This document shows, in pieces, positions 1 to 64,000 of a stretch of 64,000 bases of DNA. Source of the DNA: Alphaproteobacteria bacterium (lineage in GTDB: Bacteria > Pseudomonadota > Alphaproteobacteria > SHVV01); the NCBI GenBank assembly GCA_965261735.1, contig OZ253470.1:2016001-2080000 (forward strand), in the 5' to 3' direction. The stretch's first letter is position 1. Each line of letters starts with the position of its first letter. The translations under genes and the position numbers were made by a program. Below the pieces are notes generated by a model, which saw only the letters and a list, made by a program, of their open reading frames with translations, searched no databases and had not been told where the DNA came from.

Positions 1-150
1 ATCCTGCAGATTTTCATCGCACCCCTGTTCCTGATCGCCGAGATCTTCGTCGCTCTGGGATTGAAGACGGAGCTTCACCGCCAAGTGGCGGCGGGCCTGG
101 CGAGCCACCCGGCCGATCCCGCGTCAACCGCGCGCTGGCCATCCCCCTAG
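1..150 (+). CDS. 3' end of a DUF962/Mpo1-like membrane protein (partial, runs off window)
   Basis: Frame 1 reads ILQIFIAPLFLIAEIFVALGLKTELHRQV...TAG, resembling the Mpo1/DUF962 C-terminus. Confidence 0.6.
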   Translation: MLQIFIAPLFLIAEIFVALGLKTELHRQVAAGLASHPADPASTARWPSP

Positions 151-2184
151 GCGAGGACGCGCGGGACGCGTGACCCGGTCCGGCGCACTATGCGCGCCGC
201 TAATCGCGCGACGCTCCGGTGGGGCGATTAGCCGCCTCGATTGCCTTCGACCGGCAGCGTCCGCACGACCGCGGTGAGCGCGTTTACCGAAGCGGAGTTC
301 AAGAAGATCGTTGGGGGGGCCGTAGGCGGGCGGCGAGACGCGCCAGCCGGATCGGGCGGCGGCCGGCGTCGCGTCGCCCGAACCGGCATCGTTCGCGGCT
401 CCGTCGCGCCACGCGACCTCGACGAGTTCGACCGGCTCCTTGAAGCCCTTGAAGTCCTGCGATCCGCCGTCGACGAACGTGATGTTCTTGCCCGCGCATA
501 AATCGCGCACCGCGGCCGAGACGAGAATGTCGTTGCCCTTGGCGGCGCCGCACAGGCGGGCGGCGAGCTGTACGGATGTGCTGAACAGATCCCCGTCCTC
601 GCGGATAGGCTCTCCGGCGCTGATGCCGATGCACAGGCCGAGCGGCAATTCCGGACACTCGCGCGTATGCCACTCCGCACCCCGCTGCATCTCGACCGCG
701 GCCTCCACGGCCGCCGAGATGCGCTTGAACGCGGTCATAATGCCGTCGCCGGTGTGTTTGATCTCGCGGCCCTCGAACCGCTGGATGGCACGGCGCACGA
801 TGTCGTTGTGGGCGTGCACGAGAGCCTGGCTGTGGGCGTCGCCGTGATCCTGGGTAAATTGAGTCGAGGACACGATGTCGGTGAACAGCACCGCGACGGT
901 GCCCTCGCCGCTCCGCTGGTCGCGCGGCTTGTTCCAGGCATCGAGGGCTGCCACGAGGTCGGCGCCGATTCCGGGCGGCGCATCGCCGGCACCCGTTGCG
1001 ACATCCCTATCGCGCAGATAACGCTCGATCGCGTGGCGCCCGGCGTCGAACATCTCGCTGCTCCGCGGATCGGCGAAGTAGCTCTCGTAGTTGGCGACGA
1101 AGCGCCGCGCCTTGCGCGCGTTACGGCCGAGGACCTCGATGCAGCTTCGCAGCACCTCGGGGTAGGCCGCCCCGTCGAGGTCCTTGGCTTCCAGGTAAGC
1201 CTCGCAGGCACCGGCGACGAAGAGGTGACAGCCGAAGGTGTTGGACGCGTTGAGCCGACCGCCCTTGACGTATTGCTGCGAATCCTTGAGATGGCCGAGG
1301 CAGCGGCCGAAGAAAACGAGGATGGCTAATTTCGCTTCGTCGAGCAGCTCCTCGCTCACCACCGCATTGATATCGACTCCGGCCTCGTCATCGTCAAACC
1401 ACGGGTGGTCCTCGCCCGCCTCCGAGCGTGCGCCGTCCTCCTCCTGGTCGGCCGCATCGGCCACGGTTGCGGGCGCATCGTTCTTGTTTCGTGAGTTGCC
1501 CGCGGGGGCCTTATCAGCGGCCGCGGCCGCGACGGTGGCATTGAGGAGCGCCGTAAACTCTTCGCGCGAGTAGAAAAAGGGAACGAGCGCAACGACGAAG
1601 AGAATGGCGGCGACCGCGAATATCTTGATTTGCGCGTTCTGCTGACCCGCGAATGCGGCATACTCCCCGAACGCGGAAGAGTTGCCCGCGGCCGACAAGA
1701 GGTAAACCAGCCCCAGCGCCAACACCGCGCCGCCCGCTAGTACACCGAAGATCTTGTAGGCGAAGACGTAGGGCGCGGGGCTCGCTGCGCGCGCGGGCAT
1801 CAACGCCGACCCGACGGTCGCGTGGCCTTCGGGCCTACTGGGCGGCGCGGCGGCGCGCGCCTCCACCCGGCTCTCGCGCGCGGGCTCGCGCTGTTGTTGT
1901 GCGGGCGCGGACTTGGACCGGCGATCCGCGCGCGGCCGAATCGCGGCGCCCCGAAAGTTCGTCACGCCGGTGCGCTTAGCGTCGCTGTAGGTCTCGACTT
2001 CTCGCGTGGTTCCGTCGTTCTGGTTGAACACCTCCTTGATGACGCTGACCGCCTCGACGGACGCTTCGTCGAAGACGGCCTCCGCGCGCGCGACGGCGTC
2101 GTCCCGGCCTACGCCCTCGACGCGATCGCTCAGCCGCCAGCGGCGCTCCTGGTAGGCATAGATTTCGTATGTGACAACGGGCAT
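124..2184 (-). CDS. Membrane-anchored class III adenylate/guanylate cyclase with uncharacterised N-terminal and central domains
   Basis: VLFTDIVSST, IKHTGDGIM and DLFSTSVQLAARL motifs; two TM helices; probable start MPVVTYEIY at 2184. Confidence 0.85.
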   Translation of the reverse strand: MPVVTYEIYAYQERRWRLSDRVEGVGRDDAVARAEAVFDEASVEAVSVIKEVFNQNDGTTREVETYSDAKRTGVTNFRGAAIRPRADRRSKSAPAQQQREPARESRVEARAAAPPSRPEGHATVGSALMPARAASPAPYVFAYKIFGVLAGGAVLALGLVYLLSAAGNSSAFGEYAAFAGQQNAQIKIFAVAAILFVVALVPFFYSREEFTALLNATVAAAAADKAPAGNSRNKNDAPATVADAADQEEDGARSEAGEDHPWFDDDEAGVDINAVVSEELLDEAKLAILVFFGRCLGHLKDSQQYVKGGRLNASNTFGCHLFVAGACEAYLEAKDLDGAAYPEVLRSCIEVLGRNARKARRFVANYESYFADPRSSEMFDAGRHAIERYLRDRDVATGAGDAPPGIGADLVAALDAWNKPRDQRSGEGTVAVLFTDIVSSTQFTQDHGDAHSQALVHAHNDIVRRAIQRFEGREIKHTGDGIMTAFKRISAAVEAAVEMQRGAEWHTRECPELPLGLCIGISAGEPIREDGDLFSTSVQLAARLCGAAKGNDILVSAAVRDLCAGKNITFVDGGSQDFKGFKEPVELVEVAWRDGAANDAGSGDATPAAARSGWRVSPPAYGPPNDLLELRFGKRAHRGRADAAGRRQSRRLIAPPERRAISGAHSAPDRVTRPARPRLGGWPARG
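228..325 (+). pseudogene. C-terminal remnant of a GYD-domain protein
   Basis: Reads LAASIA-STGSVRTTAVSAFTEAEFKKIVGG with frameshifts, resembling the GYD C-terminus (GxVRTxTLxAFTExEFxKI); no N-terminus. Confidence 0.4.
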
Positions 2185-2318
2185 GGGGAACCACCGTGCC
2201 GGCCACCTTAACCGGCTAGCGTAAAGCGCGCCCGGCACCGGTAAACCCGGCCTTAAGCCTCGCTGCCGTCTAATGCCAAGGCACGGGCGCTGGCTCGAGC
2301 GATTGACACCGGCTGGAA

Positions 2319-4367
2319 ATGGCGAAGTCGAGCGGCGAGGGCACGTCCACGACCTCCGATGGTGGCACCAGTGTCATCCTCAAGGATCGATTCCGCATCC
2401 ATTTGGATTCGCCGCTCGAGGAACTCGATTCGCCGACCGCGAAGGCCTTTCTCGCCAACGACCTTAAGAACGACGAGCGCCCGTTGTTCGCCCTCGTATG
2501 CGAGACCGGCGTGCCCTACAGGGCCAAGACGCTGTCGGCGCTGACGGGTCGCGAGATCCCCTACGTTCTGCCCGTTTCCACGGCCGGGGTCGTTCGCGTT
2601 CGTGCGGCCAAGAAGTTTTGCCTTGCACTCGTCCTCCAACGCCCCCGGGGTCCGCGCCTGAGCACATTGTTGGGCCCGGGCGGCGGCCCCATATCGGAGA
2701 CCTTCGCCGTCACCCGTTTGCTGCCGGTGCTCGCGGAGGCGCTCGAGGGGTTGGCCGCCTTCGACCTCGCGCACCGCGCCTTGAGGCCCGACAACATCTT
2801 CTTTGTCGACGCCGATCGTACCGAGCTTGCCCTCGGCGAATGCGTCAGCGCGCCGGCGGGATCCGGCCAACCCATGGTCTACGAGCCCGTGGAGCGCGCG
2901 ATGGCCTCGCCGGCCGGCCGCGGAGAGGGCAACCCCGCCTGCGACTGCTATGCGCTGGGCGCGGTATTGGTTGCGCTGTTGAGCGGCAAGGACCCGGCCG
3001 CCGGTATCGACGAGCGCGAGCTGCTGCAGGCCCGCATCGTGAAAGGCTCCTTCCGCGCCCTGACCAGGGATGTGCGCTTTCCAGGCGCGATCAGCGAGCT
3101 CATTCGCGGGCTACTGTGCGACGACTCGTCACTTCGCGCGAGCGCCGCCGACATCAAGGCCTGGTGCCAAAACCGTCGCCTCAACGTCAAGCCCGGAGCG
3201 CCGGCCCGTCAGGCGCGTCGACCCTTTGTCTTCCGGTCGCGAGAGATCCTTTACGACCGCACGCTGGCGAACGCGTTCGGCGAATCACCCGCCGAAGCGG
3301 CGCGCGTGATCCAATCCGGCAACGTGGAGGCCTGGGTGCGCCGCGGTCTTGAAGACGCCAAGGGAGCCGACCTCATCGGCCCCCTCGTGAGTGCGGCGCG
3401 GCCCAGCACCGGGGTCGCAAGCGAGCGCGACGACGCCGAGCTGGTCGGCCAGTTCTGCCGCGTCCTCGACCCGCTTGGCCCCATCCGCTTCGGCTCCCTG
3501 GCAGTAGCGGCCGACGGTATCGGCGGCGAACTCGCCGACGCCGTCCGCAAGAATGACGGCACGCGCGTGAGCTTGGTGGCGGATTTATTGCGTAGGGACC
3601 TTGCGACCGATTCGATCCAGTCGCGCGGTCTCTCAGGGGTGAAGAAAACAGCCGCGTTAGGACTGTTGCTGCGCCTGCGCGGGCACGTGGCCAACGGCTC
3701 GCCCGGCTTCGGCATCGAGCGCTGCCTCTACGAGCTCAATCCCAGCCTGCCCTGCATGAGTCCGCTCGTCGCCCGCCTCCACGCGAACGGCGTCCATACT
3801 CTCCTTCTTGCCCTAAATCGCGTTGCCACGGCGGCCGACGAGTCGGTCGAACTGCTGGATGCCCATGTTGCCGCGTTCATTGCCGAGAAATGGGAGAATG
3901 GGCAGCGCCGGCTCAGCGCCGTCGCGAGCGCGGGCAGCGATGAAATGGGGCGGCGGCTCGCCGTCCTGCGCCTGCTCGCGGCCCTACAGAGCGACGTGCG
4001 TAGTGACCCGCTCGTTGGCTTGACGGGCTGGTTCGCCAAGCGCCTCGACTCGTTGGTGAGCACCTACCGCAACCGCAACCGGCGCAGCGAGCTCATGCGG
4101 AGGCTCGAACAGATCACGGCCGGCGGCGACCTGCAGGCGATGGCGAAGCTGTTCCGCTCCTATCAAGGTCACGACCTCGACGAGCGCGCCTATCATCGGG
4201 CCGTCGCCGAGTACGCGGCGCTCGAACGGGGCGTCCTGCGCCTCAAGGCCGAGCAGGACGGTATCCCGTTCGCCACCTCCAGGCTCACCAGCCGAATCGT
4301 CGCGAGCGCGGGCTACTCGCTGCTAATGGTCAGTGTGGTCGGCGCGGTTATAGCGGCGGCGCTGTGA
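2319..4367 (+). CDS. Ser/Thr protein kinase-like protein (probable pseudokinase) with C-terminal TM helix
   Basis: HRALRPDNIFF catalytic loop, YEPVER (APE-like), DCYALG (subdomain IX); hydrophobic C-terminus. Confidence 0.8.
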   Translation: MAKSSGEGTSTTSDGGTSVILKDRFRIHLDSPLEELDSPTAKAFLANDLKNDERPLFALVCETGVPYRAKTLSALTGREIPYVLPVSTAGVVRVRAAKKFCLALVLQRPRGPRLSTLLGPGGGPISETFAVTRLLPVLAEALEGLAAFDLAHRALRPDNIFFVDADRTELALGECVSAPAGSGQPMVYEPVERAMASPAGRGEGNPACDCYALGAVLVALLSGKDPAAGIDERELLQARIVKGSFRALTRDVRFPGAISELIRGLLCDDSSLRASAADIKAWCQNRRLNVKPGAPARQARRPFVFRSREILYDRTLANAFGESPAEAARVIQSGNVEAWVRRGLEDAKGADLIGPLVSAARPSTGVASERDDAELVGQFCRVLDPLGPIRFGSLAVAADGIGGELADAVRKNDGTRVSLVADLLRRDLATDSIQSRGLSGVKKTAALGLLLRLRGHVANGSPGFGIERCLYELNPSLPCMSPLVARLHANGVHTLLLALNRVATAADESVELLDAHVAAFIAEKWENGQRRLSAVASAGSDEMGRRLAVLRLLAALQSDVRSDPLVGLTGWFAKRLDSLVSTYRNRNRRSELMRRLEQITAGGDLQAMAKLFRSYQGHDLDERAYHRAVAEYAALERGVLRLKAEQDGIPFATSRLTSRIVASAGYSLLMVSVVGAVIAAAL

Positions 4368-4844
4368 TGGCACCGAGGGCGCCCCTCGAACGCACCCGCG
4401 CAGGCGGGCCGCCCCGCGATCAGGGGCGGGTACTCGGCCAGGTTGTGATCGGCGGCGCCGGTTTTGTGCTTGGCATCGTTCTCCTGCTGCCGACGGTCGT
4501 CCTTTTCACCGTCGGCATGGCGCCAACTCTGGTCAGCGCCCTCCTGGTTTCGCGCGGAAGCGGTGGTGCCGGGTCGGGGGTGCCGAGCTTCAACCTCGCG
4601 GGCGTCGTCCCCGTTCTCGGCTGTCGCGGCCGACATCGCGGAGCGCAAGGCGCGCCAGAAGGCGCTCGTCGAGGAGTGGGGCCTCGACGTCGTCTCGACC
4701 GCGCTGGATGGGGTAGCCGAGCCGCGCGCCAAGCAAGCGACACCGAAGCCGGCGCAGCGGCACCCCTCCGACCAGGAGGCCGTCAACGACGTTGACGGCG
4801 CGCTGGCAACGGGGGAAGAGGGCGAGGTAGTGGCGGCGCGCTAG
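4364..4844 (+). pseudogene. Small membrane protein coupled to the kinase-like gene, with internal deletion/frameshift near 4620
   Basis: TGA/ATG overlap with the kinase. Hydrophobic N-part (LLLPTVVLFTVGMAPT...FNLAGVVPVL) is in one frame; the charged tail (ARQKALVEEWG) is in another, ending TAG 4844. Confidence 0.55.
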
Positions 4845-4853
4845 GCGGCGGCG

Positions 4854-5732
4854 CTAAGCGTAATGCTTGGCGAGTGCCGCGTTGCGCATCGCCTTTTGGA
4901 TCTTTTCGAAGGCGCGCACCTCGATCTGGCGCACCCGCTCTCTGCTGATGCCGTATTTCTTGCTCAGGTCCTCGAGCGTCGTCGGCTCGTCCTTGAGCCG
5001 CCGCTCATCGAGGATGTGCCGCTCACGCTCGCTCAGGCCCTTCATGGCCTGCTTCAGCAGAGCGCGGCGCTCGTCGAGCTCCTCGGTCTCACCCAGAACC
5101 CGTTCCTGGCTCGGCGCCTCGTCGACAAGCCAATCCTGCCATTCAGCATCGCCATCACCGCGCACCGCCGCGTTGAGCGAGTGGTCCGGCGCCGCGAGCC
5201 GGCGGTTCATGCTGATGACCTCGGTGTCCGAGACGTTAAGCTTGTCGGCGATCTCGCTGACGTGCTCGGGCGTCAGGTCGCCCTCTTCAAGGGCGTGCAA
5301 CTGCGCCTTCATCTTGCGCAGGTTGAAGAAGAGCTTCTTCTGAGCCGCGGTCGTGCCGATCTTGACCAGCGACCAGGAGTGAAGGATGTATTCCTGAATG
5401 GACGCACGAATCCACCACATGGCGTAGGTGGCGAGTCGGAAGCCGCGGTCGGGATCGAAACGCTTGACCGCCTGCATCAGACCCACATTGCCCTCCGCGA
5501 TCACCTCGCCGATGGGCAGGCCGTAGCCGCGGTAGCCCATGGCCATCTTGGCGACCAGCCGAAGATGACTCGTGACCAGCTTGTGGGCGGCTTCGATGTC
5601 CTCGTGCTCGCGCCACCGCTTGGCGAGGATGAACTCCTCTTCGGGCTCGAGCATGGGGAACTTGCGGATCTCCTGAAGGTAACGGGAAAGACTACCCTCG
5701 GGGGTGAGCGTCGGTATGGTTGTTCGCGCCAT
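4854..5732 (-). CDS. rpoH: RNA polymerase sigma-32 factor
   Basis: RpoH box QKKLFFNLRK; HLRLVAK, EGNVGLMQAV, SRERVRQIE. Confidence 0.97.
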   Translation of the reverse strand: MARTTIPTLTPEGSLSRYLQEIRKFPMLEPEEEFILAKRWREHEDIEAAHKLVTSHLRLVAKMAMGYRGYGLPIGEVIAEGNVGLMQAVKRFDPDRGFRLATYAMWWIRASIQEYILHSWSLVKIGTTAAQKKLFFNLRKMKAQLHALEEGDLTPEHVSEIADKLNVSDTEVISMNRRLAAPDHSLNAAVRGDGDAEWQDWLVDEAPSQERVLGETEELDERRALLKQAMKGLSERERHILDERRLKDEPTTLEDLSKKYGISRERVRQIEVRAFEKIQKAMRNAALAKHYA

Positions 5733-5781
5733 CGCGCACTCCGTGTCCTCTAGCGGCGCATCCTAGCGCTCGACTTTGTCA

Positions 5782-5810
5782 ATATTGTGACTTCGAGGCG
5801 CCCCTTCCAG
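5782..5810 (-). promoter_or_regulatory. Possible rpoH promoter (CTGGAA-N17-CAATAT)
   Basis: Resembles the alphaproteobacterial CTTGAA-N17-CCTATAT consensus, about 50 bp upstream of rpoH. Confidence 0.3.
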
Positions 5811-5821
5811 GGCGTTGACCG

Positions 5822-5839
5822 GTTGGCTCCGGAGCCAAC
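5822..5839. repeat. Perfect 18-bp palindrome after the rluD stop
   Basis: GTTGGCTCC/GGAGCCAAC. Confidence 0.5.
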
Positions 5840-5843
5840 TATC

Positions 5844-6806
5844 CTACAGACTTTCTAAATGAGTGATTAACCGGCGTAAATCATTCGGTAATTGGCTAAC
5901 CAATTGTATCGCCTCGCCGGTCGAAGGGTGGTCAAACCGGATAAAATGGGCGTGAAGCGCCTGTCGGCGCAGACCTGCCTCGCGCACGGCCGCCGTCATG
6001 GCCTGCGGCGGGCCGCGACGCAGGCCATAGAGCGGGTCGCCGATGACCGGGTACCCGAGATGGCGCAAATGAACCCGGATCTGGTGCGTCCGTCCGGTCT
6101 CGAGGCGGCACTCGAGGCGACTCGCGGCGCCGCCGAAGGCGCGGCGCACCCGATAGTGGGTGCGGGCCGGCTTTCCGCCCGCGGGTACGACCGCCATCTT
6201 CTTGCGGTTGGACGGGCTGCGGCCGATGTTGCCGGAGATGTCCCCCCTCGCGGGCGCTGGAACGCCCCATACCAGGGCGGTGTACGCGCGCACCACGCTG
6301 CGGCGAGCGATGTCGGCGGCGAGGGCGCGGTGGGCGGCATCGCTCTTGGCCACGAGCATGAGGCCGCTCGTGTCCTTGTCGAGTCGATGAACGATGCCCG
6401 GCCGGCGCACGCCGCCGATCCCGGAGAGGCTGGCGCCGCAGTGCGCGATGAGTGCGTTGACCAGGGTGTGTTCGCGGTGGCCGGGTGCCGGGTGGACGAC
6501 GAGGCCGGCCGGCTTGTCGATAACGATGAGGTCACGGTCCTCGTAGGCGACGACGAGCGGAATGGCTTGGGCGCGCGGCGCCGCGTCGACCGCCTCGGGA
6601 AGGCGCAGCGTCCATGACTGTCCGGCCTTCACCCGCGTGGCCGCCGCGGCGACGGCGGCACCGTTGCCGCCGAGGCAGCCCGACTCGATCAATGACTTGA
6701 TGCGCGAGCGCGAAAGGCTGGGCCATGCTCGTGCCAGCACGCGGTCGAGGCGCTCGCCATCGTCCGCGCGCGTGCACACATAGGTGAGGCTTTGCGGTTC
6801 CGCCAT
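5844..6806 (-). CDS. rluD: RluA-family 23S rRNA pseudouridine synthase
   Basis: S4 domain RLDRVL; DKPAGLVVHP, HRLDKDTSG, TGRTHQIRVH; typical position upstream of rpoH. Confidence 0.93.
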   Translation of the reverse strand: MAEPQSLTYVCTRADDGERLDRVLARAWPSLSRSRIKSLIESGCLGGNGAAVAAAATRVKAGQSWTLRLPEAVDAAPRAQAIPLVVAYEDRDLIVIDKPAGLVVHPAPGHREHTLVNALIAHCGASLSGIGGVRRPGIVHRLDKDTSGLMLVAKSDAAHRALAADIARRSVVRAYTALVWGVPAPARGDISGNIGRSPSNRKKMAVVPAGGKPARTHYRVRRAFGGAASRLECRLETGRTHQIRVHLRHLGYPVIGDPLYGLRRGPPQAMTAAVREAGLRRQALHAHFIRFDHPSTGEAIQLVSQLPNDLRRLITHLESL

Positions 6807-6960
6807 CGCCCGCGAGATTGGACCCAAAGACGCCCCGCCTCAAGGTGCGACCGAGGACCGCCGGGGTGCGTTTGACCCCCCACAATGGCACCGGTATCGT
6901 CTAAAGACATCGGCCGTACGCGGCGGGGCGGCCCTAATTCAATCCATCCGGTCCTCGACC

Positions 6961-7290
6961 ATGCAGATTCTCAAGGCCGTCGTCATCGTCATGGGGGTGC
7001 TTATCGTCGCCGGCTTCACCGTCATCGCGACGACCATCTACAAGCGCGCCGGACAGCGGGCGGAAACCAGCGCCGGCGCCGAGGGGAAGCCCGCCGGACG
7101 CGCCGCACCGCTACCGTTTACGGCGCGTCAGCTCGTGATCCCGCCAGGCAGCGCCGTGCGCCACGTCACGGCGGCCGACGAACGCTTGATCGTGTGGTTG
7201 TCGGACTCCGGCGGCACGCAGCGAATCATGGTGCTCGATCTCGGGACTGGCGAGGAACTCGGAACGTTCGAGATCAAAGAGTCGCCGTGA
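6961..7290 (+). CDS. Small N-anchored membrane protein (hypothetical)
   Basis: MQILKAVVIVMGVLIVAGFTVIATTIYKR TM segment; divergent from rluD. Confidence 0.75.
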   Translation: MQILKAVVIVMGVLIVAGFTVIATTIYKRAGQRAETSAGAEGKPAGRAAPLPFTARQLVIPPGSAVRHVTAADERLIVWLSDSGGTQRIMVLDLGTGEELGTFEIKESP

Positions 7291-7766
7291 TCCTGTTCGA
7301 GCCCGAGGATCTGCGCGCGCTGGTGACGGCGGTCGAAACGGCGTACCCCAACGAGGCATGCGGGCTGCTGGTCGGGCGCGGCGAGAACGGCGGGCGCTGG
7401 CGCGTCGCCCGGCTGGCGCCGAGCGCCAACCTCTCGGCCCACCCCGAGCGCGGCTTCGAGATCGACGCCAGGCTCCGGCTTACCCTGCAGCGGCGCCTGC
7501 GCGGGAGCGGCGACCGCGTGATCGGACTCTATCACTCCCATCCCGACCAGAGCGCCCAGCCCTCGGCTGCCGACCTCGGCCAGGCGTGGGAGCCCGACCT
7601 CGTCTGGGTCATCGTGTCGGTCCTGACGGGCGAGGCGGTGCTCACCTGCGGCCACGTCCTGAGCCGGCACGAAGACGGTCTTCGGTTCGACGAAATCGCG
7701 GTGCACACAACGGATTGGACCGCCGATCCGGTGCGCTCCGAACCCCTCGGGCCCGGCCTCCCATGA
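7287..7766 (+). CDS. M67/JAB (Mov34/MPN) metallopeptidase
   Basis: YPNEACGLL and YHSHPDQSAQPSAAD JAMM motif; GTG start overlaps upstream stop. Confidence 0.88.
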   Translation: MILFEPEDLRALVTAVETAYPNEACGLLVGRGENGGRWRVARLAPSANLSAHPERGFEIDARLRLTLQRRLRGSGDRVIGLYHSHPDQSAQPSAADLGQAWEPDLVWVIVSVLTGEAVLTCGHVLSRHEDGLRFDEIAVHTTDWTADPVRSEPLGPGLP

Positions 7767-7788
7767 GGCTCGCTCACACGCCACAGCC

Positions 7789-8826
7789 ATGAACTTCGCC
7801 AGCGACAACGTCACCGGCGTGGCCCCCGAAATCATGGCCGCGCTCGAACGCGCCAACGCCGGCAGCGTCATGCCCTATGGCGAGGACCCCGTGACCGATC
7901 GGTTGACGGCACTGTTCAGCGGGCTCTTCGAAACCCCGGTTACCGTGTTCCCCGTTGCCACCGGCACCGCCGCCAACGCGCTGTCGCTCGCGCTGCTGGC
8001 GCCGCCCTTCGGGGCGATCTATTGCCACGCCGGGGCGCACATCGAAAACGACGAGTGCGGCGCGCCCGAGTTCTACACCGGTGGCGCCAAGGTGGTGCCG
8101 CTTCCCGGCGCCCACGGCAAGATCGCCCCCGAAACCCTGGCGGCCGCGCTCGAGGGCGCGGGCGCCGGTGTCGCGCACCACGTGCAACCCGCGGCACTGA
8201 GCCTGTCGCAGGCGAGCGAGGCGGGGACGGTGTATGCGCCGGCCGAGGTAGCGGCGCTGAGCGCCGCGGCGCGCGCCCACGGCCTCGGCGTTCACATGGA
8301 CGGCGCGCGCTTCGCCAACGCCGTCGCCGCCCTCGGCTGCACGCCGGCGGACCTCACCTGGCGCGCGGGCGTCGACGCCCTGTCCTTTGGCGCGACCAAG
8401 AACGGCGCCATGGCGGCCGAGGCGGTCATCCTGTTTCGGCCCGAGCTGGCTGCTGATTTCGCCTATCGGCGCAAGCGCGCGGGCCACCTGTTCTCGAAGC
8501 TGCGCTTCCTGTCGGCCCAGCTCGAGGCTTATGTCGCCGAGGGCCGCTGGCTCTCCTTTGCCGCCCACGCCAACGCCATGGCGCGGCGCCTCGAGGCCGG
8601 CATCGGCGCCATCCCCGGCGCCCGTATTGTCCATCCCGTCGAGGCCAACGAGGTGTTCGCGGAGCTCCCCGCGGTGGTGCTGCGCGGCCTCGAAGCCGAC
8701 GGCGCGCGCTTTCACCGCTGGGAAGGCGAGGCGACGACCATCCGCCTGGTGACCGCCTTCAACACCGACGCGGGCGAGGTCGAAAGCCTGCTCGCCGCCG
8801 CCCGCCACCACGCGGGCGCGGCTTGA
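7789..8826 (+). CDS. ltaE: Low-specificity L-threonine aldolase
   Basis: MNFASDN, TGTAAN, HMDGARFANA, SFGATKNG (PLP lysine). Confidence 0.92.
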   Translation: MNFASDNVTGVAPEIMAALERANAGSVMPYGEDPVTDRLTALFSGLFETPVTVFPVATGTAANALSLALLAPPFGAIYCHAGAHIENDECGAPEFYTGGAKVVPLPGAHGKIAPETLAAALEGAGAGVAHHVQPAALSLSQASEAGTVYAPAEVAALSAAARAHGLGVHMDGARFANAVAALGCTPADLTWRAGVDALSFGATKNGAMAAEAVILFRPELAADFAYRRKRAGHLFSKLRFLSAQLEAYVAEGRWLSFAAHANAMARRLEAGIGAIPGARIVHPVEANEVFAELPAVVLRGLEADGARFHRWEGEATTIRLVTAFNTDAGEVESLLAAARHHAGAA

Positions 8827-8881
8827 GGGCTCGAGTTCGCGCCGGGATGACGGCGGCGAGGGGCAGAGGCGGGGTGTTGCC

Positions 8882-10249
8882 ATGGATACCCCCCGCGTAG
8901 CGGGCGAGAAGCCGGCGGCGCCGGTGCCGCCGGCCGCGTGGCCGACCCTCGAGCAGGCGCGCAGGGTCGTGCGCGACAACGTCCTCGCCATATGGCCGCG
9001 CTCGGCCTACGAGGATGCCTTCATCGATCGCTCCAACGCCCTTGTCCGGGTGTTCCTCATCAACGACCCGGAGGCGGTTCAGCACGTCCTCCTCGGCAAC
9101 GCCGCCAACTACGTCAAGTCGGTCGCCGTGCGCCGTCAGCTGCGCCCGGTGCTGGGCGACGGCCTGATCACCGCCGAGGGCGCGCGTTGGCAGCATGCCC
9201 CTCACCTCCTCGCCCCCGCCTTCCGCGGCGAGCGCATCACGTCCTACGTGCCCGCGATGGCCAAGGCGGCGGCGGAACTGGGGGAGCGCTGGACGCGGCC
9301 GGCATCGGCGCCGACCATGGATGCCGGCGCCGAGATGACCGACCTCACCCTCGCCATCATTTCGCGCACCATGTTCTCGCAGGATCTGGGGCCGGCCGCG
9401 GCAAGCGTGTGCGCGGACCTCGCGCGCTATCGCGAAACCCTCGGGCGCGTCGGTCTCGCCGACATTCTTCAGGTGCCCGAATGGGCGACGCCGTGGCGCC
9501 AGTGGCGGGCACGGCTGATGCTGCGCCGCTTCGACCGCGCGGTGGCGGGGCTCATCGCGCGCCGCCGAGGGACGGCGCCGGCCGACGATCTGCTCGCCCT
9601 GCTGCTCGAGGCGCGGGGCGCCGACGGGCGAGCGCTGCCCGCCGCGCACATCCACGACGAGGTCGCGACGATTCTGGCCGCCGGCCACGAGACGACGGCG
9701 AGCGTTCTCATCTGGTGCTGGTACCTCCTGTCACTCCATACCCGGGCGCGCGAGCGCATGGAGCGGGAGCTCGACGGCGTGCTCGGCGGCCGGCTCCCCG
9801 AAGCGGGCGACGTACCGCACCTCTCTTTCACTGGGCGGGTGATCGAGGAAGCCATGCGGCTCTATCCGCCCGTCCACGCCATCGAACGGCGTGCCCTAGG
9901 CGCCGATGAGGTCGCCGGTCATCCCATCCCGGCGGGCTCGGTCCTCATCATCGCGCCGTGGCTGCTGCACCGCCACCGCCGGCTGTGGGAGGACCCCGAG
10001 CGCTTCGATCCGGACCGGTTCGCCCCCGAGCGCGCGGCGTTACGCCACAGGTTCGCATACGTGCCGTTCGGCGGGGGTCCGCGCGTCTGCCTCGGCGCCG
10101 CCTTCGCCCTGACCGAGGCGGTGGTGGTCCTGGCCACGCTCGGGCAGCGCTTCCGCTTGGACCTCGTGCCCGGGCAACGCGTGGAACCGGTCGGCCGGAT
10201 CACCGTGCGCCCGCGCGACCCGCTCATGATGACGGTCACCGAACGCTAA
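8882..10249 (+). CDS. Cytochrome P450
   Basis: AGHETT I-helix, EAMR (ExxR), PERF, FGGGPRVCLG heme motif. Confidence 0.95.
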   Translation: MDTPRVAGEKPAAPVPPAAWPTLEQARRVVRDNVLAIWPRSAYEDAFIDRSNALVRVFLINDPEAVQHVLLGNAANYVKSVAVRRQLRPVLGDGLITAEGARWQHAPHLLAPAFRGERITSYVPAMAKAAAELGERWTRPASAPTMDAGAEMTDLTLAIISRTMFSQDLGPAAASVCADLARYRETLGRVGLADILQVPEWATPWRQWRARLMLRRFDRAVAGLIARRRGTAPADDLLALLLEARGADGRALPAAHIHDEVATILAAGHETTASVLIWCWYLLSLHTRARERMERELDGVLGGRLPEAGDVPHLSFTGRVIEEAMRLYPPVHAIERRALGADEVAGHPIPAGSVLIIAPWLLHRHRRLWEDPERFDPDRFAPERAALRHRFAYVPFGGGPRVCLGAAFALTEAVVVLATLGQRFRLDLVPGQRVEPVGRITVRPRDPLMMTVTER

Positions 10250-10253
10250 ACGG

Positions 10254-11699
10254 CTAGCGCACCGTCGCCGCGGTCGCCGCGGTCGCGGCGGCGGGCTCGA
10301 GCAGGTGGGCGATGGCGTTGGCGTAGTAGCCGAGCAGCGGCCGCTCCTCGGCTCGCGCCCGGTAGAGGCCGTCAGCCTCGACGACGAGGCGGCGCAGCGT
10401 CAGCGTGCGCAGGCCGACGACGACGGCATAGTCGTGATCGGCGCGCGGGATGTAGACGTGGGCGCCCTTGGCTTCGAGCTCGCGCACGAGTGCGAACACG
10501 GCGGCCTTGAGCTCGAGCTCGCTGTACCAGCGCTCCTCGTCGCGCACGAAGACGCTCGCCACGAGCGATACCGGCAGCACCGGGATAACGCGCCCGACCG
10601 CGTCCATCAGCTCGGCCCCGAGCGCCTCGACGGCGGCGAAGCGCGCGGCCTCGTCGAGGCGGGCGAAGTCCGTGCCATGGCGCGCGACGTAGGCCCGCAT
10701 CGACAGCGGCGTGCCGAAGGTGACGCAGGCATAGCCGAAACGGTACCAGCGCCGGCGCAGCATCAGGCCAACCTGGCGCGCCAGGAAGCCCACCGTGGTC
10801 AGGGCGACGGCCGCGCCGCCGCGCCGACTCGCCTGCGCATCCTGGGCCCGCACCAGGCTGCGGTCCTCGATGACGCGGTCGTAGTTGATGCCGACGGGGA
10901 CGAACACGAGGTCGCGGCCGGCCGCATCGAAGTCGCTCACCATATAGGCGATGAGGCCGAGCCGGGGCGGGCGCAGGCGGCCGTCGCGGCTCAGGCCCCC
11001 CTCCGGATAGACCGCCTGCACGACGCCCCCCTCGGTCGCCATGTGGATGTAGCGCGCCAGCACCTTGCGGTAGAGCGGGTTGTCGGAATGGCGGCGGATG
11101 AAGTAGGCACCGAGCGAGCGGATCAGGGTGTCGAGCGGCCAGATGCGGGCCCATTCGCCAACCGCGTAAGAGAGCGCCGTGCGCGTCGCCGCCAGGTAGG
11201 CGACCATGATGTAGTCCATGTTGCTGCGGTGGTTCATCACGAAGACGACGGAGGCATCGCCCGGGATGGCGGCGAGAGCGGCGTCGTCGGCGTAACCCAG
11301 TCGGACACGGTAGAAGAGCTGGGCGAGGCGCCGTGCCAGACGATAGCCGATGCGGAAATAGGCGTAGGCGTTGAACGAGGGCACGATCTCGCGGGCGTAG
11401 CGCTCGACCTCGGCGAGCACGACCTCGCGCGGCTCGCCGCGCTCGGCGCCGCGGGCCTCGATAGCGGCGACGACTTCAGGGTCGAACAGCAGGCGGTCGA
11501 TCAGCACCTGGCGTTTGGTCATGCTGAGCGCCGGAAGGCGGACCTCGAGGCGGGCGTTGAGGTCGTCGATGACGCGATTGACGCGGCGCCGCAGATACCA
11601 GCGCACGCTCGGGATCAGGAGCCGTTCGAGCACCGCCCAGGCTGCGAGCACCCCAAGGCCGGCGATGACCCACAGCGGCAGCGCGACGGTCTGCGTCAT
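10254..11699 (-). CDS. PlsB/PlsC-family glycerol-3-phosphate acyltransferase
   Basis: NHRSNMD (HxxxxD), GAYFIRR, YPEGGLSRDG; start MTQTVALP. Confidence 0.88.
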   Translation of the reverse strand: MTQTVALPLWVIAGLGVLAAWAVLERLLIPSVRWYLRRRVNRVIDDLNARLEVRLPALSMTKRQVLIDRLLFDPEVVAAIEARGAERGEPREVVLAEVERYAREIVPSFNAYAYFRIGYRLARRLAQLFYRVRLGYADDAALAAIPGDASVVFVMNHRSNMDYIMVAYLAATRTALSYAVGEWARIWPLDTLIRSLGAYFIRRHSDNPLYRKVLARYIHMATEGGVVQAVYPEGGLSRDGRLRPPRLGLIAYMVSDFDAAGRDLVFVPVGINYDRVIEDRSLVRAQDAQASRRGGAAVALTTVGFLARQVGLMLRRRWYRFGYACVTFGTPLSMRAYVARHGTDFARLDEAARFAAVEALGAELMDAVGRVIPVLPVSLVASVFVRDEERWYSELELKAAVFALVRELEAKGAHVYIPRADHDYAVVVGLRTLTLRRLVVEADGLYRARAEERPLLGYYANAIAHLLEPAAATAATAATVR

Positions 11700-11754
11700 C
11701 GCTTCCTCCCCACGAGCCATGATAGCAGGCCGCGCGGCCAACGCGGCGCAAAGC
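11659..11754. repeat. Direct repeat copy 1 (acyltransferase 5' end and leader)
   Basis: About 96 bp with roughly 8 differences from 13087-13183. Confidence 0.9.
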
Positions 11755-12227
11755 ACTCCGATCCGCCGGCTATCGGTGAACGCAAGCCGCGCGATCTAGC
11801 GGGTGTTGTCAATCGGCGGCCCAACCCGTCCGCGTTTACCCCCCCAAACATAGCCCAAGGCATGCCGATCACCGTCCTCCTCCGGCCGCCCACCGCCGAC
11901 GGAGCGCGCGGCCGGCGTGTGCCAACGCTCCGTGGTGGCCCGCGGCGGTCGGTAAGAGAGCGCCACTACCTTCACGAGGTACAACTTGGGGACGGCGCTG
12001 CTTGTTCGCGACCTACCCGCGTCTGAGCGGGAGCCCGTCTTTCTAGCCCGCCGCGACGCGGCGTGTTGAGCGCACGATATGCCTTGACAGCTCGGTATGG
12101 AAGTCTGACCGTAACCGTTACAACCGTTAGTGGAGCGGCTACGTTATTGTACGAAGTGCAACAGTAGTGTCTTTGTCGTCGCGTTCGATTGGTATGTTTT
12201 AACTTACCCACGGCATGGAGCAATTCC

Positions 12228-13017
12228 GTGAATATTAATTGGGTAAATCATGCCTTCCTTCGTAATAGAAGCGAACGGTGTGCGGCTCCTCACCGCTTCA
12301 TGGACCCACGGTCGGGTATTCAACAATAGCTGGGATCTGGTCGCCTTTACTGTGTTCAATGACTATGATAGCATTGACTACATCTGGCTGTCTCATGAGC
12401 ATCCCGACCACTTTTCGCCGCCCGTCCTCGCCGCCATTCCAAAGGAGTCCCGAAATACCATAACGGCACTCTTTCAGGAGACGAGCGACCAACGTGTTGT
12501 CGGCTTTTGCGAGAAACTGGGATTTCGCGTGCGAGAATTGCCGGATGGTACGCGTTCACGACTCTCGGACGATTTTCATCTAACTCTTGGTAAAGTCCCA
12601 TTTTACGATAGTTGGTTACTGATTGAGGCAGCGGGTGCACTGATATTGAATCTAAATGATTGCGTACTAAGTACTCCAGCCATAATGAAAGCTCTGGCAA
12701 GAAAGGCTGGTCACATAGACGTACTATTGTGCCAATTCTCATTCGCTAGTTGGCACGGATCCGCTAACCAAGTCGAGTCATGGAAATCGGCGGCTCGAGA
12801 GAAGTTGGACCACATCTCGAAACAGATTGCTGTATTTCGACCAAACCAAGTAATACCATGTGCGGGTTTTATGCGCTTTTGCCATACTGAAAACAGCTTC
12901 ATGAACGCTTTCGCTAACCGGGTGTCCAAGCAAAGGTGGATTTCGAAAACTTATAATTGTGTTTTCTCCGGGTTCACTGAACAACATAGGACGACGCTTT
13001 GGTTTTGGCCTCCATGA
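12228..13017 (+). pseudogene. Low-GC MBL-fold metallo-hydrolase (UlaG/CMP-Neu5Ac hydroxylase-like), frameshifted and probably truncated
   Basis: GGAG RBS then GTG, VNINWVNHA; +1 shift into SFVIEANG; SHEHPDH motif and LNLNDC; AT-rich. Confidence 0.7.
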
Positions 13018-13086
13018 AAAACAGGGTGTTGTTGCGGCGAGTTCTTAGAAAAATTATCCGCGCGCGATGACGAGTCTAACGCGAGC

Positions 13087-13183
13087 CCGGCGATGATCCA
13101 CAGCGGCGGCGCGACGGTCTGCGTCATCGCATCCCTCCCCACGAGCCATGATGGCAGGGCGCGCGACCAAGGCGGCGCAAAGC
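13087..13183. repeat. Direct repeat copy 2 (orphan acyltransferase 5' fragment MTQTVAPPLWIIAG)
   Basis: Matches 11659-11754. Confidence 0.9.
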
Positions 13184-13226
13184 GCTTGATCGGGCGCCGG
13201 GCGGAGGTTAAGTGTGGGGCCGGGCC

Positions 13227-13302
13227 GTCCCCTTCGTCTAGCGGCCTAGGACATCGCCCTCTCACGGCGAAAACAGGGGTTCGATTCCCCTAGGGGACGC
13301 CA
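13227..13302 (+). tRNA. tRNA-Glu (CTC)
   Basis: GTCCCCT/AGGGGAC acceptor stem, anticodon arm TCGCC-CTCTCAC-GGCGA, GGTTCGATTCC T-arm, CCA end. Confidence 0.97.
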
Positions 13303-13322
13303 ATCATTTCAATGGGTTGGTT

Positions 13323-14756
13323 GATCGTGTCCCGCGGAGTGGTGTAAGAGCGTTGCGCTCTACGCGGCTCCCGGCGGGTAGGGCCGGGACGTTCAGGCTG
13401 CCACGGTGGGCAGCGTGATGGGGACACCATCGCTCAGCGGAGCGATGGATTCCAGCGTCATGTATCTCCTTGAGACGGCCCACTCGTCGTTCTGCTCGAG
13501 AAGGATGGCGCCGACGAGCCGTGTGATGGCGGCTTCGTTGGGAAAGATACCGACGACGTTGGTGCGACGCTTGACCTCGGCATGGAGCCGTTCGATCGGG
13601 TTTGTGGAGTGCAATTTCTGGCGGTGCTCCCTGGGGAAGCTCATGTAGGCGAGGACGTCGTGCTCGGCTTCGTCCATGAGAACTGCCAGCTTGGGCACCT
13701 TGGGCCTGAGCTGGTCGGCGACCTGGCGCCACTGGACCTTCGCGCTGTCGGCGTCCTCCTGGGCGAAGGCGGTGGCGACGCGCCGGCCCTGGCGGCCGGC
13801 ATGGGCCAGCAGGTTGCGGGCGAAGTGTACGCGGCAGCGCTGCCATGTGGCGCCGAGGATCCGGGTCGCGGCGGCCTTCAGGCCCTTGTGGTCGTCGGAG
13901 ATCACCAGCTTCACGCCGCGCAGCCCGCGCCGGGCCAGCGAGCGCAGGAATTCGGTCCAGAAGGTCTCGGCCTCCGACGCGCCGATCGCCACGCCCAGGA
14001 CCTCGCGGCGGCCTTGGTCGTTGACGGCCACAGCCACGGTCACCGCGACCGAGACGATGCGTCCGGTCTGGCGCACCTTCACGTAGGTGGCGTCGAGCCA
14101 CAGATAGGGCCAGTCGCCCTCCAGCGGTCGATCGAGGAAGCCGTTGACCTTATCGTCGATCTCGCCGCACAGCCTGGAGACCTGGCTCTTGGAGGCGCCC
14201 GACATCCCCATCGCCTGAACCAGATCGTCAACCGAGCGGGTCGACACCCCCTGGATGTAGGCCTCCTGGATCACCGCAGCCAGCGCCTTCTCGGCCATCC
14301 GCCGCGGCTCCAGGAAGCCCGGGAAGTAGCTTCCCTTCCTCAGCTTCGGGATCTTCAGCTCGACCGTGCCGGCCCGCGTCTCCCAGGACCGGTCGCGGTA
14401 GCCGTTGCGATGGGTGATACGATCCGCCGAGCGCTCGCCGTGCCCGGCGCCGGTCAGGCCCTCAACCTCCAGTGCCATCAGCCGCTCGGCCGTGAAGCCG
14501 ATCATCTCGCAAAGCAGATCGGCATCGGAGCTCTTCTCCAAAAGCGCGCGCAGGGTCATCATGTCCTGGGTCATCGTGGTTCTCCTTCGGGTCAGGTTGG
14601 TTTGCACTAGCCCAACCCTAAACCGGAACCGCGATGGCCTCCGCTGTGGATAGCCGGCTTGCCTACGCCAGACTCTCGGCGGTCGCTACGGCAAGCCGCC
14701 TACCCACAGCTACCAGAGGCTCCAACAACTCCTACACCACGTCCTGGGACACGACC
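13323..14756 (-). mobile_element. IS256-family insertion sequence
   Basis: Imperfect ~34-bp terminal IRs (GATCGTGTCCCGCGGAGTGGTGTAAG / CCTACACCACGTCCTGGGACACGACC); no target duplication seen. Confidence 0.9.
13393..14574 (-). CDS. IS256-family transposase
   Basis: [37 protein letters not shown]; apparent short in-frame deletion at GRRV/ATAF. Confidence 0.95.
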
Positions 14757-14842
14757 TCGCTCTCTGATTCGGCCTCCTCCGCACTTCGCGCGTAGGTCAT
14801 CGCGCAGGAGCCAGCGGCACCGCCACTTGTGGCAGGGTTGGC

Positions 14843-14965
14843 TGCTGTGGGTCACCAGCAGACCTCCGGCCACATTGCTGTGTAGTTCCGCTTACGGCCA
14901 AGAAGCGGGCATGATCGCCCGGAAAGCGGACATCACGTCACCGATGTTGAGTTATCGCTCGATAC
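14843..14965. repeat. Degenerate intergenic palindromic element (TCCGCTT...AAAGCGGACAT type)
   Basis: TTCCGCTTACGGCCAAGAAGCGGGCAT and GAAAGCGGACAT; resembles dispersed proteobacterial repeats. Confidence 0.35.
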
Positions 14966-15536
14966 CATCGACCCCCGGTGGGCCCATCCGCCCGGCCTGA
15001 CGCGACCAATTGGCGGGATCGCCTTCGTCCAAAAGGGCCCGGACGGCAGAGTCCGGTATTTCGCGCATGCCAACACCGAGGGCTTTTACCGGGAGATCCA
15101 CAATCCCGATGGACCTCCTCAGGCTAACGTGAGCGCGTCGGAGGCCTCTGCCCCTACCCCCCCCTCTTGCCTAGCCAGTGCGCCTGCAACGTGACCTCAG
15201 CGCACACCCAGGTCACTCGCGGTGAGACGCCATCCGAAGGCCGGGCGCATCAGCTGCGGCTCAACGGGACGGGTGACGCGCTACGCGGTCGCGTTCGCCC
15301 CTAGTGCCAAGGTCCGATGCTGGAGAGGGCCACACCCGGGCAGGCCGCGGCGGTTCTGCTCCGCCTCGTACCAGTCGGCGGCCCTGATTCCCTGAGGTGC
15401 GCAACCCATAACGGCGAATTGCTCCGTCGGGCAGGTTTCTTCTATATACTGGGGCTCTTCCCACGTGCGGCCTTGTGCCGCTTTCAGCCTCGCCGCGGCG
15501 GGTTTCGCCACGTGGGCACAAACAGGGAGGTATCCC

Positions 15537-16703
15537 ATGAAAAAGCATTTTGGTCTTGTGGCCTCGCTATCGGTGATCGTGGGCCTGGCCCTGGGGACTC
15601 TGTCGCCCACTGAAGCGGCGGAGGCCAAGGGCGAGCCCTTCCGCGTGCCCTTCCTGGCGACATTCAGCGGCGCGCTCGCCTACTACGGCCACGACATGTT
15701 CCAGTCGGCCGAGATCGTGCAGAACCTCATCAACAAGGAGGGCGGAATCAAGGGCAGGCCGCTCGAGCTCTATAAGGTCGACGGGCCCTGGGACGACATG
15801 CCGACCACGGTCACCTGGGTCAAGAAACTGTCTTCTGATCCAACGGTGCCGCTGATCATCGATTCGGGAACCACGAGTCAGGTGATTGCCGCCCACGACA
15901 TCGTTAACAAGAACGAGGTGCCGTCCTTCGCCTTTGCCAACAGCGGCTTGTGGCCTACCAACACCATCAGCCCGTGGCTGTTTCGGCTGATGCCGCAGGT
16001 CGAGACGGCCTTTCCGGCCATGTTCCCGAAGATCATGCAGAAGTGGAACCCGAAGACGACGGCGGTCGTCTACACCCACGACCAGGAGTACGCCGTCAAC
16101 AACGCCAAGGTGTTCCGCGAGTTCGCGAAGAAGTTCGGCATCGAGATCGTGGTCGAAGCGACCGGCAAGGCCAAGGACCCCGACTGGTCGCCGCAAATGA
16201 TCCGCGTTAAGGCGGCCAACCCCGACCTCCTCTTCCTCATGGGGCCCGGCAACGACACCGGTCTGATGGTGAAGACGGCGCGCGATATGGGGATCACCGC
16301 TCCCGTGCTCGGTGACGCGGGGATGACACACCAGGACTACTGGGACATGTCGAAGGGCCGAGTCGGGACGTCCATTTTTTATAACTTCTATGATCCCGAG
16401 GACACGCGACCCTATATCCGGAAACTAGTCGCCGACCACAAGGCGATCACCGGCAAGGTACCGGATCAATGGCGGGCCATGGCCGCCGATGCCGTCTACA
16501 TCCTGGGCAAGGTGCTGAACAGCGCCGACGACCTTTCGCGCGACGGCATCCGCACGGCGTTCGCCAACGCATCCAGCGTGGAGTCCCTGACCGGAAAGGT
16601 GGGCTGGAAAGGCTCGGGGAACGCGATGCGCGAAGAGGTCATCATCGCCACCTGGAAAGACGGCGAGATCGTCCGCGTTCCCGAGAGTTTCTGGAACGAG
16701 TAG
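15537..16703 (+). CDS. Branched-chain amino acid (HAAT) ABC transporter substrate-binding protein
   Basis: Signal peptide, INKEGGIKGRPLE, DWSPQMIRVKAANPD; RBS GGAGG. Confidence 0.9.
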   Translation: MKKHFGLVASLSVIVGLALGTLSPTEAAEAKGEPFRVPFLATFSGALAYYGHDMFQSAEIVQNLINKEGGIKGRPLELYKVDGPWDDMPTTVTWVKKLSSDPTVPLIIDSGTTSQVIAAHDIVNKNEVPSFAFANSGLWPTNTISPWLFRLMPQVETAFPAMFPKIMQKWNPKTTAVVYTHDQEYAVNNAKVFREFAKKFGIEIVVEATGKAKDPDWSPQMIRVKAANPDLLFLMGPGNDTGLMVKTARDMGITAPVLGDAGMTHQDYWDMSKGRVGTSIFYNFYDPEDTRPYIRKLVADHKAITGKVPDQWRAMAADAVYILGKVLNSADDLSRDGIRTAFANASSVESLTGKVGWKGSGNAMREEVIIATWKDGEIVRVPESFWNE

Positions 16704-16843
16704 AGGCCGGTAGCGTTCGCGGGGGCTGGGCGGCTGGTGCCGTACCGCCAGTTGCCCAGCCCCACGCGGTGGGCCAACGCCCGTATTCGATGACCGGGCG
16801 CCGGTGCGCCGACGGATAGCCTAGGTTCCCGGCCCGAGAGCCC

Positions 16844-17731
16844 ATGGGAACATTCATTCAACAGCTGACCACCGGGCTGACAATAGGTTCTGTCTACGCG
16901 CTTATCGCGCTCGGCTACAACCTGATCTTCGGCGTCCTCAACGTGCTGAGTTTCGCGCACGGGGCGATCGTCATGGTCGGTTCGTATTCGACCTTCTTCC
17001 TGCTCACCCAGTTGGGCGTCAATTTCTACGCCGCCATCCTCGCCGGCATCGTGTGCGCGACCCTGCTTGGGCTTGTCGTCGAGCGCGTCGCCGTCCGCCC
17101 CATTGTCGAGCGCTCGGAGTGGGGGGTCATCGTGGCGACGATCGGTGCCGGGCTCTTCATCCAATTCGTCGTCCGGCGCTTCACCAGCGGCCGGCCCGTG
17201 CCGTTCCCGGTACCGTTCGAGCCTACCTACTTCGAGACTTTGTGGGGCGCCCGCATCAGCGACACCCAATTGATGCTAATGGGGGCCGGGCTCATCATTC
17301 TGACTGGTCTGCTGCTGCTGATCTATCGCACCAAGCTTGGCGTCGCGATTCGTACGGTGGCGCAAAGCCCTGACATCGCCAGCTGCCTCGGCATCGACCG
17401 GACGCGCACGAGCGTTATTACCTTCGGCGTCGCCTCGGCCGTGGGCGGCGCTTCGGGCATCTTGTACAGCGTCCACTATGGCGTCACCGACGTGTTCATG
17501 GGCGTAACCCTGGGGCTCAAGGGGCTCGTCGTGGTCATCGTCGCGGGCGTAGGCAACCTGTTCGGCTGCCTGGTCGTAGGTCTGCTGCTGGCGACGACCG
17601 AGGTAATGGTCGTCGGCTACGGGCAATCGACGCTCCGCGATTTCGTTGGTTACGCGGCGCTGCTACTGATCCTCATTGCCCGGCCCGGCGGCCTGTTCGG
17701 CGAGCACGGGCGCGCCCAGTACGAGGTGTGA
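16844..17731 (+). CDS. HAAT ABC transporter permease (LivH-like)
   Basis: GSVYALIALGYNLIFGVLNVLSFAHG, RTKLGVAIR, RPGGLFG. Confidence 0.92.
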   Translation: MGTFIQQLTTGLTIGSVYALIALGYNLIFGVLNVLSFAHGAIVMVGSYSTFFLLTQLGVNFYAAILAGIVCATLLGLVVERVAVRPIVERSEWGVIVATIGAGLFIQFVVRRFTSGRPVPFPVPFEPTYFETLWGARISDTQLMLMGAGLIILTGLLLLIYRTKLGVAIRTVAQSPDIASCLGIDRTRTSVITFGVASAVGGASGILYSVHYGVTDVFMGVTLGLKGLVVVIVAGVGNLFGCLVVGLLLATTEVMVVGYGQSTLRDFVGYAALLLILIARPGGLFGEHGRAQYEV

Positions 17732-17734
17732 ACG

Positions 17735-18616
17735 GTGCTCGACCCACACATCGTCTCGTTCCTGCTCAATATCCTGACCGACTACGGGGTCTTCCTCATC
17801 CTTGCGCTCGGCTGCTACTTCACGCTGATGGCCGGGCAGATCTCGATCGGCCATGGCGGGCTCGCCGGGATCGGTGCCTATACGACGGCCGTGCTCACGG
17901 CCAAGCTTGGATTTCCGCCCTATGTCGGCATACCGCTCGCCGGCGCCGCCGGCGCGGTGGCCGGGCTGGCGGTCGCGTATCTCATGGCCATGCGACTCAA
18001 GGGCATGTACCTCGCCATCGGTACCTTTGCCTTCGGTGAGGCGATGTCTGTCGCCTGGATCAACACCGACTATGTCCGGGGCGCGGTCGGCATGATCGGG
18101 ATCCCGCCGGTCACCGACTTCAAGCTGGTGCTTGCGGTGGTTGCAATCGTGAGCTTCGCGCTGTGGCGCTTCGAGGCCTCCCACATGGGCCGCGCCTTCC
18201 GCGCCACCTTCGACGACGAGCGCGCCGCCTCGGCGCTCGGCGTCAACATCACGTTTGTCAAGGCGCTAGCATGGTCGATGGGCGGGTTCATCACCGGAAT
18301 CGGCGGGGCCCTCTATGCGCACAATCTGAGCGTCATCCGGCCCGACCAGTTCGCCTTCGACATGTCCGTGCTGGTGCTGCTCGCGCCCTGCATCGGCGGC
18401 TATTTCACCTTTTGGGGGACCTACATCGGGGCGGGCGTCATTATCTTCGCGCCGTGGATCCTCAACCTCGTCCATCCTCTCGACAAGCGTATCTTCTTCG
18501 CCGCCCTCTACGTCATCATCATGCTGTGGCGCCCCGACGGCATCATCGGACGCGAGGGCGTCAGGGTGCCAGCGATTCTGCGGCTCCTGCGCAGCGAGCC
18601 CAAGGGCGGGTTGTAG
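17735..18616 (+). CDS. HAAT ABC transporter permease (LivM-like)
   Basis: GQISIGHGG, RLKGMYLAIGT, GRAFRA...DERAASALG, RPDGIIG. Confidence 0.92.
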   Translation: MLDPHIVSFLLNILTDYGVFLILALGCYFTLMAGQISIGHGGLAGIGAYTTAVLTAKLGFPPYVGIPLAGAAGAVAGLAVAYLMAMRLKGMYLAIGTFAFGEAMSVAWINTDYVRGAVGMIGIPPVTDFKLVLAVVAIVSFALWRFEASHMGRAFRATFDDERAASALGVNITFVKALAWSMGGFITGIGGALYAHNLSVIRPDQFAFDMSVLVLLAPCIGGYFTFWGTYIGAGVIIFAPWILNLVHPLDKRIFFAALYVIIMLWRPDGIIGREGVRVPAILRLLRSEPKGGL

Positions 18617-18712
18617 AGAGCGGGATGTAGGGCGAAGCGCGGCTTGATCCTACCACCATGCTGACGGCCGGCGTGGCCGGGCCGCGTCAAGGATAGCGCG
18701 CCCAGATCGAAG

Positions 18713-19817
18713 CTTGCCTATCCGGTTAACGCCCATGACCGCTACATGTAGGGTGCCGCCACTCTCCCGAGTAAAGCTCGGCATAGGTTGGAGCAGAGGT
18801 GTCGCCCGCGATGCCGAGCAATGAGCGGAAGGCGTTGAACGGGTAGAACCGCCTGTTGAAGCGGAAGGTGAACTCGTTGAGGTAGGCTTGTAGGTGCTGG
18901 TGGCTAACGCCGTGGTGGATACCGATCAGCCACGTCTTCAGGTTGGCGAAAACCAGATGGATGATCGGCAGGTATTGCTCGGCAACCTCTGGATCACCAC
19001 ACTCGGCAACAGCGAAGTGCTCATAGCCGCGCTTACCGAGGCCAGCATAGCCGCTCCAATCGTCAGTAACGATCAGCGATCGCGGCGCGACGGTGCTCTC
19101 GACGAACCCACAGAGCGACTCGGCGCTACGGTCGAGCACGACGGCGAGCCGAACGCGTCCGGCATAGCGTCCGTCTTTCCGGTTGTCGAGCTTGGTGCCC
19201 GGCTTTCGATGACGCACCTCGATGGCACAGGAGACGGGAACCTTGTGGTGAACACCACGGCCTTCCCCACGCGTTCGCCCGCCAACCCAGGTTTCGTCCA
19301 CCTCAACATGGTTCTTGGGCTGTCCACCGATCCTGTCTTGGTTGGGCCGCACCATGCCCGAGCGGAGCTTGTGGAGAATTTGAAAGGCCGTCTCGTAGCG
19401 CGAAAGACCAAGTTGCCGCTGAAACTGCACGGCGGACATGCCGGGCGTCTGACTGGCGACCAGATAAGCGGCCCAGAACCAGACGTTCAGCGGAGTGTGG
19501 CTACGCTCCATCACTGTTCCCACCGTCAGCCCGGTGTTCTGGCGGCACTTGCGGCAGCGCAGGACGCCAGGGCGGTTTTCAAAGTGGAACGGCTCTCCCG
19601 CCGTGCCGCAGTGCGGGCAGGCAAAGCCGTCTCCCCAGCGGGCTTTCTCCAGGTAGGCGGCGCAGGCCGCATCATCGGGGAAAAGTCGCTGGAACTCGGG
19701 TAGCGAATGCGGGAATGGGAGATCGGCGCGGTCGAGAACATCCATGGCGCGCTCCCCTATATCCGGGTTGCGCCCATTCTAGCCCTAGTGGGTGTGGGTG
19801 TAAACCGGATAGGCAAG
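18713..19817 (-). mobile_element. IS1595-family insertion sequence
   Basis: IRs CTTGCCTATCCGGTTAACGCCCA / TGGGTGTAAACCGGATAGGCAAG; flanks are not duplicated. Confidence 0.9.
18726..19745 (-). CDS. IS1595-family transposase
   Basis: Zn ribbon CPHC...CRKC, VEVDETWVGG, IVTDDWSGY, YLNEFTFRFNRR. Confidence 0.95.
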   Translation of the reverse strand: MDVLDRADLPFPHSLPEFQRLFPDDAACAAYLEKARWGDGFACPHCGTAGEPFHFENRPGVLRCRKCRQNTGLTVGTVMERSHTPLNVWFWAAYLVASQTPGMSAVQFQRQLGLSRYETAFQILHKLRSGMVRPNQDRIGGQPKNHVEVDETWVGGRTRGEGRGVHHKVPVSCAIEVRHRKPGTKLDNRKDGRYAGRVRLAVVLDRSAESLCGFVESTVAPRSLIVTDDWSGYAGLGKRGYEHFAVAECGDPEVAEQYLPIIHLVFANLKTWLIGIHHGVSHQHLQAYLNEFTFRFNRRFYPFNAFRSLLGIAGDTSAPTYAELYSGEWRHPTCSGHGR

Positions 19818-19818
19818 G

Positions 19819-20160
19819 TTCTTCGGTCCGGGCTCGATGCTGACCGAGGAGGCAAAGCCCGCGGGCGCGCACGGGGGACGCACGGCCGAAGCGGAGCTTA
19901 CCGGCGGGACCCAGGTGACGTTCGCGCGCTCGGGCGTGACCGCGAGCTGGGACCCGGCGTGCGCGAGCATCCTGGACCTGGCGGAGCACCATGGCCTGAG
20001 CCTGCCCTACAGCTGCCGTTCGGGCATCTGCCACACGTGCGTGTGCGAAGTGACCGAGGGCGATGTCGAGTACCTGGACGAGCCCCAGGACGAACCGGAC
20101 GAAGGCCATGTTCTGATCTGCTGTTCCGTGCCGACGACCAACCTCGTGCTCGAGGCGTGA
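19819..20160 (+). pseudogene. C-terminal 2Fe-2S domain of an FNR-type oxidoreductase, 5'-truncated at the IS end
   Basis: In-frame FFGPGS (end of NAD-binding domain) starts at the IR, followed by a linker and SCRSGICHTC...LICC. Confidence 0.8.
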
Positions 20161-20269
20161 GCGTGGAATTGTGGCCCCAGCGCCAGCCCCAACCAATGGG
20201 CTCCCTACTCCAAAGGCCCTGTGTTAGGCTCGGCCGCATAAAACCACCAAACCTCCACGGAGGATTGCC

Positions 20270-21280
20270 ATGACGACGCGCGGCTGGATCGTTGCTCTCG
20301 CCCTCGGCTGCTTGCCGCTGATGAGCCTGCCTGTGCACGCCGGGCCATGCGACGGGCCGGCGGAGGCCACGAAGGTCACGCTGCTGGGCGACTGGCTGCC
20401 CTGGGCCTCACAGGGGCTCTTCATCGCCGCCGAGCTCGAGGGTTACTACAAGGAAGAGGGGCTCGAGGTCGAGCTCATCTCGCCGGCAAACCCGACGGAC
20501 ACGATCAAGCCGCTGGGGACGCAAAAGGTCGAGTTCAGCCTGACTTATCTGCCGGATGTCATGCAGGCCCGCGAGCAGGGGATCCCCGTGATCAGCATCG
20601 CCGCCCTGCTGAGGCCGTTGCCGAGCGGGCTGGTGATCCCCGGTGATTCGGAGATCAAGTCCGCCAAAGACCTCAAGGGCAAGATTCTGGCGGTGAATTC
20701 GATTCCCTCGGCGCTGGCGGAGATGCGGACGTTGCTGAGCTCCGCCGGCCTGACCGAAAAGGACGTCAAGGTCATCGACCCGGGGTTTGGCGGCATTACG
20801 TTGCTGCTCGAGGGCAAGGTCGACGCGCTGTTCGGGCTCAGCATCGCCGATCCCTACATCCTCGACCCGATCTACAAGGAGCAGGGTCGGCCCCCGATCA
20901 GGTTCTTCCAGTACACGGACTACGGCGTCCCCAACAACTACTTCATGGTGATCGCCGCGAACGAGGATTGGACCAAGGCCCATCCCAACGCGACCTGCCG
21001 CTTCCTGCGCGCCAGCAGCCGCGGCCTCGATACCTGGCTCGCCGACCCGGAGCCGATCATTCAGGAGATCCTGCGGCGCAACGAGCTCTATACGCACCAG
21101 CAGCAAACGGACATCGCCGAGGGGACGCGCGCGAGCTGGAAAAAGGCGGACGGGACCGTGTTTGCGCAGGATCGTGCGGTCTGGGAGAAAGCACGGGACT
21201 GGGCCTTCGAGCACAAGCTCATCACCAAAAAGCCCGATCCGAGCACCTACTTCTCGAACGCCTTCCTGCCGCCAAGCTAG
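20270..21280 (+). CDS. NMT1/THI5 (SsuA-like) ABC substrate-binding protein
   Basis: Signal peptide, DWLPWASQ, GYYKEEGLEVEL, IKSAKDLKGK, DYGVPNNY. Confidence 0.88.
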   Translation: MTTRGWIVALALGCLPLMSLPVHAGPCDGPAEATKVTLLGDWLPWASQGLFIAAELEGYYKEEGLEVELISPANPTDTIKPLGTQKVEFSLTYLPDVMQAREQGIPVISIAALLRPLPSGLVIPGDSEIKSAKDLKGKILAVNSIPSALAEMRTLLSSAGLTEKDVKVIDPGFGGITLLLEGKVDALFGLSIADPYILDPIYKEQGRPPIRFFQYTDYGVPNNYFMVIAANEDWTKAHPNATCRFLRASSRGLDTWLADPEPIIQEILRRNELYTHQQQTDIAEGTRASWKKADGTVFAQDRAVWEKARDWAFEHKLITKKPDPSTYFSNAFLPPS

Positions 21281-21297
21281 GCGAGGCTGCACCGCCC

Positions 21298-21669
21298 TCA
21301 GGGGTCGCGGCGTTTGCCCTCGCGCTCTAGGGCGGCGAGGTAGTCGCGCCACAGCTCCTCGTGGCGGCGGCCGATCTCGTACAGGTAGTCCCACGAGTAG
21401 ATGCCGGTGTCGTGCAGGTCGTCGAAGAAGATGCGCACGGCGTAGTGGCCGACCGGCTCCAGGCGCGTGATGCCGACGTGACGGCGGCCGGCGACGGTGA
21501 TGCGCTGGTCGGGAGCATGGCCCTTGACCTCGGCCGAAGGGCTCTCGACGCGCAGGAACTCGGCCGGGTAGGTCAGGGTCTCGCCGCCCTCGAAGTCGAT
21601 CTCGAGGCGCTTTTCGGCGCTGACGAGCCGCACCTCAAGGGGCCGCGGTACGCCGTCGGCCGGGTTCAT
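21298..21669 (-). CDS. DUF971 (GBBH-like N-terminal) protein
   Basis: [40 protein letters not shown]. Confidence 0.92.
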
Positions 21670-21887
21670 TCGGGATCGACGGGCGGCGCGGCTGGCGCGT
21701 CCTCGTCGAGCCGCCGCGCCTCCTCGATCAGCATGATGGGAATGCCGTCGCGGATCGGATAGGCGAGGCCGGCCTGCTCGCTCACCAGCTCCTGGGCCTC
21801 GCGGTCGTAACGCAGCGGCCCCTTGGTCAAGGGGCACACGAGGATCTCCAGGAGCTTGGGATCGACCTCGCCAGTGGGCTCGTTCAT
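21666..21887 (-). CDS. Trm112-family protein (YcaR-like)
   Basis: [17 protein letters not shown]...[16 protein letters not shown]. Confidence 0.92.
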
Positions 21888-21898
21888 TGCCGATGTCC

Positions 21899-22561
21899 TC
21901 AGTGCAGGGGGGAGTCTTCGCTGCCCGACTCGAGCACGGCCATCTCGATGAGGCTGGTGACGAGTTCGCCGCGCACGCCGAGCGTCGGCGCCTCGAGCAG
22001 GGCCTGCTTCTCGCGCGGCTCGAAGGGGCACATCATCGACAGCGAGGTGACCAGCGTCGCGCTACCGACCTTCTCAAGGGTCTCCCAGTCGGCCTTGATC
22101 TGGTGCGAGTCGAGGAACGGACGCAGCGCGCGCAACAGGCGCTCGCGGTCGACGTCGCCTTCGTCCTCGGGCTCGAGGTCGTGGCCGAACGAGTCGTAGG
22201 AGGCGATGACCTGGCGGTACATGGTGGTGGCGGACAGCTCCTCGACGATGGAGAAGCGGCATACGCCCTTGAGCGCGATGAGGTAGCGCCCGTCGTCGGT
22301 CTCGCGGAAGGCGGTCATGCGGCCCGCGCATCCGATGCCGTAGACGGCCGGGGCCTGGCTACGCGCGCGCGGCTCGGTCGGCTGAACCATGCCGATGATG
22401 CGCGCCTCGGTCAGCGAATCGCGCACCATTTCGAGGTAGCGCGGCTCGAAGATGTTGAGCGGCAGGCGCCCGCCGGGCAGCAGCACGACACCCGCGAGCG
22501 GGAAGATGGCGAGCGTGCGCGGAAGGTCCGCGAGGATCGGCGGCGGCCCCTCTTCGCTCAT
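21899..22561 (-). CDS. LON peptidase substrate-binding (N-domain) protein
   Basis: [35 protein letters not shown]. Confidence 0.92.
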
Positions 22562-23469
22562 GCGAACAGCAGCGAGGACAGTTGGCGCCGCCCCGCGACC
22601 GTCATCTCGTGCGTCGGGCCGAGCACGTCGAACAACTTGACGAGTTGCTGGCGGGCGGCCTGATCGTTCCACTCCCTGTCGCGGCGGAAGATCTCGAGCA
22701 ACTCGTCGATCGCAGCCTGGTGCTCGCCCGCACTGATCAGCGCGTTGGCGAGGTTGAGCCGCGCCTCGTGGTTGTCGGGCTCTCCCGCCACCTGGGCGCG
22801 CAGATCGTCGACCTCACCCGCCTCGCCCGCCGCCTCGGCGAGCGAAACGGCGGCCTTGGCGCTGGTCACCTCGGCATGGTTGGCGTGCTCGGGCGGTACC
22901 ATGGCGAGGGTCTGCTCGGCGAGCTGAAGGTCGCCGCGCCCGACATAGCAGCGGGCGAGGCCGGCCAACGCCGAGGGGTTGCTGGTTTCATGCTTCAAGA
23001 CTTGGCCGTAGATGTTGGCGGCGGCGCCGAGATCGCCGGCATCCAGCGCGCTGCGGGCCTGCTCCAGCGCCTCGTCGACCGGCGAGGGGCCCGGCGCGCC
23101 GCCGAGCCGCTCGATGAACGCCTTGACCTCGCTCTCGGGCAGAGCGCCGATGAAACCATCGACCGGCTGGCCGTTGCTGAACGCGAACACCGCGGGTATC
23201 GACTGGACACGGAGCTGCTGCGCGATCTGCGGGTTCTCGTCGATGTTGATCTTGACCATCCGCACCGATCCCGCGGCGCCCTTGACGACCTTCTCCAACG
23301 TCGGGGTCAGCTGCTTGCAGGGCCCGCACCACGGCGCCCAGAAGTCGACGATCACCGGTACTTCCTGGGACGCCAGCAACACGTCCTCCTGGAAGGTGGC
23401 GGTGCTGCTGTCCTTGATGAGGTTACCGCTCGGGCCGGTGGGCGGGTTGATATCGATCAGATTCTCCAT
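22558..23469 (-). CDS. cnoX: Thioredoxin-TPR chaperedoxin (YbbN/CnoX)
   Basis: WAPWCGPCK followed by a TPR region ending [11 protein letters not shown]. Confidence 0.9.
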   Translation of the reverse strand: MENLIDINPPTGPSGNLIKDSSTATFQEDVLLASQEVPVIVDFWAPWCGPCKQLTPTLEKVVKGAAGSVRMVKINIDENPQIAQQLRVQSIPAVFAFSNGQPVDGFIGALPESEVKAFIERLGGAPGPSPVDEALEQARSALDAGDLGAAANIYGQVLKHETSNPSALAGLARCYVGRGDLQLAEQTLAMVPPEHANHAEVTSAKAAVSLAEAAGEAGEVDDLRAQVAGEPDNHEARLNLANALISAGEHQAAIDELLEIFRRDREWNDQAARQQLVKLFDVLGPTHEMTVAGRRQLSSLLFA

Positions 23470-23628
23470 GGTCGTCCCCCTATGCGCGGCGCTGTGCCTT
23501 AAGTGGCGCCGCTGCGGCGTTTCGGCAAGGCCTCGGCCCGCGGCCGCGCCTATTGTAGCAAATCCGGGCCGAGCTGAAACGGCAAGCGCGCCGCCGCCGG
23601 GCGGCCAGGGTGGTTATGGAGGCCGCCG

Positions 23629-24834
23629 CTAGGCCGCGTTTTCCGCCGCTTCCGGCACCTCGTCACCCGCGTGCGCGGCCAGATAATCGAGGGCCGCCTG
23701 TACGCCGCCCTTGCGATGGGGCACGCCGGCTACCGCCAGTCCCATCTCGACGCCGCTCAGGGTCCCGGCGAGCATAAGATCGTTGAAGGCGCCGAGATGG
23801 CCGATGCGAAAGACCTTGCCCGCGAGCTTGCCGAGCCCAGCGCCGAGCGACATGTTGAAGTGCTCGAGGATAACGCCGCGCACGCGATCCGCATCGTGGC
23901 CCGCGGGGGGCACGACCGCGGTCACCGAGGCGCTGTGCTCGGACGCGTCGCTCGCCTGGATCTCGAGGCCCCAGGCGCCGACCGCACGGCGCGTGGCCTC
24001 GCCATGACGTTGATGGCGGGCGAACACCGAATCGAGCCCCTCCTCGTCCAACATGCGGAGTGCCTCGCTGAGGCCGAAGAGCAGATTCGTGGCCGGCGTA
24101 TAGGGGTACATGCCGCTCTTGTTGGCCGCCAGGACCGGCCCCCAATCCCAGAAGGCACGCGGCAGGCGCGCGCTCGCCGCGGCCGCGAGCGCCCTCTCGC
24201 TGACGGCGTTGAAGGCGAGGCCGGGCGGCAGCATCAGGCCCTTCTGCGAGCCGCCGATGGCCACGTCGATGCCCCACTCCGCGGCCTGCATCGCGGTCGC
24301 GCCGAGAGAGGAGACGACGTCGGCCATGAGCAGTGCCGGATGGCCCGAAGCGGCGATGGCCTTGCCGATCTCGGCAAGACGGCTGGTGACCCCGGTGGAC
24401 GTCTCATTGTGCACCACGCAGACCGCCTTGATGTCGTGCCCGCGGTCCTCGGCGAGCTTGGAGCGGACGAGGTCCGGATCGATGCCGGTGCGCCAGTCCC
24501 CGGCCACGAAGTCGACCTCGAGCCCGAAAGCGCGGGCCATCGCGCACCACAGGGTCGCGAAGTGTCCGGTCTCGAACATCAGCACCCTATCGCCGGGCGA
24601 GCAGGTGTTGACGAGGGCCGCCTCCCAGCCGCCGGTGCCCGAGCCCGGAAAGATCAGCACCGGCCCTTCGGATGCGAAGAGGCGCCGCGTGCCTTCGATC
24701 ACCTCAAGGGCGAGCGCTGCGAACCCCGGGCCGCGATGATCGATGGTCGGCGCCGACATGGCGGCGAGGATACGGTCGGGGACGTTGGTCGGCCCCGGGA
24801 CCTGGAGAAAGTGGCGTCCCTCGGACGGTCGCAT
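23629..24834 (-). CDS. Serine/alanine-glyoxylate aminotransferase (class V PLP)
   Basis: GRHFLQVPGPTNVP, VHNETSTG, GSQKGLMLPPG, FRIGHLG. Confidence 0.92.
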   Translation of the reverse strand: MRPSEGRHFLQVPGPTNVPDRILAAMSAPTIDHRGPGFAALALEVIEGTRRLFASEGPVLIFPGSGTGGWEAALVNTCSPGDRVLMFETGHFATLWCAMARAFGLEVDFVAGDWRTGIDPDLVRSKLAEDRGHDIKAVCVVHNETSTGVTSRLAEIGKAIAASGHPALLMADVVSSLGATAMQAAEWGIDVAIGGSQKGLMLPPGLAFNAVSERALAAAASARLPRAFWDWGPVLAANKSGMYPYTPATNLLFGLSEALRMLDEEGLDSVFARHQRHGEATRRAVGAWGLEIQASDASEHSASVTAVVPPAGHDADRVRGVILEHFNMSLGAGLGKLAGKVFRIGHLGAFNDLMLAGTLSGVEMGLAVAGVPHRKGGVQAALDYLAAHAGDEVPEAAENAA

Positions 24835-25041
24835 GGCTCTATCGAATCGTTGTGAGAAAAACGCCCGCTGGCCCGCGTGGCGTGCGCGGCGGCCGGGGAA
24901 CATCGAGCGCTGGGCTTAACATGGGCCTTTCGCCGATGCAATCGCGTTTGCGGTGCGCCGCTCCCCTGTGCCGCCGTTGCGCCGGTCGGCTCGCCGCGCA
25001 TACTCTCCGCCCAACCCGGCCGCCCACGAAGTTGTGACCTT

Positions 25042-27999
25042 ATGAGCCCACACGCCCCACCTCCCGGCCGCGCGCGCGCGGCCAGCCCGGGTGAGCCCGC
25101 GTTGGCGGCGCGGCTTGCCGCCGAGCTCGAGGGCGAGGTGCTGTTCGATCCATGGAGCCGGGGTCGCTACGCCACCGATGCCTCGATCTACCAGATCGAG
25201 CCCATCGGCGTGGTCGTGCCGAGGACGACGGCCGACGTGGCACGCGCTATCGCGATCTGCGCCGATGCGAAGGTGCCGGTCCTGCCGCGCGGCGCCGGGA
25301 CCTCGCAGGGCGGTCAGGCGGTCGGCGCGGCCGTGGTCCTCGACACCAGCAAGTACCTGACCCGCGTGCTCGCGGTCGACAAGGAGGCGGGCACCGCGAC
25401 CGTCGAGCCGGGCGTCGTGCTCGAGACGCTGAACCAAAGGCTCGCGCCGACCGGCCTCCACTTTCCCGTCGACATCTCGACCGCCAACCGGGCGACGATC
25501 GGCGGCATGGTCGGCAACAATGCGTGCGGCGCACGCTCGATCCGCTACGGCAACATGGTGCACAACGTGCGCGCCATTGACGCGGTGCTGGCCGACGGGG
25601 CTACCCACCACTTCGGCGCCGTGCCGGCCGACCTCGGCGCGCTCGACGCACCGCCCGCGACCATCGAGCTGATCGGCCGGATGCGCGCGCTCGCACGCCG
25701 CGAGGGCGCCGAGATCGAGGCGCGCTTCCCCAAGCTGCTGCGCCGCGTCGGTGGCTACAACATCGACACCATCGATGCCGGCGACCACAACATGGCTCAC
25801 CTCCTGGTGGGCTCGGAGGGTACGCTTGGCTGTGCCACCCGGATCACGCTCGACCTCGCACCCGTACCGCCGCACCGCATCCTCGGCGTGTGCCACTTCG
25901 CGAGCCTGCATGCGGCGATGGCGGCGACCAAGCCGATAGTCGCGCTCGGGCCCTGCGCCGTCGAGCTCGTCGACGGTACGATGATCGAGATGGCCCGCGC
26001 CCAGCCGCGGTTCGCGGCCACGGTCGAGGCTTTCGTGCGCGGCCGGCCCGAGGCCGTTCTATTGGTAGAGTTCGCCGGCGAGGACGCGGCCGAGCCGCGC
26101 CGGGGCCTCGCCCGGCTCCAGGAGTTGATGGCGGACCTCGGCGCCGAGGGCGCGCTCGTGCGCGTGAGCGAGCCCGCCCTGCAGCATGGCATCTGGGAGA
26201 TGCGCAAGGCTGCGCTCAATATCCTCATGGCGATGAAGGGCGACGGCAAGCCGATCTCTTTCGTCGAGGATTGCGCGGTAGCGCTCGACGATCTGCCGGA
26301 ATACACCGCGCGGCTCAACGCCATCTTCGCGAAGCACGGCACCCGCGGGACGTGGTACGCCCATGCCTCGGTCGGCACCCTCCACGTCCGCCCCATCCTC
26401 AACATGAAGGACGAGGCGGACGTGCGCAAGATGCGCGCTATCGCCGAGGAATGCTTCGCCATGGTGCGCGCCTACAAGGGGTCGCACTCGGGCGAGCATG
26501 GCGATGGACTGGTGCGCTCGGAGTTTCACGAGGCGATGTTCGGGGAGCGCATCGTGCGCGCGTTCGAGGAGGTCAAGGACGCCTTCGACCCGGGTGGCCT
26601 GTTCAACCCCGGCAAGATCGTGCGCGCCTCTCGCATGGACGACCGGGCGCTGTTCCGCTACCCGCCGGGTTATGGGGTGCAGGCAACAACCACCGTGCTC
26701 GATTGGTCGGACGGGCCCGGGCTCGGCGCCGCGGTCGAGATGTGCAACAACAACGGCGCCTGCCGCAAGCGCGACGCCGGCGTGATGTGCCCCTCCTACC
26801 GGGTCACCGGCGACGAGGTCCACTCGACGCGGGGCCGCGCCAACTCCCTGCGCCTCGCGCTGTCGGGCCAGCTCGGCGCCGAGGCGCTCACCTCGGACGA
26901 AATGTTCGCGACCATGGCACTGTGCGTCGGCTGCAAGGGCTGTACGCGCGAATGCCCGACCGGCGTCGACATGGCGCGCATGAAGATCGAGTTCCTCCAT
27001 CACTACCGCCGGCGCCACGGGCTGAGCTGGCGCGACCGGCTCATCGCCTATCTGCCGCGCTATGCGCCGTTCGCTGCCCGCCTCGCGCCGGCGCTCGGGG
27101 TGCGCGATGCGGTGCCCGGATTCGCGCGCCTGAGCGAGCGAGCGCTCGGCTTTGCCGCCGCCCGTCCCTGGCCGCGCTGGCGCCGGGACCGCTTCCGCGG
27201 GAGCGTCGGCGCGCGGGGAGCGGGGCGCGAGGTGGCCCTCTTCGCCGATACCTTCAGCACCTACTTCGAGCCCGACAACGCGCGCGCCGCCGTACGGGTC
27301 CTTGAGGCGGCGGGCTACCGCGTGGCGACGCCCGCCGCGGCCGATGGCGGCCGGCCGCTGTGCTGCGGTCGCACGTTCCTCGCGGCCGGGCTCGTGGACG
27401 AGGCGCGCACCGAGGCGCGGCGTACGCTTGCGGCGCTGGCCCCGTACGCCGCGCGCGGCACCCCCATCGTCGGCCTCGAGCCCGCGTGCCTGCTGACCCT
27501 GCGCGACGAGTACACGGTGCTGCTAGACGATACGGAGCCGGTGGCCGCCCGCGCGCTCCTGTTCGAGGAGTTCCTCATCGCCGAGGGTGGTGCCGCGCGG
27601 CTTCGCCTGCGGCCCGTGGCCACGAAGGCGCTGGTCCACGGCCACTGCCACCAGAAGGCGCACCGCGCCTTCGCGCCCGTAACGGCGCTGCTGGCGCGCA
27701 TCCCCGACCTCGAGGTCGAGGCCATCGAGTCGAGCTGCTGCGGCATGGCCGGCGCCTTCGGCTACGAGGCCGAACATTTCGAGGTCTCGATGGCGATGGC
27801 CGAGCTCGCGCTGCTGCCGGCGGTGCGCGCGGCCGATCCGGCGGCGCTGCTGGTCGCCGACGGCACCAGCTGTCGCCAGCAGATCCGCGATGGCACGGGA
27901 CGCGAAGCGCTGCATGCGGCCCGCGTGCTCGACATGGCTCTCGATACGCGGAGCCCCGGCGGCACCGCCCTTGCAAACGCGGAGCCGTCGTCTCTATGA
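25042..27999 (+). CDS. FAD-binding and Fe-S oxidoreductase (GlcD/GlcF fusion, YdiJ-like)
   Basis: YATDASIY, PRGAGTS, GSEGTL, SGEHGDG, CNNNGAC, CVGCKGC...CP, CCGMAG. Confidence 0.92.
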   Translation: MSPHAPPPGRARAASPGEPALAARLAAELEGEVLFDPWSRGRYATDASIYQIEPIGVVVPRTTADVARAIAICADAKVPVLPRGAGTSQGGQAVGAAVVLDTSKYLTRVLAVDKEAGTATVEPGVVLETLNQRLAPTGLHFPVDISTANRATIGGMVGNNACGARSIRYGNMVHNVRAIDAVLADGATHHFGAVPADLGALDAPPATIELIGRMRALARREGAEIEARFPKLLRRVGGYNIDTIDAGDHNMAHLLVGSEGTLGCATRITLDLAPVPPHRILGVCHFASLHAAMAATKPIVALGPCAVELVDGTMIEMARAQPRFAATVEAFVRGRPEAVLLVEFAGEDAAEPRRGLARLQELMADLGAEGALVRVSEPALQHGIWEMRKAALNILMAMKGDGKPISFVEDCAVALDDLPEYTARLNAIFAKHGTRGTWYAHASVGTLHVRPILNMKDEADVRKMRAIAEECFAMVRAYKGSHSGEHGDGLVRSEFHEAMFGERIVRAFEEVKDAFDPGGLFNPGKIVRASRMDDRALFRYPPGYGVQATTTVLDWSDGPGLGAAVEMCNNNGACRKRDAGVMCPSYRVTGDEVHSTRGRANSLRLALSGQLGAEALTSDEMFATMALCVGCKGCTRECPTGVDMARMKIEFLHHYRRRHGLSWRDRLIAYLPRYAPFAARLAPALGVRDAVPGFARLSERALGFAAARPWPRWRRDRFRGSVGARGAGREVALFADTFSTYFEPDNARAAVRVLEAAGYRVATPAAADGGRPLCCGRTFLAAGLVDEARTEARRTLAALAPYAARGTPIVGLEPACLLTLRDEYTVLLDDTEPVAARALLFEEFLIAEGGAARLRLRPVATKALVHGHCHQKAHRAFAPVTALLARIPDLEVEAIESSCCGMAGAFGYEAEHFEVSMAMAELALLPAVRAADPAALLVADGTSCRQQIRDGTGREALHAARVLDMALDTRSPGGTALANAEPSSL

Positions 28000-28032
28000 T
28001 CGGGACGCGGGCGCTTCGGCGCCCCTCGGAGC

Positions 28033-28107
28033 GCGGGCGTAGCTCAGGGGTAGAGCACAACCTTGCCAAGGTTGGGGTCGTGGGTTCGAATCCCATCGCC
28101 CGCTCCA
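28033..28107 (+). tRNA. tRNA-Gly (GCC)
   Basis: GCGGGCG acceptor, CAACC-TTGCCAA-GGTTG anticodon arm, GGTTCGAATCC, CCA end. Confidence 0.97.
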
Positions 28108-28139
28108 ACGTTTCAGAGTAAAAACAAGGCGATTATTAA

Positions 28140-28168
28140 CTTGACATAAGACGCGGTGATCCCCATAT
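28140..28168 (+). promoter_or_regulatory. Transposase promoter overlapping the left IR (CTTGAC-N17-CCATAT)
   Basis: Close match to the alphaproteobacterial housekeeping consensus; RBS AGGGGG before ATG 28189. Confidence 0.55.
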
Positions 28169-28188
28169 CTGGAACATAGGGGGTCACA

Positions 28189-29043
28189 ATGACTACGTTT
28201 TACGAGTTTCAGAAGCAGTTTCCGGACGATGAAGCATGCCTTCACCATATTATGGTCGCGCGTTACGGAAGCACTACGATCGACTGCCCAAAGTGCGGCG
28301 CGTTTGGCAAGTTCTACCGCATGACGAAGGATCGCGGGTACGTATGCCAGCATTGCGGCCACCACCTGCATCCGACGGCCGGGACATTCATGCACCGGAC
28401 GCGCCTGCCTCTGCACAAGTGGTTCTTCGCGATGTTCCTGTTCTCGACCTCGCGCCATGGTGTGGCCGCCAAGGAACTGGAACGCCAGTTGGACGTGTCC
28501 TATCCGACCGCTTGGCGCATGGCTCGGCTGATCCGCGAGCACATGGCGGAGACTGACGGCGAGCACCCGCTTGATGGCGAGGTAGAAGCGGACGAAACCT
28601 ATGTCGGCGGGCGGACAACTGGCGGGAAGCGCGGCCGCGGAGCGCCGAATAAGACAGTCGTATTCGGGATGCTGGAGCGCGACGGCGACGTGATGGCGAA
28701 CGTAGTTCCGAACGTTCGCAAGCGAACCTTGCAGCCAATCGTTATCGAAAACGTGAAGTTGGGTAGCACGATCCATACGGACGAACTGCGGTCCTACTTT
28801 GGTTTGGGACGGGCAGGATACCGGCATGAAACCGTGAACCACAGCGCCGGTGAGTATGTGAGCGGCTCTAGCCATGTGAACGGGATCGAGGGGTTTTGGG
28901 CGCGGCTGAAGCTGTCGATACGCGGGACCCACGTTCACGTTTCCCGGAAGCACCTTCAGAAGTACGTGAAGGAGTTTGAGTATCGCTACAACCGCCGGAA
29001 ACGGCCCGACGCGATCTTCCGTGATCTGGTTTCGAGCTTCTAA
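28189..29043 (+). CDS. IS1595-family transposase
   Basis: CPKC...CQHC, VEADETYVGG, IHTDE, HVNGIEGFW, YVKEFEYRYNRR. Confidence 0.95.
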   Translation: MTTFYEFQKQFPDDEACLHHIMVARYGSTTIDCPKCGAFGKFYRMTKDRGYVCQHCGHHLHPTAGTFMHRTRLPLHKWFFAMFLFSTSRHGVAAKELERQLDVSYPTAWRMARLIREHMAETDGEHPLDGEVEADETYVGGRTTGGKRGRGAPNKTVVFGMLERDGDVMANVVPNVRKRTLQPIVIENVKLGSTIHTDELRSYFGLGRAGYRHETVNHSAGEYVSGSSHVNGIEGFWARLKLSIRGTHVHVSRKHLQKYVKEFEYRYNRRKRPDAIFRDLVSSF

Positions 29044-29112
29044 TCGCCGCGTCCAGAAGAGCGTGAAACCGGCGCCACGTAACATCAAGAGGGTAGTGAT
29101 CATTGTTGGTGG

Positions 29113-29607
29113 TCATTGGCGCCACGTCTGTTCGGACGTTATCTTCTTGGCTTTGCATAAATTACCAGCCGTTGCACAACCCACCATCTTCGGAAGCCAC
29201 CTATACCATTCTTGGCCCTGGCGTGTCTCTGGCGGGTAGATCCCGAATTTCCCCATCTTGTTGGCAAGTGTTTCTGCCTTCGCACTTGTTTCAGCGGACA
29301 TGTGAAAGTAGCTCACCCTGCCGTCGCTGTAACAATTCTCCTGGTGTGCGCTCACCACCTCCATCATCTCCTCAGCTAGAAGCCTGAATCGGCCTGATTT
29401 TGTGAGCCACTTGTGTAGCGGCCACGCGCAGAGAAATAGCCAAACCCCACTAGCAACCATAAGGCCAAACCATATCCCGGGGGCGATGGCCACGTCCTTC
29501 ACCACCATCACCGCTCCAGTGAAAAAGTTGTAGCCGGACGCGGCCAGAAGAAAAAGTGAGAAGACGCCGCCTCGGCGACCACCTCCGATGTTCTTGATCC
29601 ACCCCAT
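29113..29607 (-). CDS. IS passenger gene: hypothetical protein with two TM segments
   Basis: 164-aa ORF inside the IRs; lower GC; hydrophobic N-terminal half. Confidence 0.6.
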   Translation of the reverse strand: MGWIKNIGGGRRGGVFSLFLLAASGYNFFTGAVMVVKDVAIAPGIWFGLMVASGVWLFLCAWPLHKWLTKSGRFRLLAEEMMEVVSAHQENCYSDGRVSYFHMSAETSAKAETLANKMGKFGIYPPETRQGQEWYRWLPKMVGCATAGNLCKAKKITSEQTWRQ

Positions 29608-29708
29608 CCGCGCAAGGTAGCGAAAACATCACTTAGGTCAACTTGATAATCGCCAAAAACAATGACTAAAAGGGGTCGGCCTAAGCGGAGCTGCCCCTCG
29701 TTTTTCTA

Positions 29709-29727
29709 GGGAAGCACCGGGGAAGCA
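29709..29727. repeat. GGGAAGCA x2 direct repeat after a hairpin downstream of tRNA-Gly (possible integrase arm sites)
   Basis: GGGAAGCA-CCG-GGGAAGCA; preceded by an imperfect GGGGTCGGC...GCTGCCCC hairpin. Confidence 0.4.
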
Positions 29728-30337
29728 GTCGGAAGGAAATTGCGGCCAGCCCCGGCCACCGCAGCACCAGGGCGAAGAGGGGGATTCCTAGGAACGAAAG
29801 AGCTAAAAGCCCCTCCTCCTGGTCGGAACAAACATGGAGTTAAGGGCGCTCCAAGAGGGGGGAAGGCGGTCCTATACCCCTCCGGCGCACGCGCAACAAC
29901 GCAACACTTCGAGGGTCAGGTCACGCAGGCCGCCTCAACAGCCGCCAGGGCCGTGGTCAGCGGCCGCCCTCGTGCACGTGGTTTCGGCGGTCATCGACGA
30001 CAACCGATGACGCTTAAACATGCAAATAGTTTGAGTACCTTAGTCACCGACCCTCACGGTATGCGCGGGTTCGAGTGGACCGAAAGGAGTAACGTCGCGT
30101 TTCGCTCTCATTCGCCCAACACCCGATGTCGTAGCACCTGAAAGTTGGGCGTTTTGCGCACGCTATGGGCTTTTGCACACGTTATTGCCAACGTTTCTCC
30201 GATGAGTCATGCGTTTGTTGGTAGCGACCGTAAATTTCCCATTTGTAACGACCCAAAATTTCTCACTTTGGGCTTGTCGCTGAAGGCGTCCCGGGCCGCT
30301 CTGTTGGCTTTGCCAACAGAGCGGGATCGGTGCGCGG

Positions 30338-31360
30338 ATGTACAAATGGGAGACCAGGATGTTGTTGAAGCACTATCTGGACCGGGGTGTCTCGAAGGCG
30401 GAGCTGTCGAGGCGGTTCGGGGTGAACCGTCGGACGATCCACAATTGGGTCGATACCGGCCAACTGGACCGGGATCTGGCGGCCGGTGCGCGAGGGTATT
30501 CGCCCCGTCCGCCGGTGGCCCACAAGCTGGACCCCTACAAGGCGATCATCGACGCCCGTCTTGAGGCGTTCCCGAAGCTGTCGGCGAAGCGGCTTTTCGA
30601 TGAGGTCCGCGCTGCGGACTACCCGGGCTGCTACTCTCGCGTGAACGACTACGTGCGGGCGACGCGACCGCGCGAACCGGTTGAATCGCTGGTCCGGTTC
30701 GAGACGCCGGCGGGGCGTCAGGGCCAGGTGGACTTCGGTACGTTCACGCTGCCCTGGGGCCGGCGCCATGCCCTGGTGATCGTCCTCGGCTTCACCCGGC
30801 TGCTGTGGCTGCACTTCTATACTCGGCAGACCATGCCGGTCCTGATGGAAGGTCTGGAGAGCGCCTTCGACCGGTTCGGCGGGGTTCCGGAGGAGCTGCT
30901 GTTCGACCAGATGCGCGCCGTGGTGCTGTCCGACGACCGCGGGGCCGGCGGCGGCCTGGTGCTGAACGAGGAGTTTCTGCGGTTCGCCGCGCACTGGGGG
31001 TTCATGCCGCGCTCGTGCCGACCCTATCGGGCCCAGACCAAGGGCAAAGTGGAGCGCCCGATCCGCTACATCCGCGAGAGCTTCTTCTACGGCCGCTCGT
31101 TTGCGAATGACAACGATCTCAACGAACAGGCCGTGCGCTGGCTGGAGGGCACAGCCAACGTCCGCCGGCATGCCACGACCGGGGAGCGTCCTGTCGACCG
31201 CTTCGAGCGCGACGAGCGAGCGGTGCTTCTCCCCTTGGCGAACCATCCCTATCGACGTCTCGGCGTCCGGCATGCTCCGGAGCCCGCGCCGCGGCGACTG
31301 CCGGCAACCGTGAAGGTCGAGCGGCGACCGCTTAGTGTCTATGCGGAGGCGCTGCAATGA
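30338..31360 (+). CDS. istA: IS21-family transposase IstA
   Basis: N-terminal HTH; KLDPYK, RFETPAGRQGQVDFG, LLFDQMR, KGKVERPI. Confidence 0.95.
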   Translation: MYKWETRMLLKHYLDRGVSKAELSRRFGVNRRTIHNWVDTGQLDRDLAAGARGYSPRPPVAHKLDPYKAIIDARLEAFPKLSAKRLFDEVRAADYPGCYSRVNDYVRATRPREPVESLVRFETPAGRQGQVDFGTFTLPWGRRHALVIVLGFTRLLWLHFYTRQTMPVLMEGLESAFDRFGGVPEELLFDQMRAVVLSDDRGAGGGLVLNEEFLRFAAHWGFMPRSCRPYRAQTKGKVERPIRYIRESFFYGRSFANDNDLNEQAVRWLEGTANVRRHATTGERPVDRFERDERAVLLPLANHPYRRLGVRHAPEPAPRRLPATVKVERRPLSVYAEALQ

Positions 31361-31485
31361 ACGCTCCGGCGCCGGCCCGGCGCGACCGGCTGCGGGCAAT
31401 GCTGGCGGACCTCAAGATGCCGGGCGCGCTGGAGGCCGTCGACGGCATCCTCTCGGACGCCGACGGCGGCACGATCTCGGCGGCG
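31357..31485 (+). pseudogene. istB: istB N-terminal fragment (about 43 codons)
   Basis: ATGA overlap with istA; RLRAMLADLKMPGALEAVD, then homology stops with no Walker A motif. Confidence 0.8.
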
Positions 31486-31486
31486 C

Positions 31487-31987
31487 ATGGACGGCGTCGT
31501 CTGCATCCGGGCGCAGGGGCGCGCATCCGCCTCGGGCCTGTATCGCGCCGTCAACTACCGCGTGGCCGTGCATCCCTGGCTCGAATGGCGCTGGCGCGTC
31601 GATGCGCTGCAGGGCGCGGCGGACATACGCGTGAAGGAGCGCGAGGACTTCGCGGCCGCTATCTTCCTCATCTTTGGGCGTCCCGGGCTGCTCAGCCGGG
31701 ATGCGCCGACGCTCGCCTATGTCTGGACCAACGAGCGCGTCGCCCGCGACAGCATCGTCGTAAGCCCGCGCTTTCCCGCGCAGATGCGGAGCGTGGTGGT
31801 TGAGAACGGCAGCGGCCGGCTCGGCTCGTGGCGCACCGAACGCCGCAACGTGGTCGCCGATTTTAAGCGCGCTTTCGGCCGCGACCCGCCCGAGGTCGTC
31901 GAATTGATCGCGATCTTCACCGACAACGACAACACCGGCGAGCCGGTGGAGGCGTACTATGGCGCCATCGCCGCCCGGGCCCAATAG
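31487..31987 (+). pseudogene. DUF3047 protein, 5'-truncated
   Basis: SASGL, PWLEWRWRV, LAYVW, WRTERRNVVADF, IFTDNDNTG; no signal peptide or N-terminus. Confidence 0.75.
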
Positions 31988-32069
31988 GAAAAACGGATCG
32001 TTCCAACTGCAACATTTCTTGCCGTGCGCCCCCCGCTCGGTCGTGCCTGTGCTGGAGGGTGAGTAAGCC

Positions 32070-33077
32070 GTGGCCCGCGTTCCGCTGACCATCGTCACCG
32101 ACAACTACGACCGCATCCAGGCGCTGCGCGACGGCGAGGTGAAGGTCGAGGGGTGCGAGGTCACCTACCTCAACCTGCCGCCCTCGTCGACCTTTCCGCG
32201 CCTCATGCGCTACCAGGAGTTCCAGGTCTCGGAGATGTCGCTGTCGACCTACATGCTGGCGCGCTCGCGCCGCGACCTCCCCTACCGGGCCATCCCCGTC
32301 GCCGCATCGCGGACCTTCGCCCATGGCTCGATCTGGGTGCGCGAAGGTGGGCCCATCGCAGATCCTGCGGACCTGAAGGGCGCGACCATCGGCATGCCTA
32401 ACTACCACTTCACCCGCGGGCTGTCGGTCAAGGGGATGCTGAAGGACGAGTACGGCATCGACTATGAGGGCGTGAAGCTCCGCTTCGGCGGCGTCGATAC
32501 CGCGTTCGACCACGCCTACATGGACTTCGACATCGCGCTCGAGATCGAGGCGCGGCCCATCGCCGCCGGCGAGACGCTGAGCCAGCACCTTCTCGACGGC
32601 CGGATCGACGCCCTCATCGCGGCGCGCGCACCACAAATCTTTCTCGACGGCGATCCGCGGGTGCGCCGGCTGTTCCCCGACTTCCGCGCCCGTGAGCGGG
32701 ACTACTGGACGCGCACACGCGTGTGGCCGGTCATGCACCTCATCGGCATCCGCCTCGACGTGCTCGAGGCCTACCCGTGGCTGCCGCTCAACCTCATGAA
32801 CGCGTTCGAGCTCGCCAAGCAAGCGGCGATGACGCGCCTGTTCGAGTTTCACCCGATGAACGCGAGCCTGCCCTGGCTCCAGGCCGAGGCCGAGGAGACG
32901 GTCGCGCTCATGGGCGAGGACTTCTGGCCCTACGGCCTCGAACCGCTACGCACGACGCTGGCAGCCCAGACGCGCTGGTCCTTCGAGCAGGGCATCTCGG
33001 CGACCAAGTTCGAGCCCGAGGACCTGTTCATCGAATCCACGCGCGCCTGGCGCCCGGTCGACGCTCTGCGGCGCTAG
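32070..33077 (+). CDS. 4,5-dihydroxyphthalate decarboxylase-like (periplasmic-binding-protein fold) protein
   Basis: YDRIQALRDG, VSEMSLS, RRLFPDF, PVMHLI, MGEDFWPYG. Confidence 0.85.
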   Translation: MARVPLTIVTDNYDRIQALRDGEVKVEGCEVTYLNLPPSSTFPRLMRYQEFQVSEMSLSTYMLARSRRDLPYRAIPVAASRTFAHGSIWVREGGPIADPADLKGATIGMPNYHFTRGLSVKGMLKDEYGIDYEGVKLRFGGVDTAFDHAYMDFDIALEIEARPIAAGETLSQHLLDGRIDALIAARAPQIFLDGDPRVRRLFPDFRARERDYWTRTRVWPVMHLIGIRLDVLEAYPWLPLNLMNAFELAKQAAMTRLFEFHPMNASLPWLQAEAEETVALMGEDFWPYGLEPLRTTLAAQTRWSFEQGISATKFEPEDLFIESTRAWRPVDALRR

Positions 33078-33096
33078 CGCGGCCAGCCGGCCCCTT

Positions 33097-34026
33097 TCAC
33101 AATTGCGCGGCGATGCCCGCCAGCAGCTCGAGGTGGCGCTCGTGCTCGCCGGCGAAGCGCAGCACGAAGTGGCTGACGCCGGCGCCCTGATAGGCCGCCA
33201 TGAGGTCCGCGGCGCCGGCGAGCGGGCCAGCGTAGCAGGGCTGGCGCTTGCGCAGCAGGTCGGGGCGCTGGCCGTAGTAGCTCTCGATGAATCCGTCCAT
33301 CCGGCGCCCCGCCCGCACCGCGTCGTCGTCGATCGCGAGGGTGAGGTAGACGGCCCCGGTGAGCTCGCCGGGATCGCGGCCCGCATCACGCGCGCACGCG
33401 ACCATGCGCGCCCATATCTCGGCGTACTCCTGCGGGTTGGGCCCGTTCGGGAACCAGCCGTCGAAATGGCGGCCGACCCGCTCGATCGTCGCCGCCACCG
33501 AGCCGCCGATCCAGATCGGCGGACCGCCGGGCCGGTGCGGTGTCGGGCCCAGGGTGCCGCGGACGCTCCAGCACCCCTCCCAGTCCACCGGCTCGCCGCT
33601 CCATAGCGCGCGGCACAGGCGCAGGCCCTCGAGCATGCGCCCGGCGCGCTTCGCGAAGGGTACGCCCGCGGCCGCGAACTCGGCGCGCACGTTGGCCACG
33701 TCCGAAGCGATGCCGACGCCGAGGATGACGCGGCCCTCGGAGACCTGGTCGAGGGTCGCGATCTGGTGCGCGAGCACGACGGGGTTACGCAACGCCGGGA
33801 GCAGGACCGCGGTGCCGAGCGCGACGCGCCGGGTGCGCGCGGCGACGCCGGCGAGCAGGGTGATCGGCTCGTGGCGCGGCCGCGCGAGCAGCGAATCGCC
33901 GACCCACACCGAATCGTAGCCCAAGGCTTCGGCGCGCTCGGCCAGCGCCAGCAGCGGCGCCGCCCCAGGCCGGCCCTCCATGACGCTCTCGCGCGTCGGC
34001 AGCAGGTATCCTATGCGCGGGCCGAT
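33097..34026 (-). CDS. LLM-class flavin-dependent oxidoreductase; expected start codon reads ATC
   Basis: GYDSVWVGDS, LGTAVL, ATLDQVSEGR, PPIWIGG; RBS GGAGGA then ATC-GGC-CCG-CGC (xGPRIGYLLPTRE). Confidence 0.88.
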   Translation of the reverse strand: MGPRIGYLLPTRESVMEGRPGAAPLLALAERAEALGYDSVWVGDSLLARPRHEPITLLAGVAARTRRVALGTAVLLPALRNPVVLAHQIATLDQVSEGRVILGVGIASDVANVRAEFAAAGVPFAKRAGRMLEGLRLCRALWSGEPVDWEGCWSVRGTLGPTPHRPGGPPIWIGGSVAATIERVGRHFDGWFPNGPNPQEYAEIWARMVACARDAGRDPGELTGAVYLTLAIDDDAVRAGRRMDGFIESYYGQRPDLLRKRQPCYAGPLAGAADLMAAYQGAGVSHFVLRFAGEHERHLELLAGIAAQL

Positions 34027-34046
34027 GGCGTCCTCCCGGTCGTCGA

Positions 34047-34653
34047 TCAGCGTGGCTTGGCCGGGCCGCCGAACTCCGACGAGAAGCCCATCGTCATGAA
34101 TTCGCCAAGGGCGGCGTAGTTGGGCCCGCCGAGGCGCGCCAGCGGGCGCAGCGCCGCCGTCACGATGCGGCCGCCCGCGAGCAGCTCATCGCGCACATGG
34201 AAATGGACGACCTCACCGATCACCAGCCGGTCGCGCTCCTCGCCGAGCTCGATGATCTGGTGCAGGCGGCACTCGAGGTGAATGGGCGAGATCGCGAGGC
34301 GCGGCGGAGCGACTAGCGTGCTCGGCAGCGTCTCGAGGCCGAGCGCCTCGACCTCGCTCACGTCTGGCGGATAGTCGGCCGATGTCTCGTGCATCACCTG
34401 GGCCGCATCGACCGTCACCACGTTGACGACGAAATCGCCGTGGGCCTCGATGTTGGTCGCGGTGTCCTTCAACCTGCCCTCGCGGCGCCCGATATTGCGG
34501 CAGCTTCTTGCAGACGAAGGTGTAGCAGCTGAATGGAGCGGCATTGAGGCGACCCGCCTCGTCGAGCGAGGTCACCCACGCGATCGGCCGCGGCACCACG
34601 ACCCCGACCAGTAACTCCACCGCATCAAGCTCGGCCGCGGCAATCTCCATCAT
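34047..34653 (-). pseudogene. Flavin reductase-family protein, frameshifted near 34500
   Basis: VVPRPIAWVTS...NAAPFS in one frame; KDTATNI...FVVN...HLECRL...LARLGG in another. Confidence 0.85.
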
Positions 34654-34714
34654 CCACCCTCGATTTCTGTTGGCGTCTCGGCAGAGTTCCCTCGCGGCGT
34701 CCGACCCACTCACA

Positions 34715-34731
34715 CTTCGACAGGCTCAGGG
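34715..34731. repeat. CTTCGACAGGCTCAGGG REP-like motif (single half)
   Basis: Resembles a dispersed bacterial palindromic repeat core. Confidence 0.3.
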
Positions 34732-34963
34732 TGGGGTCCATACGAAGGCACCGGAGGGAGGGCCTCGATCGTCCCACACCGCGAGGAATCACACAAATGT
34801 GGTTGCGGCACCGATCTCGACGGAATCGCGCACGGCCGAGCCACGAGGCCACCCCTGCCGTCAACCTTGTCGGGTGTCAGAATGACCGCGCTAGGGCGCG
34901 GAGCGTGCCTGTGCTGGGAAGGCGAGACCTTGCGCGGTCTTCAGCCCATTCCTCGCGCTCGCG

Positions 34964-35881
34964 TTAGGCGAGTTGATGCTCGACCGGACCTGCGACGCCG
35001 GCCCTTCGCCCGATCCTGGCGGGCCGCGCCACCCGCGGTCTCGGAGCCATCGTTCCGACTCCGAGTTGCATGCCCTCGCGGGCCACGAAAGCGCCGGCAA
35101 ACTCGCGCTTCGCGGCGCGCGCGATCTGCTTCATCGTGGCGTCGTCATGATCTGGGTCGTGATGAAATATGGCCAGATTGCTGACGTTCGCCGCCCGCGC
35201 GATCCTCACGCCCTCCTGCCAGGTCGAATGGCCCCAACCGATCTTGGTCTCGAATTCTTTATCGGTGTACGTCGAGTCGTAGATCAGCAGATCGGCGCCC
35301 TCGACCAGCCCGAGCACGTTTTGATCGGGCCTCCCCTTGCGATGTTCCGTGTCGGTGACGTAGCACAGCGAGCGGCCGTCGTGCTCGAAGCGGTACCCGG
35401 TCGCACCGTTCGGGTGGTTGAGGGAGGTCGTGCGCACGCCAATCGTGGCGTTGCGGCCCAACCTGAGGGTGTCTCCGGCCGCAAAGTCCTCGAACGTGAG
35501 GCTCCCCTTCATCGCCTCCAGCGGCACCGGGAAGTAGGGGTTCTTCAGCTGGCCGGCAAAGACGCCGGCGATACCACCGAAGGCGCCGAGGTGGCCGGCC
35601 ATGACGCGAAGCGAGCATTCCTCGTGGAAGGCCGGCGAGAAGAAGGGCAGGCCATGGATGTGATCCCAATGGGTGTGCGACAGCAGGATGGTCGCGCGCC
35701 GGACGTCCTTGCGCAGCAGCCAATGTCCGAGATTGCGAATCCCCGAGCCGCCGTCGAGAATGAATCGTTCGCCGTCGATCGCAATCTCGACGCAGGAGGT
35801 GTTGCCACCGAAGAACGCGTGCTGCGTGCCGGGGCATGGGATCGATCCCCTGACCCCCCAGAATTTCACCTTAAAGCTCAT
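34964..35881 (-). CDS. MBL-fold metallo-hydrolase (RNase Z/phosphodiesterase-like)
   Basis: FWGVRGSIP, GGNTSC, SHTHWDH, LNHP, TDTEH, WGHS, FHHDP. Confidence 0.92.
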   Translation of the reverse strand: MSFKVKFWGVRGSIPCPGTQHAFFGGNTSCVEIAIDGERFILDGGSGIRNLGHWLLRKDVRRATILLSHTHWDHIHGLPFFSPAFHEECSLRVMAGHLGAFGGIAGVFAGQLKNPYFPVPLEAMKGSLTFEDFAAGDTLRLGRNATIGVRTTSLNHPNGATGYRFEHDGRSLCYVTDTEHRKGRPDQNVLGLVEGADLLIYDSTYTDKEFETKIGWGHSTWQEGVRIARAANVSNLAIFHHDPDHDDATMKQIARAAKREFAGAFVAREGMQLGVGTMAPRPRVARPARIGRRAGVAGPVEHQLA

Positions 35882-36063
35882 CTCCGCCTCGCTGGCACTA
35901 GAGAACAGACAAAAAGTAGGTGCCTGGCACCCCCAATAATGATCCTTTTGGTTAAGAAACCTGTAAGCCGATGGACGACGGCGTTGTCGGCATCGCGGAC
36001 CCCTCGGCTCCTCGGTCGGCCGCGGCGCCCGTCGAAGAGCACCGTCCGTCCCGCGCGCGGACC

Positions 36064-37317
36064 ATGACCCAGGGTTCCGCGCGGGCGCGGGGTGCGGCGA
36101 TGGGCGCGGTCGAGCGCCGCCTGCGCGCGGCTTTCCTCGGCTACAAGCTGTTCCGACACGCCCAGTTCAGCGGGCCCGTCATCGTGCCCTTCTATCTGCT
36201 CGTGGGTGTTCCCCTCGAGCGCGTGTTCGTCTTCGTCAGCGTCTATACCTTTGCGTGGGCGATGGCCGAGGTGCCCTCGGGCATCCTCGCCGATCGCCTC
36301 GGGCGCCGGCTCATCCTCGCCGTCGGCCTGGGCTCGCGCGTGGCCGGCTTGCTCGCACTCTTCGGAGCCGCGATCCTTGCCGAGACCCTCGGCTTTCCCG
36401 CCATCACGGTGATCTTCGTCGCCGGCAACATCGCGCTCGGTATCGGCGAGGCGTGCCTGTCGGGGGCCGACGCGGCGCACGTCTACGACACCCTCGAAGC
36501 GCCCGACAAGGACCGCAAGTTCCGCGACATAACGGGCCAGGGCGCGGCCGTGCGGCACGTCTCCTCGGGAACCTCACCCATCGCCGGCGGCTTCATCGCG
36601 TCGTCGCTGGGCTTGCCGCTGACCGTGCTGTTCAGCGCCGCCGCCGACTTTATCGCCGCGCTGTTCGTGGGCTTTTTCCCGCCCGCCCGCCAAGCAGCCG
36701 CCGAGGATGTGCCGCGCGGGCTTACTGGCGCCGTGCGGGAGTTCTGGAACACGCCCTACTTGCGTACAACGGTCATCTTCCTTGCGGCGATCGCCGTCTA
36801 TCTGTTGTTGTCGATGTTCATCATCCAGGCGATCCTCGCCGACTTCGCCGTCGACATCGTCTGGTTCGGCCTCACCTTCGGTGCCATCCATCTGGCCGCA
36901 TCCGTTGCCGCGGCGCGTAACACCTACTTCATGAGGTGGCGGCGGGCCACAATGGCGACGGCCCTCGTGGCCGCGATCTTCGCCTTCCTCGTGCTCGCTG
37001 CGGCCGGCGTGTGGCTCGGCGGCACAGGCGGCCTCGTGCTCGCCGGCGCGGGCTTTCTTCTCTATGGCCTGGTGCGAGGGCTCGCCGCGCCGATCCTACT
37101 CGCCTGGATCAACGCCCATTGCGGCTCGACCAACCGCGCCGGCGTGATCTCGATCGCCTATCTGCTAGGCACGCTGACCGTGGCCTTCGGCTCGCCGCTC
37201 TTCGGCTACGCGGTCGGCTGGATCGGGCTCACCGCGTCGCTCATCGCCGCCGCGCTGCTGTTGATCCCGGCAGGCCTCGTCCTGATCCCGATGGTGCGCG
37301 AGACCGAGCGCGGCTAG
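36064..37317 (+). CDS. MFS transporter
   Basis: EVPSGILADRLGRR motif A; about 12 hydrophobic segments. Confidence 0.9.
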   Translation: MTQGSARARGAAMGAVERRLRAAFLGYKLFRHAQFSGPVIVPFYLLVGVPLERVFVFVSVYTFAWAMAEVPSGILADRLGRRLILAVGLGSRVAGLLALFGAAILAETLGFPAITVIFVAGNIALGIGEACLSGADAAHVYDTLEAPDKDRKFRDITGQGAAVRHVSSGTSPIAGGFIASSLGLPLTVLFSAAADFIAALFVGFFPPARQAAAEDVPRGLTGAVREFWNTPYLRTTVIFLAAIAVYLLLSMFIIQAILADFAVDIVWFGLTFGAIHLAASVAAARNTYFMRWRRATMATALVAAIFAFLVLAAAGVWLGGTGGLVLAGAGFLLYGLVRGLAAPILLAWINAHCGSTNRAGVISIAYLLGTLTVAFGSPLFGYAVGWIGLTASLIAAALLLIPAGLVLIPMVRETERG

Positions 37318-37772
37318 CCGAGCGAGCGCGAGCGCGGCTTTTGCGCGAGCTCGATGGTGATGCCGTCGGGGTCGCGGAAGTAGGCGGTGCGGGCGCCGCG
37401 CTCGGGGCGCTCGACGACGCGGTTGTACATGACCAGGCCGTAGTCCTTGGCGCCGGCAAGCGCGCCTTCGAGGTTGTCGACCTCGAGCGCGAAGTGCCAG
37501 GCGCCGGTATCGCAGATGCGCGCGTTGACGCGTTGACGATCCGCCGGGGCCTGCCACTCGACGAGCTCGATCATGTGTCCATCGGGCGAGCGGATGAAGC
37601 CGAGATTTACGTCGGCGCGCACCCCCGTGAGGGTTTCGACGAGTTCGGGCTCGCCCACGTCCTCGGCCACGAGCTCGAAGCCGAGAAAGTCGCGGAACAG
37701 CCGGATCGTGCGCTGGAGATCGGACACCGCGAACGCCGTATGGACCGTGCCGAGGACCTTGAAATCCGCCAT
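37314..37772 (-). CDS. VOC/glyoxalase family protein
   Basis: HTAFAVSDL...LGF, IELVE, HFALEV, YFRDPDGITIEL. Confidence 0.9.
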   Translation of the reverse strand: MADFKVLGTVHTAFAVSDLQRTIRLFRDFLGFELVAEDVGEPELVETLTGVRADVNLGFIRSPDGHMIELVEWQAPADRQRVNARICDTGAWHFALEVDNLEGALAGAKDYGLVMYNRVVERPERGARTAYFRDPDGITIELAQKPRSRSLG

Positions 37773-37919
37773 CGAAAACCTCCCCCTTCGCGTTAGATGC
37801 TTTTGTCGGCGAGCATAACGGCCCGCGCGCGCCTTTGGAAGCAATGGAGGCGCTGCGCCGTTGACCACTGCCCGCGCCAGGGTCCACCATGGGGATACTC
37901 GAACCCGGGAGAGGCTATC

Positions 37920-39065
37920 ATGGCGCAATCAAGCCAGCTCAAGACCAAAAGCGGATTTCACCCCGACCCGGAACTCTCGGCCACGCTGCCCGGCACCTAC
38001 TACTACGATCCCGAGATCTTTGGACGCGAGCGCGAGGAGATCTGGTTCAAGACCTGGCAGCTCGCGGGATATCTCGGCGATCTCAAGGAGCCCGGCAGCT
38101 ACGTCACGTCCGACATCCTCGGCCAAAAAGTGTTCGTCGTGCGCGCCAGGGATGGGCGTTTACGCGCGTTCTACAACGTGTGCATGCACCGCGGCCACAC
38201 TCTGCTCGAGGGCAAGGGCAATACGCGCATGATCATGTGCCCGTTCCACGCCTGGACCTATGATCTCGAGGGCAACCTGAAGGCGGCCGGCAACTCGGAG
38301 AACGTCGCCGGCTTCGACCACGACGACTTCTGCCTGCCCGAGATCCGCGTCGAGGCGTTCCTCAACATGGCGTTCGTCAATCTCGATGCTGACGCACCGC
38401 CGCTGTCCAGCCTCATGGGCGGGCTCGAGGCCGAGGTGCGCGCCGTCATACCGCGCTTCGACGATCTCGCCTTCGGCCGGTCCGACCCGTTCGACGTGCG
38501 CGCCAACTGGAAGTTCGTGTTCGACCAGGTCGAGTGCTACCACTGCCCGCACCTCCACCCCGAGGTCATCAAGGGCAAGAAGTTCGAGTGTCGGACCTCG
38601 GTCGCGCACGAGTACTACTCCTCGCACGTCAACCCCGGCGACCGGGAGATGATCGACGAGGGCAGTTCAGAGCTCCCCTACGCCTTCAGTCCCGACGACG
38701 AGTTGCAGGACGTCCACGTCTGGTGGATGTGGCCCAACATGTACCTGGCGGCGCACCAGGGCCCGGCCAACTTCAAGATCATCCGCGCCGTTCCCGTGAC
38801 CCCGGAGCTCACCTTCGAGACCGTCGACCACTTCTTCCTCAGCGATCCGCCGAGCGCCGGCGAGACCGCGATCATGGACTACTTCCGCGACCTCGTTCAG
38901 CCCCAGGACATCGGCGCCATGCAGGGCCAGCAGCTCGGCATCCACGCGCGCGGCTACAAGCAGGGCCGTCTCATGGTCGATGCCGAACGCTCGTGGCGCA
39001 GCGAACACATCGTCCACCTGTTCGACAATCTCGTCTGGACCTCGCTGAACGGCCCCAACTACTGA
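37920..39065 (+). CDS. Rieske non-heme iron oxygenase alpha subunit (carnitine/choline monooxygenase CntA/YeaW-like)
   Basis: CMHRG...CPFHAW Rieske motif, NWK...ECYHCPHLH, QGRLM...SEH tail. Confidence 0.88.
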   Translation: MAQSSQLKTKSGFHPDPELSATLPGTYYYDPEIFGREREEIWFKTWQLAGYLGDLKEPGSYVTSDILGQKVFVVRARDGRLRAFYNVCMHRGHTLLEGKGNTRMIMCPFHAWTYDLEGNLKAAGNSENVAGFDHDDFCLPEIRVEAFLNMAFVNLDADAPPLSSLMGGLEAEVRAVIPRFDDLAFGRSDPFDVRANWKFVFDQVECYHCPHLHPEVIKGKKFECRTSVAHEYYSSHVNPGDREMIDEGSSELPYAFSPDDELQDVHVWWMWPNMYLAAHQGPANFKIIRAVPVTPELTFETVDHFFLSDPPSAGETAIMDYFRDLVQPQDIGAMQGQQLGIHARGYKQGRLMVDAERSWRSEHIVHLFDNLVWTSLNGPNY

Positions 39066-39523
39066 TGGCGAGCGTGGAGAAGGTGTTCGTCACCCCGCAG
39101 GGCGGGGCCGCGATGCGGGAGGTCGCCGAGATCGAAGCCATCGAGGGCTGCGGCCTCAAGGGCGACCGCTACTGCGAGCGCACCGGCTTCTACACCGCGA
39201 TCGACGAGTGCGAGGTGACACTGATCGAGGCCGAGGACCTCGACGAGATCCAGTCCACGACCGGAATCAAGGTCGATGCCGGCGAGCACCGGCGCAACCT
39301 CGTGACCCGCGGCATCCGGCTACTCGGCCTCGCCGGCCAGCGCTTCCGCATCGGCGAGGTCGAGTTCGCCTATGACCGGCCGCGCCCACCTTGCGGCTAC
39401 ATCCAGTCGCTCACCGAGCGCGGCATGACCCGGGCCCTGTGGGGCCGCGGCGGCATCTGCGTTCGCGTCGTCAAGTCCGGCATGATCCGAGCCGGCGATC
39501 CCATCACGGTACTCGAGCGCTAA
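39065..39523 (+). CDS. MOSC domain protein
   Basis: GLKGDRY, RRNLVTRG, RPPCGYI, GRGG, IRAGD; TGATG coupling. Confidence 0.88.
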   Translation: MASVEKVFVTPQGGAAMREVAEIEAIEGCGLKGDRYCERTGFYTAIDECEVTLIEAEDLDEIQSTTGIKVDAGEHRRNLVTRGIRLLGLAGQRFRIGEVEFAYDRPRPPCGYIQSLTERGMTRALWGRGGICVRVVKSGMIRAGDPITVLER

Positions 39524-39676
39524 CACCCGCGCGGGCCGCACGGCGGCGGCGGTGCCGGACTGTAATCTCAAGCAGGTAAACGCGGGATGCGGCACGGCAA
39601 GACGGCCGCGTGGCCCTTGTGGGATACGAACCCGGTTTCCGTACCCCGACCAATCCGAGCCGTGACACAAACCCGG

Positions 39677-40990
39677 ATGGACAGACGATTGCGCGCCCCT
39701 GTCGATCTACTCCCGGCGAGTCTCGAGGAAGCGGAGCGCAACGCGGAACGCATCGCCGCCCTGGCACGGGCAGGTGCCGCCCTGGTGATTGGACTGGCGG
39801 TCGCAGCGGCGATCTTGCTGTTGCCCGACGAAACCCGCGCCTACCTGCTACCGCGCCTTTACACCGGCCTCGTGACAATGGCGGGCTTTCTGGTCGTGGC
39901 CGGCGCTTCGTACTATGCGAGCAAGCGCGAGCCCTTTCGCCTCGGTTATGCGTACCTGTTCGTCGCCATGGACGTCGTCCTGATCGGGGTGGCGCCCTAC
40001 GCCGGCCTGGCTTTGGCAGGGCATCCCGGTCGTTACGTATTCGCCCAGCCGGCGGTGTGGATCATCCCCGTCATTTTGGCGATCCAGGCCATACGGTTCC
40101 GCGACGGACCGTTGATTTTTTCCGCCGCGCTCTATGTCGTGGTACTGGCGGCCCTCTTGTTTGTGGCCACGCCGCGCGCGGTCGATCCGGGTGGAGGGGA
40201 TACGCTGGTCTTGCTGCTCGATACACCGCCCGGTGCGGTGCGCATTTTGATGTTGGCCGTCGCCTCGGCGGTGCTGGTGTTCGCGGTTCGCAACAAGCGC
40301 GACATGCTCGCCCGCGGCATCGGTGCGACGCGACGGGAAGCCGAACTCAACCGGTTCCTGCCGCCGGAGGTTTCCCGCTCGCTCGATCCGCAAACGCCGA
40401 CCGCGGCGGAGCAGCGTGAACTCGCGGTTCTGTTCGTCGACCTGGTGGGCTTTACGCGCGCAGCGGAGCAGACAAACCCGCCCGACATCGCCCGCTGGCT
40501 CGGATCCTATCGCGACCGGGTCCATACGGCGGTCCGGGCCCATGGTGGCTTTATCGACAAATTCATTGGCGATGGCGTGATGGCGATCTTTGGCTACGAA
40601 ACAGACGCCCCGACGACGGCGCGCTCGGTCATGGGAGCCATCCCGGCGCTGGCCGCGGCGATCGGGGACTGGCATGGCTCGGAGCCGCAGGCCCCCAAGT
40701 TCGAGCTGGCCATCGGCGGCGCGCTTGGACCGGTATTCGTTGGGGTGATTGGGGCAGGCGAGCGGCGCGAGTTCACGGTTATCGGCGACGCGGTCAACGT
40801 CGCCGCGCGCCTAGAAGGCATCGCAAAGGAGCGAGGTGCGCTGGCGGCGCTAAGCGGCGACCTCGTCGCGGGCGCGACAAGCGCTGAGATCTTCGAACTC
40901 GGACCGACCGAGCTGCGCGGACGGGCCGGTGCCGTTGAGGTCTGCCTGGTTCCGCGCCCGAAACCCGCGGCTGACGGTAGCGCTACATGA
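39677..40990 (+). CDS. Membrane class III adenylate/guanylate cyclase
   Basis: About 6 TM segments; VLFVDLVGFT, IDKFIGDG, FTVIGDAVNVAARLE. Confidence 0.92.
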   Translation: MDRRLRAPVDLLPASLEEAERNAERIAALARAGAALVIGLAVAAAILLLPDETRAYLLPRLYTGLVTMAGFLVVAGASYYASKREPFRLGYAYLFVAMDVVLIGVAPYAGLALAGHPGRYVFAQPAVWIIPVILAIQAIRFRDGPLIFSAALYVVVLAALLFVATPRAVDPGGGDTLVLLLDTPPGAVRILMLAVASAVLVFAVRNKRDMLARGIGATRREAELNRFLPPEVSRSLDPQTPTAAEQRELAVLFVDLVGFTRAAEQTNPPDIARWLGSYRDRVHTAVRAHGGFIDKFIGDGVMAIFGYETDAPTTARSVMGAIPALAAAIGDWHGSEPQAPKFELAIGGALGPVFVGVIGAGERREFTVIGDAVNVAARLEGIAKERGALAALSGDLVAGATSAEIFELGPTELRGRAGAVEVCLVPRPKPAADGSAT

Positions 40991-42039
40991 CCGGTGGCAT
41001 TCTGCTCTATGGCGCGACGGGGTACACCGCCAAACTCGTCGCTGCATTAGCGCGCGAGCGCGGTGTCGCACCGGTGCTGGCCGGCCGCAGCGAGGCCGGT
41101 GTCAGGGCGGTCGCCGACGCCCACGGCATGGAGGCCACGGCCTTCGGCCTCGACGACCGCGACGGTATGGACAAGGCGCTCGCCCCCGTGGACGCCGTGC
41201 TCCATTGCGCGGGACCCTTTTCTGCGACGTCCAAGCCGATGGTCGACGCGTGCCTCCGCACCGGCACCCACTATCTCGACATCACCGGTGAGATCGACGT
41301 CTTCGAGGCCTGTGCAGCTCGCGGCGATGAAGCGGCAGAGAAGGGCGTCATGTTGCTACCGGGCGTCGGCTTCGACGTCGTCCCGAGCGACTGCCTGGCG
41401 GCCCACGCGGGTGCGAAGGTCGGCGGCGCCACCCGGCTCACGCTCGCGATCGCGGGGCCAACCACGTTGTCGCGAGGTACTTCGAAAACCGTCGTTGAGG
41501 GCATCGGCCAGGCGATCCAGGTGCGCCGCGCTGGCCGGATCGTGACCCTAACGAAGCCGATCCGGCGCGAGATCGACTTCGGCGATCGAACGGAGTCTTG
41601 CGTGTCGATCAGCTGGGGCGACGTTGCGACCGCACATTATTCGACCGGCGCCCGCGATATCGAAGTCCTTTTCCGTTCGATGCCGGAGGTCGAACGGGCC
41701 GTGAAGCTCGGTCCGTTGATGCGCTTCCTGCTCGCAACGAGGTTCGCGCAAGCCATGCTCAAGCGCCAGATCGACAAGCAACCGGAGGGTCCCGACGCGG
41801 CCGAGCGCGCGCGCGGCTCGAGCACCCTATTCGCCGAGGCGGTAAGCGCCGGCGGCGAGACGGCGCGCGCGATCCTGCGCACGCCGGAGGCCTATTCGCT
41901 GACCGCTGATAGTGCGCTAACGATTGCCTCGCGCGTCGCCGCAGGGGATATCAAGCCCGGTTTTCAAACACCGGCGACCGCGTTCGGGGCTGATTTCGTC
42001 CTCGAGCTGGAGGGCGTGAGCCGCGAGGACGTCCCGTAG
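40987..42039 (+). CDS. Saccharopine dehydrogenase-like NADP oxidoreductase
   Basis: LYGATGYTA, HCAGPF, HYLDITGE, GFDVVPSD, GFQTP. Confidence 0.9.
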   Translation: MTGGILLYGATGYTAKLVAALARERGVAPVLAGRSEAGVRAVADAHGMEATAFGLDDRDGMDKALAPVDAVLHCAGPFSATSKPMVDACLRTGTHYLDITGEIDVFEACAARGDEAAEKGVMLLPGVGFDVVPSDCLAAHAGAKVGGATRLTLAIAGPTTLSRGTSKTVVEGIGQAIQVRRAGRIVTLTKPIRREIDFGDRTESCVSISWGDVATAHYSTGARDIEVLFRSMPEVERAVKLGPLMRFLLATRFAQAMLKRQIDKQPEGPDAAERARGSSTLFAEAVSAGGETARAILRTPEAYSLTADSALTIASRVAAGDIKPGFQTPATAFGADFVLELEGVSREDVP

Positions 42040-42048
42040 GGCGCCACC

Positions 42049-44133
42049 CTAGCCGACGGGGCGGACGATGAGTCCGTCGACGGCGACGACGCCGCGCTCC
42101 TTGACGATCAGCGGGTTGATCTCGGCCTCGGCGACGAGGCCGGCCGGCAGGTGGGCAAGTTGCGACAGTGCGGCGATCGCGCCGGCGAGCGCCTCGAGGT
42201 CGCCGCGCGTGCGGCCGCGGAAGCCTTTGAGCAGCGCCATGCCGCGCACCTCCTCGATCATCGACCGCGCCTCCGTGTTCGTGACGGGCGCGCAGCGCAC
42301 GGCGAAGTCGCGCCACAGCTCGGCCAGCGCACCGCCCATGCCGACCAGCACCAGCGGTCCGGCCGCGAGATCGACGCGGTAGCCGACGATCACCTCGGCG
42401 AGCCCGGGCTCGAAGCGCTGCACGAAAATGCCCGACGGCTTCACCTCGGGCCGGGCGCGCGCGACCTCCTCGAGGATGAGGCGGTGGGCGCGCGCGAGCG
42501 CGCTCGCATCGGCGATGTCCGTGACGACGCCGCCGACGTCGGCCTTGTGGGCGATGTCGGCCGCCGAGACCTTGGCCACGACCGGGTAGAAGTCGATCGC
42601 CGCCAGGTCCGGCGTCTCGGCGTCGAGCACGATTCCTTGGGCGTGGTCAATGCCGAGGGCCGCGAAAACCTCGAGGGCCGCGCGCTCGTCGAGGCTTCCC
42701 GCCTCGATCCGTCGCGCGACTTCGGTAAGATTGCCGCTCGCGGCCGGCCTCGATGGCCGCGGTGCGGACCAGCGGAACAGCGCCACAAAGGCCTCGGCGC
42801 AGGACTCCGGGGTGCGAAAGGCGGGCACGCCCGCATCCGCCAGCCGCGCCAGCGATTGCGGCGCGTCGGGCGCCAGGAACACGCCGAAGGGTTTCGCCGA
42901 TCGCGCATGCTCGATGAGCGGGGCAACCGTGGTGTCGGCGTGGAACTGGGCCGACGAGCCGACGACGGCGACGACCGCGTCGCAATCGGGCGAGGCGAGT
43001 AGCGCGCCGAGGACGCGGCTCACGAGGTCCGCCCGGGCGCCGGCCATGGTGAGGTCGGTGAGGGGTCCGCGGCCGATGTCGATGCCATCGGCCGCGAGGC
43101 CCTCGACCACCGCATCGGGCGGCGGGGCGATCGTGAGACCGCCGAGCGCCAGCCGGTCGACGACCATCGCCGCGCCGCCACCCGTCGTCGTCATCACCGC
43201 GACGCGGCGCGAAGGCGGCATCGGCGGCTGCCGGCCCATGGCCAGCGGGGCCATTTCGAGGAAGGCCTCGAGCAGGTCGACCCTGAGGATACCGGCATCG
43301 CGGAAGAAGGCGTCGATGGCCTCGTCCGAGCCGGCGAGCGCGCCGGTGTGGCTCGTCGCCAGCGTCCGCCCCGTATCGGAGCGCACCGGCACGAAGGCGA
43401 GGACCGGCTTGCGCGCCTCGGCCGCGCGCCGCGCCATCGCCGCCATCGCCTCGCCGTCGCGGATCGTTTCCAGGAACAACAGGATCGCGCGCGTGGCCGC
43501 ATCATCGACCAGCCAGGAGCCAATGTCGCCGACGCCGAGGTCGGCCTCGTTGCCGATCGAGACCAGCTTGGAGAATCCGAAGCCGCGCGCCTGGCCGCGC
43601 GAGATCAGCGTGCCCAGTAGGCTGCCGCTCTGCGAGATGACGCCGATAGGGCCGGGCTTGAGCGCGGGCGCATCGAGTGCGGCGTTGACGCTGAGCGCGA
43701 CGCGGTCGGTCACGTTGATCACGCCCATGCTGTTGGGGCCGAGCAGGCGCATGCCGTGCTCGCGCGCGACCGCCAGGAGCTCGGCCTGGCGCGCCCGACC
43801 CTCGGCCCCGGCCTCGGCGAAGTTGCCCGCGAGCACGGTGACGAACGGAATACCCGCGGCGCCGCAGGCCTGGACGGCCTCGACCGCACCCTCGGTCGGC
43901 AGCAGCACGTAGGCGTGGTCGATGCCCTCGGGCAGCTCGGCGATCGAGGGCACCGCCGGCACGCCCTGCACCTGCGCGCGGCCCGGGTTGACGGGCCACA
44001 CCTCGCCGCCATAGCCGTGCCGGAGCAGGTAGCGCTGCGGGCGCCCGCTCGTCTTGGCGGGATCGTCCGAGGCGCCGATCAGCGCGATGCGCCGCGGCCG
44101 CCAGAACTGGGCGACCCGGGCGTGCGGGGTCAT
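42049..44133 (-). CDS. Acetate--CoA ligase family (NDP-forming acyl-CoA synthetase)
   Basis: IALIGAS, LGPNSMG, SQSG, SIGNEAD, SHTGALAG, HKADVGGV, EINPL. Confidence 0.92.
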   Translation of the reverse strand: MTPHARVAQFWRPRRIALIGASDDPAKTSGRPQRYLLRHGYGGEVWPVNPGRAQVQGVPAVPSIAELPEGIDHAYVLLPTEGAVEAVQACGAAGIPFVTVLAGNFAEAGAEGRARQAELLAVAREHGMRLLGPNSMGVINVTDRVALSVNAALDAPALKPGPIGVISQSGSLLGTLISRGQARGFGFSKLVSIGNEADLGVGDIGSWLVDDAATRAILLFLETIRDGEAMAAMARRAAEARKPVLAFVPVRSDTGRTLATSHTGALAGSDEAIDAFFRDAGILRVDLLEAFLEMAPLAMGRQPPMPPSRRVAVMTTTGGGAAMVVDRLALGGLTIAPPPDAVVEGLAADGIDIGRGPLTDLTMAGARADLVSRVLGALLASPDCDAVVAVVGSSAQFHADTTVAPLIEHARSAKPFGVFLAPDAPQSLARLADAGVPAFRTPESCAEAFVALFRWSAPRPSRPAASGNLTEVARRIEAGSLDERAALEVFAALGIDHAQGIVLDAETPDLAAIDFYPVVAKVSAADIAHKADVGGVVTDIADASALARAHRLILEEVARARPEVKPSGIFVQRFEPGLAEVIVGYRVDLAAGPLVLVGMGGALAELWRDFAVRCAPVTNTEARSMIEEVRGMALLKGFRGRTRGDLEALAGAIAALSQLAHLPAGLVAEAEINPLIVKERGVVAVDGLIVRPVG

Positions 44134-44144
44134 GTCGGGCGGCC

Positions 44145-45314
44145 TCAGTTCGCGGGGCGCGGCGGGCGCGGTGGGCGCTGCGAGAACCGGCGCTCGAAGA
44201 CGCTTTCGGCGATCCGGTTCTTCATCATCTCGACGGAGCCGCCGGCGATCATCCAGCCGCGCACCTTGCGGAAGCAGTATTCGACCAACGCCTCCTGCGA
44301 GTAGCCGGTGCCGCCCATGATCTGCACCGCCTCGTTGCACACCTCGAAGCCGGCCTCGTTGCAGAAGGCCTTGGCGATCGCCGTCTCCTCGGGCGCCGGC
44401 AGGCCGGCCTGGGCGTTGCAGGCGGCGCGGTAGAGCAGGAGCTGGCCGGCATCGAGCTTGATGCGCATGTCGGCGAACTTCCACTGCAAGCCCTGAAACT
44501 CGCACAGCGGGCGGCCGAACTGGTGGCGCGTCGCCGCGTGCTCGCGGGCGATGTCGAAGGCGCAGCGCGCGACCGCGAGAGCGCGCGCGGTATTGCCCAG
44601 GCGCTCGGCGTTGAAGCCCGCGATCTGCTTACGGAAGCCGCCCGGCCCGAGGAGCACGTCCTCGGCCGACACGTAGACGTCGTCGAAATAGAGCGCGCGC
44701 CAATCCTCGCCGTTCATGTAGCGCGAGGGTTGGCCGAAGCTCAGGCCCTCGGCATCGCGCGCGATCAGAACCGAGCCGATACCGTCGGTCCCGGGGCCGT
44801 AGCGCACGTAGGCGAGGAAGGTGGTGGCATCGCCGCTGTTGCTGGTGAACACCTTGCTGCCGTTGATGCGAAAGCCGGCACCCGTGGGCGTGGCCATGGT
44901 CTTCAGGTCGGTAACGGCGGAGCCCGAATCGGGCTCGGTCATGGCTACCGCGAACAGCGCCTCGCCGGCCAGGAGCTTTGGCAAATAGCGCTCCTTCTGC
45001 TCCGGCGTCGCATACTCGGCAAAGGTGCGGATGGCACCGAAGTTGCCGGCCTGGATCACGTCGGCGCTGCGCGGGCACACCTGTGCCACCTGCTCGATGG
45101 CGATGATGGCGTCCATCAGTGTGCCGCCCTGGCCGCCGTCGGCTTCGGGTACGGTGATGCCGAGCAGCCCCTGCTCCGAGAACAAGCGCGCGATGTGCCA
45201 CGGCCAGCCCGTCTCGTGGGCGCGCTTGAGCGCATCCTCCTTGAGATGGCGCTCTGCGATTCCCCTTACCGAGTTCTGGAAGGCTCGCGTTTCCTCATTG
45301 AGCTCAAAATCCAC
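44145..45314 (-). CDS. Acyl-CoA dehydrogenase
   Basis: AMTEPDSGS, INGSKVF, RHQFGRPL...FQG, QIMGGTGY, IAGGSVE; GTG start VDFELNEE. Confidence 0.93.
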   Translation of the reverse strand: MDFELNEETRAFQNSVRGIAERHLKEDALKRAHETGWPWHIARLFSEQGLLGITVPEADGGQGGTLMDAIIAIEQVAQVCPRSADVIQAGNFGAIRTFAEYATPEQKERYLPKLLAGEALFAVAMTEPDSGSAVTDLKTMATPTGAGFRINGSKVFTSNSGDATTFLAYVRYGPGTDGIGSVLIARDAEGLSFGQPSRYMNGEDWRALYFDDVYVSAEDVLLGPGGFRKQIAGFNAERLGNTARALAVARCAFDIAREHAATRHQFGRPLCEFQGLQWKFADMRIKLDAGQLLLYRAACNAQAGLPAPEETAIAKAFCNEAGFEVCNEAVQIMGGTGYSQEALVEYCFRKVRGWMIAGGSVEMMKNRIAESVFERRFSQRPPRPPRPAN

Positions 45315-45364
45315 GATTTGTCCCGCAGCCTCCCGTACGGCCCCCGGCCCCCGGCCGACGCGCC

Positions 45365-46165
45365 TTAGCGCCGGTAGTCGGCGCCGCTGCGCTCGAGCTT
45401 GCGCAGCAGGGCCTGCCACTCCCGATTCCCTTGCGTGCCCGCCGCGAAGCGCTTGTCCCACAGCGCGAATGTCTTGCGCTGGACCTCGCCCGATATCAGC
45501 ACCGGCTCCTGGCCGCCGGCCATCGCGGTGCACTGAATCTGGCACGCCGTTTCGAGATAATACATGCGCTTGAAGGCGGCAGGAACGGTGGCGCCCAGCG
45601 TGAGCAGGCCGTGGTTGCGCAGGATGACGACGTCGTGGTCGCGGCAGTCGCGACCGACCTGGTCGCGCTCCTCGAGCACGCCGGGTCCGTCGTAGTCGTG
45701 GTAGCCGAGCTGGCCTAGCACCATCAGCGACTGTTGGCTGATCGGCAGCAGGCCGTTCGGTTGCGTGGCGACCGCCGTGCCCGCCCCGGTATGCAGATGA
45801 ATCACGCAGGCGACGTCGGGGCGGGCGCGATAGGCGCCGCTATGGATGGCGAAGCCGGCCCAGTTGACGCCGTCCCGGCCCTCGTCGGCCTCGCTGTTGA
45901 TGTCGAGTTGCAGCAGGCTCGAGGCGGTGATCTCGTCGAACAGGTCGCCGTAGCGGTTGATCAGGAATGTGTCGGGGTCGTCGGGCGAGCGCACCGACAT
46001 GTGGGTGTAGATGAGGTCGGTCATGCGCAGGTGATCGAGAATGCGGTAGAGCGCGGCGAGCGTGCATCGCGCCTCCCACTCGGTGTCGCTGAAGCGCGTT
46101 CTCGGGAAGCGTTCGGTGGCCACCATCGTCCCGTCCGGATGTACTTGGTTGAAGCGGGCGCTCAC
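45365..46165 (-). CDS. Class II aldolase/adducin family protein
   Basis: IYTHMS, EITASSL, GFAIH, HLHT, LRNHGLL. Confidence 0.9.
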   Translation of the reverse strand: MSARFNQVHPDGTMVATERFPRTRFSDTEWEARCTLAALYRILDHLRMTDLIYTHMSVRSPDDPDTFLINRYGDLFDEITASSLLQLDINSEADEGRDGVNWAGFAIHSGAYRARPDVACVIHLHTGAGTAVATQPNGLLPISQQSLMVLGQLGYHDYDGPGVLEERDQVGRDCRDHDVVILRNHGLLTLGATVPAAFKRMYYLETACQIQCTAMAGGQEPVLISGEVQRKTFALWDKRFAAGTQGNREWQALLRKLERSGADYRR

Positions 46166-46276
46166 CGGCTCGCCGGTTCGCGGGCCCCGAGTTTAGCGGC
46201 CGCTGCGAGCGCGGGAAAGCCGTTCGCGGTCTTGTCTCGCCCCGGCGATTGCGACAAGCTCCAGCCTCATCGGCCG

Positions 46277-47074
46277 ATGATGGCGGCCGATCTCCTGCGG
46301 AGGATCACCCTGACCCTGCGACTCTACGCCATGACGTGCGGCTGGCTGACCCTGCCGAGGTGGACCTTTCTCGTTGGGGCCGAGGGTACGCTGCACGTTC
46401 CGGTCCCGTCCTACCTGATCGATCATCCCAAGGGGAAGCTGCTGTTCGACAGCGGCCTCCACCTCGCCACCCAGACCGATTCGGTTGGCTACCTCGGTAC
46501 TACCCGCTCGAAGCGCCTGGCGATCGAGTTCAAGGCCGGCGACGAGCTCGCCGCGCGCCTCGAGACGATGGAGGTCGACGTCCGCGATATCCGTTATCTC
46601 GTCAACTCGCATCTCCACTTCGACCATGTCGGCGGTAACGCCCAGATTCCGAACGCGGCGCTGGTGATCCAACGGCTCGAGTGGCAGGCCGGGCGCGACC
46701 CCGACTTGATTGCCGCCATGGGCTACCAGCCGTCGGACTATGACCTCGGGCACGACGTGATCGAGGTTGTGGGCGAGCACGACGTGTTCGGCGATGGCAC
46801 CGTGGTGTGCCTGCCGACGCCCGGCCATACGCCCGGCCATCAGTCGTTGCGCGTCAGACTTGACGGCGGCGAGGTCGTATTGGCCGGCGATGCCTGCTAC
46901 CTGCGCGAATCACTTCGCGACCTGCATCTGCCGAGCTTTCTACACGACGAGGCGCGGTTGCTCGCCTCGCTGCGGCTCCTGCGCGAGTTCGCGGCGCGGG
47001 GGGCGCGTATCTTCTACGGCCACGATCCGCGGTTTTGGCAGGGTGTGCCGCAGGCGCCGGCGGCGGTCGTCTAG
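46277..47074 (+). CDS. N-acyl homoserine lactonase family (AiiA/AttM-like) MBL hydrolase
   Basis: YLIDHPKG, SHLHFDHVG, TPGHTPGH, GDACY, GHD. Confidence 0.88.
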   Translation: MMAADLLRRITLTLRLYAMTCGWLTLPRWTFLVGAEGTLHVPVPSYLIDHPKGKLLFDSGLHLATQTDSVGYLGTTRSKRLAIEFKAGDELAARLETMEVDVRDIRYLVNSHLHFDHVGGNAQIPNAALVIQRLEWQAGRDPDLIAAMGYQPSDYDLGHDVIEVVGEHDVFGDGTVVCLPTPGHTPGHQSLRVRLDGGEVVLAGDACYLRESLRDLHLPSFLHDEARLLASLRLLREFAARGARIFYGHDPRFWQGVPQAPAAVV

Positions 47075-47508
47075 GCTCCGGGCGCGGGCGCGGGAGCTGA
47101 GCGCTTCTTGCGGCCGCGGCCCGTTTCGGTGCCGAGGCCCATCGAGCGCGCCAGTTCCGAGCGGCGTTTCGCGTAGCTCGGGGCGACCATCGGGTAATCG
47201 GACGCCAGCTTCCAGCGTGCGCGGTACTGATCGAGGCTCAGCTGGTGCGCGGCCCACAGGTGGCGCTTCAGCGCCTTGAGGCGTTTGCCGCACTGCAGGC
47301 AAATGACGGCGTGCGGCGTGATCGAGCGCGCGAGCGCGACCGCCGGCCTGCCGTCCACGGCCGCGGTACCGCCAAGATCGAGTGAGGACAGGGTTTGATG
47401 GACTTCGCGCAGCAGGTGCGGCACACGGTCGGCTGCCAGTGTGTTCCGGCCGGCGTAGGAAACGACGATTTCCGCGGTCATATCGAGCAATTGTCGGTCG
47501 ATGCGCAT
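47071..47508 (-). CDS. mucR: MucR/Ros family transcriptional regulator
   Basis: TAEIVVSY N-domain, CLQC...LKRHLWAAH zinc finger, DYPMVAPSYAKRRSELA. Confidence 0.93.
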   Translation of the reverse strand: MRIDRQLLDMTAEIVVSYAGRNTLAADRVPHLLREVHQTLSSLDLGGTAAVDGRPAVALARSITPHAVICLQCGKRLKALKRHLWAAHQLSLDQYRARWKLASDYPMVAPSYAKRRSELARSMGLGTETGRGRKKRSAPAPAPGA

Positions 47509-47630
47509 GACGAAGCCATCGCTGTATCCGCGCGCGGAGTTCGCACGATGCCAGAGTAGGGGTGCAGATCCGGTTAAGCAGTAGCGTCCGTCACAGCCCG
47601 CGTCCGGGCCCTAGCGCGAGCCGCACGGCG

Positions 47631-47906
47631 TCAGCTGACGCGCGAAGCCAACAGGAAGAACAAGCCGACCAGGAACATGCCGCCGCCCAGGAATGTCGCC
47701 AATGCGGCGACATAGAATCCGATGTCGCTGGTCGGCAAGCGCGGCGGAGGTGGGTCTTGCCGGTCCGCGCGCTCGAGCTCGCGCAGCGCCCGATGAACCT
47801 CCTTAAGGAGCTGGGGCAGGCGGTCGGGATCGAACGTGTTGTTGGCCGCGTAGGACATGACGATTTCTGTGGTCCGCTCGAGAAGGCTTCTCTTGTGGTC
47901 GCTCAC
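47631..47906 (-). CDS. MucR N-terminal domain fused to a C-terminal TM helix (no zinc finger)
   Basis: SLLERTTEIVMSYAANNTFDPDRLPQLLKEVHRAL, PPPP linker, IGFYVAALATFLGGGMFLVGLFFLL; start may be GTG 47906 or 47948. Confidence 0.75.
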   Translation of the reverse strand: MSDHKRSLLERTTEIVMSYAANNTFDPDRLPQLLKEVHRALRELERADRQDPPPPRLPTSDIGFYVAALATFLGGGMFLVGLFFLLASRVS

Positions 47907-48068
47907 GACGCGGTCCGGAGGCGAGCGACGAGCCTCATCGGCCGCCACGGCCGCCGGCGAGCTGACTTCCGTACGATAGGAGGGTGGGGCCCGCGCGTTG
48001 GAGGCGCAGTAGCGTCGGTCACAGGTGAGATGACTCGCCGCGCCGACACGGGCGTCACTAGCTGCGGC

Positions 48069-49082
48069 TTAGGGGCAGCCTTGCGGGCTCCCGCCCGGTC
48101 CGGCCGCCGGCGCGATGTTGGAAAGCTCGCCAATGGCGGCCATCAGATGGAACTCCTGCGCCTCGCTGCGGATCGCCGCGATTTCGCTCTCCGAGAGGCT
48201 CCTCGTGAGAATGTCGAGGAAGTGCTCCGCATTCGCCGCGTCCTGTGACTTGGCGATCTCGAACCAGTAGTACGATTTACGGTAGTCGCGGGAGACACCT
48301 TCGCCAAGATGTACATGCGCCCGAGGAAGACCTGAGCCCTCGCGTGACCGTTCTTCGCTGCGATCTCGAAATGGCGCGCCGCCTGGTCGAGGCTCTTGCC
48401 GACGCCGTGTCCACGATAGTAGAGGCGCCCGAGATCGAACTCGGCATCGCTCAGTCCCGCCGCTGCGGCGCTCGCGAACAACTCGGCGGCGCGACCAAAA
48501 TCCTTCGGCACGCCGGCGCCGAAATAAAACAGATAGCCAAGGTCGCGCCTGGCGCGGCTATCTCCTTGGCGCGCCGCCTTGTCGAAGAGCGCCGCCGCTC
48601 GGGTCGGGTCGGCGGCGCTCCCCTTGCCGTCGCGGTACAGGACCGCGAGCTTGCGCTGAGCCTCGGTGTTGCCCCGGTCGGCGGCCTTGAGATACCACAT
48701 GAGTGCGCGCTCGTAGTCCTGCGCGATCCCGTTGCCCTTGGCGTAGTAGTCGCCGGCCCGCAGTTGTGCCGCCGGATGCCCCTGCTGTGCCGCCCGGATG
48801 AACCAGGCGAACGCCTCGGTCGCCGACTCCTGAACGCAATGTCCGCCCTCGTACAGGCGCCCGAGCCAGAATTGGGCGTCGGGCTCACCGGCCTCGGCCG
48901 CCGGTTTGAACTCGAGGTACGCCGCGCGATAGTCCCCCGCCTCGAAGGCAGCTTGGCCGGTCCCGATATCGGACGCGTCAGCCCCGGCTGCACCGAGCCA
49001 AGCGAGCGCAAGCGAGCGCAAGCGCGGAAACCAGCACGGCGGCGGCGTGGCGCAGGCTCCGGGCGCGCGGATTCGCGGACAA
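48069..49082 (-). pseudogene. Secreted SEL1-repeat protein with two frameshifts
   Basis: Repeats such as AQFWLGRLY and AEFDLGRLYYRGHGV; 10-bp duplication at 49001-49020 breaks the signal peptide; 1-bp loss near 48310. Confidence 0.8.
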
Positions 49083-49266
49083 CCGACCCCCTATCGGCAG
49101 AGCCGATTGCTCGCACCCTGGACGCCGTGTTGACACGTATTCGCCCGCCCTCACCGGGTTGTTGCCTGCCCTACCAAAAGCAATTTCTAGGCAAATATCA
49201 CACCGTTTCCGATTGTTGTATTATTTCATATGGTTAATCGATCTCAGAGAAGGCCGCTATGAAAAA

Positions 49267-49398
49267 GTGTAAAGTTTGCCGACATTCTGGTTAGAGGCGC
49301 GTGCTGCCGTAAGGGACGGGTGGCCCTACGATTCCCGCGGTATTCTCGCGGCATCGCGGGCACAGGCCGGAGTGTAAAGAGCCTTTACACCTTTACAC
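49267..49398. promoter_or_regulatory. Four GTGTAAAG/CTTTACAC boxes, including an inverted pair
   Basis: 49267, 49372 (forward); 49383, 49391 (reverse). Confidence 0.45.
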
Positions 49399-49437
49399 GC
49401 GGGCCCGGCTTACGCGACAACGATCCGGTGAGATTAC

Positions 49438-49675
49438 GTGGCCGCACCCACCTATTCCACCATCGATCGGCGCATCGACGGACGCATCGCGCGGGTCACG
49501 ATCGCCAACCCGGCCGAGCTCAACACCCTGCGACGCCGCTCACCCGCCGCCCTCGATAGGGTCGCGCATGAGTTCGGCGCCGATCCCGAGCTACGCGCCT
49601 AGGTTCTTGCCGGCGCCGCGAGCACGCCTTCATCGGCGGCGCCGACGTGCGCGAGATGGCGAAACTCTCGGCGCG
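49438..49675 (+). pseudogene. Enoyl-CoA hydratase N-terminal remnant
   Basis: GRIARVTIANPAELNTL...DPELRA*VLAG...AFIGGADVREM with internal TAG 49600-49602 and a frameshift. Confidence 0.7.
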
Positions 49676-49848
49676 AACCGGAGTCCTATCGCGGCGACGA
49701 GCCCCATCGGCTGATGACCGCCGTCCCGGCCCGGCGGCGCCGAAAACGCACGCGTAGCGGTTGAATGACCGGTTCCAAACAGAGGCTTTCTTGGCTACAG
49801 TGTCGCGCATGAGCCCGGGCCAGCCGGGGCACGAGGGAGGGGACAATC

Positions 49849-50342
49849 ATGACGCAGGATATCAAGCAGGCGGTAACGTTCGACGCCAAGCCGGTCGTCA
49901 TCTTCGAGACGCTGATGGACACGAAGAAGCACGCCGCCTTCAGTGGCGCGCCGGCCAAGATCGACCGCAAGGTCGGCGGCAGCTTCACCTGCTACGGCGG
50001 CTACGGCGGCTACATCAACGGGGTCAACATCGAGGTCGTCAAGAACAAGTCCATCATACAGGCTTGGCGCGCCAAGAACTGGCCCAAGGGCGCATAGTCC
50101 GTGATCAACTACAAGCTGGCATCGGCCAAGGGTGGCAAGACCAAGCTCAGTTTCTCGCGCATGTCGGCGTACCCGACAAACAAGCGCCTCATATCGCCGA
50201 GGGGTGGAAGAAGTCGTACTGGGATCCGATCAAGGCGATGATCAAGGCGAGTGCGGCCAAGCCCAAGAAGAAGGCGCCCGCAAAGGCGCGCAAGAGCCCG
50301 GCCCGCAAAACCAAGGCAAAGGCGAGAGCCAGGGCCGCTTAG
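49849..50342 (+). pseudogene. SRPBCC/AHA1-domain protein with Lys/Ala-rich tail; internal stop and frameshift
   Basis: KVGGSF...IIQAWR...WP, TAG 50095-50097, then HVGVP...GWKKSYWDPIK in another frame; 9-bp duplication (YGGYGG). Confidence 0.8.
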
Positions 50343-50463
50343 GTAGTGCGGCCAGCACGCCTCCCTCAGGCCCCCCGGCTCGGTGGGCCGGCGCCGGAAT
50401 AACCTGCTGGCACCGCGCTGGCTCGCGGCCGCCGGCGGCGTTGCCGCATCGGCGAGGCCCGCG

Positions 50464-50491
50464 AAAAAAAAGCCCGGCACTGCCGGGCTTT
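50464..50491 (-). terminator. Rho-independent terminator
   Basis: GCCCGGC-N3-GCCGGGC hairpin followed by 8 T on the minus strand. Confidence 0.8.
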
Positions 50492-50578
50492 GAGTTTAGG
50501 AAGGTATACCGAGAGAGGGTATGGAGGTGACCATACGCATGCCGGCCTCTGTCGGCTGTGACATTAATCACAGCCGAT
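50464..50578 (-). ncRNA. Candidate small RNA with CU-rich anti-SD motifs
   Basis: Three hairpins, CACCTCC/CCCTCTCTC/CCTTCC tracts and an orphan terminator. Confidence 0.5.
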
Positions 50579-50627
50579 GCCAATTCTCTCCGGCGGTCGC
50601 GGCCGAGCGGTAACGCGCCCGAGAATC

Positions 50628-51680
50628 ATGACACCCGTATTCGAACGGCGGATCGATCACCCCGGTGCGTGGAGGGCGAGCGACTTCGCGAGCAAGGACG
50701 ATCTCGCCATTGACCTCGAGCCGCGCCACCGGCGGGCGCTCGAGGAGGCCCTGCAGCGGACGCTCGAACGCGGGCTCGGCATCGACGAGCTCGACGCGGT
50801 GCGCTTCCCGCTTGCCGACATCGCCGAGGATGTCGCCGCGATCTTGGCCGACGTTCAGCGCGGACGCGGCCTCGCCCTCCTGCGCGGCTTTCCGATCGAG
50901 GGTTATAGCGAGGACGAGATCGGCCTCATGTATTTCGGGCTGGGCTGCCATTTCGGCGCCGCGGTATCGCAGAGCGTGATGGGCGACCGCCTCGGACGCG
51001 TCACCGACATGTCCTGGGACGACCCCAACGAGCGCGCCTACCGCAACCGGATGGCGCTACCGCTGCATACCGATATCAACGAGATCATCGCCATGCTCAG
51101 CCTGCGTACGGCGAAGGTGGGCGGCGCGAGCCAATACGCGAGTGCGCTCGCCGTGCACAACGAGATGCTGGCCCGCCGCCGCGATCTGCTGCCGCATTTG
51201 TACGAGGGCTTTCCCTATCACCGGCGCGGCGAAGAGGGTCCGGGCCAGGCCCCGGTCACACCTTACGATGTGCCGCTGTTCTCGCAGCGCGACGGCTTCG
51301 TGAGCTGTCGCTACATCGACAGCTACATGGAGGCGGCGGCCAAGGAGCTCGGCGTCCCCATGCCGGCACCGCTCCTCGAGGCGGTCGCCTATTTCGCCGA
51401 CACCGCGCAGCGCGATGACTTCAGGCTCGACTTCGTCATCGAGCCAGGCGAACTGGTCATGCAGAACAACTTCGTCGTCCTGCACGGCCGCAGCGCCTTC
51501 GAGGACGACCCCGCGGCGCGCCGCGTCCTGCTGCGCCTGTGGCTCGACGTCACCGATGGCCGCCCGGTCGTACCCGAGGTCGCGATCTATGAGGGCGACT
51601 CGATTGCGCGCCAGGAGGGACGGCGACCGATCTACGCGGGCGACGCCTTCGAAGACACCAACTTCCCGCCGGCCCGCTAG
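50628..51680 (+). CDS. TauD/TfdA-family Fe(II)/2-oxoglutarate dioxygenase
   Basis: GRGLALLRG, LHTD, NNFVVLHGRSAF, RVLLRLWL. Confidence 0.9.
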   Translation: MTPVFERRIDHPGAWRASDFASKDDLAIDLEPRHRRALEEALQRTLERGLGIDELDAVRFPLADIAEDVAAILADVQRGRGLALLRGFPIEGYSEDEIGLMYFGLGCHFGAAVSQSVMGDRLGRVTDMSWDDPNERAYRNRMALPLHTDINEIIAMLSLRTAKVGGASQYASALAVHNEMLARRRDLLPHLYEGFPYHRRGEEGPGQAPVTPYDVPLFSQRDGFVSCRYIDSYMEAAAKELGVPMPAPLLEAVAYFADTAQRDDFRLDFVIEPGELVMQNNFVVLHGRSAFEDDPAARRVLLRLWLDVTDGRPVVPEVAIYEGDSIARQEGRRPIYAGDAFEDTNFPPAR

Positions 51681-52648
51681 GGCGCTCGCGCCGGCCGTGG
51701 CAGCAGCCCGTGCTTTCTCAAGGCATGGCGTAACTGACCGTAGCTGAGCCCGAGACGTTCGGCGGCGGCACGCTGGTTGAAACGGTGTGCCTCGAGGGCC
51801 TCGGTCAAAAGCCGCACCTCGAAGCCGGCGACTGCGCCGCGGAAGTCCGCAGGCCCCGGCGCATGGGCGTGCGGTGTCGCGCTTGGCGGCGGGGCGGCCG
51901 CCGGCGGCGCTTGCGATCCGGGCCCGCGGTAGGGTGAGTCGAAGGGGTCGAAAACGACGGCGCCGATGCGCGTGTTCGGCCGCGGGCAGCTGTAGACGGC
52001 ACGCTCAACCACGTTCTTGAGCTCGCGTACGTTGCCCGGCCAATCGTGGCCGGCGAGCGCGTCGTACGCCGCGGCCGTGAATCCGGGAAAGACGCCCCAC
52101 CCGAGCTCGTACGCCATGGCGCGCCCGAAGTGCTCGGCCAACAGCGCCACGTCGCCGGCGCGTGCCCGTAGCGGGGGCAGCGTAATGACGTCGAAGCTCA
52201 GTCGGTCGAGCAGATCGTAGCGGAACCGGCCCTCATCCGCCAGGGCCGGCAGGTCGAAGTGGGTCGCGCCGACGACGCGTACGTCGACGGCCACCGTCGC
52301 GTTGCCGCCGATGCGCTCGAACTCGCCGTACTCGACGGCGCGTAGGATCTTCTCCTGGACCGCGGGGCTCGAGCCGGCGATCTCATCGAGGAACAGGGTC
52401 CCGGAATCGGCGAGCTCGAAGCGGCCGAGGCGCCGCCGGGCCGCGCCGGTGAAGGCACCGGCCTCATGGCCGAACAGTTCGCTCTCGAGCAGGGACTCCG
52501 CCAGGGCCGCGCAGTTGAGCTTGATGAACGGCGTGTCCCACCGCGCCGACAGGTAGTGGAGCCGCGCCGCCACCAGCTCCTTGCCGGTACCGCGCTCCCC
52601 GATCACCAACAGCGGCCGATCGAGCGGGGCGGCGCGGCTGACCTGCTC
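51677..52648 (-). pseudogene. pspF: Phage shock sigma-54 activator PspF lacking its 5' end
   Basis: GERGTGKE, GAFTGA, LFLDE, WPGNVREL, HTH; homology begins at EQVSRAAPLDRP with no start codon or RBS. Confidence 0.85.
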
Positions 52649-52667
52649 GGAATGAGGAGAGAACGGG

Positions 52668-52877
52668 ATGACCACGATGAGTATCTCGGTAGAGGTTCCG
52701 GCGCGCGGCCATCGCCCGGCGCGCGTGCTGGCGGCCGTGCGAAGCCGGCTGCGGGCGTGGCGGATTCGTGCTCGCGATGCCCGAGCGCTCGCGCGCTGGC
52801 ACGAGCGCGAGCTGCGCGACATCGGTCTCTCGCGCGTGGACGCGGACGAGGCGGACCGACTCTTCCTCCGCAACTGA
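52668..52877 (+). CDS. DUF1127 small protein
   Basis: RAWRIRARDARALARWHERELRDIGLSR; RBS GAGGAGA. Confidence 0.85.
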   Translation: MTTMSISVEVPARGHRPARVLAAVRSRLRAWRIRARDARALARWHERELRDIGLSRVDADEADRLFLRN

Positions 52878-52910
52878 ATGAGGTGAGGGACCGAACAGGA
52901 AGGACGCCCG

Positions 52911-53030
52911 ATGATGAAGACTGAAGATTATTCGTTTGACGATACGCGCGGCGCGAGACCCGGCGCTTGGCAGCGCCTCGGCCGGCAGCTCGCCCGCTAC
53001 CTCGGCAGCCGAGGCGCCCTCCTCGGCTGA
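52911..53030 (+). CDS. 39-aa small ORF in the psp operon
   Basis: RBS GGAAGGA, MMKTEDYSFDDTRGARPGAWQRLGRQLARYLGSRGALLG; sits between DUF1127 and pspA. Confidence 0.5.
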   Translation: MMKTEDYSFDDTRGARPGAWQRLGRQLARYLGSRGALLG

Positions 53031-53060
53031 CCGGCTTTTCAGGTATAACGGAGATCACCC

Positions 53061-53744
53061 ATGGGCATCTTTTCGCGACTGACCGACATCATCAACTCCA
53101 ACCTCAACGCGCTGCTCGATCGCGCCGAGGAGCCGGAGAAGTTGATTCGGCTCATCATCCAGGAGATGGAGGACACGCTCGTCGAGGTGCGCAGCACGGC
53201 CGCGCGTACCATCGCCGAGAAGAAGAACGTCAAGCGCGCGCTCGAGCGTATCGATGCGGCACAGGCCGAGTGGCAGCGCAAGGCGGAGCTCGCGATCGCC
53301 AAGAACCGTGAGGATCTGGCGAAGGGCGCGCTCGTCGAGAAGGCCCGGCTCGGCGCATCGGCGAATGCGATGGCCGAGGAGTTCGCCTACCTCGACGAGG
53401 GTCTCGCGCGCAGCGACGAGGACGTCGGCAAGCTCGAGGCCAAGCTCATCGAGGCCAAGGCCAAGCAGAAGACCTTGCGCGCGCGCCATGCCACCATCGG
53501 CGCCCGCCTCAAGGTGCGCCGCCGCCTGCACGATGCCCGCGTCGAGGACGCCTTCACGCGCTTCGAGCAGATCGAGAAGCGCCTCGATACGGCCGAGGGT
53601 GAGGTCGAGGCCTACGACCTCGGCCAACGCAAGACGCTGGCCGACGAGATCGACGACCTCGAATCCGAAAGCGCCATCGAGAAGGAGCTGTCCGATCTCA
53701 AGACGCGGGTCGCCGGCGGCCGCGGCGGCGCCAGCGAGTGCTAG
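53061..53744 (+). CDS. pspA: Phage shock protein A
   Basis: MGIFSRLTDIINSN...AEEPEKLIRLIIQEMEDTLVEVR. Confidence 0.96.
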   Translation: MGIFSRLTDIINSNLNALLDRAEEPEKLIRLIIQEMEDTLVEVRSTAARTIAEKKNVKRALERIDAAQAEWQRKAELAIAKNREDLAKGALVEKARLGASANAMAEEFAYLDEGLARSDEDVGKLEAKLIEAKAKQKTLRARHATIGARLKVRRRLHDARVEDAFTRFEQIEKRLDTAEGEVEAYDLGQRKTLADEIDDLESESAIEKELSDLKTRVAGGRGGASEC

Positions 53745-53752
53745 ACTGAGCC

Positions 53753-53983
53753 ATGCTCGACGACAACATCTACGTGCTGCTGATCCTGTTTCTCACGGTC
53801 GTCGCACCGATCTGGATCATCGCCCATTACCTCACCCGCTGGCGCACCGCCAAGACACTCTCGGGCGAGGACGAAAAGATGCTCCAGGAGATGTGGGAGA
53901 GCGCCGCCAAGATCGAGGAGCGGCTCGGTAATCTCGAGCACATCCTCGATGCCGAGGCGCCGGATTGGCGCGACCGGCCATGA
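53753..53983 (+). CDS. pspB: Phage shock protein B
   Basis: FLTVVAPIWIIAHY...LEHILDAEAPDWR. Confidence 0.93.
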   Translation: MLDDNIYVLLILFLTVVAPIWIIAHYLTRWRTAKTLSGEDEKMLQEMWESAAKIEERLGNLEHILDAEAPDWRDRP

Positions 53984-54366
53984 CGGCGCGCCCGAGCCCG
54001 AGCCGCCTCTACCGCAACCGGCGCAAAGGCAAGATCATGGGCGTCTGCGCCGGCATCGCGGACTATTTCGGGGTGAGCCCGCTGCCGCTGCGCATCGCCG
54101 CCATTCTAGGGCTCGTCTTCGCCACCTTCCCGACGCTCGTCATCTACTTCGTCGCCGCGTGGGTCCTGAACGATACGCCCGAGGACCTGTTCGCCTCGGA
54201 GGAGGAGGCGCGGTTCTGGAAGTCGGTACGGACCGAGCCGAGCGGCACGGCCCGCGCCTTGCGCCACAAGTTCAGGGGGCTCGAGCAGCGCCTGCGCGCC
54301 GTCGAGGCCCAAGTCACGTCGAGCGAGTTCGCGCTCAACCGAAAATTCCGCGACATCGACCCGTAG
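53980..54366 (+). CDS. pspC: Phage shock protein C
   Basis: RLYRN...KIMGVCAGIADYF, LRAVEAQVTS. Confidence 0.93.
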   Translation: MTARPSPSRLYRNRRKGKIMGVCAGIADYFGVSPLPLRIAAILGLVFATFPTLVIYFVAAWVLNDTPEDLFASEEEARFWKSVRTEPSGTARALRHKFRGLEQRLRAVEAQVTSSEFALNRKFRDIDP

Positions 54367-54438
54367 GCGCGCCGGCGCGTCGCCCGTGCTAGCGTTTCGG
54401 TCGCGACCGCCGCGATCAGCGATTATCCTTGCCCCGTC

Positions 54439-56217
54439 ATGACGCCAGACCAGGCCATCGCCTTCGCCGTCCTCGCCGGGGCCCTCGTTCTCTTTATCTG
54501 GGGCCGCTGGCGCTACGACGTCGTCGCCCTGCTCGCCTTGCTTGCCGTCGTGCTCAGCGACCTCGTTCCAGCGCGCGATGGGTTTCTCGGCTTTGCCCAT
54601 CCAGCCGTCATCACGGTGGCGGCGGTTCTCGTCATTAGCCGCGCCTTGCGCAACGCCGGCATCGTTGACTTCGCCGTCCAACTCCTCACGCCGCTGCGCG
54701 GGCGCGAGGTCACCCAGCTCGTCGCCCAGAACTCGAGCGTCGCCTTGCTGTCGGGATTCATGAACAATGTCGACGCCATGGCATTGATGCTGCCCGTGGC
54801 CCTGCGCAACGCCTATCGCGAGGGCTATGCGCCGGCCAAGGCACTGATGCCGCTGGCCTTCGCATCGCTGCTCGGTGGCCTAGTGACACTGGTCGGTACG
54901 CCGCCCAACATCATCATCGCCGCCTTTCGCGGCGAGCATTCGGGCACGCCCTTCGCGATGTTCGACTTCGCGCCCGTCGGGCTGCCGGTGGCGATCATCG
55001 GGGTCGCGTTCATCAGCATCATCGGCTGGCGCCTCATCCCGCGCGAGCGGCGCGGCCAAAGCGATCCCGAGCAGCTGTTTCAGATCGAGGAATATGTCGC
55101 CGAGGCGCGGATCGACGAGGGCTCGGACTACGCCGGCAAATCGGTTCAGGAGCTCGAGGCCCAGGCCGAGTACGAGGTGACCGTGGCCGGCGTCATCCGC
55201 GGCGAGCGCCGGCTGCTGATTCCCTCGGGCTACGAGCGTCTCGGCATCGGGGACATCCTCATTCTCGAAGGCGACCCGACGGCGCTCAAGGCACTCATCG
55301 ACACCGCCTCCCTGCAGCTCGTGGGCGGCGACAAGCCGGTGGCCCAAGACCTGCGATCCGATGAAGTCGGCGTGGTCGAGGCCGTCGTCAATCCGGGCTC
55401 GCCGCTCATCGGCGGCTCACCGCGCTCGCTGCGGCTCCGCACCATCCACGGCATCAATCTCTTGGCCATCGCACGCTACGGCAAGCCGGTGCGCAGGCGG
55501 CTGCGCGAGGCCCGCTTTCAAACCGGCGACGTGCTCTTGCTTCAGGGCGTAAGCGCGAAAATAGCCGACACCTTGCAGGCGCTCGGTTGCCTGCCGCTCG
55601 CCGAGCGCGGCCTGCAGATCGGTCGGCCACAGCGGCTAACGCTCGCCACTGGCATCTTCGGCCTCGCCATCGCGGCCACCCTAATCGGCCTGGTGCCCGT
55701 TTACATCGCCTTCATGAGTGCGGTCGCGCTGCTGGTGCTGCTCGAGATCGTCTCGCCGGCCGAGGTCTATGACAGTATCGAATGGCCCGTCATTGTGCTG
55801 CTCGGGGCGATGATCCCGGTTGGCGCCGCGCTCGAGGCCACAGGCGGCGCGGCGCTCGTGGCCGATGGCATCGTCACCATAACGGCGGGGCTGGCGCCCG
55901 CCTGGGTCCTGCTGATCCTGTTCGTCGGCACCATGTTCATCTCCGACGTCATCAACAACAACGCCACGGCCGTCCTGATGGCGCCCATCGCCATAGGGGT
56001 CAGCGAGCAGCTCGGCGTCAGCGCCGATCCGTTTCTGATGGGCACCGCGCTCGGCGCGTCGTGCGCCTTCCTGACGCCGATCGGGCATCAATCGAACACC
56101 CTCGTCATGGCCCCGGGCGGCTACCGGTTCGGCGACTACTGGCGCCTCGGGTTGCCCGTCGAAGTCCTGATCACCGCCGTCGGCGTCCCCATGATCCTGC
56201 TCGTGTGGCCGTTTTGA
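54439..56217 (+). CDS. SLC13/DASS permease with TrkA-C domains
   Basis: RYDVVAL, GFAHPA, TLVGTPPNI, FLTPIGHQSN, GGYRFGDY. Confidence 0.92.
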   Translation: MTPDQAIAFAVLAGALVLFIWGRWRYDVVALLALLAVVLSDLVPARDGFLGFAHPAVITVAAVLVISRALRNAGIVDFAVQLLTPLRGREVTQLVAQNSSVALLSGFMNNVDAMALMLPVALRNAYREGYAPAKALMPLAFASLLGGLVTLVGTPPNIIIAAFRGEHSGTPFAMFDFAPVGLPVAIIGVAFISIIGWRLIPRERRGQSDPEQLFQIEEYVAEARIDEGSDYAGKSVQELEAQAEYEVTVAGVIRGERRLLIPSGYERLGIGDILILEGDPTALKALIDTASLQLVGGDKPVAQDLRSDEVGVVEAVVNPGSPLIGGSPRSLRLRTIHGINLLAIARYGKPVRRRLREARFQTGDVLLLQGVSAKIADTLQALGCLPLAERGLQIGRPQRLTLATGIFGLAIAATLIGLVPVYIAFMSAVALLVLLEIVSPAEVYDSIEWPVIVLLGAMIPVGAALEATGGAALVADGIVTITAGLAPAWVLLILFVGTMFISDVINNNATAVLMAPIAIGVSEQLGVSADPFLMGTALGASCAFLTPIGHQSNTLVMAPGGYRFGDYWRLGLPVEVLITAVGVPMILLVWPF

Positions 56218-56283
56218 GATTCGATGTGCCTACCGCTCACCCACCGCGCGCGCTCTAATGACGCCCAACCGAGGGTCACGCCC

Positions 56284-56797
56284 ATGACCTGGCGCTTGCT
56301 GCGCCCCATCCTGATTTTCCCCGGCACGGTGCTCGTCGTTGTGCCGGGGATCCTCGTTTGGCTCGCGGCCGGGACTACTTTCTCGGCCCAGCCGGCCCGG
56401 CCTGGAGGGCTCGTATTCTGGCTCGCGCTTGCGGCCGGTGCCGTTGGGCTCGTTCTCAAGGTCAGCACGGTGGCGCTGTTCGTCGCTACCGGAAGGGGTA
56501 CACCGGCGCCGTGGGATCCGCCCCTGAACCTTGTCGTGCGCGGCCCCTACCGCTACGTGCGCAACCCTATGATCAGCGGCGGCGTCCTGTTCCTGCTCGC
56601 CGAATCACTTATGCTGCGCTCGTGGCCGGTTGCGGCCTGGATGGGCTTTTTTTCTGGCCGTCAAAGCCATCTACTTCCCGCTCAGCGAGGAGCCCGGACT
56701 CGAGCGCCGGTTCGGCAACCCCTACCGCCGCTACAAGGCCAAAGTGCCGCGCTGGATACCGAGGCTCACGCCCTGGGACGAACCAACCCATGAATAA
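56284..56797 (+). pseudogene. Isoprenylcysteine carboxylmethyltransferase-family protein, frameshift in a T7 tract
   Basis: GTPAPWDPP...GPYRYVRNPM; removing one T at 56647-56653 restores EEPGLERRFG...VPRWIP to TAA 56797. Confidence 0.85.
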
Positions 56798-58007
56798 GTT
56801 ACTTGCCGGACTTCGCGTCATCGAGGGCTCCGCCTTCGTCGCCGCACCGTCGGCGGGCATGACGCTGGCGCAGCTCGGCGCCGACGTCATCCGCTTCGAT
56901 CCCATCGGCGGCGGGGTCGACTATCGGCGCTGGCCGGTGACGGACGCCGGCCACAGCCTTTATTGGGCCGGCCTCAACAAGGGCAAGCGCTCGATCGCCG
57001 TCGACATCAGGCGCCCGCAGGGGCGCGATCTCGTGGCCCGGATGATCGGCGCGCCCGGGGCCGACGCCGGCATCTTCCTCACCAACTTCCCGGCCACCGG
57101 CTGGCTCGCCTACGAGGCGCTGCGGGCGCAACGCGCCGATCTCATCATGCTCGCGATCTCCGGCAACCGCGACGGCTCCTCGGCCGTCGATTACACCGTC
57201 AACTGCGCCACCGGCCTGCCCTACCTCACGGGCCCCAAGGGACACGAGGCGCCCGTCAACAACGTCCTGCCGGCCTGGGATCTGATGTGCGGGCTCGCGG
57301 CCGTGAACGGCCTGCTCGCGGCCGAGCGCCACCGCCGGCTCACCGGCGAGGGCCAGCTCGTGACGCTGGCGCTCTCGGACATCGCCTTCGCGACCATGGG
57401 CAACCTAGGCTACTTCGCCGAGGTCGAGATCAACGGCGCCCGACGCGAACGCTCCGGCAACGAGCTCTACGGCGCCCTGGGTCGCGATTTCGAGACCGCG
57501 GACGGGTGCCGTGTCATGATCGTGGCGATCACCAAGCGCCAGTGGGAGGCGTTGGTCAAGGCGACCGGCTTGGGCGAGGCCTTCGCGCGCGTCGCCGCCT
57601 CACTCGGCCTCGACCTCGCCCGCGAGGGCGACCGCTACCGGGCCACGGCCGAGATCGCGGCCGTGCTCGAGCCCTGGTGCCGCGCGCGCACGCTGGCCGA
57701 GATCACCACCATCTTCGAGGCCGCCGGCGTGCTGTGGGGACCCTACCGGCGCGTCGCCGAGACCCTGGCCGAGGATGCCCGCGTCTCGCCCGACAATCCC
57801 CTGTTCGCACGCGTCGAGCATCCCGGCATCGGCGCCACGCTGACACCGGGCTCGCCCCTCGACTTCGGCGCGGCGCCACGCCACCCGGCGCAACCGGCGC
57901 CGGCGCTCGGCCAGCACACCGACGAGGTTCTGGCCGGCGTGCTCGGCCTCGGCGGGGGCGAGATCGCGGCGCTGCACGACGGCGGCGTCGTCGCCGGATC
58001 GGGCTAG
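56790..58007 (+). CDS. mct: Class III CoA transferase, mesaconyl-CoA C1-C4 transferase (Mct)-like
   Basis: EGSAFVAAPSAGMTLAQLGADVIRFDPIGGGVDYRRWP, WAGLNKGKRS, AVDYTVN, LPAWD. Confidence 0.8.
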   Translation: MNKLLAGLRVIEGSAFVAAPSAGMTLAQLGADVIRFDPIGGGVDYRRWPVTDAGHSLYWAGLNKGKRSIAVDIRRPQGRDLVARMIGAPGADAGIFLTNFPATGWLAYEALRAQRADLIMLAISGNRDGSSAVDYTVNCATGLPYLTGPKGHEAPVNNVLPAWDLMCGLAAVNGLLAAERHRRLTGEGQLVTLALSDIAFATMGNLGYFAEVEINGARRERSGNELYGALGRDFETADGCRVMIVAITKRQWEALVKATGLGEAFARVAASLGLDLAREGDRYRATAEIAAVLEPWCRARTLAEITTIFEAAGVLWGPYRRVAETLAEDARVSPDNPLFARVEHPGIGATLTPGSPLDFGAAPRHPAQPAPALGQHTDEVLAGVLGLGGGEIAALHDGGVVAGSG

Positions 58008-58025
58008 GCGGGGATCGGGGTCGAT

Positions 58026-59630
58026 ATGGCACAGCGGCTCAAATTCTGGGGCTGGGGATACGAAAACGAACGGCTGAGCGCAGCCGAGGAGGGCAGGCTC
58101 GCGGCGTTCTATGGCGAGCGCCTGGGAGCGGGCGACGCCGAGCCCCTGCCGGTGCCCGAGGTCGACGACATCGCGCTCGCGCCGCCGCGGCTTGCGCCGC
58201 CCGCCGCGCTCGCCGCGATGTGCTCGAGCGATCCTTACGAGCGCCTGCTCCACACCTACGGCAAGTCGTTTCCCGACACCGTGCGCATCTTCGACAAGGA
58301 TTTCGCCAACGCGCCCGATGTCGTCGCCTACCCGCGCGACGATGGCGGCGTGGCCGCGATCCTCGACTGGGCCACCTCGGCCAACGCGGCCGTCATCCCC
58401 TTCGGCGGCGGCAGCAGTGTCGTCGGCGGCGTCGAGCCGGCCGTCGGCGACGGCTACGCCGGGACCATCAGCCTCGACGTCAAGCGGCTCGACCGCGTAC
58501 TCGAGATCGACCCCATGAGCCGGGCCGCGCGCATCCAGGCCGGCATCATGGGGCCGGCCCTCGAAGCGGCGCTCCGTCCCCACGATTTGACCCTGCGCCA
58601 CTTCCCACAGAGCTTCCAGTACTCGACGCTGGGCGGCTGGATCGCGACGCGCTTGGGCGGGCATTTCGCGATGCTCTACACGCACATCGATGATTTCGTC
58701 GAGAGCCTGCGCCTGGTGTGTCCGGCCGGCATCCTGGAGAGCCGCCGGCTGCCGGGCTCGGGCGCGGGGCCCAGCCCCGACCGGCTGGCGATAGGCTCGG
58801 AAGGCGCGCTCGGCGTGATCACCGAGGCATGGATGCGGCTACAGGCGCGGCCCACCTTTCGGGCGCGCGCCAGCGTCCGCTTTGCGAGCTTCGGGGCCGG
58901 CGCAGCCGCGGTGCGGGCGCTCAGCCAAAGCGGACTCTATCCGTCGAACCTGAGGCTCCTGGACCCGCTCGAGGCCGAGATCACCGGCGCCGGCGGGGGC
59001 GGGCAGGCGCTGCTGGTGCTGGCCTTCGAATCGGCCGATCATCCAGTCGAGGCGTGGTTGGAGCGGGCGCTCGTCATCGCCGCCGATCACGGCGGCTCTG
59101 CCGATGATGACGGCGCGGCCGACGAGGGCGGACGCGAGAGCGGTGCCGGGGCGTGGCGCGAGGCGTTTCTCCGCATGCCCTACTACCGCGAGTACCTCAC
59201 CGCCATCGCCGCGCTCAACTTCACCTTCGAGACCGCCATCACCTGGCAGCGCTTCGCGCCCTTCCACGAGGCGGTCATGGCGGCGGCGGCGGACGCGATC
59301 GCCGAGGCCACCGGGGCGCCGGGCCTCGTCACCTGCCGCTTCACGCACGTCTACCCCGACGGTCCCGCGCCCTATTTCACCGTTCACGCGCGCGGCCGCC
59401 ACGGCGCATTGCTCGAGCAGTGGCAACACATCAAGGACAGGGTGTCGGACGCCGTCATCGCCGGCGTCGGCACCATCACGCACCATCACGCCGTCGGACG
59501 CGATCACATGAAATGGTATGCGCGGCAGCGCCCACAGTTGTTCGGCACCGCACTCACCGCCGCCAAGGCCGCCCTCGATCCGACCGGCATTCTCAATCCC
59601 GGCGTGCTGGCGGGCGGGCGCGAGGCGTGA
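58026..59630 (+). CDS. FAD-linked oxidoreductase, alkyl-DHAP synthase-like
   Basis: KFWGWG, PFGGGSSVVGG, HFPQSFQYSTLGGW, GSEG, HVYPDG, HHHAVG. Confidence 0.88.
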   Translation: MAQRLKFWGWGYENERLSAAEEGRLAAFYGERLGAGDAEPLPVPEVDDIALAPPRLAPPAALAAMCSSDPYERLLHTYGKSFPDTVRIFDKDFANAPDVVAYPRDDGGVAAILDWATSANAAVIPFGGGSSVVGGVEPAVGDGYAGTISLDVKRLDRVLEIDPMSRAARIQAGIMGPALEAALRPHDLTLRHFPQSFQYSTLGGWIATRLGGHFAMLYTHIDDFVESLRLVCPAGILESRRLPGSGAGPSPDRLAIGSEGALGVITEAWMRLQARPTFRARASVRFASFGAGAAAVRALSQSGLYPSNLRLLDPLEAEITGAGGGGQALLVLAFESADHPVEAWLERALVIAADHGGSADDDGAADEGGRESGAGAWREAFLRMPYYREYLTAIAALNFTFETAITWQRFAPFHEAVMAAAADAIAEATGAPGLVTCRFTHVYPDGPAPYFTVHARGRHGALLEQWQHIKDRVSDAVIAGVGTITHHHAVGRDHMKWYARQRPQLFGTALTAAKAALDPTGILNPGVLAGGREA

Positions 59631-59713
59631 GCGCGCGCGGCGGCGAATTCATCATTGGTGTTGCGCCGGTGACGCGCTAGCCTGACCCTAGGGTGCCCGC
59701 GTAGAGGAGTCCC

Positions 59714-60733
59714 ATGACGCGCATAGAACGCGCCAACGGCCGGCGTCCCGGCGGGCTATCGCAGCTCCTGCAGCCGGACCTGAAGTCGGCCCCACGGCCC
59801 AAGCCCGAGGACCTGCGTTTCGATCTCGATGAGCTGCTCGCCGCGGTGGTCGCGCTCACGGCCGAGGTGCCCTCGGACGCCTATACGGCGCCCATGCTCG
59901 GCACCGAGCGCGAGGGCAACGGGGTCGTCATCGACGACAGCGGGCTCGTGCTCACCATCGGCTACCTGATCGTCGAGGCGAGCGAGGTCAATCTCACCGC
60001 CGCGGACGGCCGCTCGGTCCCGGCCGAGGTCATCGCCTACGACTACGATACGGGCTTCGGCCTGCTGCGCGCGCTGTCACCGCTCGACGTGACACCCATG
60101 GCCTTCGGAACCACCTCGGCGGTTGCGCCCGGCGACTCCGTCATCGTCGCGGCCCATGGCGGATCGGGCCAGGCGATCGTCGCCCGCATCGTCGCCAAAC
60201 GGGAGTTCGCCGGGTATTGGGAGTACATGCTCGACGAGGCGGTCTTCACGGCGCCGCCCCACCCGAGCTGGAGCGGCGCCGCGCTGATCGGCGACGACGG
60301 CAGCCTGCTCGGCACGGGATCGCTCTATCTCGAGGAGGCCCGGCCCGGGAGTACGCCGGTTCCGGGCAACATGTTCGTGCCCATCGACCTGCTACCGGCG
60401 ATCCTACCGGACATGTTGGCCACCGGCCGGGTCAGCCGCGACTCACGCCCCTGGCTCGGCGTCTTCGTGACCGAGGCGTATGGCCAGCTCATGGTCAGCG
60501 CGGTCGCCCCCGGGGGGCCGGCCGATCGCACCGGCATGCGCGCCGGCGATTCGATTCTGCGGGTCGCGGGCGCCCACGTTGCCGATCTTGCCGAGATGTA
60601 CCGCAAGATCTGGAGCCGTGGCGGCGCCGGCGTCGATGTCCCGCTTACGGTGCTGCGCGACGGCAACGCCTTCGAGTTGGTGATCCGCTCGACCGACCGC
60701 TACGCGCTCCTCAAGCTACGCCAGCGCCACTAG
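59714..60733 (+). CDS. S1C trypsin-like protein with PDZ domain
   Basis: GNGVVI, LTIGYLI, TGFGLLR, WSGAAL, RPWLG, GMRAGD. Confidence 0.85.
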   Translation: MTRIERANGRRPGGLSQLLQPDLKSAPRPKPEDLRFDLDELLAAVVALTAEVPSDAYTAPMLGTEREGNGVVIDDSGLVLTIGYLIVEASEVNLTAADGRSVPAEVIAYDYDTGFGLLRALSPLDVTPMAFGTTSAVAPGDSVIVAAHGGSGQAIVARIVAKREFAGYWEYMLDEAVFTAPPHPSWSGAALIGDDGSLLGTGSLYLEEARPGSTPVPGNMFVPIDLLPAILPDMLATGRVSRDSRPWLGVFVTEAYGQLMVSAVAPGGPADRTGMRAGDSILRVAGAHVADLAEMYRKIWSRGGAGVDVPLTVLRDGNAFELVIRSTDRYALLKLRQRH

Positions 60734-60744
60734 TCATTGTTCGT

Positions 60745-60835
60745 CCCCTCCCCCCCCCAACCCGGGGAGGGGGGTGTCGCGCGATGTCGAGTTTTTGGCC
60801 CTTCCCCTTGATGGCGGAGGGTTGGGTGGGGGTGA
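60745..60835. repeat. REP-like CCCCTCCCC...GGGGAGGGG palindromic element between convergent genes
   Basis: Two C-rich/G-rich hairpin units. Confidence 0.55.
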
Positions 60836-60859
60836 AACCGGGATTTACGCTCGCAAGCG

Positions 60860-61888
60860 CTAGGCCTGGGCGGTCCAGGTCGGGCCGCGGCGCAGCAGGG
60901 CGTTGAGGTCGCCGTTCGGCCGCTGCGTCGTGACCTCGGCGATCTGCTGCGCCACCGCGGCTTCGTAGCTCGGCGCCGGATCGCAATACAGGACGCCGAG
61001 CGCAACCGGGAAATCGGGCGGCTCCATCGCGGCCAGGATCGAGGCCAGCGCCCGGTCGGTCTCGTCGTGCTTCATCAGGTCGCTCTCGCTCGCGCCGCCC
61101 GCGCCGAGGTCGACGACCTCGAGCGCCAGCGCTCCGGGCTTGAGCCGCAGCCCGTGCTCGCCCTCGGCACCGAAGACGAGAGGCTGGCCGTGCTCCAGGT
61201 GGATTTGGGCATTGGCGGCGACGTCACGCTGGGTGAAGTCGTCGAACACGCCGTCGTTGTAGACGATGCAGTTCTGGAAAATCTCGACGAAGGAAGCGCC
61301 GCGATGATCGCGGGCCCGCTTGAACAGCTGAGGCAAGCGCTTTTGCAGCGTGTCGACGCCGCGGGCGACGAAGCGGGCGCCGGCGCCAAGCGCGAACTGC
61401 GCCGCCGATACCGGGTTCTCGACCGAGCCGATCGGCGTCGAGGGCGAGCGGGTGCCGGCGCGCGAGGTCGGCGAGTACTGACCCTTGGTCAGGCCGTAGA
61501 CCTCGTTGTTGAACAGCAGGATCTGGAGGTCGACGTTGCGCCGCAACACGTGCAGCAGATGGTTGCCGCCGATGCTGAGCGCATCGCCATCGCCACTCAC
61601 GACCCAGACGTCGAGGTCGGGGTTGGCGAGCTTGACGCCGGTGGCGACCGCGGGCGCGCGGCCGTGGATGGTGTGAAAGCCGTAAGTCGACAGGTAGTAG
61701 GGGAAGCGCGCGGCGCAGCCGATGCCCGATACGAACACCGTGTTTTCGCGCGCCGCCTCGACTTCGGCGAGCGTGTTCAGCATGGCCTTGAGGATCGCGT
61801 AGTCGCCGCACCCGGGGCACCAGCGGACCTCTTGATCGGACGCGTAGTCCTTGGGCGTCAGTTTTTCGAGCGGTGTCACAACGTTCAT
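60860..61888 (-). CDS. 2-oxoacid:ferredoxin oxidoreductase beta subunit
   Basis: WCPGCGD, SGIGC, HTIHGR, GDGD...NNEVYGLTKGQYSPT. Confidence 0.95.
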   Translation of the reverse strand: MNVVTPLEKLTPKDYASDQEVRWCPGCGDYAILKAMLNTLAEVEAARENTVFVSGIGCAARFPYYLSTYGFHTIHGRAPAVATGVKLANPDLDVWVVSGDGDALSIGGNHLLHVLRRNVDLQILLFNNEVYGLTKGQYSPTSRAGTRSPSTPIGSVENPVSAAQFALGAGARFVARGVDTLQKRLPQLFKRARDHRGASFVEIFQNCIVYNDGVFDDFTQRDVAANAQIHLEHGQPLVFGAEGEHGLRLKPGALALEVVDLGAGGASESDLMKHDETDRALASILAAMEPPDFPVALGVLYCDPAPSYEAAVAQQIAEVTTQRPNGDLNALLRRGPTWTAQA

Positions 61889-61889
61889 G

Positions 61890-63761
61890 TCAACTCTCCG
61901 AGCGGGCGCGGATCGCGGCCTCGATTTCCGAGATCTTGAAGGGCTGCCCCGCAACCTTGTTCAATCCTTCCGCGGCCAGCAGGTACTCCGCTCGCAGCAC
62001 GGTCACGAGCTGGCCCTTGTTCATCTCCGGCACCAGGATCTTGTCGAAGCCGGCCAACAGCTCGCCCAGATTGCGCGGCAGCGGCCACATGTGACGTAGG
62101 TGTATTTGCGAGACCTCGACGCCCGTCGCGCGCGTGTTGCTCACGGCGCGGCTGATCGGGCCGTAGGTCGACCCCCATCCGACGACAACAAGCGGGCCGC
62201 TCGCTTCGCCCTGCTCCACCGCCTGCAGGGGGATATCCTCGGCGATGCCGGCGATCTTGGCGGCGCGCACGTCGGTCATGCGCTGGTGGTTGATGGGGTC
62301 GTACGAGATGTGCCCTGTGTCGAAGTCCTTCTCGATGCCGCCGATGCGATGCTCGAGCCCCGGCGTGCCGGGCACGGCCCACACGCGCGCGAGCGTCTCG
62401 TCATCACGCAGGAAGGGGTGAAAACCCTCGGGTTCGGTGCGGAACGTGACCGGCATCGGCGCGAGCTGGTCGATATCGGGAATGAGCCAGGGCTCGGCCG
62501 CATTGGCGATATAGCCATCGCTCAGCAGGAACACCGGGGTCATGTACTTGGTCGCGAGCCGCACCGCCTCGATGGCGGTGTCGAAGCAGTCGGCCGGCGA
62601 GCGCGCGGCGAGCACGGCGACCTGGATGTCGGCGTTACGGCCGTAGATCGCCTGGTAGAGGTCGGATTGCTCGGTCTTGGTCGGCATCCCGGTGGAGGGG
62701 CCGGCGCGCTGTGAGTTGACGATGACGAGCGGTAGCTCCGCGGTGGCGGCGAGCCCTATGCCTTCGGTCTTGAGCGCGACGCCGGGGCCGGAGCTCGAGG
62801 TCACGCCGAGCGAACCGGCGTAGGAGGCGCCGATCGCCGCGCACACCGCGGCGATCTCGTCTTCGGCCTGAAAGGTGATGACGCCGTAGTTCTTGAGGGT
62901 CGCGAGCGCGTGCAGGATGGTCGAGGCGGGCGTGATCGGGTAGGAGGCGAACACGAGCTGCAGGTCCGCCAGATGCGATGCCGTCACCAGGCCCCAAGCG
63001 AGCGCCTCCGACCCGGTCACCGTACGGTAGAGGCCGGGCGCGATCTCGGCCGGCGGCACCGTGTAGCCGCTGATGTCGCCAAGCTCCGCCGTCTCGCCGA
63101 AGGCATGGCCCGCATTGAGCGCGGCGACGTTGGCCGCCGCCAGCTCGCCCCGCGCGCCGAACTTCTGGTTGAGCCAGTCCACGGTCGACTGCCGATCGCG
63201 GTCGTACATCCAGTACACCAGCCCCAGCGTCCACATGTTCTTGCAGCGCAACGACTCCTTCTGCGACAGGCCGAATTCCTTGACCGCCTCGAGCGTCTGC
63301 TTGGAGACATCGAGCTCGATGGTCTGGTATCGTTTCAGGGTGCCGTCCTCGAGCGGGTTGCCGGTGAACCCCGCCTTCTTGAAGTTCTTGTCGGTGAAGG
63401 TGCCGCTATCGAGGATCACCAGCCCGCCTGCCTTGACGTCGCGCAGGTTGACCTTGAGGGCCGCCGGGTTCATCGCCACGAGCACGTCGGGCGTATCGCC
63501 CGAGGTCATGATGCGGTGGGCACCGAAATTGATCTGGAACGCGGAGACGCCGTAGGTCGTGCCCACGGGCGCCCTGATCTCTGCCGGAAAGTCGGGGAAC
63601 GTGCCGAGATCGTTGCCCGCCAACGCCGTCGCCTGGGTGAACTGGCTGCCGGTGAGCTGCATGCCGTCGCCGGAGTCTCCGGCGAAGCGAATGACGACCG
63701 ATTCGAGACTCTGCCGGAACGCTTCTACCGGCGCGTGCTTGACTGCGGTGGTGGTTGCCAT
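61890..63761 (-). CDS. 2-oxoacid:acceptor oxidoreductase alpha subunit (fused gamma domain)
   Basis: FAGDSGDGMQLTG, AEIR, YPITPAS, QAEDEIA, QRAGPSTGMPT, PEMN. Confidence 0.95.
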   Translation of the reverse strand: MATTTAVKHAPVEAFRQSLESVVIRFAGDSGDGMQLTGSQFTQATALAGNDLGTFPDFPAEIRAPVGTTYGVSAFQINFGAHRIMTSGDTPDVLVAMNPAALKVNLRDVKAGGLVILDSGTFTDKNFKKAGFTGNPLEDGTLKRYQTIELDVSKQTLEAVKEFGLSQKESLRCKNMWTLGLVYWMYDRDRQSTVDWLNQKFGARGELAAANVAALNAGHAFGETAELGDISGYTVPPAEIAPGLYRTVTGSEALAWGLVTASHLADLQLVFASYPITPASTILHALATLKNYGVITFQAEDEIAAVCAAIGASYAGSLGVTSSSGPGVALKTEGIGLAATAELPLVIVNSQRAGPSTGMPTKTEQSDLYQAIYGRNADIQVAVLAARSPADCFDTAIEAVRLATKYMTPVFLLSDGYIANAAEPWLIPDIDQLAPMPVTFRTEPEGFHPFLRDDETLARVWAVPGTPGLEHRIGGIEKDFDTGHISYDPINHQRMTDVRAAKIAGIAEDIPLQAVEQGEASGPLVVVGWGSTYGPISRAVSNTRATGVEVSQIHLRHMWPLPRNLGELLAGFDKILVPEMNKGQLVTVLRAEYLLAAEGLNKVAGQPFKISEIEAAIRARSES

Positions 63762-64000
63762 GGTTGAGAAAAATGGTCCTCCGAGCCTGCTTCGCCGACC
63801 TCCCCAGGCGGCGTGAAACGAGGCAAAACTGTCTTTACTGGCGCCGGGGCGGTCACTCGACCGCGGCCCGATGCCGCGCCGGTGCCCTTAATACAAAACG
63901 TGGGCCCAGGCTGATAGGACGCCCGTCACCACCAACCCAGGAACGCCACGACAACCGGGACTTTGCCCTCGGCGCAGGCCGCTACGGAACCCAAGGCCCC

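Follow-up and report, generated by a model that had tools for sequence, protein, structure and literature searches.

What is encoded by a short open reading frame that carries a MucR-like N-terminus and a hydrophobic C-terminus and lies directly upstream of a mucR gene: a membrane-anchored modulator of the silencer, or the remainder of a decayed duplicate? MucR/Ros proteins are H-NS-like silencers of alphaproteobacteria that control symbiosis, virulence, and cell-cycle genes, and the relief of MucR silencing is far less understood than that of H-NS. We examined a locus of this kind in a window of 64,000 nts (the whole stretch of DNA analysed) from an alphaproteobacterial genome. A first-pass annotation had placed an ORF of about 91-105 aa directly upstream of mucR on the same strand, and both genes are indeed present there on the minus strand, the small ORF (47631..47948) on the upstream side of a gene that we call mucR2. 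The features of the locus are as follows:

47631..47906, minus strand: small ORF, 91-aa form, from GTG at 47906 to the stop codon at 47631-47633; N-terminal domain (NTD), proline linker, and C-terminal predicted transmembrane (TM) helix.
47907..47948, minus strand: 14-codon N-terminal extension of the 105-aa form (GTG at 47948), probably 5' leader; codon log-odds -0.21; 28-nt insertion.
47772..47891, minus strand: NTD core, residues 20-59 (105-aa numbering), a predicted antiparallel helix pair with homology to the oligomerisation domain of MucR.
47724..47771, minus strand: linker, residues 60-75, the ERADRQDPPPPRLPTSD region, whose prolines align with the P-x-P-A-V-P linker of the family.
47646..47723, minus strand: predicted TM helix, residues 76-101, IGFYVAALATFLGGGMFLVGLFFLLA, followed by SRVS and the stop codon, in tail-anchor topology.
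48006..48024, minus strand: 19-nt box CTGTGACCGACGCTACTGC, about 100 nts upstream of the 91-aa start.
47578..47596, minus strand: 19-nt box CTGTGACGGACGCTACTGC, about 70 nts upstream of the mucR2 ATG, within the 122-nt spacer between the small ORF and mucR2.
47071..47508, minus strand: mucR2, a diverged, full-length MucR/Ros paralog of 145 aa.

The ORF reading of the window gives the small ORF 105 aa from a GTG, and the in-frame GTG at 47906, giving 91 aa, is the more likely start. The leaders of the small ORF and mucR2 can be aligned at the DNA level, and in this alignment the GTG at 47906 pairs with the mucR2 ATG. The codons of the extension are not gene-like in their usage and sit inside the insertion relative to the mucR2 leader. 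A signal scan recognised neither a promoter nor a terminator at the locus, no strong ribosome-binding site was seen when the sequence was read by eye, and an Rfam search returned one sub-threshold chance match only. One metatranscriptome run (X20) yielded a single 184-nt contig on 48106-48289, which takes in the last part of the Sel1 gene, at its 3' end, and the 37 nts that follow. A second piece from the same run, at 47170-47204, has four mismatches and comes from the mucR of another organism.

The neighbouring gene mucR2 matches the Ros/MucR family of Pfam (PF05443, ROS_MUCR) from end to end (137.7 bits, profile positions 2-123) and has an intact zinc finger (C70-x2-C73-x9-H83-x4-H88). In species-representative genomes, even its closest relatives show just 40-49% identity to it, and a canonical MucR is encoded elsewhere in the genome (G000:C1:814634-814999, 175 bits). 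For each of the three family relatives (G001-G003), a single MucR is among the best 150 PF05443 matches listed class-wide, and the locus comprising the small ORF and mucR2 is absent from the family relatives searched. The parent copy of the small ORF is mucR2, which we presume to be also its partner in any joint function. A PADLOC match of mucR2 to AbiEi (E 0.0094, with no stretch passing alone) was taken as chance. A paralog 58% identical to the neighbouring MBL-fold gene lies at another place in the genome, and the copies in relatives are about as distant (59-60%).

The N-terminal part of the small protein had been aligned by hand to the MucR N-domain at about 22/40 identities, and BLASTP returned exactly this figure across the stretches quoted: small-protein residues 20-59 align without gaps with mucR2 residues 5-44 (22/40 identities, 28/40 positives, pairwise E 2e-13). 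On its NTD alone, the small protein passes the curated cut-off of PF05443 (31.1 bits against 25.4, E 2.7e-7), and the match covers only positions 2-47 of the 123 in the profile. A 17-sequence NTD alignment (alignment A2) demonstrates that the invariant V and P columns, the near-invariant T, I, N, L, and P columns, and the near-invariant P of the linker are all retained. In the AF2 model of the 91-aa form (mean pLDDT 69.4), helices span residues 3-22, 30-49, and 62-90, and residues 50-61 (91-aa numbering), within the linker, have no secondary structure. According to the available text of PMC11662661, the hydrophobic NTD residues key to MucR oligomerisation are V22, Y25, V26, L36, L39, and I40. 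When mapped by consensus spacing in alignment A2, these positions correspond to V30, Y33, A34, L44, L47, and L48 of the small protein; four are identical and two conservative, and both deviations are shared with mucR2. Consensus mapping and the AF2 helices are consistent with a two-helix NTD bearing the hydrophobic residues listed in that text. Other searches with the small ORF added little: NCBIfam gave nothing meaningful, PADLOC gave no match, a PDB sequence search returned designed helical proteins only (E at least 0.39), and the ESM Atlas offered a single lead, a 60-aa cluster (71% PF05443), whose value of 0.75 is below the counting level.

The annotation had further described a protein in which the Cys2His2 finger is replaced by a proline linker and a hydrophobic tail of about 24 aa, and this description holds, the tail covering residues ~76-101 (26 aa). 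Neither a C2H2-type zinc finger nor a C/D/H variant is present in the small protein (no C-x2-C/H or C-x2-C/D motif), no remnant of a finger was found in the other downstream frames, and no Pfam coverage extends past profile position 47. The basic C-terminal DNA-binding region of Ros/MucR is likewise absent, the protein ending in a hydrophobic helix and SRVS. The best 19-residue Kyte-Doolittle mean is 2.18, at residues 82-100, and all 19-residue windows starting within the first 64 residues have values of at most 0.06. AF2 models the tail as a single helix (62-90 of 91). One hydrophobic helix within the last ~30 residues, together with the lack of an N-terminal signal sequence, is the pattern of tail-anchored proteins, and we infer that the small protein is a tail-anchored MucR NTD facing the cytoplasm. 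As to the origin of the tail, local DNA comparison with the 3' half of mucR2 scored 14 (shuffles 12.1 +/- 1.8, maximum 19) and with the 3' half of canonical mucR scored 12 (shuffle mean 11.1), so that it is not recognisable as a frameshifted remnant of either; no second copy of the tail was found in the genome at the protein or DNA level.

Our main reading, to which we give a probability of roughly 0.4, is that the small protein is a tail-anchored MucR decoy, analogous to the truncated H-NS paralog H-NST. According to the available text of two sources, MucR oligomers contain 9-14 protomers and the NTD alone suffices for rings (PMC11662661) and for self-association (PMC9410896). The small-protein NTD would enter the ring- or horseshoe-shaped oligomers that MucR builds through its NTD, first those of mucR2 and possibly those of canonical MucR. 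Every incorporated subunit would lack a DNA-binding domain and would pin the particle to the inner membrane; DNA-bridging valency would then fall and the silencer would be drawn off the nucleoid. The small protein would in this way act as a built-in negative modulator of MucR2-type silencing, similar to H-NST and with membrane sequestration in addition. Translation, membrane insertion, hetero-oligomerisation, and an effect on silencing are all implied by this proposal rather than observed. Complex predictions of the small-protein NTD (62 aa, A2) with the mucR2 NTD (57 aa, A4), run without control pairs, scored 0.17 and 0.23, below the mark of 0.32, and carry no weight on either side of the question of binding. 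The same architectural evidence (the Pfam NTD, the 22/40 identities, the Kyte-Doolittle tail, and the AF2 model) would also suit a tether between nucleoid and membrane, in which mixed rings contain a few anchored subunits, MucR2 stays active, and the AT-rich loci that it binds are brought to the inner membrane, for example to be organised or insulated there. Oligomers of the size given in the available part of PMC11662661 could mix both subunits, and an anchored minority would tether rather than inactivate. But nothing separates the tether from the decoy, the doubts about expression and selection apply to it equally, and a literature search found no comparable tether described for other silencer families; we regard it as improbable.

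The small ORF may quite possibly be a decaying relic instead: a tandem mucR2 duplicate minus its 3' half, its remaining 5' part still resembling an NTD, not made or without a role, within a fast-evolving accessory region, its frame left open by the scarcity of stop codons in 67% GC DNA. Long overlapping ORFs, many of them spurious, are indeed abundant in the window, and open frames are cheap in a genome of this composition. Against this, the codon-usage log-odds of the small ORF are +0.53 for codons 15-59 (NTD) and +0.55 for codons 76-105 (tail), with lower values in the other five frames; on the same scale, real genes have 0.63 +/- 0.21 and wrong frames a 95th percentile of 0.21 and a 99th of 0.46, so that the tail exceeds the latter value. 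The three codon positions have GC of 0.68/0.47/0.80 (1/2/3). We also scored the last 30 residues of all stop-to-stop ORFs from the same genome with 90 codons or more. A window reaching 2.18 is present in 0.16% of the non-coding-like ones (25,855 ORFs), or 0.08% if only the 15,210 with at most 160 codons are counted, so about 0.1% of non-coding-like frames would be expected to have so hydrophobic a tail; among coding-like ORFs the figure is 1.5-1.9%. Moreover, a neutral copy at dS of about 1 should show indels, but the NTD is ungapped over 40 codons and keeps all the conserved columns of the family; its dN/dS relative to mucR2 is 0.36 at dS 1.09, a value that averages two branches and covers these 40 codons only.

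The upstream region also argues against decay. The boxes at 48006..48024 and 47578..47596 are identical at 18/19 positions, and a scan of the 5.03-Mb genome with up to three mismatches allowed returns these two sites and no others, one before each gene; the expectation by chance in the window is 0.02. Since the two copies of the box differ at a single position, against only 62.5% nucleotide identity between the coding NTDs, the box appears constrained, and the leader flanking it has diverged. The common box suggests that both genes answer to the same regulator. We favour the view that the small ORF is a maintained coding gene rather than a random ORF, because it combines gene-like codons, a rare TM tail, a conserved upstream box, and retained oligomerisation residues. 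The sequence comparisons are best explained if it arose long ago by tandem duplication of mucR2 and has since lost the DNA-binding domain.

We also compared the locus among strains, and here the evidence falls on both sides. The locus is present in 19 runs. In all three other strains compared, the small ORF is open, without indels, stops, or frameshifts, which speaks against a relic, and it is intact and 98% identical in P0001, the representative of a cluster of nine members. However, all three positions of the small ORF that vary among these strains are non-synonymous (P11R, A34E, and L99V), and P0001 adds E59G. The first of them, 47917 G>C, is present in all three strains and would be P11R if translated, as it lies within the extension 47907..47948. 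A34E alters the packing residue that corresponds to V26, one of the residues named in the available text of PMC11662661, and L99V, found in one of the three strains, is a conservative change in the tail. With ~234 non-synonymous and 81 synonymous sites, neutrality gives four non-synonymous changes out of four about one time in three. Strain X16 has a frameshifting 22-nt deletion in codons 13-20 of mucR2 as well as S103F, and strain X6 has an 8-nt deletion 10 nts upstream of the mucR2 ATG. Within the 1401-nt stretch compared, five of six SNPs and all three indels are inside 47071-47948. The locus thereby shows signs of weak constraint, and mucR2, the presumed partner, looks dispensable.

In X16 the small ORF is intact though mucR2 is disrupted, which would fit an autonomous small membrane protein unrelated to silencing. 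The NTD would then be a homo-oligomerisation scaffold carrying a ring of 9-14 TM helices, such as a membrane pore or scaffold, and the glycine-rich TM segment (G88-G90 and G95) would pack helix against helix; the sufficiency of the NTD for MucR rings, as given in the available text of PMC11662661 and PMC9410896, points the same way. But the common upstream box and the tandem position speak for a functional link with mucR2, and no family of such proteins was found, so we consider this account unlikely.

The pairing of a MucR NTD and TM tail with mucR is real at this locus, as the annotation had claimed. One of the outcomes that the annotation had named as speaking against its proposal was, however, partly seen: no NTD with a TM tail and without a finger was found beyond one cluster of at least 90% identity, and in all searches the architecture is confined to one species-level lineage, as a relic would be. 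It was present in one of the 54 candidates checked. A search of 1.84 billion representatives gave three matches, of which the other two are 61-63 aa long and have no tail, and none of 598 metagenome pattern matches was confirmed. No other hydrophobic tail was detected among the best 120 short NTD proteins, 115 further proteins, 20 viral loci, or 44 PF05443 matches from ten multi-copy genomes; N-only copies were sought in these genomes instead of among the best 150 class-wide PF05443 matches listed, all of which are full-length. In keeping with the annotation, which had not recognised the architecture as described, the literature searched yielded no description of a MucR that is membrane-anchored or consists of the NTD only. 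These searches also revealed a soluble NTD-only MucR-like family of 82-83 aa, comprising four clusters (P0137, P0138, P0173, and P0174) and an ORF at viral locus L047 (PF05443 profile 4-48, 35 bits). Its members have no C-x2-C motif and no hydrophobic tail (Kyte-Doolittle maximum 0.54), and are probably truncated MucR derivatives.

Provided that the small protein is produced and does bind MucR, it would represent a dominant-negative subunit that evolved in nature, a simple genetic tool to titrate MucR oligomers, and an example of nucleoid-protein regulation by membrane sequestration. In the table of a 2020 review, as far as its available text goes, the entry for truncated derivatives of MucR is 'Unknown' (PMC7710501). 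Should the anti-silencer reading be true, then, taken with the 82-83 aa proteins, it would mean that MucR, like H-NS, evolved truncated dominant-negatives more than once. It is a rather doubtful further step, and one that we put forward tentatively, that this would be the first natural anti-silencer made from MucR itself and the first membrane-anchored decoy subunit in any xenogeneic-silencer family, co-regulated with its silencer through the box, its tail-anchored NTD co-assembling with MucR rings and drawing these away from the nucleoid towards the inner membrane. The finding has limited weight because it is confined to one lineage and the locus bears signs of weak constraint.

Among known systems, canonical Ros/MucR proteins (PF05443) share the homologous NTD and the linker with the small protein, but they possess the zinc-finger domain and basic C-terminus that define the function of the family, both of which it lacks. 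The ElaB/YqjD proteins of E. coli are tail-anchored in the inner membrane, with a cytoplasmic helical domain and a single C-terminal TM helix, and hold the ribosome at the membrane. Their topology is like that predicted for the small protein, whereas there is no sequence relationship, and their partner is the ribosome rather than a nucleoid protein. The 82-83 aa proteins resemble it in matching PF05443 on the NTD only and in having no C-x2-C, but they have no tail, belong to another lineage, are 24% identical to it (alignment A5), and include one on a viral contig.

A precedent for NTD-mediated hetero-association within the MucR family is MucR2 of Sinorhizobium fredii, which the available text of PMC9410896 describes as a frameshifted, DNA-binding-defective paralog that binds MucR1 via its NTD, the minimal self-associating MucR fragment being 17-47. 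As described there, S. fredii MucR2, frameshifted at residue 114, retains most of its zinc-finger domain and is not membrane-anchored, whereas in the small protein the whole DNA-binding domain is replaced. In pathogenic E. coli, the truncated H-NS paralog H-NST, a natural variant, has the N-terminal oligomerisation domain but no DNA-binding domain and is considered to counteract H-NS by co-oligomerisation (Williamson and Free, as cited in the available text of PMC7710501). H-NST is the closest system in working principle, since the small protein too keeps the oligomerisation domain of a silencer and has lost the DNA-binding domain, although the two are unrelated in protein family and fold. H-NST is soluble and carried on horizontally acquired islands. 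Horizontal acquisition is not indicated by composition at the present locus, where GC (0.66-0.70) equals that of the flanks and codon usage is native; unlike H-NST, the small ORF shows no compositional anomaly, stands in tandem with its parent copy, and has a predicted C-terminal TM anchor.

The pair consists of two head-to-tail ORFs on the minus strand, with the small ORF 122 nt upstream of mucR2, a full-length MucR/Ros paralog (residue numbers follow the 105-aa form unless stated):

47071..47508, minus strand: mucR2, 145 aa
47631..47948, minus strand: small ORF, 105-aa form, GTG start
In-frame GTG at 47906, minus strand: start of the 91-aa form of the small ORF, homologous to the mucR2 ATG

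Against the Pfam ROS_MUCR profile (PF05443), mucR2 gives an end-to-end match (137.7 bits, profile 2-123), and the small ORF matches profile 2-47 only (31.1 bits, E 2.7e-7, cut-off 25.4), passing the cut-off by its N-terminal oligomerisation domain (NTD) alone, without the family-defining zinc finger and basic tail. BLASTP returned the same 22/40 NTD identities between the two proteins that the first-pass annotation had counted by hand (ungapped, E 2e-13). The replacement of the finger by a proline linker and a hydrophobic tail was also borne out: the linker is followed by residues 76-101, whose best 19-residue Kyte-Doolittle mean is 2.18, and no zinc-finger motif was found in any reading frame. 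AlphaFold2 modeling of the 91-aa form (18-row alignment) gave helices at 3-22 and 30-49, a coil, and a helix at 62-90; this model is moderately confident only, since its mean pLDDT is 69.4 and its pTM 0.30. The architecture of a MucR NTD with a predicted transmembrane (TM) tail beside mucR2 stands as an observation, and 'MucR-derived NTD protein' is a more fitting name for the small protein than 'MucR regulator'.

Several features show the small ORF to be a tandem duplicate of mucR2 that includes the upstream region: the two leaders can be aligned with each other, the mucR2 ATG pairs with the GTG at 47906 in this alignment, and a 19-nt box upstream of both genes (48006-48024 and 47578-47596) is 18/19 identical, with no further copy in the genome (5.03 Mb) when up to 3 mismatches are allowed. 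The conservation of the box suggests constraint and common regulation of both genes. A scan of the locus for promoter and terminator consensus sequences gave none, a point against the small ORF being a gene. The 14 extra codons of the 105-aa form have a non-coding score (codon log-odds -0.21) and fall inside a stretch of 28 nt that is inserted in comparison with the mucR2 leader. This duplication is old, the NTD nucleotide identity being 62.5% (40 codons: dS 1.09, dN 0.39, dN/dS 0.36). Homology to MucR seems to reach as far as the expected start of the DNA-binding domain, because the prolines of the linker continue to match the family linker column. The tail resembles neither the 3' half of mucR2 nor that of the canonical mucR, and no similar sequence was found elsewhere in the genome.

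Codon-usage log-odds, with 752 long ORFs of the same genome as the training set, reach +0.53 in the NTD and +0.55 in the tail, and both values are the highest of six frames; real genes score 0.63 ± 0.21, wrong frames average -0.92 (95th percentile 0.21, 99th percentile 0.46), and mucR2 scores 0.30. Among 25,855 non-coding-like ORFs, 0.16% have a C-terminal window this hydrophobic; the share is 0.08% for the 15,210 of them with ≤160 codons and 1.5-1.9% for coding-like ORFs. The NTD retains all invariant or near-invariant columns of a 17-sequence alignment. The packing and oligomerisation residues of the MucR NTD named in PMC11662661 (V22, Y25, V26, L36, L39, and I40) correspond, at consensus spacing, to V30, Y33, A34, L44, L47, and L48, with two deviations, both conservative and both common to mucR2. 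Moreover, the small ORF is free of stops and indels in contigs of three other DNA sequencing runs (X6, X11, and X16). Codon usage, tail rarity, kept columns, key residues, and intactness among strains are all in favour of the small ORF being a gene.

These findings have to be weighed against the possibility that the small ORF is a relic without function, which we consider nearly as probable as the reading favoured below. All three variable positions among these runs change an amino acid: P11R in 3/3 runs (probably in the leader), A34E in X11, where the packing residue equivalent to V26 is altered, and L99V in X16. P0001, a protein cluster representative 98% identical to the small ORF, differs further by E59G. 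With ~234 non-synonymous versus 81 synonymous sites, neutrality yields such an outcome (4 of 4 non-synonymous) in about 1 of 3 cases, so the pattern is uninformative and certainly no mark of strong constraint. The mucR2 variants comprise one synonymous change, an in-frame 6-nt deletion, and S103F, found in X16 (position 47201) within the conserved DYPMVAP region. In X16, mucR2 also lacks 22 nt at 47450-47471 (codons 13-20), a frameshift, and X6 lacks 8 nt at 47518-47525, 10 nt upstream of the ATG. Some of these variants may be errors, because each rests on a single assembled contig with a depth between 2.3 and 11.2 (X16 mucR2, 7.4; X6, 2.3). Unless the X16 and X6 differences are contig errors, some strains may be able to do without mucR2.

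Of 401 genomes sampled across the class, 296 contain PF05443, a tally that takes in two flagged unpublished (G245 and G046). Three matches lie in the genome studied here (G000), namely mucR2, the small ORF, and a canonical MucR far from the pair; three relatives of the same family (G001-G003) have one MucR apiece. Among species-representative genomes, the closest relatives of mucR2 are just 40-49% identical. The surrounding genes are ordinary, and the locus has no GC anomaly:

G000:C1:814634-814999: canonical MucR, PF05443 175 bits
Ends at 47074, plus strand: MBL-fold gene, convergent with mucR2
194 nt upstream of the small ORF, same strand as the pair: Sel1-repeat gene
Neighbours of the pair: aldolase II gene and acyl-CoA dehydrogenase gene

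The canonical MucR (L001:1471-1959, minus strand) has a C-x2-D finger (ICLEDGKK) versus C-x2-C in mucR2 (ICLQCGKR), and its adjoining gene is presumably a Fur-family regulator. The stop codons of the MBL-fold gene and mucR2 (ending at 47071) overlap by 4 nt, with no space for an intervening terminator at 47071-47074. The MBL-fold gene (46346-47071) has a paralog at G000:C1:922190-922909 (58% identical), and family relatives G001 and G004 carry copies that share 59-60% identity with the MBL-fold gene beside mucR2. The surroundings of the mucR2 pair may themselves be lineage-specific.

A word-indexed search for the same architecture returned P0001 only (105 aa, 9 member sequences), and phmmer against 1.84 billion representatives gave P0001 again plus two tail-less, NTD-only sequences (61 and 63 aa). 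None of 598 pattern matches in metagenome contigs was confirmed. A profile of 17 NTDs gave 859 matches among proteins of 30-109 aa; among the best 120, only P0001 has a hydrophobic tail, and the runner-up value is 1.62, from sequences whose ends appear frameshifted or chimeric. A second profile gave 7564 matches, and none of the 115 newly listed proteins among the matches listed reaches 1.5. Twenty viral-contig loci comprise 19 full-length MucR proteins and one N-only protein without a tail. Ten multi-copy alphaproteobacterial genomes contain no N-only copy among 44 PF05443 matches. Five of the 44 cover the C-terminal, DNA-binding part only, the opposite kind of truncation:

G069:C28:34727-34828
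G069:C92:70119-70196
G023:C61:30927-31154
G187:C321:14599-14817
G034:C39:1304-1399

Homologs with a MucR NTD, a TM tail, and no finger, by which the first-pass annotation proposed to judge its idea, did not emerge beyond the P0001 cluster in the material examined. We word this as not found, as distinct from absent, because the best-scoring 120 matches of each large profile list were covered and a single-sequence search of billions of proteins is blind to a diverged 40-residue domain.

The N-only viral protein (L047:1482-1733, plus strand, contig IMGVR_UViG_3300009481_003215) scores 35 bits against PF05443, over profile 4-48 only. It may be a truncated MucR carried by a phage, in analogy to H-NST, the truncated H-NS paralog. 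A 341-aa ORF overlaps the 3' end of its gene. Together with four near-identical clusters (P0137, P0138, P0173, and P0174; 11, 18, 1, and 3 member sequences), it forms a soluble type of 82-83 aa that lacks both a C-x2-C motif and any hydrophobic segment. The shorter P0003 (63 aa) and P0002 (61 aa) match PF05443 in the NTD only (profile 2-47 and 2-57) and stop within the linker. Because P0003 was called on a 4.2-Mb contig (longest, 4,200,769 nt), it is no fragment from the end of a contig; it could be a further NTD-only derivative or a truncated pseudogene.

According to PMC9410896, MucR self-associates via its NTD, a fragment of residues 17-47 being enough, and S. fredii MucR1 binds a DNA-binding-defective MucR2 through this domain. 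In PMC11662661, MucR NTDs are described as assembling into particles of 9-14 protomers, either closed rings or open horseshoes, from which flexible linkers lead to the DNA-binding domains. If it joined such particles, the small protein, having the same NTD and linker with a TM helix instead of the DNA-binding domain, would reduce DNA-binding valency and anchor the particle at the inner membrane. We therefore favour, at a probability of roughly 0.4, an H-NST-like decoy that may sequester MucR at the membrane. Such anchoring might instead make the protein a nucleoid-membrane tether, which is improbable, and an autonomous oligomeric membrane protein built on the same NTD and tail appears similarly unlikely. 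Of the decoy proposal in the first-pass annotation, the feature is real and the hypothesis reasonable, and the evidence weighs roughly as much for a functional modulator specific to this lineage as for a duplicate in slow decay.

As a candidate modulator, the small protein is so far a one-lineage curiosity. A 2020 review table (PMC7710501) that names H-NST as a truncated derivative of H-NS and sRok as one of Rok has the entry 'Unknown' for MucR, and our literature searches turned up no later description; atypical yet zinc-binding MucR2 and MucR3 were described in 2026 (PMC13297338). The concept of a truncated MucR would fill this listed gap and is easily tested. The closest known case in working principle is H-NST; within the MucR family, S. 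fredii MucR2 with its frameshift comes nearest.
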